A program made the translations under genes and the position numbers. A stretch of 64,000 nt of DNA, taken from contig NW_027266293.1 of the NCBI RefSeq assembly GCF_022045235.1, positions 620,001-684,000 of the forward strand, written 5' to 3'. This DNA is from Haliotis cracherodii (Eukaryota). Below, in pieces: positions 1 through 64,000 of the stretch. The notes beneath the pieces were generated by a model. That model was not told where the DNA came from, made no database searches, and saw only the letters and a program-made list of their open reading frames with translations. Position 1 is the first letter of the stretch, and every line of letters starts with the position of its first letter.

Positions 1-179
1 ACTTAAAGTACATGTAGGTTTGTGTCACATTATGATGACTCGCGTGCCAGTCTGAAATCTGACCACTTTATGCGATCTAGTGACCTCTAAAGACCAGGAA
101 TAGATTGCTAGGGACCTTGAAATAGTGACATATGCAGAATCACATTGTCCTACTTATGATAAATGTTGAATCATTGGCA

Positions 180-660
180 CAATATCATAGTTTAGACGTT
201 ATCTACAGTAGAGAAACACTCAGGGCTTGCAACAAGCTGGCCATCCAAGTCTGACGTCACGTCAACATAACAACCATATTCGGTTGGTGCATCTACGGAA
301 TCAATACCGAACTGCTCCGTTAACAATTCTTGTGTTGAGAATTAGTGGCAGAACATTACGCGACCGGTTGAGAAAGCACAAGATCCGGCCCCAGCGTCCA
401 GCGATACGTCCAATTTTGCTTGGTGCAGACAGCATCTGAGGTTCCGAGGACACTACTGGGATAGTATACTGTTCAAGATGAATAAGAGTTTTATCTGGAC
501 TGATCTGATGGTCCTGCAAGGGTCTAAAGACGTCCAGGAGAACTCTGCTAAAAGAAGAGACGTTTGTTCTATTCCGACCATATAATGAGCATGTGTTTAT
601 GCATAAATTTCAAACAGTGACGACAGAAAGTGTTTGCGAAGATGTTGCGCATCATGCCAC
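180..660 (+). mobile_element. Decayed Tc1/mariner transposase fragment
   Basis: ORF 227-439 (IRLVHLRNQYRTA...RISGRTLRDRLRKHKIRPQRP) resembles the HTH region of the Tc1 copy at 12.4-13.4 kb. A broken W..ILF.DE-like segment follows. Boundaries approximate. Confidence 0.5.
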
Positions 661-1003
661 ATGGATGGCACTAGTCACAAACTGGTCACAATTGTCCACC
701 TAAAAAGACACATGAACTTATGGTACAAATCAAAATAATGAATTGCATCGGGCATCTTTTTTGTACCGCTGCGTCAAATTTACACGTCCACCATAAAACC
801 TTTTGAAAGCTTCCCGGAGGCCTTAAATGTTGTAATCTTGATCAAACAACTTCTGAGAATGAGTCGTGTGACACTTTTTGCAATCTTGGTATGAAGAGCA
901 TGCTCGATTGTACCTCAAAAGTGACAAGGGCTGGAGCTGATGGAATATTTCAAGAGTATTGCTCGATATACACAGATACGTATATGATTTCATATTAATT
1001 CAG

Positions 1004-1181
1004 ATTGAAAAACATGTTTGGGACGAAGTACATTTCTCCAAGAAAGTAGGCTGGGTTCTCACATTTGGGCTCTGTGTGCTGCAGCGGAAAGATGGACACT
1101 GGGACCCGAGCAATGCAGACCAGCTGCTAGACTACACCAACCAGAAAGGATATGACATCAAAGGCTTTGAAGTGTGCAATG
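1004..1181 (+). pseudogene. Orphan heparanase-like exon-3 relic
   Basis: VWDEVHFSKKVGWVLTFGLCVLQRKDGHWDPSNADQLLDYTNQKGYDIKGFEVCN aligns to exon 3 of genes A-C. FELGN has become FEVCN and the donor is lost (AATG|ac). Upstream exons may lie outside the window. Confidence 0.8.
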
Positions 1182-1392
1182 ACATTATGTTCTCCACGTT
1201 ACTTACACATGTAATTCACAAACTGAAATACGTGATTTCACCACAAAGTCCTTTTGGCTCCAAATGATAACGATGAATTGCAAAATAACTCAAAATCGGG
1301 AATAGTCTATTACATATCAAAGCAGTAAACTTCAATGAATACTCTGTACCCAACAATATCTGCTGTTTGTTATTATTATTCCCATCACTGGA

Positions 1393-1688
1393 CATGTAGG
1401 CAGCAGAATTATCGTAAGTCCTCATGGTACCTAGTATGGTGACCTACCTTTGGCTATTGGTGATCTATAGGCCATTTTTATTGTGTACTGTTATGGATTG
1501 TTACAAATTTTATTATGATATGCTAGTTTTACAATCTACATCTGTGATAGGCTAGTGTTTTTTCTGTCGTTTGTCGACAGATTATAATGTCTATTTTTAT
1601 ATATTATTGATTTACAACCTGATTTAGTAACGATATGGCTGAAATATTGCCGATGTGACTATGAAATCTTAACTCACTCACTCACTCA
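1393..1688 (+). mobile_element. 5'-truncated non-LTR retroelement 3' end with (CACT)n tail
   Basis: Flanked by a perfect 12-bp TSD cccatcactgga (1381-1392, 1689-1700). A related copy lies in the opposite orientation at 5331-5585. Confidence 0.7.
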
Positions 1689-1854
1689 CCCATCACTGGA
1701 AAAAGTTGTTCAGAAACTATCATATTGTTGTGTGTACACGTTGACATATTGAACGTTGGGGACGCAACGGTAGGAGGAACAGCGAAAACAAGTACTGAAC
1801 GTGCTACATAGTAAACGTCGTTGTTGACTGACTACTTGCTTGCTTGCTTCCTTG

Positions 1855-2123
1855 TTTGTTTGTTTGTTTGCTGTTTGACACTGCACTCAGCAATAGTCCA
1901 GCTATATGACGGTGGTCTGTAAATAGTCGAGTCTGGACTAGACAATCCACTGATTGGCATCATGAACATCGATCCACGCAATTGGGATACGATGACATGC
2001 ATTAACCAAGTCAGCTAGCCTGACCACCCGATCCCGTTAGTCGCCTCTTAGGACAAGCATAGTCGCCTTTTACGGCAAGCATGGGTTGCTGAGGACCTAT
2101 TCTTCCCCGGATCATCACGGGTC
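1855..2123 (-). mobile_element. SINE-like family 1 (non-tRNA head acccgtgaagatccggg..., (AAAC/AACC)n tail)
   Basis: ~265-bp repeat. Other copies or partials at ~4755, 8020, 8313-8553, 10421-10863, 11243-11530, 27597-27770, 33377-33629, 34449-34726, 42165, 45943-46095, 51934-52165, 58395-58657 and 60940. Confidence 0.85.
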
Positions 2124-2337
2124 TTTGCGAAAAGATGAGCGTATCCTGCTCCAGTACTGGCATCAATCATGAGCAGTTCATTTCTGATTTAAAAAATTCC
2201 ATCATCGAACTGAAGTAAACCAGTTGTTTTATCAGTTTATCAGCAGTTTGTCATTGACACGAGGTCAGTCGTTCACATTAAATGGTATACTTCTTTATAC
2301 AGATACACATTAACATACATGCAGTGCTGAGGACACC

Positions 2338-5300
2338 ATGACTGTGACACGTGTGCTCGTTATACTCTGCTCCTTACATGTGCAATGTATAGTGGGTCAG
2401 TCTGTTTCTGTCACTGTTGCTACAGACAAGGAAATAGCAACGATAGATGACCATTTCGTTGGAGTGACAATTGATTCAGCAGAGATACCAATAGCTTTTA
2501 ACTGGGGAGGACTGGATTTACGGTGAGTGTATTAGTTTATTTATGTAGTTTACTGTAGAGAGGATATTTCATGTGTCGAGTGAAATATCACGGGTGAAAA
2601 GGAGATATCTCCTTTTCCTCCGTCACGCGATGAGAGAAATATAATATTTTACGAGACATAAGGAATATTCTTTTTATTTGATACTTTTTGTGTAGTTTGT
2701 CTGCCGGTAAATATTTCATTACAAATGTAAAAACTTGAAACGTAAATTCTCCCTACCTAACACACAGGGATGGTTCACCACGCCTTGTATTTGCAACTGG
2801 AGAAGTGGTTTCGTGTTTGCATAATCTTTAAAAAATATGAAGAAAAGAAGCAAGACATTTTTAGCGGCCCGAAACGTCTCTATCACACATATAGATATGG
2901 TTATATACAAAATCAACTTTAACAAAAAATATACTTGAAAACTACCAAACCGCTGTTGGAAGCGAAATAATACACGCTTGTCAAGAAACAAAACAGCGCT
3001 TTGCGAAACGAAAAGTCTCGATTGACGAGTTAAGTGGAAATTTACAGTATATAACGAAACAGTCTTTAAGAGAATAACGAACGACCTGAAGCGATATTAC
3101 CTCCATAAATGGCAACAGTGAAATATCAAGTGTTATGTTCAGTGCAGTGAAATATCAATTGCTATGTTCACTGCAAAGAAAATATCAAACTCAGTCTTTC
3201 ACACTTAAGTATATGATAAAACATTATACACTCGTGCCTCGTTTATACGGACACTTGCGTCATTTCACAATTCGTCCGTATAAACGAATTTCCGTATAAC
3301 TGAAACCTGCTTCTTACTGGAAGAGTTAATGGAAGAGCGGCATTGTCCATTAAAAGAATAACACGCCTACCTCGAAAACACTTCTGCCTGTCAAAGGGCT
3401 GCAACAAATCAGAAAAGAGTTCTGATGTCATCCACGCTTTTGTATTGTTGCGGTACCTGACATGAAGCTAGGGATTGTAACAACCACTGAAACATCGGGG
3501 TCGTCGAGCTTTTCCTATCACAAATGGCTTAACTTTCTCAGAACCGTCTGCATTCGCACACAGAGCCACACTAACAGGCTCCTTGGATCGTTTCGTACCA
3601 CTAACAGGCTTGGACGCAAGTGTCTGATTTGGTCCCAACTTAAAAAACCATGTATATCATACGAATATGGTGAATAATCGTTCGCGTTTGAAAAAGAACA
3701 AATCATTTTGATGATATTTTATTTGAAATTAATTTTCTAGTTCACCCAAAGTGCGGACGCTTGCTAAGGCGTTATCCCCGAGCTATCTGAGAATAGGCGG
3801 AACTGCTGGAGACTTCAATACCTTTGACCCAACGGGTCATGGGGGTACAAGTGCAAACTCCACTTTTACTGGTATGTTTATATGACTTATATGATAAATA
3901 TGATACATCGTTTTGGGAGTATTCAATGCCAGAAAAATGAATGATGTTCAACTTGGTCATAACATTCATCAAGTGATAAGGTTCCTTCACCGTGACATCG
4001 TTTTGAGTCGTTAGGGATTTACACTGCTTATAATAATCCTGACGCCATCGAGAGTCTGTGAAATCTGCAGTTAAGGTAGAGCAGAGGTCTCAAGAATTGT
4101 CACAGTCAATGATTAGGAATGTAATCTGTACTGAATCCTGCTTTAACTGCTGTAGTAAGATCATATGCAAACCCCTGACATTGATTCCGTCAGTAAGTAT
4201 AAGGTAAAATATAGCTGAAAGCAGCAATGTCGGGCTCCGTTGACACAAAAGCACGGCCTTGGGATTTTGGTGGTATCTGGAACGCAACTTTCTACATACG
4301 CAAACAACATTTGAACATAATCGGGCAAATGAGTGGACGAGAAGCGGTGCTTACACAATGGTGTGGGCGTGGACGACACAAAACGACAGTTTCAATACCA
4401 CTAGCGCTGAGCAAATGAGCTTCAGTAACTGCTTGAATGAAGGAAGGAATTGACTTTACTGCCGTTCCTGCGGACGCTCAAACGTAGCCAAAGACGGGAA
4501 CCCGAAGCCCGCTTAGCAAGGGCTCTCCGACTCGGTTTGGGTTGACACGGCCGCTCGCTGACTCGGCTTATGTAGCACACGGTGTAGAACACCAGGAACC
4601 GCCGCTATGAAATTGGCGTGTGCCAGTGTGTCCAGGGTTGTTCTACAGAGTGTTCCTCCATGTTAGAATCCTCGAAGGGTTTGCTTGTACCAATGCTATC
4701 CAACGTAAGGCCCCGAAGCAAATGCCTATTGGAAAATGAATACATGCATCAACCAATGCAGCAAGAATGACCACCCGATACCGAAAGTCACCGCTTACGA
4801 CAAGACAAGCATGGGTTTGCTGAAGACCAGTTCTAAACCTGTTCTTCACGGGTAATATACATAAAACGGACGACATTTGCGACAAGATTGTGTATTGCTC
4901 TTGGCTCTCTAATTAGCCAGCGAACGGGGGTTAAACTATAATTGTGGGGCGCTTATTAGAAGTAGTACTCAATTAGAGTACTAACTTGAATCAAACATAA
5001 CATAACATTTGCAATGCAAACAAAACCAAAACAGATATGATATTTAACGTAAAATTTATGAGAAATAAATTATCAAAATCAAAATCCAATATGTCCGCTA
5101 CTAAAAAGATATCCCAAACCTGCAATCCATATTTGATGTGGCATGTATTGAGAAAATTCTCAGAGGGTTTGGAAGCTTTTTATGCAGTTGATTCAGAGAG
5201 TATGGATGTAAAGACATGTACCAAACCACACTGTGAAACCTTGAATCCAATATGGCGACTAAACCACGTGACCGATGACCAAAGACAAAGAACAAAAAAT

Positions 5301-8300
5301 GTCAAGCACCTAAAGCAGCAAACACATTCAGAGTGAGTGAGTGAGTGAAATTTAACGTCACATCTGCAATACTTTAGCCATATCGTAACGAAACAATTAT
5401 AATAATTATATTTAGATTAAAAAAGGTGCCAACGATGGACAGAAGTATAACTATAGTATCACATTTTCTATTTTACAACTAGTTGAGAACAGTTAAAAGA
5501 ATACACTTTCAATCGGGCTAAAATTGGGCTATAGATCACCAGTAACCAAAGTAAGGCCACCTTACTTGGGACCGTGGGGACTTACCATTCAAAGAGTGTA
5601 AGTAATCAGACCAGCGATTGCAGACAGTAGGGCGACATATATCATCAAAACCTACTTGTTTTTAGTTATCTGCCCTTCGTCATTGTGCCTACGGATTTTG
5701 GCGGAAGCTAGTATCTTGTGGTAATTTTTTGCTATCCCTGGTCCAAAAATCAGTTTACACTGATTACAATAGGCCAATGTTCAAAATTGAACTCCGTGTC
5801 AATCAATGATCTGCTTTACATTTGTTTAAATGAATATTTATTGTTTTCAAAAGAAGGACATATAGGGGTTATCACATGTGTGTTTTGGGATGGTAAATAT
5901 GTTCTATGAGGAATGAACATTGTACTTAAAAAGTACATAGTTTTTAACATCCAAGCTCAAACAACCACGATAGCCACTTTATATTATAATGTTTTTCATG
6001 AATCTATATCGAAACTTTCCTTTGAATGTGCGCACTAAAATATTAGGTCGCAATGCCAGTGATTAGTCAGTCGAAACAGGCAGTGAAGATATTTGTTTTC
6101 TGACACCGATATTCGGTTTCGATAGCGACATGCTTCTAAAAGCGTTTCTGCACGTGAACACTATCTTCGGAGAGAGGCATACCCGGACGTTGGTTTTGTG
6201 GTGGTATCTAACTTAAACTAAGACGGTCAGTGTGTCTTTCGAGAACATTTCTATTGAACTGAACAAAGAATGACTTCTTAATATTAATTCTGACTCGATC
6301 GCTGATAAAGAAGAGCGACGCCATGTTTGTTCGCAAAGACTGAGTACCTACATGTACGTGACATTATGTTACTTGTTTATCCGGGTTTATATATCCATTG
6401 GCTTCATTCCGCTGAGAAATGTACCCATAAAAAATCTATTTTATCATTGAGGTGCCATATGGGACAATCTGAATGACTTTGTGAGGGCCGTGGGATGGGA
6501 CTTGGTGTTTGGCCTCAATGTATTGAAGCGGAAAGACGGACAGTGGGACCCTGAAAACGCCAAAGAACTGATGAGCTATAGCTATGCCAGGAACTACAAG
6601 ATGCCCGCATTTGAACTCGGAAATGGTAACAGTTCTACAGCTCATTGAATAGAACATACAACGTAACATATTTGTGGATGATATTATACTTCACCAAGTA
6701 TGTATAGTTGTACCTAGGTCATTCCTCCGTATTTACTACTTATGCGCGTTATTCTTCAATCTCAAAGTCAAAAAGTGTAGAGCATGACGAACATATGTAC
6801 TGTAACGACCATAATCATATTCTTGATATTATAATCTAGTTTCTTTGGTCTCTAGAACCTGAATATTTCCCCGAACCCTTCACCAATACAATTTCTGGAG
6901 CACAGCTTGGGCGAGATTTTGTCCATCTTAGGGAAATCCTCAAGTCTACTCCTGGGTTCGAATCCACGCTGGTGATTGGACCAGATGTAACAGGTATCTC
7001 AGGACCGAGATCCATATTGTTCGAGAAGTAAGTAGAAACGTGCAAAACAGTGTTCAAAATTGTATCTGGGTTAGAGCATCATCATGGGGGTTGTTAAATT
7101 AAAATTAAAATGTGATGCCTCATGGTACACAACTGCTATATTACAGCAATGTGATAAACGATATATAGATGACCCATGCACCACTCCAGTACATCATATT
7201 CAGTCCCATGTCCCATGTTCCATACCGAAAACGGATTTTGAAACGAGTTTGATACTGGGATTCCTATTGACTATTTTACAGTTTCTTCAAAGGTGAAGGA
7301 AGCAAAGCTGTTGACAGAATCACCTTTCACCAGTGAGTTTTAAGCTATTTCAGTTTCTTACTTTTTTATCTAATTATGTGTTTGTAACCACACATGTAAC
7401 GGCACTACGTTTGTCAACCATTGCAGTAGGGACACCTAAAAATGAACTTTTCTTTGCGTTGGATTTGAAATGTTTGAATGTTTAGGTACTATGCCTACGA
7501 AGTCGGTGTTACAGTGGACACCTGTCTCAATCCCAAGGTGCTGGACAGCCTGATATCTGACATCCATAGAGTGCGTAACGTCACCGCTCCCTCCAACCCC
7601 GACACTCCCGTTTGGCTTGGGGAGACATCGTCCTTCTATGGCGGGGGAGCACCTGATATATCTGATAGATATGTTGCAGGTTTTCTGTGAGTATTGTCTG
7701 TCTACTTTATTTTCGTAGCGAAACGAATTTGTAGTGCGCGAGTTGGGGGCTGAGTAACTTACGCCGCTTTAAGCACTATTCAATCAATATCACGGCAGGG
7801 AACACCAGAAATGGTCTTCATAGAAGTTTCCAATGTGAGGATTTCGAACCTGGGTCTACAGAGTGACGACCGAATGGTTTATCAATTGGCCACTTTATAG
7901 TGCATTGATGTTCGCTTACGAGACAGTTAGAAACTATAGGGGTGCGGATTGTAAAGAAGGTATTCTAGGCAATCAGTCAATTGCCTGAATGGCAACCACC
8001 TGATCCTCATGCGCATTGTATCCCAATTGCGTGGATCGATGCTCATGTCAATCAATGGATTGTCTGGTCCAGACTCGATTATTTACAGACCGCCGCCATA
8101 TAGCTGGAATATTGCTGTGTGCGGACTTGAATAAAAAACAACCAAACCAAACTCATGCTGCTGAGGTTATATTTAGTACCAGCTTCCCTCCGGGTATTGA
8201 CCATATGGACCTGGACATTGCAGAATACACAGACACACATAAAAGACTGAGGATACAGTTGGTATACATTCTTGTCTTGTTAATGATGTTGAAGCAGGAG

Positions 8301-10131
8301 TAAGCTGAACGCCGCTCCCAGCAATATTCCAGCCATATGACGGCTTCCTGTAAATAATCGAGTCTGGACCTGACAGTGCAGTGACTGATATCATGAGCAT
8401 CGATCCACGCAATTGGGATCGATGACATGCATCAACCAAGTCAGCTCGCCTGACCACCCGATCCCGTTAGTCGCCTCTTAGGACAAGCATAGTCGCCTTT
8501 TACGGCAAGCATGGGTTGCTGAGGACCTATTCTTCCCCGGATCTTCACGGGTCAGCTGAATGTGTGATTCCCAAGGTTAGAAGACAATATTTGTTTTCGG
8601 AGTTGCCAAAATGAATGAATGTGCACGACGACATGGATAGTCTAATGAACGCAAAATCGTCTCCTCCATTTCATTTGTTCAACTCGCTTTGAACATGAAA
8701 CATAAATGTTTTGATTTACACTTACCTGGACTATTAATGATATGAATATTTCAGATGGTTAGACAAGCTCGGGGTTGCTTCAAGGATGGGACTTAAAGGG
8801 GTTTTGAGACAATCGTACTATGGACAAAATTATTCTCTGATCGAACCGCACACGTTTGAACCTTATCCGGTAGGTACAAATATGATATCATCTTGTTCCA
8901 TTAGGACTGACTAAAACTCATCTTTGCAAAATACGTTAATACAGTAAGAAATACTTTGTCAGTTTATCTAATGTATCTGACTTGAACTGTAGAGACATCA
9001 TTTGATATCGTGAAATTTTCTATCTATTTTTACGTAGCCAATTTATGGTTCAGTGTGTCCAGTATTTGATCATTATTGGTAAACCTGCTACCCTGTCACC
9101 CGCTCAGGACCCTAACTTTCATGTGATAAATCTGAGTGTGCTCGTTGCGTGAAAATTGTCACTTTCCAGGACTACTGGCTGACCTTGCTCTACAAGAGAC
9201 TGGTTGGTAATAAGGTCTTATCCGTGCAGACCAACTCAAGCAACAGTTTCAGGGTCTACGCCCACTGTGCCAGACAGAACAGGTACACAGTTGGAATTTG
9301 CTGATGGGGTAGTCAGTATGCAGGAGACAAATATCTATGTTTCAGTCACTTCCTCTTTAAATTCAATCATCAACATAAAGAACATCTAACATATCTGCAC
9401 TGTCGTCACACGTTTTCTTGAGGTGCTTGTAATTTAATGACTCCGAATTCTGATGTGCTTAACCATATTAACCATTTTTTTGTCCAACAATGTTCCACAT
9501 ATTTTGTTCACAGCGTGTACAACTACAAGCCGGGTAGTGTTGTAGTCTACATCGTCAACGTCAACATCTATACCACCGTCGTCACCTTTCCACAATTCCA
9601 AAAGAATATGGATCTCTTCTGGCTCAGACCAGAGTTCATAGAGCTTACTTCGAGGCAAGTATAGGGATACGTGATGTCACAAAGAAACTATTCAGAACAC
9701 TTTAAACACTTTGTAACAGAGGCTAACGTCGGTCGGGTTTGCCAATATTTCATGCCATAGAGATGAAAATAATAATAATAATAACACCTATCAATAACGC
9801 TTCGTCCTTGCCTTTACATTACGCGCTACATAGATAAAAGTGACCTATAATGTCACGTTCATTTTATTAACCATTGTAATCCGAATAGCTGATGTGTTGT
9901 CGTCGTTTGGGAAGTGGTTGGCGTCTTATTGGCACAGATATACCGTTTGATATATGACACTGACAATGTAATTTCAGGAATGTGACACTAAATGGTAAAC
10001 GACTGGATTATGTGAACAACACCATCCCTGACATGCCCCCTCAAAAGGCCTATGGCGGGCTCCTCATGCTGCCAGCTAGGACCTTTGGGTTTGCCGTGTT
10101 CCCTGATGCGGATGTTGATATCTGCAAGTGA
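2338..10131 (+). CDS. Heparanase-like GH79 glycoside hydrolase, paralog A (10 exons, 478 aa)
   Basis: Exons 2338-2522, 3741-3871, 6452-6625, 6856-7027, 7282-7332, 7486-7686, 8755-8869, 9170-9282, 9514-9654 and 9978-10131 join into 1437 nt without an internal stop. Motifs: signal peptide, FVGVTID, LRIGGT, FELGNEP (acid/base Glu), TFHQYY, WLGETSS (nucleophile), [20 protein letters not shown]. Intron 9 is GC-AG; the exon-3 acceptor is GAG. Confidence 0.92.
5331..5585 (-). mobile_element. Non-LTR retroelement 3' end, same family as 1393-1688
   Basis: The reverse complement matches gtaagtcc...ttggtgatctatag and ends in a (CACT)n tail. Confidence 0.6.
8313..8553 (-). mobile_element. SINE-like family 1 copy
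   Basis: Near-identical to 1855-2123 over ~240 bp. Confidence 0.85.
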
Positions 10132-10420
10132 TGATGACTGGTATTAGTTGTAATGTGTTCCACATTAAACCAATGTTACATTACAAATCTTTGTTTTTAT
10201 TTTCTTGTTGGCATTCCGCACTCGTGCACATATTATATATAATGATTACAGTAATAGGCAATACTAGACGAGTACTGAAGGCACATATGTTAAAAACCAA
10301 CACACACACTTAAAGTATACAGAATCCGCTTTCAATAAATGCCACAGCCCCATCAACACAATGTCCGCTTTGAATTAGATGCAAGGAAGAGTGGTCCTGG
10401 AGAATGATACCTAACGTCCT

Positions 10421-10863
10421 AGGTTGGTTTGTTGTTTAACGCCGCACTCAGCAGTATTGCAGGTATAGGACGGCGGCCTGTAAATAATCGAGTCTGGACC
10501 AGACAATCCAGTGATTGACATCATGAACATCGATCCATGCAATTGGGATCGATGACATTTTTTCAACCAAGTCAGTGAGCCTGACCACCCGAATCCGTTA
10601 GTCTCACGGCAAGCCAAGTCGCCTTTCGCGGCAGGCATGGGTTGCTGAAGACCTATTCTATCCCGGATCATCACGGGTCTTGCGAAAAGGTCAGCGTATC
10701 CTGCTCCAGTACTGGCATCCATCATGAGCAGTTCATTTCTGATTTAAAAAATCCCATCATCGAACTGAAGTAAACCAGCTGTTTTATCAGTTTATCAGCA
10801 GTTTGTCAATGACACGAGGTCAGTCGTTGCTGAAGACCTATTCTAACCCGGATCTTCACGGGT
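10421..10863 (-). mobile_element. Composite family-1 SINE carrying ~150 bp of gene A upstream DNA
   Basis: TSD taacgtcct (10412-10420, 10864-10872). The internal 10680-10828 segment matches 2124-2273. Confidence 0.8.
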
Positions 10864-11242
10864 TAACGTCCTGGGTGACAGTGTCCAAAGGTATCAATGC
10901 CAGATGTTAGGAATAGATATCTGACTATACGTTTTGCTTTCTACAATGGTATCTGGTACACACATGCCTACCTGTTAGGAACATGTGTCTTCGACATGAA
11001 GCCAATGCTTCGATTATTACGCATCTATCACATGGCAGAGAATTGGCTATCACAGCTAAATATTTACATTCAGTACTGTTTATTATTACCCTAATATATG
11101 CACCGTGATCATTGCATGTGTTATGCACGCGGTCGTATTTACAATATCTCTGTTTTAACCCCCTGATCTATAGGTAATGTATCCAATAATGTTCGTTTAA
11201 ATTACTAGATATAGCTATACCTGTTACTGCAACGATAGACGG

Positions 11243-11530
11243 GAAGATCCTGGGTAAAACAGATCTTCAGCAACCATTGTTTGCGGTAAAAGGCGACTAT
11301 GCTTGTCGTAAGAGGCGGCTAACGGGATTGGTGGTTAGGCTCGCTGACTTGGTTGATGCATGTCATCGTATCCCAATTGCGTGGATCGATGCTCATGACA
11401 TCAATCACTGGATTGTCTGGTTCAGACTCGATTATTTACAGACCGCCGCCGCATGACATATGGTGGGTTCTGACGTCAAGCTGAGACGCCATGATATAAC
11501 TGAAATATTGTTCAAATGCGCGTTAAACCA
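11243..11530 (+). mobile_element. SINE-like family 1 copy
   Basis: Matches the family consensus from aagatcc to ...cgttaaaccaaac. Confidence 0.75.
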
Positions 11531-11683
11531 AACTGACGGACGTTATGATAAACGTAGCATGAGCTTAGATTTATGTTTTGTTGTGGCGGGATGGGGTGGG
11601 TAGTGTAAGTGTGACATGCTTTCAGGCATTGTTGATATTGATGACCTGATGTGTTTCTACTACAGATCCATTTTGACATTCAG

Positions 11684-11814
11684 GTCGCCACAGTTAAAGA
11701 CCCTTGCTCGTGCGTTTCCTCCCTGCATTCTCCGCACTGGGGGCACGGATGCTGATGGTGTAACGTTCACCCCAAGTCTGCAGGCACCAAATGTATCTAA
11801 CAGTGTACTCACAG
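11684..11814 (+). pseudogene. Orphan heparanase-like exon 2
   Basis: cag|GTCGCCA...CACAG|gtgac is 131 nt, phase 2/1, like exon 2 of A, B and C. It encodes SPQLKTLARAFPPCILRTGGTDADGVTFTP. No partner exons were found nearby. Confidence 0.8.
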
Positions 11815-12055
11815 GTGACAAGTGCATGTAATTACATACTGTTTTGTAAATACTGATACATGTAGACTATTTGGGGGTAAAATGGTCAGTGAATGTACCT
11901 TTTTATCACAGCATCAATACTCAATCGAAAGAAGAATTACGGACGTACACACTCAAATACTCAGTATCAAATCATTTAATAGCTAACAGTGATGTTTGGT
12001 TGTTGGGTAAAACTCTGCAAAAAATAGAAACAGAAAAGCAGTAAAATTGTAAATA

Positions 12056-13588
12056 TACTATTCCAAAAAAGAAACGCATAGGTGCTTCTGAAAAATTCCT
12101 CTGATCAAAGAATATGTCAACTGAATCGATAAAATATGTTATAAATCTGTTTATAGGAGACTTCTGTGCAAAACTGTATTTAAAAAAAACACCAAATCGC
12201 AAAACGTTGTGTTTGATAAGACGTTTTACAAATTTCTGAAAACACATCACCAAAACGAAACCAAACTCATTTTGCACGTGCAAATTGGGCCATGAGTTGC
12301 ATGCTGTATCTGTCTATAAAAAGCCATGTCGCATTCGAATTGTGAAATCAGTTTTGAAGAGTTTCACGACGGAATCATTGTGCCACGTCTAGACGCTGCG
12401 ACTCGCAATATCGCCTTTGGAAGACTAGGGGCTGGTGAGTCACAATCTTCAGTTGCAAGACGTCTAAATGTAAGCCAAAGTATGATTTCTCGACTCACGC
12501 AACACGCTTCAACCTTACGGATACCACAAACGACCGTCCACGCACCGGAAGACCTCGAGTCACCACAGCGGCTCAGGATCGCTACATCCGGGTCCTCCAT
12601 TTACGTGATCGTACTGTTACAGCTGAGAGCACAGCGGCCAGGGTGCCTCGACTTCGAAGGATATCGGGGCAAACAGTACGGAACAGACTGAGAGAGGCTG
12701 GACTGAGAGCCCGGAGACCCTACTTCGGGAACGTGTTACGACGTCGGCATTGCGTCCAACGTCTCCGCTGGTGCAATAACATGTCGGCCTGGAACTTACG
12801 AAACTGGAGGCGCATATGGTTCAGCGATGAATCTAGGTTTCTTCTTCAGAGACGGGATGGACGAAACAGAGTTTACAGACGGGTCCATGAACGTTATGCT
12901 CCTAACTGTGTACGTCAAGTGGACAGATTCGGTGGAGGAAGTGTCATGATGTGGGCGGCGATATCCTACACCAACCGTACTATTCTTATCCATGTCCAAG
13001 GAAACCTGACGGCTGTGCGCTATAGGGACAATATTCTTCAGCAACACTTTCTCCCAGTCATTGACGTCCGACGGGAGTTATTCCAGCAAGACAACGCCAG
13101 GCCACATACAGCACGTGTCACCATGGAGAAGCTGGCAAATAACAACATTCCTGTGCTCCCCTGGCCATCTCGTTCCCCGGATCTCAAACCAATAGAACAT
13201 CTTTGAGATGAATTTGATCGGCGTCTACGTCAGCGTATACGTCAACCTCAAACTCTTCAGGAGTTAGCTACATTTCTTCAGCAGGAGTGGAGGAAAATTC
13301 CTCAACCAGTTATACAGCGTCTGATCCAGTCCATGACGAGGCGGGACCGAACTGATATTCGTGCACGTGGTGGACATAACAGGTACTGACACTTCTGTAG
13401 ATGCTGAACAAAATCATGACTGTTTAGCCTGTGGTGTTCATTATAATCGTATACACACGTGGTTCTGCCATGTGCACGTCAAATTTCAGCCTCCTGAGTA
13501 TGTTTGTTGAATAGTTATAAACTAATAGTTGAATTAGACCTTTGTCTCTTCAGATTTCTGCCTTATGCGTTTCATTTTTGGAATAGTA
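12056..13588 (+). mobile_element. Full-length but inactive Tc1 (DD34E) DNA transposon
   Basis: TIRs tactattccaaaaaagaaacgcata / tatgcgtttcatttttggaatagta, flanked by TA. Confidence 0.9.
12380..13389 (+). pseudogene. Tc1 transposase pseudogene
   Basis: GTG instead of ATG, a frameshift near 12500 and TGA at 13204-13206. Motifs WFSDES, FQQDNARPH and SPDLKPIE (D34E spacing), with C-terminal ARGGHNRY. Confidence 0.9.
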
Positions 13589-13689
13589 TATAAAAAAAGT
13601 GTTTCCGACATCCATAAAAAAAATTATACGTAAAACGAAATAGTCATTTCTGCATGGATTGGGATTGATTTGTGTGAAGGAATGGGGTA

Positions 13690-14379
13690 TTGAAGAAATT
13701 TGGTGAAAAGATTGAAAACAAACAGGTAAATCATATTTGGTCGTAGCCAGGCTTTTACACGTAGCACATGGCACAATTACAAGAATGTGGAACCGTCATC
13801 AGACACACTGGACAACATGTGACTTTCCCAGATCCGGTCAACCACACATCACAAGTGGAGCGCAGGACAGATTCATACAGCTACGCCACTTACGCGAAGG
13901 AACCGAAAAAAAAACCCTACAACTACGGCAATACCAGGACAGTGACAGTGAGGAACCGTTGAAGGTCTTCCCGCTAGACGGACCAGTTCGAGGTGTCAAT
14001 GTGACGTCGGCTTGGACGTCGATGATGTGAATATAGCCACAACTACGATGGTCGCTTTTTTATGCTTCGCCGTGAGGATAGAAGACGTCGTGTTTACAGG
14101 CGTCGCGGGGAACGTTATGCACGAAACTGCATGCAGAAAATGGACAGATATTGGTGGTTGTTGTGGGCAGTCATCTCCTACACTGATAGAACAGACTTGG
14201 TGCAAGTTCTGGGGAATTTAACGACACAAAGTTACACGGTGGAGTTTTCGTGCAACAAGCGAACGTCATTTTCCAACAAGGCAACGCCTCACACAGCAAC
14301 AGCCTTTTTCACAAATCACAACATCCAGGTTCTCCCTTGGCCCTCTAGGTCTCCAGATTTAAACCCAATCAAAGATTAA
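13690..14379 (+). mobile_element. Second, more decayed Tc1 transposase
   Basis: Frameshifted pieces: VARLLHVAHGTITRMW, RSGQPHITSGAQDRFI, RRRVYRRRGERYARNC, LPWPSRSPDLNPI. Confidence 0.8.
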
Positions 14380-14509
14380 AACAAAGTACAAGATCTATGC
14401 AATGATTCAGTCGGACTACCATTTCAGATAAGTGAATCAATAATATTAAGATTTATTTCCATAGCAAGCGCAGACAATACAGGTTTGTTCTCTCATTCTC
14501 TGAACGTCA

Positions 14510-17500
14510 TTACTGGCTACTGCAGGAGGCTACGTTAGCCTCAGGGAAGACGAGGAACCCGAATGACTTCCCGGGGAAGGTGATGGTGTTTTCTTCTGTC
14601 CTGTAAGGTTTCAGCTCCGGCAGCGAGTTATTGACAAGGTCAAGCTGCTTGTTGTTCAAGGCCACCTTCCTAACATAATAAAAACAGAGAACTGAACATG
14701 AGGTGACATGCTACATTGTGAACGATTACAGTTTGTAACTTTCATGTATCACATGTGCATGTTATGGTAAGCCAATACATATATGATAATTTCACGAATG
14801 GTTTTCTGTGGTTTTCAAGAAGAAAGTACCCACTTACTCTTACAACCTGCAACTCATTCATATATTAGTGTAAAAGTTAGTTTGGGAAATAACATACTAG
14901 TGACATCGATTGGTGTGAACCAAAGGACGTCTGGTGAGTCCAAGGACAAGTGTGAACTAGACGACTTCTATACCTTGGCTGGGGATCTTACCTGCTAGTG
15001 AGTTCATCGACTGGCGTCAACCAGAACACGTCTACAGGTTGGTCGGGATCTTATTTGCTAGTGAGTCCATCGAGTGGCGTCAACCAGAACACGTCTACAG
15101 GTTGGTTAGGATCTTACTTGCTAGTGAGTCCATCGACTGGCGTCAACCAGAACACGTCTACAGGTTGGTTGGGATCTTACTTGCTAGTGAGTCCATCGAC
15201 TGGCGTCAACCAGAAAACGTCTACAGGTTGGTTGGGATCTTACTTGCTAGTGAGTCCATCGACTGGCGTCAACCAGAACACGTCTACAGGTTGGTTGGGA
15301 TCTTATTTGCTAGTGAGTCCATCGACTGGCGTCAACCAGAACACGTCTACAGGTTGGTTGGGATCTTATTTGCTAGTGAGTTCATCGACTGGCGTCAACC
15401 AGAACACGTCTACAGGTTGGTTGGGATCTTACTTGCTAGTGAGTCCATCGACTGGCGTCAACCAGAACACGTCTACAGGTTGGTCGGGATCTTACATGCT
15501 AGTGAGTCCATCGACTGGCGTCAACCAGAACACGTCTACAGGTTGGCCGGGAAACTGTGGGAACGTTATGGAGGTGTTGTTGTCTGTGGTCAGCAGGAAG
15601 TACATCGTCACACCGCCGGGCATGTAGCCATAGGAACTAAAACACAACACTAAGTATTAGCAGACTAATTCACTTTGCATGTAAATGAACTCACATGGTA
15701 TCGTGATTGCGGACGGAAGGAGAACTATGTTACCACGTGAATTACAAATAAAGGAAAATGAGGACAAATGGTCATCAATAATGTTGCCGCTTCCATCCGT
15801 TCCCCGTCCGCGTCATATCAGAAGACGTCAAAAGATGGCACTTGTTGTTACCCTGTAACCCGCAATAATCTTATGTTAAACCCTGTTTTATGGTATCTCA
15901 CCTCACATAGCCTTTATCTCATTCGATAGTTTGTTATTATGAATGTTCGTGTTTGTAGCCTGATGCATTACGATGTCTGGTTACAGCTGTGATATTGGTT
16001 GTCAAGTTACATGGATGTCTTTGTGCAGTGGGCGTAGGCCCTGATGGTGCTGTTGTCCACGGTCGCCTCTACTGAAAACACGGCGCCTCCCACGAGTCTC
16101 TTATACAGGACGGTTAACCAGTAGTCCTGCAGTAAAATAAACTTTAATCAGATTGACTAAAACCAAATCATCATTTGTCATTAATATAGATGTAAAAATA
16201 AAGCAAACATGAAATGCAACTACATTTTGCTATGTGAAACGTTCACTTTTTTCTTAAGGTATTTAGGTTGTGGCATATACAGAAGAGAGCGTCTTGGAAG
16301 AGGAAAGGCATTATCACACTGACTAAGCTGAAATATTGATTATTGTAACATGTTTTCAATATTTCAGCTCAGTCAGTTCGATTATTTTTATTCTCATTCT
16401 CCACTCATATCTGGTCATGTTTTCAACTTATACATTAGTTTTCATCGATACATGAGATGATAGTGAAGATAATTGTTTGCTAACATAGACGTCTATATGT
16501 CCGCATGAGCAATCTTGCAGCAATTAGTGAGTGAGTGAATATGGTTTTACGCCGCAATATTCCAGCAATATCACGGCGGGGGACACCAGGAATGGTCTTC
16601 ATACATTGTACCCATGTCGGGATTCGAACCCGGGTCTTCGGCGTGACGAGCGAACGCTTTAACCACTAGGCTACCCGACCGCTCCTGCAGCAATTAGGCT
16701 TCATAATCCTTACAAGATGGCTAATGATTTCATTCCATGAGATAAATGCACAACACTCAACCCACTTTGACGACTGACGACTGTTGCAGAATTATTAGTC
16801 ACGATTACATGGTCGTGATTTACTCATACCTGTATATACAACGTCAATGCTGGAGAATAACCAGTCTCGATTTTAAAAACGAAATAGATTCCATTTGGCT
16901 TGAAGTCAACATAAAGGTGAATCTATATTAATGCAGTACTGAAAATCAGTGATTGTGTTTTTTATAGATGCTACATATATGTCTGATATTCCCAGTGTAC
17001 CTCCATTATAACAGGAGGATGTCTCCCCAAGCCAGAGTAAGTGGGCTGGTACGTCTTGACACATCCATAGCTGTCTCTATATAACTGACCTGGTGATCCG
17101 TCAACACGGAAACGGTAAAATCAGAGTGTGCAGTATGATTGATCACTGAAAGTCAGAAAGGACACCAGGAGGAAAGAACTGTCCAGAAGTTGTGACGTCG
17201 TGTAAATGTATATTCAAGAAAGACATAAGAAATCTGGTCGGTTCTGTACTTACAGGCAATGGCTCAAACGTATCATTGTCAATAAGTCCATAGCTTGCTG
17301 CGTAGAAATCCTGTCTGAGAACTGCTTCCAATCCCATCCGAGCAGCAACACCAAGCTTGTCCAGCCACCTGAACAGTGTACACTTTCAACAGGCGGTGTA
17401 TATGTTGCATTTAAACACACACGTCTATTCTATTACATCACAACCGTCCTCACATCCGAAGAAAAATCTTATCTAGGTGTCATCTCGTCATATCTTTAAT

Positions 17501-20500
17501 ATTTCAGCCCTACATAGAGGAGATGAACCAATATTCATTATCAGTACTAAGGTAGGAAGTGTATATGCTAAAGTTGTACGCACAGAAACCCAGCGACATA
17601 TCTGTCTGAGATTCCCGGTGCACCGCCATGATAACAGGAGGATGTTTCTCCCAGCCAGACTGGGGTAAGGGGGTTGGTGCGTCTTGTCACATCCAACGCC
17701 GTCTCTATATTACTGACCAGGTTATCCATTAACTTGGAATCGGTAAAATCTGTGAGGTTTGCAGTTTCGCCATTGGTGTAGTATCTGTGAGAAACATCGA
17801 TAGGTTTGATGACCATTGTTCATCTTCTTTGGTTGGTAGGAAATGTCACAAACAGGTAAAATATGTACATATACTTGGTGGCATGGCTTACGTTATTCAC
17901 TCAGTTAAGACCTGTGATGATAAACATAGATGGATGACTTTTTTAGAGCAGAAGGTAAATTTCCTGTGTAATATTGCATTTGTGGACTTTCCTAGATTCA
18001 AATTGGGCGATGTGTCAGTATTCCAGAAACTTTATACAAATCATTTTATAACTACAAACATAATATTTGACCATTCACTTAATGAATAACCGCTACAGGT
18101 TTACTAATCTAGAACAATACATAGATTTTAAAGTGAACAACCTACTGGTGAAAAGTTATCCTGTCCACAGCCTTGTCTCCCCCTCCTGTGAAGAAACTGA
18201 GGAAACAAAGTGGGCAGTGTTGTGTGAGTTGCTGTAATCTGTTATGTCTTCAAACAGCGATTGTTCATGTATGTTACTTCAAACCATAAATCGAACTCTA
18301 CGTGACAAACTGACGACTACGAAGGTAGGTTTTGTCTCTTCACAACACAACGGATATTTCTAAAGCAACCACGTGAGATAAACCAGTACTATACGTATTT
18401 CAGAACAAAAGGGACTACGATTCTACATCCATAATTATCCAAATTGATATATCACAATGACTTGGTGGCTACAAAAAGCATCAGGTTATTATGATATATT
18501 AATTATTTAGGTAAAATGTTTTCTACTAGGTTGTCGTGGTGTTTCTTTCTAATTGCCATCGGCTGCTGTAACAATGGGTCCACCATCGTGTTACACGAGC
18601 AGGTGGTGCATTTGTTTGTGTTCGGGTGTTATGTTTTGCGACCAGGATTGAGGTTTACTCTTTTGTCAAACTTTACACAAAGATTGTAAATGGCATAACG
18701 CGACATGGTTCATGTAAACTGTATGGCCACGACCCTTACATAAATTCAGTGACGACATTGTCAGTTCAGTCTACTTACTCAGCAAAGAACTGTGATTTTG
18801 CTCCAGTTACAGAGGCCATGTCAGGTCCGATAACTGGTGTCACCTCATACCCTGGTGTCGATCGGAGCAGCTTCTTGAAGGTATAGAAGTCCTTACCTAA
18901 CTGACTGCCGCTGACAGTGATGTTATATTGCCCAGGGAATATGTCAGGTTCTGTAACCAGTTACACTTCTCAATAAATGCCACTAGATGTTATTGGCAAG
19001 TCATAAATCTTGTAAAATTGTGATATTTTCCTTGATTTTTTTTGTATGAAATTAAAGGGCAAAAGGTAATTTCTCAGATTCACGAAAGAAATGTCATCAG
19101 ATGTTCAAACGTTTTGGCACATTTATTTTTATATATTTATTGGTTGTATATTGAATTCATATATATATATATATATATTGAATTAGTTATACACATACCG
19201 TTTCCGAGTTCAAAACCTGCCAGCTGGTACCCCTTCGCACTGTTGTATTGCAGCAGTTCCTTTGCGTTAGTGGGATCCCACTGTCCCTCCTTCCTCTTGA
19301 GGGCGTTCAGACCGAATATAAACTTCCAGTTCACATCCTTCGCAAATGTATTTACAGCATCCCAGGTAGCTCCTGCAGATACAACTGTAGTAACAGCACC
19401 CAAACACATCAGGTAGCTCCTGCAGATACAACTGTAGTAACAGCACCCAAACACATCAGGTAGCTCCTGCAGATACAACTGTAGTAACAGCACCCAAACA
19501 CATCAGGTAGCTCCTGCAGATACAACTGTAGTAACAGCACCCAAACACATCAGGTAGCTCCTGCAGATACAACTGTAGTACCAGCACCCAAACACATCAT
19601 GTAGCTCCTGCAGATACAACTGTAGTAACAGCACCAAAACACATCAGGTAGCTCTTGCAGATACAACTGTAGTAACAGCACCCAAACACACCAGGTAGCT
19701 CCTGCAGATACAACTGTAGCAACAGCACCCAAACACATCAGGTAGCTCCTGCAGATACAACTGTAGTAACAGCACCCAAACACATCAGGTAGCTCCTGCA
19801 GATACACCTGTAGCAACAGCACCCAAACACATCAGGTAGCTCCTGCAGATACAACTGTAGTAACAGCACCCAAACACATCATGTAGATCCTGCAGATACA
19901 ACTGTAGTAACTGCACCCAAACACATCAGGTAGCTCCTGCAGATACAACTGTAGTAACATCACCCAAACACATCATGTAGCTCCTGCAGATACAACTGTA
20001 GTAACAGCACCCAAACACATCAGGTAGCTCCTGCAGATACAACTGTAGTAACATCACCCAAACACATCAGGTAGCTCCTGCAGATGCAACTGTAGTAACA
20101 GCACCCAAACACATCATGTAGCTCCTGCAGATACAACTGTAGTTACAACACCCAAACACATCAGGTAGCTCCTGCAGATACAACTGTAGTACCAGCACCC
20201 AAACACATCAGGTAGCTCCTGCAGATACAACTGTAGTACCAGCACCCAAACACATCAGGTAGCTCATGCAGATACAACTGTAGTAACAGCACCAAAACAC
20301 ATCAGGTAGCTCTTGCAGATACAACTGTAGTAACAGCACCCAAACACATCAGGTAGCTCCTGCAGATACAACTGTAGTAACAGCACCCAAACACATCAGG
20401 TAGCTCCTGCAGATACACCTGTAATAACAGCACCCAAACACACCAGGTAGCTCCTGCAGATACAACTGTAGTAACAGCACCCAAACACACCAGGTAGATC

Positions 20501-23500
20501 CTGCAGATACAACTGTAGTAACAGCACCCAAACACATCTGATGCTCCAATATTTGATCGACCTCTTATCCTACCTCAGTGACAATAAAATCAAAGGTTTA
20601 TCCATCCGCAATACAACAACATGACAAACTATATATATCTTTAGTAGATGTACGCACCTGTAAATGAACGTTTGACATCTACTGTGCCATTACCGGTAGG
20701 GTCAAAGGTCAGGCCATCACCTTCAGTTCCTCCAATCCTCAGATAGCATGGAGACAAGCCTTTAGCCAGAGCCTGAACTTTTTGAGAGCTGGAGGTAAAG
20801 CAATAGCGTGATACACGACATATGTCATAAATAATTGAGCAGGTATATACGTACTATACCACATGCCTTGTATACCTATTCAAAGAGAATACCATTTATC
20901 TAAATACATTAACGAACAACAGAAGTAGCATCATGCATTTATTTACATTTAGTACTAACTACTAAATGACTTTATCGCGCGTATCCAAACCATGGGCTAA
21001 TTACGTCTGTAACCCAATCACCCCTCGTAACTCAATCACCCCGGGCCACCACTCGGCACCGTGCCCGGGGAATAATCCCGCGCAAGCATCATCCCACCCT
21101 TTGTTAGTCCGTCATTCGCGAGCAGCCCTTCCTCAAGTACACACGTGTGTCACTGTATCTAATCGCTTTCCCACTTTACGTTTCCTTTGTACCCAGTCGC
21201 GAACGTTTCGCCGATTACGCTTTGAATACCACCTATTCCAACACTCGCCGTATCTCATTTACACAATCGCGACCGTTTCGCCGATTACGCTTTGAATACC
21301 ATCTATTTCAGCACTCGCCGTATCGCATTTATTCCGCTCTACTCCCGAACTTCACCCTCGGGACAATTTACGCTTGTGGAATACCAACTCACCACCCCGA
21401 CTTTTCGTGATGCCTCCCAAGAGAAGAGCAACCGTCAACCACAAGCTTGTGAGGGGAGCCAAGCAGGCCAGGACAACCAGAAGACAAACCCCGGGAGTAC
21501 ACATTGTACAGGAGACAACAGCTGATGGTGAGTCTGCCAATTACGGAAATATCGAAGGTGGCAACAGAATTAACGTACAATCGGTGCAGCTTGTAAATGC
21601 CGCGCAGGTTGCCAACTCGGCTACCCAGGTAAACGAGCAACTGGGAAAAATACTCCAGTTGCTGGAACATTCAGCTCCCGGCCCGGTTAGCGCAAACCAA
21701 CAGGTAAGGCTTGGTTTTAGTTCTCCCGCCATTTCGCCCAACATAGGGAGAATCCCCGATGCGCACAACGAGGCCGACGGTGACGCGGCCCCAGCCAATC
21801 ACATCGCCGGATACGGGGATTCCCTTTCCTTTCGTGCGGACGGAATAGACGCGCACGTCAAGCAACAGGTGAGGGAAAAAATCTGGCGTGGCGAGTATGT
21901 CGACCTCGGCACAATACTACCAAACACCGAGGGAAGTCACGAGGACGGTACGATTACCATGGCGTATGACTCCTCAGGTAAGGTAATTTTTAAACCAATA
22001 AAACAGCAACCAAAGCGCCTGTCCCTGGCAAGCTAGACTTCAGCTTTCCACATTTTCATGTGTACTTACGTTAGTAGGCACTCCGAGGTCCGCACAACCC
22101 AGGGGTTGCTGTCCTACATGGAAACCATAAGAACGGCGGCACTTCGATTCGAGGGGGGGATGCCTGGTCAACCTACGACCAACAATTACGACACAGAATG
22201 TCAAGGGACCCCTCACGACGCTGGGAAAACATCGACGGGGAGTTGTGGCTGAAGTACATGGTAACACAGCCGGTACTACAACCAGAATCAGGCGGACGGG
22301 GCGCAATGACACGCGTACAGGGGGACATCGCCAGTCAGGTATGCTGGGATTTCAATAAATTTGGCTGTAGCAGGGTCAACTGTAAGTACACTCACAAACG
22401 CGGTAAGTGTGGCAAACATTCCCATAGCTCTAGGACCTGCTTTCGAGGGAATGGGGTCCAACCGACCCCATACAAGCCCAATCCGCCCTTTCCTAACAGA
22501 AAACCAGCCGGCAAGGCAGGTAAATTCAATGGCCCCTTCCCCCGTGGATCTCAATGAAATGGCACCCTGGTTACGCCAATATGCTAGGGTCAATTACAGA
22601 GATGCAAATTATTTATGGGTAGGTTTTAGCTTTGGCTTTAAGGTCGAGTTCCAGGGAAGCCGCACGGGTCGCCTGGCACGAAACTTGCGATCAGCCACAC
22701 ACCAAGATACGGCAGGCTACGTGAAACAAAAACTACAAAAGGAAGTCGACCTTGGCAGGATGGCGGGCCCCTTCAAGGACACCCCCCTAGACAACCTCCA
22801 AGTATCCCCAATAGGCCTGGTGCCCAAGAAGCAGCCAGGATATGGTCAGCACCTGGGTAAGCATGCGGAGGAATTCCGTCTAATTCACCATCTATCCTAT
22901 CCCAGGGGTAAATCTATAAATGACTTCATAGACACAGAGGCCTGCTCCGTTTTGTACGCCAGATTTGATGAAGCTACCCAGATGGTGCAACAACTGGGAA
23001 AGGGAGCATTACTAGCAAAATTCGACATTCAGTTGGCCTTTAGAATTATACCAGTCCACCCATCCGATTTCGAGCTGCTAGGCATCAGATTCGAAGGTGA
23101 GTTCTATTTCGATAAATGCTTACCATTTGGCTGCTCCATATCTTGTGCCATATTTGAAACGTTTAGTACCTTCTTGCAATGGTGCATGCAATCGCATCTT
23201 CCAACGTGTCCGGTCATGCATTACCTGGATGACTTCCTAACGGGGGGCACAGCAGGCACCAGCCACTGCTCAGACAACCTCAACGGATGCGTGAATACAC
23301 TTGAACAGCTTGGGGTTCCTATTGCGCACGACAAGACGGTGGGCCCCACAACCAAACTGACATTCCTAGGGCTGGAAATCGACACCATTGCAATGCAGAT
23401 CAGAATCCCAGAGCCCAAGATCAAGGAGGCAACAAGGGAAATCCAAGACATCCTGTCAACAGGTAACATCAAGGTCACAAAAAGGGCCCTTCAGTCCCTC

Positions 23501-26500
23501 ATAGGCAAGCTTAACTTTATGTGCAGGGCTATACCAATGGCAAGGGCATTCAGCCGCAGGCTAATCGATCTGCTTAGCAAAGGTAAGCAACCATTTCACC
23601 ACATTAGGATTACCAGCTGGGTCAAGGAAGACCTACAAATGTGGTTAACATTTCTTACGAGTTATAACGGCATTTCAGTGTTTCAGGACCAACTATGGGT
23701 GGACAGCGATTTCCTCCAGCTGTTTTCAGACGCAGCGGGTGGCGCCGGCTTTGGGGCCTACATGCAGGGCAAATGGTTTAACGGCGCATGGCCACCCCAG
23801 TGGGTGACGGATGGAACTACACGGGACTTGACGCTCCTGGAGCTGTTCCCCATCACACTGGCCATCCAAATCTGGGGCAAGCAACTCGCAAACAAAAAGG
23901 TCCTCTTTTACTGCGACAACCAAGCCGTCGTAACAATAATCAACAAGCAGTCAACCAAGGCCCCCAGAGTGATGAGCCTACTCCGTCCCCTAATCCTGCA
24001 GTGTCTCCGATATAATATTATGTTTAAGGCAAAGTATGTATGTTCCACTGCTAACACTATTGCCGATGCTCTCTCGAGGTTTCAGCTCAAACGCTTCCGA
24101 GAGGCAGCACCAGCCGCGGACCAGAACCCCACACCTATCCCGTGCAACATATGGCTGATCTGAGGCAGGAAGCCGGCAGACTCCTACAACAATCTCTGTC
24201 TACTAATACATGGGCCACTTACCAAACAGGCATCAATGCCTTGCACCAGTTCCGGTCCGCACACCAGCTACAAGAGGTGTGGCCAGTCCCGCTGGATCAG
24301 GTCGTAAACTTTATTGCTTATCTGTCAGTCACTCACCACTCCCCTAACACAGTCAAGACTTACATTGCAGCGCTGTCTTCACACCACAAATTCCACAGGC
24401 TCACCGACTGTACAAACCATTTCCTGGTAGGCAAGATTGTAACCGGCTTACACAAATCAGCGGGCCGACCAGACACCAGAAAACCGATCACTGCAGATCT
24501 GCTGCAGGTAGTAACCAACAATCTGCCTCACGTATGCTCATCAGCATATGAAGCCAGGCTGTTCAAGGCAGTCTACTGCACAGCCTTCTTCGGTTTCTTT
24601 AGGGTTAGCGAACTCGTCCAAACTGGACCCTCAAAAACAGGTTGCGCCATCCAGAATTTAAGCTTCTCGGGCAACCCCCAGCAGCTTTCAATCCATTTAC
24701 CACACTCAAAGTCTGATCAGTACAGGATGGGGACAACAGTTACAACGTCACCTATACCAGGTAATCCGCTATGTCCGGTAGTCGCCATCAAGCACTACCT
24801 GGAGGCGCGCCCCTCCGGCCCACAACATGCATTCGTCAACTTTGACCATTCCCCCGTTACAAGGTACCAATTCCAGGCACTCCTAAAAAAGGCCTTAGCA
24901 CACAGCAACATAAACACGGCCTGCTATTCTTCGCACTCCTTCCGCATTGGGGCAGCCACATCAGCAGCCATGAACGGGGTGCCTGAACACCTCATACAAC
25001 AATACGGCAGGTGGAAATCAGATTGCTACAATGCTTACATACGCTTACCAACAAATTCAATGTTGTACAATTAAATCAAATAGTCTTTCATGGTACTTAC
25101 TACACTTCTTATTGTTTACAGTTTGGATGGTGGGATCCAGCTACATGGCCAGGGCACGGCAGTACTTGCTCCTGAAGGGCACCAGCCCAAACCAACCGAG
25201 GATGCTATGGCTGGCACGAGGGGGGATGAGGTGGAAGGAGCTGGACACCATTCTGGATGCACAGGTCAAGGCGACACGGCGCAGCCCCAGAGCCCTCATC
25301 ATTCACCTGGGCTCCAACGACCTGTGCTCGGTCAAAGGCAGCCAACTCTACCTTGACATGGTGGCATCAATCCTTCGGATACAACTCCAGCTTCCTGACA
25401 CCAAGATCATCGTATCCTCAATGCTGCCCAGGTGCTACTGGCACGATGCCAGGGATCCACGAAAGATCGAGGGGATGCGGAAGAATATCAACCGCCGACT
25501 GACCAACCGAGTCAAAGAGCTCGGCGGTACAACAGTGCCACATCCCCAGATCCTGGCATCTGACAAGACATGGTACGCCTGGGAGGGCGTCCACCTCAGT
25601 GACGAAGGACTGTGTGTGTTTACGGACAATTTATTGCATGCCCTGGCGCTCGTTTTGCGCCAGTAAGGATATTATCTCCACAGGTTAGTGTTTCCTTTCA
25701 GTACATAAGCAAGCCGGGCAACAATGCTATCTCCGCGTATCGCGTGGCCGTGGGTGTGGGGTAGCACTCTGGTGCTTTGTGGCGGGGTTCTTGTGGGCTA
25801 CACTGCTAGTAACAAATTAACTTGCTTCCAAATTAATACTCGTGCTTAAGGCTACCTGTTTTTCAGCGGGAACCTTTCCGGGGTTACCTGCTTCTCAGTG
25901 GGAACCTTGTCTTTCCCGACTTTTCAGCCGGGGAATCGTAGAATAACATACGTTGGGGCAAACAGTTGCCACGTATATGGGCCCGGCGGCGGAAGTCGTC
26001 TTGTCAAGCGGTAGCTGACAGTTGGGTCCGCGGCGGGAGCCGCACAATGGTTTTGCTAATGGGGCCGGGCAGTGGGATCTGCTTTGGCCGGCTACCTGGG
26101 GCCGGGCAGCGGCAGTCTGACTTAGGCCAGCAGCGTGGAGCTGCTTTTGGCAACGTGGGAGTTGCCAAGCAATGGTAGCGTTTAAATATGCTACCGTGGG
26201 TGCCGGACATCGGTAGCAGTCTCAGGCCAGCAGCGCTAGCTGCAATCGCCGTCGGCCACGCGCGTGGACATGGCAACGGTAGCATTTTTGGTATATACAA
26301 TTAGCAGCTAAGTAGCCCACTAGTACCTGCACACCCTCGGCCATTTAACCCAATCTCATCTTCTGTTTTATTACAGGCACGGGCACCAACGGCTCGGTGG
26401 CCCGTGCCTCTCCTTGGCATATCACGGGATAATATATATATTTTTTTTTTTTTCTGTGATAAACGGCTTGGAAATCATTATTATTGTAGACTTCTGCTTT

Positions 26501-38100: not shown

Positions 38101-39083
38101 TTTTTGTTTTGACTGAGTGACAGAGTTAGTTTTAACGTCGCTTTGAATAGTATACCAGTTTTATAACGGCACACTGTAGGCGGAAAGCCCGAGCTCATGC
38201 ATGTCTTAGACAAGAAATGCTGCTGACAAGCCTAGAGCAATAATCGGCGGCGCCCTGTCAGTTGTGACACATCAGTTTGTCATGGTTAATCTCATTATCT
38301 GACTTTCAGAACTAATCAGATTAACGTTTATATGTTCAATCAGAAACATGCGCACATGTAGTTCCAGACATTGCCTGTCTTACCTTGAAATAAAGGGCAG
38401 ATAATCCACACACGTCCTGGACCGAGGTTTGAATACTGACAGTATAACACTTCCAACAAGATGGCGGGCATGGCGCACACAAACATGGCCACGAAGTAAG
38501 GGATGAGGAAGGCGGCTGCGAGGAATATTATTATGGTTACAGCACATCGGGTTTTATAGTCCGATTTAAACAATTTGTGAGTACGTTGGGATTTTAACGC
38601 CCTACCCGAAAAGAGTGAATATTCCTTTGAAACATATATCCATTATTAACGTCCAGGACATTGAGAATGTATGTGCCCTGCGTGCACTCTCCTACGTCAT
38701 CTCTATATTCCTTCAAAATATTATCTACTCCCAAATGTCCATAAGTTTAATGTTCTTTTATCTACAACCAACACAAAGCTGATTATTAATATCGCTTAAT
38801 ATCTGTATCACAGTGAAGAAGAGAGAGCACGTATTTTATCATTGTGATTGCTGCCATAAATATGCCATAAATTTTGTACAAAGGGCCTGTGGCCTGTACT
38901 GTACTGAATAAAGAATTAATCAATAATATTCAAACCTTGTGTTTTATAAATAAAATGCTTACCACTCCCGCTTTGAAAACAGACGTAGGGGAATCTCCAT
39001 ATGTTGGACAGTCCGACCAAGCAACCGATGATGGATAAGAAATAATCAAGCCAGCTGGACCAGTTCTCTCGCTTCGTCGCCAT
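29106..39083 (-). CDS. SLC6 sodium/chloride-dependent amino-acid transporter (glycine-transporter-like), 13 coding exons, 592 aa
   Basis: Exons 39083-38963, 38515-38384, 37806-37515, 36545-36413, 35948-35814, 35176-35073, 34315-34191, 33292-33180, 32450-32319, 30974-30875, 30415-30315, 29524-29354, 29225-29106; 1779 nt open, all GT-AG. Motifs [51 protein letters not shown]. The first coding exon has an acceptor at 39207, implying an unlocated upstream UTR exon. Confidence 0.93.
29641..29922 (+). mobile_element. tRNA-headed SINE family 3
   Basis: Head gggcacgggtggcccagtcgtctaagg, B box ggttcgaatc, body ggctttcctcccaca and (CACT)n tail. Copies at 39863-40147, 41434-41692, 45565-45895, 46675-46955, 53930-54210, plus partials. 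Confidence 0.85.
30587..30760. mobile_element. Tc1/mariner-type MITE
   Basis: TIR cggtaaactacggttataacgaac / gttcgttataaccgtagtttactg with TA on both sides; internal ttataacgaa repeats. Confidence 0.85.
31117..32325 (-). repeat. 41-bp tandem array (~25 regular plus degenerate units) copying the exon-9 donor of the SLC6 gene
   Basis: Unit (minus) TCACTCAG|GTGAGCTATGTCCAACCCTACACGAA(T/C)A(C/T)CCCT. The real donor is at 32318. Confidence 0.95.
35419..35770 (+). mobile_element. tRNA-headed SINE family 4 (V-SINE-like body)
   Basis: gaccgcctccgtggtcta...ggttcgatcccc head, gtcataccaaaagac...atggtac...ctggcgctcggcatta core, a CA-rich stretch and a tail. Copies at 42670-43020, 44104-44455 and 55552-55905. 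Confidence 0.85.
36160..36496 (-). repeat. 121-bp x ~3 tandem duplication of the SLC6 exon-4 3' part plus donor
   Basis: GGCAAG|gtat donors at 36412, 36291 and 36170. Each copy re-encodes [26 protein letters not shown]. Confidence 0.92.
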
Positions 39084-42000
39084 CTTTGCTTACACCAACA
39101 GAAATTCCAAGTGTCACTGAGTTCAGGGATTCCTGGCAACAAGTTCCAAGGCCAATGTCACTGCAGCATCAGCATCACAAGAAGAGTCTGACAGGAGTTG
39201 TTGATTCTGAGACAAAGTAGAATTATTTTTTTAAAAGTACTATGTTGTACAAGTAAATTCCAGTTTTTATCACCAACCAATTGACAATTCTCACAACATT
39301 TCCAGTTGAGTTACAGTGCCGTAGCAATACAAATATAAAGAATCAAACATGTTGTTTGTTCGTTGTCTGTTGTACACACAATGGAGAAAATTGGAGAACA
39401 ATAACTCCGTCTTTAAAACTTGGAACAGCTTGGAATATGTTTGGTATATAATACCCAACAGTTTTCAATATACACAATCACTGGGTTGAAACGGATATAT
39501 CGTGGCTATAAAATAGGATGGTATCATTAACCTTAACAAGAAGAGAAATGACCGTTCACGTTCGAAGATACATTAACCAGTGAATGTAAATATCGTAATT
39601 GATAAATGATTGTCATCGGTGTTGACAATGACATTGATTCGGGTTTAAAGTAGGCATCACGTTTAAGATAAGGTCAGTGAACTATGTATGTGTTGTTTGT
39701 TACGTTAGGAGATGTAATTCTTTCTACAAATACACTGTTCGTGGGGAAGATCATGTAGCTGAGCCGAAAATGCAATATTGGGTATCCTACTCTGATATTA
39801 TAAGAGTATATTTGTTCCAAATGATTTGCAACTGGTAACATCACATGTTAAGAAATACTTAAGTGAGTGAGTGAGTTTGTTGGGTTTAACGCCGCTTTTA
39901 TCAGTACTCCAGTTATATCGCGGCGTGTCAGCTTAATGTGGGAGGAAAGCCCGAAGTGATGCAGTTCTCAGACGTTTACCACTTCGGTGAAACCCACGAG
40001 CACGGGTATGGTGCTGACAAACCTATAGAAACATAATCGGGGAGAACCTGGATTCGAACCCACAATCATAGGTTTCTGGCGTGCCCAAGGGACGCAACTC
40101 TGCGCTGCGAATCGCGGCGCCTTAGACGACTGGGCCACCTGTGCCCCCTCAGTACTTCAAGAGATGTACTGGAACATGTGTTAGAAGATTATGGTGGAAT
40201 CAGGCACACGTACCTAGAACATATACCGGATTGAAGTGAAGGATTCCGCGAGAACAGGGGGAGGGGGTTTGCTCGTGGGTCATACTTAGTGATAGTGATG
40301 TTATGTAATATGTACAAGAAAGCATATTCAAGTATCCAGTTGAGTTGATTAGAATATACTTGCGTCAGTGAATTTTTTTAACGCATTTGTTAAACACATA
40401 CAATAAGAGATCAGATACACGCATAATGCTTTGACTTACAACTGTGTCCTCCAGTGGTAGGAATTTGCTGGGATCAAGTTACCACAATACGTTCCATTTA
40501 CATGCACTTACGCTGGACGCATGCCACATGATGACAGCAAATGATTAATATCCACAAGATGAATAAAGAACGGCACATATGTGATTATGTGATCTTGTAA
40601 TTATAAGAGCTTCAAGATACCAAACTGCAATCGAGCCTATTTAGTTTCTAACATTTAATTGCGTTTAAACATTTATCTTTCTTGCTTCAATCATATCCAC
40701 AATGTGATCGAAGAATGTCTTTGCAGCTCAGTGTGATTCGGTCAAATTTCGCCTACAGTCACTTTTGAGAAATAGTGATGTGGTGTGTAATGTGACAGAG
40801 AATCAGAGAGTGAGTGAGTGAGTTTGGTTTTACGCCGCTTTTAGCAATATTCCAGCAATGTCACGGCGGGGGACACCAGAAATGGGCTTTACACATTGTA
40901 CTATGTCGGGAATCGAACCCGGGTCTTCGGCGTGATGAGCGAACGCTTTAACCACTAGGCTACCCGACCGCCACTAGAGAATCAAGAAGTCAATATTTTG
41001 TATTAACATTGTGTAGAGGATAAGTTAGACACAGCTATTAATATCAAGATATTAAAAATGCAACTGATCTACAACAACAAATAGTTATAAGGACTTATAA
41101 AAGAAACTACACAGCCTCCTGAGTGGATTCTGATTGTTGTTCCGTAACACTAGACCACTGATCATACCAAATACTTGGATTGCCAAACGCAACAATCAAG
41201 TTAATTTTTTTACCAGACTTTCTTAATTCAAGATAACATACGAGGAATATAGGCGTTAATCAATGTGTAAACACAGGTTGTACAGGTAAATGTACCACAA
41301 TGTTACGACAGAATTTTGATGGTTTATGTGCCGTATGAGCTTCATGGAGTTTGTTGGGACAACATGGGACATTGTTAATTCTGTCTTCGTACCCAGACGA
41401 TGCGACCCTACGGTGCCCATAATTTCAATCATTGAGTGAGTGAGTGAGTTGGGTTTAACGCCGCTTTTAACAGGATTCCAGTTATATCACGGTGTGTCAG
41501 CTTAATGTGGGAGGAAAGCCCGAAGTGATGCATGTCTCAGACGTTTACCACTTCGGTTAAACCCACGAGCGCGGGTATGGTGCTGACAAACCTAGAAACA
41601 TAATCGGGTCGAACCGGGATTCGAACCCACAATCATAGATTTCTGGCGTGTCCAAAGGAGGCAACTTAGACGACTGGGCCACCCGTGCCCCCTCGTGTCC
41701 TAGCATACCATTCTAGCCAGAACTTGTATCACTTCGGTACGGTTTATGCATATTAATTAACAGTTAACAATTATAAGAGTAAGTTCAAAAGGCTCAAGGG
41801 AAAATGTTCTTTGATGACATTACATCCATTATCAGAAATTTGTTTCGTCGTTATTCGTCTATGAGTGAGTGTGTGAATGACTATGGTTTTACGCCGCTTT
41901 TAGCAATATTCCAGCAATATCACGGCGGGGGACACCAGAAATGGGCTATTCGTCTATGATACCTTGATTGTTTTTGTGTTAGTTCCTCAAAAACATTGAT

Positions 42001-42329
42001 ATTTATTGATTCATAAATATAAGAAAGTGTCACTATTCACAGTTTATACGTTTAATAGTGTTATTTATGGCATATCACACCATGTTTGTACATTCAGATA
42101 TGCTAACATGCTGAGAGAAGAAAAGGGAGAGAGAGAGACAGAAAAAGACAGATAGAGCGATAGTGGTTGGTTTGTTGTGTAACGCCGCACTCAGCAATAT
42201 TCCACCTATATGATGGCGGTCTGTAAATAATCGAGTCTGGCATGGGTTGCTGAAGACCTATTCTACTCCGGAATCTTCACGGGTCCCCACGCAATTGGGA
42301 TCGATGACATATATCAACCAAGTCAACCA

Positions 42330-44378
42330 TTAGAAACAAAGTCGATGCGACTGATCGACAATTTCCGAAATAGGACAGTATTGAGAAGGATATTACTTAA
42401 GTAAAAAAATGCTTACCTGGAGCTCAAAGTCCACTTAGTCGACATACTGAAGGAAAGAGTGAGACAAAGCCAGAATGAATCACTCAAAGATAAGTCAACT
42501 GATCTTGAGGGAGAAAGTCGACAGAATATGTCATTAAGAGAGTCATTAATTGATCAGAAGGTACGGTCTGTGCGGGATAAATTCATATTTACCAATATAC
42601 CCGAAAAAGTAACACTGGTGGTGTATATACCAGGGATTTTATCAAGGGAGAACTTCAAAATGGTTGCGCCCGCCTCCGTGGTCTAGTGGTAGAGCGTCCG
42701 CCCGGAGAGCGGAAGGTCCGGGGTTCGATCCCCGGTCGCGTCATACCAAAAGACGTTGAAAGATGGTACTTGTTGTTACCCTGTCTGGCGCTCGGCATTA
42801 AGGGGCTAAAACAAGGACTGGTCGGCTCGGAGTCAGTATACTGTGTCTGAGTGGGGTATTCATGTTAAACAGCGGCATGGTATCTTAGTGAGCTAGCACT
42901 ATAAATCGGCATCAGTCCGGACTAGTACAAGCAGCCACACAAACACACCCACACCCACATGCACGTCGCTATATAAGTGCAATAATCTAGGACGCGACGT
43001 TAAACCCAATTTCACATCACATCTCAAAAGGGTTGCACTATGTTTAACTTTAAACGAGTACATAGAAAGGTGCTCATAGATCGTCAGGCCAGTGAGGAGA
43101 TCTGTCATAGCTAAGTTACTCTACATGACGGAGAGGGGTTTTGTACGGTACCAGGGGAAGGAAATAAAAAGAAAAAATCCAAATCATAGAACAATTGCCG
43201 GAGGAAATCCGACAATACCGAAGGATACTCTAATGCCTCTACTCGGAGATGTGAGGAACAAAGGTCAGAGAGCTTCAATGTCAGATGAAAAATTGTATAT
43301 CAAGAATGTATTGCATACTGGCCATTCACCGCCACCCTACAGAGTGGCCCAGAACAGACGAGCGGAAGACAGTAGATTGATGCTCTCATAGGAACACGCG
43401 GGTGGTCGGAGTAGCAAGGCCTGCCACACACTATCCCAGGAGTGGAACGTTGAGAGAATTCCCCATGTTATAGGGCCAAACTTGACACACCAAAGAATCA
43501 CAGACAGTCATAATCTTCAAGTACTGTGAGTACATGCCCAAAGTTGACTCTTAGATAACGACAGTAACGCAGTGTTCCCCGCATGCGGTGGGAAGTAGTT
43601 GCTATACATTCTTCTCTCACACAAACCAAAGAAAACTCTCTTACAATTTGTAATCACGTGGATCACGTTTAACTGACAATTTTAAGTCTGTGGTTAAATC
43701 TAAGGAGATAAACTTACCCTCACAAAGCAAAGTAGCTTCCAGCAGCACATTTGTTGGTGAGAATCAAATCACGACATTAGTTTCACTGAAGGTTTCACTG
43801 ACCGCTTGTTATTCTTGTCAGGTAGGTTAATGTTAATCCATCAAACCTCGTTGATTTAGGTCATGGGCATTGTATTACCACTACTCAGAATATTATCAAC
43901 ACTACTGATGATGTGAATTATGTGCATGTAAATAGTGACCAAAATTTGAACAACAATGTCCTCGTCATTACAGATCTAGACTCTGTTCATGACAAGCCAA
44001 ATCACGATGATGCAAATACTGATCCGTGCAATACCTTCCGGCATGCAATGTTGATTTTCAAAGTAGTCACCGTAGTATCAGTGATGATAGTACCAACTTA
44101 ATTGACCGCCTCCGTGGCCTAGTGGTAGAGCGTCCGCCCGCAGAGCGGAAGGTCCGGGGTTCAATCCCCGGTCGCGTAATGTCAAAAGACGTTGAAATAT
44201 GGTACTTGTTGTTACCCTGTCTGGCGCTCGGCATAGAGGAACTAAAACAAGGACTGGTCGGCTCGGAGTCAGTATACTGTGTTTGGGGTGGGGTATTTTT
44301 GTTAAACTGGGGCATGGTATCTCAGTGAGCTAGCATTATAAATCGGCATTAGTCCGGACTAGTACAAGCACACACACA

Positions 44379-44409
<31 letters not shown>

Positions 44410-45070
44410 TATATAAGTGCAACAATCTTGGACGCAACGTTATACCCCATTTCACACTGAACCACATTTAAACACTGACAGTATAACTGATAGTGTTAAT
44501 GGACTTGATGTTGTCCGTCTCGCAAGTCTTAGTGTATGTGGTCCCAGAAGACGGCTTGAATTCCCCGAATTTGGAAATCTTATTCACACTAATCATATAA
44601 TAGGCTTTCAAGAAACGATAACGGATGTATTGAATCATATGCAAATTGAAGGCTATAAGCTGTTTGTTGCAATATAGAACAGGGGAAGGAAGAAGATCAG
44701 GAGGTATTATTGGCCTTACGGGAAAGGGTCATTATTGTAAATTCAACACTCAAGTTGAAGAGGTAAATGATTTCTGTATATGATTTAAATTATCAAGATC
44801 AATGTTTGGAATTGACAGTGTATTTAGGAGTGGTGGAGCGGCCCCCAGAAGGATCAAATTTCTGTTCTGACGATACGTTTTACCTACTAGAACGTTCAAT
44901 ACTCCAATGTTCTCTGCTTCTTTAAACTCTTGCTGAACAAGAAACCTAAGCGATAACACAAAGTTTGATAAACATATGCTCGAAGAATCATGGTAAAAAG
45001 CTGACTGACATTTGTAAAACTTTAAATATATTTATTTGTTACAGTTTCTTTGCAAACGTATGTACTGTCT
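42330..45070 (+). mobile_element. Decayed LINE (ORF1 plus start of APE), interrupted by two family-4 SINEs
   Basis: LRESLIDQKVRSVRDKFIFTNIPE and DEKLYIKN resemble coiled-coil/RRM-type LINE ORF1. ASLSVCG...IIGFQET resembles the APE N-terminus. Confidence 0.6.
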
Positions 45071-45564
45071 CCTTAAGAAATCTTGAAATATCAGTCTCCC
45101 ACTCGATTATTACAGCATAAAAGAAGGAGTCGATAATTTGAAACCAGACGCTAATTTAAGGAATTGTAAATGAACTTGCTCAACCATATTCATACATTCA
45201 AATCCCCACACTTCGGCACCATACAGTGAGAGTGGTAACACCATAACATCAAATGCTGTAAAAATACGATATAGTTTTCAAATATTGTCATTTACAAACA
45301 TTCACTTCTCACCAGTCACGACCGCATTTACACATATCTGGACAAGGGTTTAAACACAATCATATGTGTGTATTCACAGGGAAGAGCTTTGTTGACCTGG
45401 CCCTTTACCGCCGAAATGTAACTTGGTTTTATAAACGTAATATTGATCTGTTTGTTTGTCAAGTTCCAGATACCGACTCAGATTACACCTGACGGTAAAG
45501 CCTGATCGTTTGCATCTCTCATCACTGGGATTCTATGTGTGCAATATTTCTCGTAACAGAGGAC

Positions 45565-45895
45565 GAGTGAGTGAGTGAGATGTGTTTAACGCCGCTTTTA
45601 ACAGTATTCCAGTCATATCACGACGTGTCAGCTTAATGTGGGAGGAAAGCCCGAAGTGATGCAGGTCTTAGACGTTTACCGCTTCTGTGAAACCCACGAG
45701 CACGGGTGTGGTGCTGACAAACCTAGAAACATAATCGCGGCGAACCGGGATTCGAACCCACAATCATAGGTTTCTGGCGTGGTAAACGTCTGAGACCTGC
45801 ATCACTTCGGGCTTTCCACCCACATTAAGCTGACACGCTGCGATATAACTGGAATACTGTGAAAAGCGGCGTTAAATACAACAATCTCACTCACT
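45565..45895. repeat. Fold-back formed by two inverted family-3 SINE 3' ends
   Basis: 45565-45680 is the reverse complement of 45781-45895 (~115-bp arms, ~100-bp spacer). Confidence 0.85.
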
Positions 45896-47339
45896 GTAAT
45901 GTAATCCAAATGTTTGAATATGACCACGTACCCACAGTTGGGTCCCCACGCAATTGGAATCGATGGCATATATCAACCAAGTCAGCGAGCCTGACCACCC
46001 GATCCCGTTAGTCGCCTTTTACGACAAGCATAGTCGCCTTTTACGGCAAGTATGGGTTGCTGAAGACCTATTCTACCCCGGAATCTTCAAGGGTCTGGGG
46101 TAGCCAGCCTGAGTGGGAGATACTCCGACGGGCTGCTGTACGAGTGCAAGGCCTGGAGTGGTGTACACTGTGGCACGCAATATCAGGCACACGGGAACTG
46201 TCACATGTACAGCTACCAGAAAAAGCCAGGCTATCTGCGCCCTCTACAATAGAGACATGTCATCACTCACTGTGACGTCCGAAAATGGATGGGTTTCGTA
46301 CCAACTTCGTTATTTTTATTGGTCCTATTGATGTTCCATACACTGACAAACAATGAAAACGTGTGATCAACTGTAACTCGAAATGACAATATAAAGACTT
46401 CAGCAGTAAATATTTCATCTCATGACAAAGAATGGTGACTTGATGACAAAATTAATGCACAGGACAGGCAGTTTCAGCGACAACATAGGGCTTACAGCAC
46501 AACCCTAAAATAAATATCAGTTACTGATATGACCTATTTATTACTGGCCAAATGGAATAAGTGTTTTGAGGTGAATGGAGATTATATTGAAAAAGAAAAG
46601 TTCAAAAGATTTTCTGCGACTTGGTCTTATATTGAAGTTGCAAAACTTATTGAACGCCCCTCGTATCTTGTTTCGGGCACGGGTGGCCCAGTCGTCTAAG
46701 GCGCCGCAATTCGCTGTGCAGAGTTGCGTCCCTTGGGCACGCCAGAAACCTATGATTGTGGGTTCGAATCCCGGTTCACCCAGATTATGTTTTAAGCTTT
46801 GTTAGCACCATACCCGTGCTCATGGGTTTCACCGAAGTGGTAAACGTCTGAGACCTGCATCACTTCGGGCTTTCCTCCCACATTAAGCTGACACGCCATG
46901 ATATAACTGGAACACTGTTAAAAGCGGCGTTAAACCCAACTCACTCACACTCACTTATATCTTTATTGCTACACACACCACCTCCTCAAACGCATATCTC
47001 AATAAAGTACAAAAACTGCCATATTTTGAGACAACTATCTGGAAAACTCTACTTGCTGTTGTCAGGACTTGATATCTTTTACCAGTAGTTCAATCATTTG
47101 CACATCATTTGATAGTCATTACATATATATGTATAATAGTTTCCAGTGCCAATAACGATACTTATGTGAGACAAGTGGAATTAATGCCATGTGAATTATA
47201 AAAACCTCAACGGAATTGTTTGATGTTTTGCAATATCAGAATAGAACCAAGTTCAATTATGTCAATACATTTCATTTGTCAACTTTGCACACAACTATTA
47301 TAGACGACAAACTTTTCATTTCTCATTTGTCACTAAACT

Positions 47340-47790
47340 TGATGACCACAGGACGATAATTGTGACATTTACTGACAAAACAATATGTGAAATATTGGAT
47401 TTCCTCGTCGAAAACATCTATGTTAAGTTTAGGGATAAGACATTTGGATATTTCCAAATGAGAGGCATGACGCAATAACCCTTTTTGACTTGTACCATAT
47501 GTTCCTATGTTTTTCTGGAGAACAATTTACTTGCCGTTGCACGTGTTGGTGATGGTGCGACATGTTGGCCAGGATACGCTGACCGTTTCGTGAACACGTG
47601 GTATGATCATTATATGATAGTGATTCAAAAACATATGTTCATGATATAGTCGGCAACTATTTCTAATAGTTCTGGAAATTATTTTGTCTATTTTTTATTT
47701 ACACACAACACGTTCCTTCACATGTGCTTGTCACTGGAGGGGCAGGACACGCTCACTTTTTTGCGAACACCTGGTATAATCACTTGATGT
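47340..47790 (+). mobile_element. Probable Penelope-like element relic
   Basis: FTDKTICEILDFLVENIYVKFRDK resembles PLE reverse transcriptase. Two degenerate ...caggacacgctcac...gaacacctgg repeats follow. Confidence 0.45.
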
Positions 47791-48306
47791 CATCATTTCA
47801 TAGTGCTTCATAAACACATGATGTAATTGGAATTGTAGCATTGACTGATATTCTAATTCCTCATTGTGGGAACGGGTTGTTCTAAGTTCTATGTGTACAG
47901 AAGGTGCACCAAGATTCGCCTATTGTACATGTGTGATAGAATCCTAGTTACGCCCCGAAGATTCTTGGTATGTCAGTTCGTTCGTCAGTTATCCGATACT
48001 GGGTTAAGTGTATCACCCTTGTGTGTTTTCTGTCGAATGGCATTCTGAAGATGTGGGATAACTCTTATCAGAATGTCTTAACATATTCCTCTTGATTGAC
48101 ACGCAAATCATTTTTAAAACACTCTGTATGCCTAAATATCAGTTAAATGTGTTTAGAGTGTTTTTTTCAGATGTTATTGTCTATTGTATATCAACGCACG
48201 TCCAACAGAAGGTCCATGAACACTCACTATCAATTTAAAAGCCACAAACATAACGTTTTGGTGAACAGTTTATTACTGCATTTATCCTAACAGGATACTT
48301 GTTCAA

Positions 48307-51300
48307 TTATCCGATAATGGGACCATGGCTTTGTGATTTGCATGCCGCTATGTTGGCGTCGGGGATGACGATGAACCCAAAGGAGCGTGGAGGTACTACA
48401 ATCGTCCCGGTTCCCAAAGATTTTGGCATAATGTGTGGTATTTGGTTGTTCACAAATTCCAATGTTTTGCCATTGACCTCTACTTTTCTGAAACAAAAGA
48501 TGTGGCAAAGGTTATTTTGGTATGCAGGTAAAGTATTGATGACCCGTTGACCCAACAACCGTTGTCTCACCTTTACTGCCACTATTGTATATGTGTACAA
48601 GTTTGTAGGTTCAAGTTCGTCTTCAGTTACTGAATATAGTCCTGGAGTTAGTCGTGTTTGCCAAGGTGCGTTTTCCACCCGACATTTCGGACTATTACTC
48701 ATGTTATACACCGTTCGTTTGTCTGGTTCAGATTGAATGCAGCAAACAATCAAATGCTCACCATCTTCTGTTATATCTGCTACTTCAGAGACAACATATG
48801 TCTCACTATTATCCACACATTTGACAACAATGCCAAAGAACCAGTTATATAAGAACTGACCCATGGCCTTGTGAAACTTGAAGAACCAAAGACAAAATCC
48901 TTGTACTGAATGGTTGAGAGGAAACATATTATATACAAACTTTGACTTCAAGTCTCCTCCCTCAGGAGTCAGCCAGAATATGTCGACGTTTTTGCCGTGC
49001 GCCTCTGATATGGCTAGGGTTACGTGGTCTCTATGCATGTTAAGACCATACACTGTGATACTGCCAGGCTTGTAGTGGTACACGCTGGGACATAAACAGA
49101 TTATGTGATAACATTAAAAGCGAATGCAAGAGAAAAATCTTTCGAAATCTAGCCATTTGATTTGACACGACCAGTAGCCGTCTTTCATTACAAACATGCT
49201 TGTCGTATGAGTATGAGTTTACACCTCTTTTAGCAATATTCCATCAATATGACGGTGGTGGATAGCAGAAATGGACTTCACACATTTTAGCTGTATGAGT
49301 AATCGAACTCGGTTCAGTGACATGCTAACAATATTCTGCACATTAAAGTTTTAAACGTGTGGGTTTTGTTTAAATGAAATTGTTGTGGTTACGTTGACTT
49401 TGTATTAATGCTGGTTGTTAGACGATTTCTTATGTGATGTCCTTTAAAAGGGACAGTATGTTCGGCTCCCAACTCTATCTGAGGTCTACACTTTGTAATT
49501 TGTCTATAGTCTGCAAGTTGGACAACGTATGTTTGCACAGACAGGTTGTGAATTAAACATGCTGAAACAACTCACTTGTTCAGCTTCGTACAGTGGGCAT
49601 ACAGTCGGAGGTCGGAAGATGTGGATGGAACATCAAATACTTTGTTGCCAACAAGTCTCTTGTAAAGAAGCGTCAACCAGTAGTCCTGCCAAAAGAGGTT
49701 ATGATGTGTGTCAAATGAGAAAGACACTGTTGTTATTTTGTGCCGATGTACGAGTAAGCACTATCATAGCTTTTAAATGTGTCTGTACGTGCACACCAAT
49801 GGTTGACGGCACGATAGTCAGTATGGGATTTTGTTTAAAACACGTTACAGAGCCTGCCCACCAAATATCCAATGCAGACGGTACGGGTGATTTATAATGA
49901 CTCGAAATTCCCACAAAGAAGAATACATGAATGAATGAGTTTCACGCCACTTACAGGTGAACAGTGAGTATGTTTTACGCCGCTTTAAGCAATTTCTAGC
50001 AATAACACAGCGGAGGACACAAGAAACAGACTTCACACATTGTACCCATGTCGGGAATGGAACCCGGGTCTTCAGCAAATGCTTTAACCACTAGGCTACC
50101 CGACCCCCCAACGCTGCTTACAAATATGATATTTCAATCATATTGATTTTGGGGAAATAAAAAATGGTGCAGGTCAACTTTGTTAAAACACACGAGCACG
50201 GCCATTGTTCTAACAAATCTAGATCCGTAATCAGGGTGCATCGAGCATTCGAATCTAGGACCATTGGTTTCTAGAAAGCCTAAGCGACTCAACTCTGTAC
50301 TCTGTTAGACGAATGGGTAAATTTGAAAACTGACAACATTATGATAGTATGCATGAACACAGAGACAATATTTAAGATCAAACAGACACATTGACCGAAT
50401 GACATTCTTAAAACACTGAGATAACCGACGTTCACGCACAGGATTAGGGTCAGCGTTGTCGTCAAGAAGTGCATAATATCCACCAAAGAATTGCTGGCGC
50501 ATAACCCCTTTTAGGCCATATTTTGCTGATACACCCAGTTTATCAAGCCACCTGAAATTGGGATATGAAAGATGATATGAATGAATTATATGAGCCGTTC
50601 TCAATGCTCAACTTGTTTCAAGGCAAATCAACGTGAATATTTTGCACTGGTCCCATTGATCTCAAGATCATATTTAAGGACACACGAGCTTCAACATTAG
50701 ACATTTTCAGAGCAAAAAGAATTACAATTGTTTTAGTGATAACTAGTTTCAATGGACCATAAACAGCAATCATCACCCTCTAACCAGCACGAAAAAGCAA
50801 TCTGCATTTACATCAGCGCATGCTGGCATTCCCAGAATGTGCTGTGCTGAGCTGGGTTGTTAATCATTTGGACACTGAAATGTAGAAATGCTTACAGGTT
50901 GCCTGCCACATATCTGTCAGCAATGCCAGGAGTGCCACCCCCATAACCAGACGATGTCTCCCCTAGCCACGCCACCAGACCATGATGGCTTCGTGTCGTA
51001 TTCACCACTGTGTGTATTTCATGTACAAGAGTATCCATTATGGAAGACTTAGAAAAGTCTTCCAGCTTGGCTGTTTGTCCATTAAAGTAATACCTGAAAA
51101 GAGTAAGCTAATTAGTACGGGGAATCTTTGAACCATTTGTATCAAAAAAAGGTATCCAGCTATACAAAGTGTTTGTTTCAGTATTTATTCCACTCATTTT
51201 GAAAATAAAACCGAAAACATATAAATAATTAACATGGAGTGGGAAACGACAAACGCAAAGAAAAATATATTTCTCGACCCATGGGCATTTTGTCTCTAAA

Positions 51301-54300
51301 CGTGGTGACCATATATAGTTACATCTCTACCTTCAAAGGTGCAGGACAATTTGTCAGAAATTGAAGCAAGTGTCATCTAGAATTTACCGAGGAAACAATA
51401 TGCGACATGCTGGATAGCATAGACAGCATCTATGTGTAAAAGTAGGCAACAACATGTATATCAATTGCGCCGCTGTCTTTGCTGATTTGTTACTTTATTC
51501 AGATCAGCAAAATCACAACATGGGCAGTTGGCCAAGAAGTTTAACACATGCTTCTCGTACATCGATTATATGTTGTCTATTACTTATGGCCAACTAACCG
51601 ACTCCCATCGAGCAAAATTAAAGAATTTGCTGTCTATATATTTCACATCATTTGTTGTACAATCGCGCAGCCACTTTCTGCGAAGATTTCAAAGAATTGT
51701 TTCGTACACAAAAGTGTTTTTAAAGAATGTCTTGTGACGAAGTTTAATTAGAGATACATATTAAAGGCTGAATATTTCGTGAATATTTCGTAAAGGTTTA
51801 TGGTAGACATGTTGAAGAAATATTCAAACTTTGATGGATAATGAACAAAATAATGTCTGATGCAGTTACCTGTATGCTAAAGAATTTGTTTAGGTGAACA
51901 TTGATTTGCCTTTACGTGACGGGTGCTATCAATGGTTGGTTGGTTGGTTTGTTGTTTAACGCCGCACTGAGCAATATTCCAGCTATATGACGGCGGTCTG
52001 TAAATAATCGAGTCTGGACCAGACAATCCAGTGATTGACATCCTGAACATCGATCCAAGCAACTGGGTCAGCGAGCCTGACCACCCGATCCCGTTAGTCA
52101 TGGTCGCCTTTTACGGCAAGTATGGGTTGCTGAAGATCCATTCTACCCCGGAATCTTCACGGGTCTGCCATCAATGGGGCAAAATGTGCTCACATTACTA
52201 TTTGGCAGTGATTTCTAAGCATATGCTTTTTATACAGTAGCAATCGTAAATGAAAGGAAATCGAGATTTCTTATGATCATGAAAAGCTTTTATGTGTTTA
52301 TCTTATTTTAAAACAGAGGCAAATATATTATTACATTTTTATCAAACAATACAGCGTGTCTAATGAACGAATTTTGTTGGAAAAACCTGAGGTCAAAATA
52401 GTATTTTTAGTATTTGCGAACAATGGTCAAGAGCAAATGGTTGACCTCGAAGTTCAACACAGTGAACAGTTATCTATTAAATCTAATTCTGCATATACAT
52501 CCACACGGTGTACAACTACTGTGCTATTGCTACTTCTACCTAATATTTCACCATGTCGGTATTTTTGAAGATTCTTCAGACTGTAATCAACGACCCGTAA
52601 GTTTACACGTGGTATGAAAACTTTATGGTAGCCAAAGGTACTCACTGGTGGAAGGTCAAGACGTTTATGGCACGAGATCCACCGAGAGACAGGAAGCTGG
52701 AAATACAAAGAAACATTGGATAAATGTACACCGCAGATAACTATAATCAACTAGGGCGTCACTAGTGCATTACCATGTCAGCTTCTTAGACTGAAGTGAC
52801 TCAGATGAATCCTTCGAGAAAAAGGTATGGTGCTTTCAAACCTTGAAAGATAATCAAGGCGAATATGGGATTTGAACATGATAATTATACAGGAAGCCAC
52901 ACTGTACAACATATCGTGGCATCTTAGGCGACTGGGCCACCCATGCCCCTTTTTATTTCTGGAATCGATGCTTCGTTTAAGGTTTTGAAATAATAACAAC
53001 ATCACAAAGTAGGTATATGTCCGGTTAAATTTCAATGCCCAAGGCAGCTTATCCCTCCTTGCTGCATAGGGTACAAGATGTTTGTTGTACACATACTTCT
53101 TTATAAACCTGTCTACATAACCGGAGGTATCAGGTCCAATGATGAGACTGGATTTATAGACCGTTCCTTGCAGTACTTGCTTCAGTTCCACGAAGTCGCT
53201 CCCCAGCTGAGCCTCACTGACAGTAGTATTCCAATGTCGGTAATACAAGTTCGGTTCTCCATGAAACATACGTAAAAGGATAATACATATGTCAAGCATG
53301 ATAACAAAACATATCTTCATACACACGAGTATAAAGTTCGGTAAATGTTTCACATATGAATAAAAACAGGATGAATGTAAATATGGATTATTTTTTCTGA
53401 AGAGATGTATACCTCATACTGCATATACAGATCGCAAAAATAGCATAAAGTTATTCATGAATAAAGCGTGATGACAATATATTTGGTGAGTCCTTTGACA
53501 GTCAACGTAAGAAGCATATAATGCCGTATTTATATGTCCTGTTTGTTATATGACCGTGGGCTGGATATAATGACATCTGGATTATAGAAACTAATAATTA
53601 GAGATTATTATACGAACATGTGCGTCATATTGATGTCATGAATTCTTGTATTTTCCAAGCGAAAGCGAGGGTAATACATGAATTATTATATGAGTGTCGT
53701 ATTGTCAGTATGACACATATGAGTGTAATAATTTATATTTATTACCCACTATTTCTTTATCCTTTTAGGCTCCTCTTTAGACAAATGCACTGATCACCAC
53801 TGCTGTCCTAGAAAACCAACATTTGTCGAATGACGTCAGCCATCTTCAGCTTTGTTGTCATTTGTAGTTTGACGTTATTCCCACCTTACGTCACAATGAG
53901 ATTCGAATGACGTCAACAATGCCGTTTGGGTGGGTGAGTGGGTGAGTTGGGTTTAATGCAGCTTGTAACAATATTCCAGTTATATCACGGGTTGCCAGCT
54001 TAATGTGGGAGGAAAGCCCGAAGTGATGCAGGTTAGACGTTTACCACTTCGGTGAAACCCACGAGCATGGGTATGGTGGTGACAAACCTAGAAACATAAT
54101 CGGGGCGAACCGGAATTCGAACCCACAATCATAGGTTTCTGGCGTGCCAAAGGAATGCAACTCTGCACAGTGAATCGCGGCGCCTTAGACGACTGGGCCA
54201 CCAATGCCCCCAATGCCGTTTGGATGACGGAAGCAATACACTGTTGTACAAGAAGTGATATTTGAACAAGTGCACAACTCGGTTTTTTTCTAACCCTGTA

Positions 54301-57300
54301 GGTAATAATTGATATTATGAGCCACAGCCGATGGAAGTTACACCCACTGAGCCAAATTATCCAGCATGGCCATCGATCGCCTCATAAAAACAAGTACAGA
54401 TTGTTGAGGACCTCTTCTACTCAAATGCCCAAAGATATGTCATGTATGTCTTGTTGACGCGACGTCTACATGCCTTCAAACCTACCATTGCCCAGTTCAA
54501 TCCCTGCAAGAGGATACCCTTTGTCAGAGGAATATTTTAGCAACTGCTTAGCATTTGATGGGTTCCACTTTGTTCCATTGCGCAGCATTAGGTTGAGGCT
54601 AATCACCAGTTTTAGCCCCGTCTTGTGAATAAACGCGTTGAGCGCGTCCCAGGTGTTTGCTGAAAATACATTTTCATTGGTCGGTTTTGGTTCAGTTTGC
54701 ATATGTTTTAATAGTATGTCAAACCACAAAGTTATAGACATATTGAAAAGCTACTTATGGACAAAGGTTATGTAAATGAAGAAATCCATCAGTCACTGGT
54801 TCATTGGGCACACTGGCAACCCGTGTATCGAGGTACCTTTCCCTGTTAGTCGCCCGGATTACGGAATGTCTGGGACTAACGAATCTCAGAAAGAAGTAAG
54901 ATTCCTTTGTACACATGTTAGCATCAGTTGTAATGCCCGGAAGATCGTGTGACGAAATTCAAGGATCCTGGGTGATTAAGGTTAAACTGTACCACGAAAC
55001 AAATAACTAAATCATTTGCACCAACATGTACGATTCGAACCCACAATCATAGGTTCCTGGTGTGTCCGAGGGACGTAACTCTGCACAACGAATCGCAACG
55101 CCTTAGACGACAGGGCCACCCTACTACCCAAAGAACTCTTCTTGGGCAATCAGTGGGATAGAAACGATTTGCACCTGAAGTTTCTTAGAGTGATAATACC
55201 AAAAAGGTTATTCCAAAAGAATAAAATATTTTTAGAAGTGGAATTTTTTGTATTGGTTAGCCAGGTCTTTTTGGTTAGGTTTTCTTTCTGGTGACAAATA
55301 CACCAAGGGATTCTTATGATATGCTGCTATCACCTTGGAGTCGAAACTGCTGGGAAGTTGCTATGTTGTTATTCGGGTCAAACACCATGCGATCCCCTGA
55401 TGTTCCTCCAACTCGCACATACCCTGGCGCTAAGGCTTTTCCAAGAGTCACAAGTTTGGGAGACCTGTTATAAAAGTGAGTGAGTGAGTATGGTTTTAAG
55501 TCGCTTTTAGCAATATTCAAGCAATATCACCGCGGGGGACACCAGAAATGGGACCGCCTCCGTGGTCTAGTGGTAGAGCGTCCGCCCAGAGAGCGGAAGG
55601 TCCGGGGTTTGATCCCCGGCCGCGTCATACCAAAAGACTTTAAAGATGGTACTTGTTGTTACCCTGTCTGGCGGTCGGCATTAAGGGGCCAAAACAAGGA
55701 CTGGTCGGCTCGGAGTCAGTATACTGTGTCTGAGTGGGGTATTCATGGTAAACTGCGGCATGGTATCTCAGTGAGCTAGCACTATAAATCGGCATCAGTC
55801 CGGACTAGTACAAGCAGCCACACAAACACATACACGTATATGCACGTCGTTATATAAGTGCAATAATCTTGGACGCGACGTTAAACCCAATTTCACCTCA
55901 CCTCACCAGAAATGGGCTCCACACATTGTACCCATGTCGGGAATCGAACCCAGGTTCTCGGCTTGACGAGTGAATGTTTTAACCACAAAACTACCCAACC
56001 TTCCCCTGTTATTAAAGGATATTCTATATATACTTACAGTATGAGACTGCTATAACCATCTGCAACAAACTTTATATATCATCTAACAGATAATACCACC
56101 CGTAACATCATGTATATGGACTCTTGTGAAGAGCAACCTCCACGTGGTGAGTGCTGGGTAACGCTAATAGCTCTTCCCCGTATGGACCCGGGGTAGAATA
56201 TGTCCTCAGCACCCAATTGCTTGTTGTAAAAGGCGACTAAATTGGGCAACCTGTTTGCCTTGGATTTCATACCTGTGTCGGTGGAGGAAAGGATTCTGGT
56301 CTAACACACCATTTCGACCCTGACTTCACCTAGAAAGGTGGTAGGATGGGCTGGTCATGCCAAGCCCTGTGCGTAATAACTCCAATTCTTAATTTTGCTG
56401 TACATGTATTATATTTATTTTAAGGTTTTGAAAACACAATTTCAAGGAGATATTCATTTAACAAAAACACCAAAAAAATGGAAAACAGCCAGGGCCCTCC
56501 AACACATGGGGGTGCCTTCTTCTCAGTCCACCACTGTAAAGGTTCATAATCAATTTGAAGCTTTGGCGATGGGTTTTTTTCAGTCTTGGTGAGGCCGGGT
56601 GTTATTCATAGCCCTGTTCCTCTTAATACCCCTCAACAAGCTATCGCAGGTCGTATCACAATGCACATTGTTTTTACTCTGTGCTCTCTTTCCATTCCAT
56701 CTGCATCTCTTCAACAATCCGATCTTCAAGCTATCTATGACCGGCTTCCTAAACCCTGTATTATAATGGGCGATATGAGCGATATTAACGGTCAAATCCA
56801 CTTTGGGGTAGTGATCATACTAGCAGTAAAGGCCAGCTCCTAGAAGATTTTATCTCCAACTATACTCTTTGTATTTTTAATGATAATTCAAAAACATATT
56901 TACATCCTAGTACAGGCACATACTCTACTCTTGTCTGTTACCGATTCCAACCTGTTCAATAAATTTGAGTGGTCATTCCACGCTGACCTCTGTGGTAGTG
57001 ACCACTTTCCAACCATATCAAACCCTTTTACACCAACTGATGTTCCTCCATCATCTCGATGGAACTTTACAAACGCTGACTAGCCTCTATGTGACATTCT
57101 CTGTACAGGCAAACTAACACCTGAACACTAACATCGACCATTTGGCTCGCTTAGAATCATTTGTTAAAATGCAATAATAAATAAACATCATGCAGTGTCT
57201 ATCTTTTTTCGATCTAGACAAAGCATATGACACAATATGGAAACACGGTATTTTAGAAGATGTATTATGATTTGGGATTACGAGGCCGTTTGCCTCAATT

Positions 57301-59080
57301 TATATTCGAATATTTAACTGATAGGCAATTTCAAGTCCGCGTGGGTTCTACCCTGTCTGATCATTATAATCCGGATCAGGGTGTCCAACAAGGCAGTATA
57401 TTGTCTGTCACATTGTTTAGTATTGAGATAAATAGTTTATCTAAAGTTGTAAATGATTCGATTGTTGGATCGCTCTTTGTGCATGATTTTAATATTTCTT
57501 GTCATTGCAAAAACATGGACACTATTGAAAGGCAACTGCAGCTATGTTTAAATAAAATCCAGAAATGGTCTTTAGAAAATAGTTTTAAATTAATTTTAGA
57601 TAGCACTCCGAATAAAGTTGTAAAGGAAGCCAAATTCTTGGGTCTTATTTTCGATCATCATTTGATTTTTCTGCCCCACATTAAATACTTAAAGAATAAA
57701 TGCTTGAAGGCCTTACATTTATTAAAAGTTGTCTCCAATTCAAAGTGGGGAGGGGATAAAAAGACCTCCTCTAACTATATCGAACACTTATCCGCTCTAA
57801 ACTTGATTATGGCTCCATCATATATGGTGGGGCTTGTAAGAACAATTTAAAATTACTTGATACTATCCATCACCATGGCCTGAGGCTTTCCCTTGGAACC
57901 TTCAGAACTTCTCCTTCTTCTTGTCTGTGGAAGCTGACGAACCATCCCTTGAACACCGTCGCATTAAATTAGCTCTACAATATATCTCTAAATTACGTTC
58001 CAATGACTCCAATCCAGCGTTTGACTGTGTTTTCAATCCCCTTTACTGTAACCTCTACAACACAAATTCTTCTCTTAGTCCACCAATGGGATAACACTAC
58101 AAGCAGATATTTCTGCTGCTAAAATAAATCTTGACTCTATAGCCCCCACTCAGCTTTTGTCATCTCCACCATGGTAGTTTGTAAAACCAGAGGTGAATTT
58201 TACATAAACCAAACTAAAGAAATCCGAAACCAATCAACCAATTTATCAACAAGAGTATAATCTATTAAGAAGTCTATCTTATTCAGTGTATCATATCATC
58301 ATTCCCTTGATGATGCCCTTGACTCATTCGGCCTCATGTCCCCTATGTTGTTATGTCGTCACATTACGTTACATTACCATTACAATTGGAAGTTGGATGG
58401 TTTGTTGTTTAACGCTGCACTCAGCAATATTCCAGCTATATGATGGTGGTTTGTAAAAAATCAAGTCTGGACAAAACAATCCAGACATCATGACATCATG
58501 AGCATCGAACCATGCAATTGTGATCGATGACATGCATAAACCAAGTCAGCGAGTCTGACCACCCGATCCCGTTAGTCGCCTCTGACGACACACATGGTCG
58601 CCTTTTACTGCAAACCTGGGTTGCTGAAGACTTATTCTACACCGGAACTTCACGGGTCAGTAATTGGAAGTGATTTCTGTCAACCATTCGTTTATCAAGG
58701 ATAAGCTAGACACAACGTAAATCAGTGACGAAAATGAATTGACTAAAACTTGGTTTATGGATTCTGCTGAATCTAAAAATATATAGTTTTGGTCTATTCG
58801 TTTCCCATTTTCTGACAAGGATTTGTTTCACTACTCTAAAAAATCCATTTACGTTTCAATCGAATCACATATTTACACAAATGTATGTATACCTGATATT
58901 GGGGTTCGTCAGAAAGGAACTCAGTCGACCGCTTTCAATGGTGACACCAACAAACATATCATCAATTTCCTGTAAGACATGGTCCACTTTTACCGTGATA
59001 TCTTCTGTGTGCATGGACACAGTGAACGGTTGTATCCAAGCCAACCCTAACAACCACAGGATGGTTTCATGTCGGAACAT
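48307..59080 (-). CDS. Heparanase-like GH79 glycoside hydrolase, paralog C (10 exons, 482 aa)
   Basis: Exons 59080-58893, 55464-55334, 54659-54486, 53256-53097, 52696-52646, 51093-50896, 50551-50440, 49685-49576, 49084-48941, 48487-48307; 1449 nt open. IELGNEP and WLGETSS are intact. An alternative in-frame ATG lies at 59107; the exon-4 acceptor is GAG. Confidence 0.9.
55477..56004 (-). mobile_element. Family-2 SINE with a nested family-4 SINE
   Basis: Outer TSD cctgttat(a/t)aaag (55464-55476, 56005-56017). The inner element is flanked by the duplicated caccagaaatggg. Confidence 0.85.
56100..58270 (+). mobile_element. Decayed, internally deleted I/Nimb-like LINE
   Basis: 5' UTR-like head; APE pieces (PCIIMGD, LCGSDHFP); RT pieces (FFDLDKAYD, GVQQGSILS, LFVHDF, KFLGLIFD); many stops and frameshifts. 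Confidence 0.85.
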
Positions 59081-60089
59081 TCTGACTGTCACTCCATGTA
59101 GAAGCATACTATCGCTTATCAGTGTTTCGAAGCTAAATACTACTCAACGTGCGGAGGTCAGCTGCGGTGTTGGAAGAGACCAGGTGTTGCCAAGCCGTGA
59201 CAACAGATAACGATTTTTTTACACGAGTATTAAGTAACTTTCATGCTTTCATGTCGTGATCGGGTTCGTTTGTGCCTGTTTCGGTATCTACGTTGCAGTT
59301 ATAGTTCTGTGCAGCACGTAACTCATGATCTGATTCTCTGTTCCTCAGTTTCAAGGATTGGCTTGTGACACATCATGTTTGGCTTTCGTCAACACTAATC
59401 TGTTACGATTTTAAAAAGGTAACTCATTACATAACGTTAAAGTTCAACTCGTGCACTTTTCAAATTTAGGAACTAAACAGATGCATGCCTTGTCGTTGAA
59501 TGGCGATGATACACTTAAGACATGTGAACCAGATCAACTTGCACAAAGTGAATAAGGGACCGATATTGTGGTAGGGCTGAGAGTGTGGGAGGGGTGGGGA
59601 GTGGATGGGTGGGTGGGGATGTAGGGGATCTGGGATTTTGTCGCAAAAAGGATATAAATAAAATATCTATGGTTGCAAAAAAATTAGGCTTCGATTATGC
59701 AGCTGTAGCGTTAACATATATAATCAGCGTAAAATTCTAACTCCCAGACACAGTTTTTAATTGGCTAGCGCCATAACTGAATAACATGAACATGAAGTAG
59801 TAACATTTAGTTACGTGACGTCATAACATTTAGGAGAACTATTATGTCACAACACCAAGTTGATAATGGACAAATATCTTACGTCTTTACATTCAACTTA
59901 GTCGCGTATATATGAATGAAATGTTGCTCTTATTTTAATAATGTAGGTTCATGACCAAAATGTTGCTTATATAGCGGGAAAACTAAAATGTAGCCGCTTC
60001 CACGTGTACCTATGTGTTCCCTGAATGGAATCGTGCGGTTGTGTTGCTGCTTTATTTGTGAACGGTGAAGATTCATGCTTCTTTTTTAT

Positions 60090-60215
60090 TTAAGTTCTAT
60101 CTTTCCGATATACTTTTTATTGCATCGTCTACAAACAATCAAGTAAATAATATTTCTAGTACCACAAGTCATATTTTGTTTTACAGTAAATTTAGTGTCC
60201 TTTGTAATTTGTACT
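60090..60215 (-). mobile_element. Penelope-like GIY-YIG endonuclease fragment
   Basis: FTVKQNMTCGTRNIIYLIVCRRCNKKYIGK matches the PLE C...N.IY.I.C..C...YIG pattern; truncated. Confidence 0.65.
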
Positions 60216-61229
60216 GAATAGCCTTCAATTACAATTGCTGCAAGTAAGCCCCCATACTGTGTAATGCCAAATGGTCTTTCCGTAATGTTAAATAGATATG
60301 AATAATGTAGGGAGGGAATGCTATGACCAGTTAGTGCAAATAGAACTATCCTGGGCGACCCATCAGGTTCATGTGTTCTGACTTGGGTTTGTCCAAAAGC
60401 TAGCATGATATAACATGCCATAAGGAAAACATATTATATTTCAGAAACACCACTGCAAAAAGTATAAGGATAATGTTTCCCGTCCACGTCTTTGTAATTC
60501 CGTTGTGGTTGCTTTATCAGTGTGGACAGTTTCATCACGTTACCATGATCACTTTACAAGACACATTTGTAAAAACGTTTGCCTGTGATTTTAACAATGT
60601 GTTTCACGTGTAAATGTCGCAGTTGAAATGTTAAGTGAGTGAGTGAGTATGGTTTTACGCCGCTTTTAGCAATATTCCAGCAATATCACGGCGAGGGACA
60701 CCACAAATGGGCTTCACATGAAATGTTAAGAGTAAGTAATTCAATACAGAAATAAGATCAACATTTTAAATACTTGTTTTGTTCTTTATTTTCCCGGGCG
60801 CCCCTAAATTGATTATACATATAGTGATTGTATATTCCTATAGGATCTGTATCATTTGTAGAGTGACACTCAAAATCCAACCTAGAATGGTCTTGGCATA
60901 CGTATTTGGCTTGCTGGTACCTTATTCACACATTGTTGCCAATTGCGTGGGTCGATGTTCATGATATCAATTATTGGATTGTCTGGTCCAGACTCGATTA
61001 TTTACAGACAGCCGTCATATAGCAGGAATACTGCTGAGCGCGGAGTTAAACAACAAACCATCAAAAAAACCTTATTTAGACATTCTACTGTTTCATCCAT
61101 CCTGGGGTTCCATATCCTCGGCAAATGCAAACTGTGGTTTCACGTAGCCTCCAATGAATTTTGTCAATGCTTGTTGTATCAACCAATACTGTTTACGTGA
61201 CAAGTTTTACTTCCTGGTGTGATACAAAC

Positions 61230-64000
61230 GCCTATATCACTATAAAAAAGACTTGTAAGAATGGACGGTAACCTTCCTGCTACTAAGCTTTGTCGAGACA
61301 TGTACTCTTGTCTGGACTAATCAGTTATAGATGCTAATTTACTTATTGTATTTGAATGGTCAATCTACGATGACCTCTGTGGAAGTGACCATTTTCCTAC
61401 CCTTTTGAAGTCTGTAACACCATCTGATGTTCCTCCGTCATCAAGATGGAATTTTACTAAGGCCAACTGGGCGTTATATGACATCCTTTGTACAATCAAA
61501 CTAAAACCTGAAGATTTTGATGACCCTATACAACTTTTTTCCAAAGAACTTAATAAGGTAGCTGACGAATGTAACCACGGTTTAACAATGATTGCAAACA
61601 AGCTAGGAAGGCACAGGAAAAGGCTGAACAATATTTCCGTCGCAATCCAATGGTACATAATCGAAATAAATTCAAAAACTTAAATGCTAGAGCCAGGCGC
61701 ACTTTCAAACAAAACACAACGCTAATCTTGGCAAAATTATGTATCTAAGATAGATTAAAGGACGCCTGTCTCCAAGGTTTGGAATATGATTCAGAAAATA
61801 AATGGTAAGGGTCCTAAATCAAGCATACACCATCTTAAAGATGGAGTTCAACAGTTAACTAATAAATCAGATATTGCAAACAAACTTGGTAAAACTCTAG
61901 ACATTCTTCCTCTTCGAACCAGGTCCCTAAATTCTAAAAATATCAAAGGCAGCAAGAAAAGAAACCTATAATTTTTACTTCAGATAACGGGGAAGATTAT
62001 AATGAAGTCTTTTCCATTCATGACCTCGATACTGCCCTTGGGCAAGCTCATGATACTGCTATGGGGTCTGATAATATACATTATCAACTCTTAAACATTT
62101 ACCGCAATCCTGTTCAGAAACCCTTTCGATCATATTTGATAAATTCTGGACGTCAGGAGAATTTCCATCTTCATGGCGTGAAGCTGTAATTGTTCCGATA
62201 CCTAAACCTTGACATGATCATACTGATCCTTCCAATTATCGTCCTATTTCATTGACTAACTGCGTTTGCAAAACCATGGAACGCGTGGTCAATAATAGAT
62301 TAACATGGTACTTAAAATCCAATAACTTAATCACAAATAGCCAATGTGGATTTCGTAAAAGTCGAAGTACCACTGACCACTTATTTCGACTGGAGTCATT
62401 CGTTCAGAATTGTTAGCAATCAGCATGCAGTGTCTATCTAGAAAATGCATATGACCTGCATGGAAGCAAAGGACTTTGGATTGCGAGGCCGTTTGCCTCA
62501 GTTTATATCCAACTTTTTAAATACAGACAATTTCAATTCCGTGTGGATTCTACCCTGTCCGATCATTAAAATCAGGATCAGGGTGTACACGGGACAACGT
62601 TTTATCTGTTACGTTTTTTAGTATTAAAATAAATAGCCTATCTAAGTTTTAAATGATTCAATGGATGGATCTCTATTCGTGGATGATTTTAATATTTCAT
62701 GTCGTGGTAAGAATATGAATACTGTCGAAAGGCAACTGCAATTGTGTCTAAATAAAATCCATAAATGGTCATAAGAAAATGGTTTTAAATTTTCACAATC
62801 TAAAACGAACTGTATTCTTTTTTGCAGAAAATACAAATCTCATAAGGACCCAGAACTTGTTTTTGGTCACGTTTTTTGGCATCATCTTCGATCACCATTT
62901 GACCTTTTTACCACACATTAAATATTTGAAAAATAAATGCCTGAAGGCCCATGACCTTCTAAAAGTCGTTTCAAGTTAAAAGTGGGGAGGAGATCAGAAA
63001 ACCCTCCTCAAACTGTACAGGGCACTTATCCACTCTAAACTGGATTATGGCTCATTTATGGTGGAGCCTGCAAAAGTAACTTAAAACTTTGAGATAGTAT
63101 TCATCATTAAGGCCTGAGGCTTTGCCTTGGAGCCACCTCTCAATAGCCAGTATGTAGAAGCCGATGAACCATCGCTTAAACAACATCGCATGAAATTATC
63201 TTCACAGTATCTTTCTAAACTGCATTCTTATCATCCCTATCCACGATTGTGTTTTTAAACCTCCATATAAACAACCCTATAACAAAAAATCATCTCTTAC
63301 TCCACCCCTAGGAATCAGAATTCAATCTCATATTTCTGCTTTTCAGATTAGTTTTGAAAATATAGCCCCAACCAAACCCCTGTATTCACCACCATGGCAG
63401 TTGGTACAGCCAGAGGTGGATATAACATTAACTAAACTAAAGAAATCTTATACAAATCAACTCATTCATCAACAACAATACAATGAATTACGAAGCACAT
63501 ATGATACCTACAAATCTCTATTTACTGATGGATCCAGGGATGGTGACGCAGTTGCCAGCGCCGCCGTCATTGGATCCAGGACTCTATCATCAAGATTACA
63601 GGATAATTGTTCCATTTTAACGGCTGAATCACATGCTACATTAACAGCACTAGAGTACATTAGTAAGCAACCAAAACATAAACAATTTATCATATTTTCA
63701 GATTCTCTATCCTATCTTCAGGCACTACAAAATCAGTCTTGCAAACATCCAATTATAATAGAAATTCCTGAATTATACAATGATCTTGCTACTGGCCAAT
63801 ACGACATCGTCGTTTGTTGGTTACCCAGCCATGTTGGAATTGTTGGAAACACAATGACTGATGCTGCTGCAAAGGCAGCACTAAACAAATATGTGAGACC
63901 ACTTCTTATATCATACAGTGATTATAAATCTATTTTTAGATGTTACATCAGAGATCTCATGCAGAAGAAGTGGGACACCAAAGTGGGTATCAATAAATTA
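61230..64000 (+). mobile_element. Decayed I/Nimb-like LINE ORF2 with RNase H, running off the window
   Basis: GSDHFP, NYRPISLT, QCGFR, LFVDDF, FTDGS and WLPSHVGIVGN. Same family as 56100-58270; multiple disablements. Confidence 0.88.

Follow-up and report, generated by a model that had tools for sequence, protein, structure and literature searches.

A conserved splice acceptor directly before the SGNH hydrolase of an abalone Ngaro-like retrotransposon, and its likely joining to a basic gag leader

Two Xenopus elements, DIRS-53_XT and DIRS-54_XT, are Ngaro-like, have split direct repeats and carry an SGNH ORF for a hydrolase without proven function, according to the accessible part of their description (PMC9210276). 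That part presents the ORFs as overlapping frames, and the strings 'splic' and 'intron' have no occurrence in it. In LTR retrotransposons, ORF3s are typically expressed from a spliced message, and some of them are GDSL esterases, including those of rotifer LTR elements (available sections of PMC5408684). The ORF1p of the LINE ZfL2-1 is an active esterase with a proposed role in lipid contact, and its basic motif has been proposed to bind RNA (excerpts of PMC3905857). We found no published description of a splice from a leader to an SGNH domain; Poulter and Butler 2015, Goodwin and Poulter 2004 or Repbase reports may mention it.

The window analysed here is the whole 64-kb stretch of Haliotis cracherodii DNA, and all positions are counted from its first letter (Table 1). 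On one strand, gag is followed by RT/RNase H, a tyrosine recombinase (YR) and then the SGNH ORF, and no Dam family match at E<=0.1 was found after the RNase H, where pol ends at 24163. The same order, likewise with no methyltransferase, is described for DIRS-53_XT and DIRS-54_XT in the part of PMC9210276 at hand. On this ORF content, the element is classed as a Ngaro-like recombinase retrotransposon of the hydrolase-bearing layout. It differs from the Xenopus elements, as far as that source presents them, in being molluscan and in that its SGNH domain is reached via a conserved acceptor.

Table 1. Features of the element and its host intron, with strand and basis
Feature	Position	Strand	Details and basis
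Host GT-AG intron, GH79 gene, element inside in antisense	20789..26752	-	X5 joint 20788 to 26754; splice sites read in sequence
Left terminal repeat A	20943..21174	+	Contigs of runs X1 and X7 begin at 20943 and fork at 21174
gag ORF, C-terminal CCCH-like zinc finger	21410..22557	+	Broken in window copy; longer homologues P0011, P0015
gag leader exon, 39 aa	21410..21527	+	118 nt, gag ATG 21410; homologous to P0024 leader and gag P0013 aa 1-42
Predicted splice donor GTGAGT, phase 1 of gag	21528..21533	+	Read from sequence; P0024 is joined at the corresponding position
GT-AG intron in gag, 97 nt	21978..22074	+	9/12 RefSeq gag models of family; joint in X7 contig
Candidate pol acceptor, phase 1	22482..22499	+	Ranked fourth among 274 AGs, frame fits the leader; weak
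pol ORF, RT and RNase H	22532..24163	+	Pfam RVT_1 E 6.5e-14
Predicted YR acceptor, phase 1	24068..24085	+	Within RNase H SRFQ codons, 65 nt 5' of YR start
Tyrosine recombinase (YR) ORF	24151..25074	+	Pfam Phage_integrase E 4e-8; N-terminal SAM-like domain
Donor GTGTGG within YR, seen spliced to 25122	24277..24282	+	6/9 RefSeq SGNH models; contigs in X5, X7
Weak donor GTCGTA within YR, seen spliced to 25122	24301..24306	+	3/9 RefSeq SGNH models
SGNH splice acceptor, pyrimidine tract and CAG, phase 1	25095..25121	+	Sequence, RefSeq models, contigs, family comparison
SGNH hydrolase exon	25122..25666	+	545 nt; Pfam Lipase_GDSL_2 E 4.7e-8
Right repeat B	25782..26425	+	Contig coverage stops near 26425

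The window copy consists of one A and one B repeat. A2 is absent, and no second copy of repeat A was found within the 64 kb. The Ngaro split-repeat pattern is A1-ORFs-B1-A2-B2; in the contigs an A-spacer-B form was seen and no B1-A2 joint. A different sequence, containing AATAAA, precedes 25782 or 25784 in contigs of runs X1, X5 and X7, and in one X8 contig 21174 is joined to 25782. Direct repeats lie behind SGNH in two relatives, L016 and L008. A downstream exon of the host gene, which we take to be heparanase-like, matches Glyco_hydro_79n (E 4e-12). Four sequencing runs (X1, X5, X7 and X8) were read as assembled contigs, no listed run being registered as RNA. X5 represents RNA, because the host intron is spliced in its contig; X7 carries the GT-AG joint in gag, and X1 and X8 may be either RNA or DNA. 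The gag of the window copy is interrupted by a stop (22034-22036) and a frameshift near 22151. Contigs of all four runs differ from the window at both lesions, which are therefore private to this copy. The proposed splice does bypass both lesions, as had been pointed out in the earlier note, but for this reason the bypass is uninformative.

The ORF behind YR is predicted to have the SGNH fold and to be an esterase. Its structure model (pLDDT 95) superposed with a TM of about 0.7-0.8 on acylhydrolases, sialate O-acetylesterase, PAF-AH and TesA, and the fold was matched to the ZfL2-1 ORF1p esterase (PDB 4c1b) at E 8.8e-6 and 20% identity. The residues S6, G34, N65 and H157 of blocks I, II, III and V were invariant in 16 aligned sequences, and in the window the acidic residue of DxxH, which precedes the His, is Glu.

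The splice acceptor (...TTATTGTTTACAG/TT at 25121/25122) ranked first of the 274 AG dinucleotides between 21410 and 25666 by a simple pyrimidine-tract score. It sits 2 nt 5' of the Trp in SGNH block I, bearing out the earlier placement at the start of SGNH homology, and this rank and position together argue for more than chance. The domain begins at 25122 in all nine of the closest RefSeq Haliotis SGNH models (6 loci), which are predictions whose underlying read support is not visible, and joints to 25122 are also present in contigs of X5 and X7. From these models and contigs, the acceptor is real and in use. Its conservation was examined in families defined at <60% identity. In 17/17 families (24/26 loci), phase 1 was the phase of the top-scoring acceptor no more than 45 nt from block I (binomial p 7.7e-9 for the families, against an expectation of one third). 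Control windows gave phases of 111/107/86 and a mean acceptor score of 6.8 vs 10.7 at the SGNH acceptors, on ad hoc splice scores devised after the sequences had been seen. YR lies directly 5' of SGNH in 12 of the 17 families. The count left out loci with no tblastn match (L001, L034-L037) and those in which the block I pattern was not found (L009, L018, L019, L023, L028, L029 and L031); the viral scan returned the single locus L001, with no element match. The acceptor and its phase are thus conserved across 17 families. Among three distant gags looked at, a phase-1 donor above threshold was present in one (L004) and lacking in L022 and L009.

The 39-aa gag leader, which the earlier note proposed to be NLS- or RNA-binding-like, is basic, with nine K/R and two D/E. 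The donor GATG/GTGAGT at 21527/21528 lies in phase 1 of gag, as described earlier, and joining its exon to the SGNH exon does yield a stop-free product of 220 aa. It is the first strong donor in gag, not the strongest: it scored 5.8, and donors at 21704, 21869 and 21978 scored 7.4, 6.9 and 7.4, calculated with generic donor frequencies. All 12 RefSeq gag models of the window family (P0016 was left out as unrelated) read through 21528, and contigs of X1 and X7 run unbroken across it. Removal of the 97-nt gag intron shortens Gag to about 208 aa. The direct join from 21527 to 25122 occurred in none of the nine SGNH models and in none of the 12 gag models; the four runs hold 21 joints, and it was not among the 18 that could be identified. 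Donors at 24277 and 24301 were used in its place. The X5 and X7 contigs with the joint from 24276 to 25122 belong to a family about 86% alike, for which X8 contains loose ends.

The predicted type of product is annotated in a sister family, where an abalone leader::SGNH protein is joined at the homologous residue. This H. cracherodii RefSeq protein, P0024 (224 aa), is identical on three contigs; its leader ends in AD and is followed by VWMVGSS of the SGNH part. Residues 1-42 align to an H. rubra gag at 64% (E 1e-13), and the alignment stops at the join. The gag of P0024's own family was not found, a search with the P0024 leader returning only itself among two candidates. Of the predicted mRNA, the acceptor, the phase and the product type were supported; use of the donor was not seen in the window family. 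A second case is L018, genomic-looking DNA of another animal with an open 250-aa ORF, whose likeness to the YR-bearing L027, L030 and L033 begins at their acceptor CAG. It is probably a precisely joined copy of basic leader and SGNH, the leader being a putative gag start. An oyster leader::SGNH protein, P0174, was obtained from a 1136-nt Logan contig, and L028 has a leader start adjoining an internal SGNH, the junction itself being absent. Among 62 hits with 25-700-aa leaders, 17 start basic, a count made without a control set and comprising, outside Haliotis, candidate gag starts only.

Taken together, we consider it likely that this Ngaro-like element, with its acceptor directly before the first SGNH motif, makes its esterase from a subgenomic mRNA in which SGNH follows, in phase 1, on the basic exon encoding the Gag N-terminus. 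The RNAs seen for the window family appear to splice from weak donors inside YR, and the 220-aa product may be made as well, perhaps in small amounts or in certain tissues only. An unlikely though serious alternative is that this family takes its esterase from the YR-internal splices themselves (24276 or 24300 to 25122), starting at ATG 24210 with a non-basic leader, the gag donor being unused for SGNH. Such donors appear in 9/9 RefSeq models and, for the sister family, at joints in X5 and X7 and at loose ends in X8; the frame from ATG 24210 is open for 203 aa. However, both donors are weak, with scores of 3.1 and -3.1, the YR start codon at 24151 precedes ATG 24210 in another frame, and a leader of this type was not recognised, by eye, among distant hits. 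Should these RNAs start with the leader joined to 24086, the frame that opens in gag would end after 120 aa, and the RNA would resemble a by-product of a YR mRNA. Translation of SGNH without any splicing, whether through leaky scanning or reinitiation at ATG 25031 or 25127 or through frameshifting from YR, seems highly improbable. The window frame is open from 24974 and includes both ATGs, and in 6/17 families an in-frame ATG follows the last stop, but in the other 11 no ATG is found from the in-frame stop to block I, and the phase-1 acceptor in 17/17 families would be left unexplained. Equally hard to credit are cryptic or host-imposed splices that damp the element without a useful product: those seen in the window family do delete the bulk of YR or put gag out of frame and truncate Gag, but cryptic sites are not expected to stay at a single position and phase across 17 families, the catalytic residues are invariant, and the P0024 fusion is full length.

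The earlier note did not mention a phase-1 acceptor before YR. This acceptor was found in the same place and phase in six further loci, with a distance of 59 nt in L006. CAG was used at this site in 8/8 families vs 58/116 background Gln codons, and the YR frame is open from it, vs 30% of control windows. The pyrimidine tract is partly forced, because the SRFQ motif is conserved protein. The first Met falls at YR residue 16-144 in 5/8 loci, and this frequent lack of a start codon would be explained by splicing of the same gag leader onto YR. For pol, no clear conservation was found: the best site was phase 1 in L022, phase 0 in L004 and degenerate in L009.

Ngaro-like elements thus likely express their esterase, and probably their recombinase, by splicing to the gag leader. 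As with retroviral env and LTR ORF3 (PMC5408684, as far as accessible), a 3' accessory ORF would come from a spliced subgenomic mRNA. In contrast to those elements, with their LTR order and DDE integrase, a donor within gag here supplies a leader that is itself coding, and YR is probably expressed in this way too. Of this retrovirus-like scheme, use of an acceptor ahead of the 3' ORF is seen, and the direct join to the 5' donor is found in P0024 and probably in L018, and not in the window family. ZfL2-1 and the CR1-clade LINEs similarly combine a basic arginine-rich stretch and an SGNH esterase in one protein, but there it is a single unspliced ORF1 with a coiled coil, and no gag or YR is present (consulted portion of PMC3905857). 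By analogy with ZfL2-1 ORF1p, the basic leader might anchor the enzyme on the RNA of the element or on its Gag particle, and the enzyme might contact lipid or membrane. Going further, and with somewhat less than even confidence, one may imagine that animal Ngaro elements join one basic gag leader in phase 1 to pol, YR and SGNH acceptors, placing an RNA or particle tag on every enzyme. The leader::esterase would then be the counterpart of env or of the LINE ORF1p esterases and take the particle to membranes, and spliced mRNA copied into DNA would seed stand-alone SGNH genes in animal genomes.

The expression of overlapping downstream ORFs in elements of DIRS order and the role of the Ngaro hydrolase are left open in the literature, so far as it was accessible. 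The conserved phase-1 acceptor names a real protein, a gag leader with an esterase, and so makes its expression, localisation and assay possible. Many SGNH models annotated as 'uncharacterized' in molluscs, fish, frogs and lizards are accounted for as well, and a convergence with the LINE ORF1p esterases is suggested.

Donor 21527|21528 in gag and acceptor 25121|25122 ahead of the SGNH hydrolase (an esterase), which the earlier note had proposed to be spliced together in the Ngaro-like element, were both present in the sequence. Both are in phase 1, and their joining gave 220 aa without a stop. The acceptor ranked first among 274 AGs by our own simple score. The donor, scored with generic donor frequencies, was outscored by three donors deeper in gag.

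The acceptor and its phase proved to be conserved across families. A metagenome scan gave 36 loci. Four of them had no match and seven lacked the pattern of block I (the first conserved SGNH motif), and these were dropped; the remaining 25 and the window made 26 loci in 17 families, with the tyrosine recombinase (YR) directly upstream of SGNH in 12 families. In all 17 families and in 24 of the 26 loci, the best-scoring acceptor no more than 45 nt from block I was in phase 1 (family-level p 7.7e-9 versus one third); 304 control windows showed phases of 111/107/86 and lower acceptor scores. In the two exceptions, L025 and L026, an AG ahead of an in-frame stop scored slightly higher, and the phase-1 site was kept too. 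In 11 of the 17 families block I followed the last stop with no ATG in between, and therefore the SGNH ORF cannot start there by itself. The splice acceptor is real and conserved. Conservation of the donor fared less evenly: a phase-1 donor above threshold was found in L004 but none in L022 or L009, so the support from these distant gags is thin.

The predicted fusion is annotated in a sister abalone family, but was not seen in the window's own. The best match outside the window's family, among 1.84 billion representatives, was P0024, an H. cracherodii RefSeq protein of 224 aa that is identical under three accessions (including XP_071093596.1) on three contigs. Its SGNH domain is 54% identical to that of the window, and its basic 42-aa leader ends in AD, joined to VWMVGSS. 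The leader's alignment to an H. rubra gag (residues 1-42; 64%, E 1e-13) stopped at the join; beyond it, that gag continues with GEF and the window gag with GES, both of which fit a GTGAGT donor. A RefSeq model leaving out gag, pol and YR would probably not have been built without intron reads behind it. A search with the P0024 leader found no gag of its own family. Similar predicted models with a basic leader joined to SGNH occurred in oyster, mussels, another snail and lizards, one oyster form coming from a 1136-nt Logan contig; SGNH models of Xenopus and one fish had other long leaders.

Joined copies were also found in genomic-looking DNA. In L018, a 6.9-kb stretch of this kind, an open ORF of 250 aa joins a basic leader to SGNH; it resembles the YR-bearing L033 and L027, as well as L030, from their acceptor CAG onward. 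L018 looks like a spliced mRNA that was reverse-copied, with a precise deletion in DNA as the alternative. Intron-less leader::SGNH copies lay at L018 5118-5870 and L028 363-847, and both are likely retrocopies of spliced mRNA. Related SGNH domains were seen inside long host-type proteins, some of which contain several copies (L007 4036-4677, P0025, P0029, P0081, P0126, P0147), and L007 retains the phase-1 acceptor; the SGNH exon may possibly have been domesticated there.

Within the window's family, acceptor 25122 was used with other donors. In all nine RefSeq proteins of the three nearest clusters, from 6 H. rufescens loci, the SGNH domain began at 25122. The N-termini of these models mapped inside YR, starting from 24210 or 24236, and the donor was at 24277 in six and at 24301 in three. 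The 24276|25122 junction also occurred in contigs of an approximately 86%-alike family in sequencing runs X5 and X7, with matching loose ends in X8; it was not listed for the X1 contigs. X5 is RNA, as it also holds a spliced host intron, and its contig with this junction represents either spliced RNA or a processed (non-autonomous) copy. One 1718-nt X5 contig of a sister family (record 13), with a YR-to-SGNH splice, was placed on the window from 24121 onward; it carried 193 unplaced 5' letters with an abrupt edge near 24107|24108, as well as small indels of equal depth.

The exact 21527-25122 junction was unobserved in this family, because donor 21528 was left unspliced in all 12 gag models, and the junction was absent from the nine SGNH models and from the 18 joints that could be identified (of 21 in contigs of four runs). 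Since 5' exons are invisible in protein models, splicing from the gag donor may still take place upstream of the YR-donor splice. A computed three-exon RNA via 24086 encodes just 120 aa from the gag ATG, and an annotator facing it would choose the longer ORF from 24210. A different gag intron, of 97 nt (21978-22074), was spliced out in 9 of the 12 gag models and in one X7 contig. Its loss truncates Gag ahead of the zinc finger, possibly serving as a damping splice.

Features of the Ngaro-like element and its host setting (window positions)
Feature	Position	Strand	Basis
Ngaro-like element	~20943-26425	+	contigs, ORF layout
gag	ATG 21410; broken at 22034-22036 and near 22151	+	sequence
RT/RNase H	22532-24163	+	sequence and domain match
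Tyrosine recombinase (YR)	24151-25074	+	sequence and domain match
SGNH hydrolase	end at 25666	+	sequence and domain match
Predicted phase-1 acceptor for YR	24068-24085 (24085|24086)	+	CAG in RNase H SRFQ codons
Host GT-AG intron, 5.96 kb, holding the element in antisense	20789-26752	-	spliced in X5

The host gene around the element is a GH79, heparanase-like gene. Both gag lesions are private to the window copy, as contigs of all four runs differed at both places. The SGNH ORF was 86-96% identical to its closest named proteins, all Haliotis RefSeq models, which marks the window as abalone-like. The window copy has one A (20943-21174) and one B (25782-26425) without A2, as though B1 and B2 had recombined. 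An A-spacer-B form was present in contigs, and direct repeats lay 3' of SGNH in L016 and L008; the split-repeat structure is thus only partly shown. At L009 138-3044, gag and pol came about 1.1 kb after SGNH, an arrangement expected of a split-repeat element that is collapsed or in tandem. The 5' untranslated part contains a 70-nt tandem duplication (21172-21311), where one X8 contig lacked 119 nt. The window also holds tandem arrays at 19222-20696 (47 nt), 31031-32396 (41 nt) and 14919-15615 (63 nt), and short interspersed repeats are scattered across it in many copies. The ORF order matches that of hydrolase-bearing Ngaro elements as laid out in the available part of PMC9210276.

A second acceptor was predicted before YR. 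In the window and in L002, L004, L017, L022, L032 and L033, a phase-1 CAG preceded the YR start by 65 nt; in L006 the distance was 59 nt. L027 has a frameshift at this point, and the site in L024 was seen by eye. In 6 of 9 loci this CAG was the highest-ranking site over 150 nt, part of its pyrimidine tract being forced by the conserved SRFQ protein motif. The Gln codon of this motif was CAG in 8/8 families versus 58/116 in the background. The YR frame was open from this CAG (control windows, 30% open), and in five of eight loci the first Met came only at YR residue 16 to 144, the YR ORF often having no start codon. Joining the leader here is in frame and gives a computed 368 aa; no RNA junction was seen at the site. 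For pol, the candidate acceptor 22499|22500 would also keep the frame of the leader but is not clearly conserved.

In LTR elements ORF3 is routinely expressed from a spliced message, and some ORF3 products are GDSL proteins, according to the accessible text of PMC5408684. The portions available of PMC9210276, PMC3783388, PMC8547959, PMC4157794 and PMC7192593 contain no description of native splicing of Ngaro or DIRS ORFs, and our literature searches, which covered subscription literature incompletely, returned no report of such a splice. Overall, there is good support for a gag-leader::esterase mRNA in the group, where it very probably exists; for the window's own family the odds are about even.

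The SGNH domain model had a pLDDT of 95 and matched the structures of SGNH esterases, including that of ZfL2-1 ORF1p, and the Ser, Gly, Asn and His residues were invariant in 16 sequences. The leader (21410..21527) carries 9 K/R in 39 aa. In the ZfL2-1 protein, as described in the available part of PMC3905857, an arginine-rich motif accompanies an esterase that is active and has been proposed to interact with lipids. By this analogy, the basic leader would tie the esterase to RNA or Gag particles.
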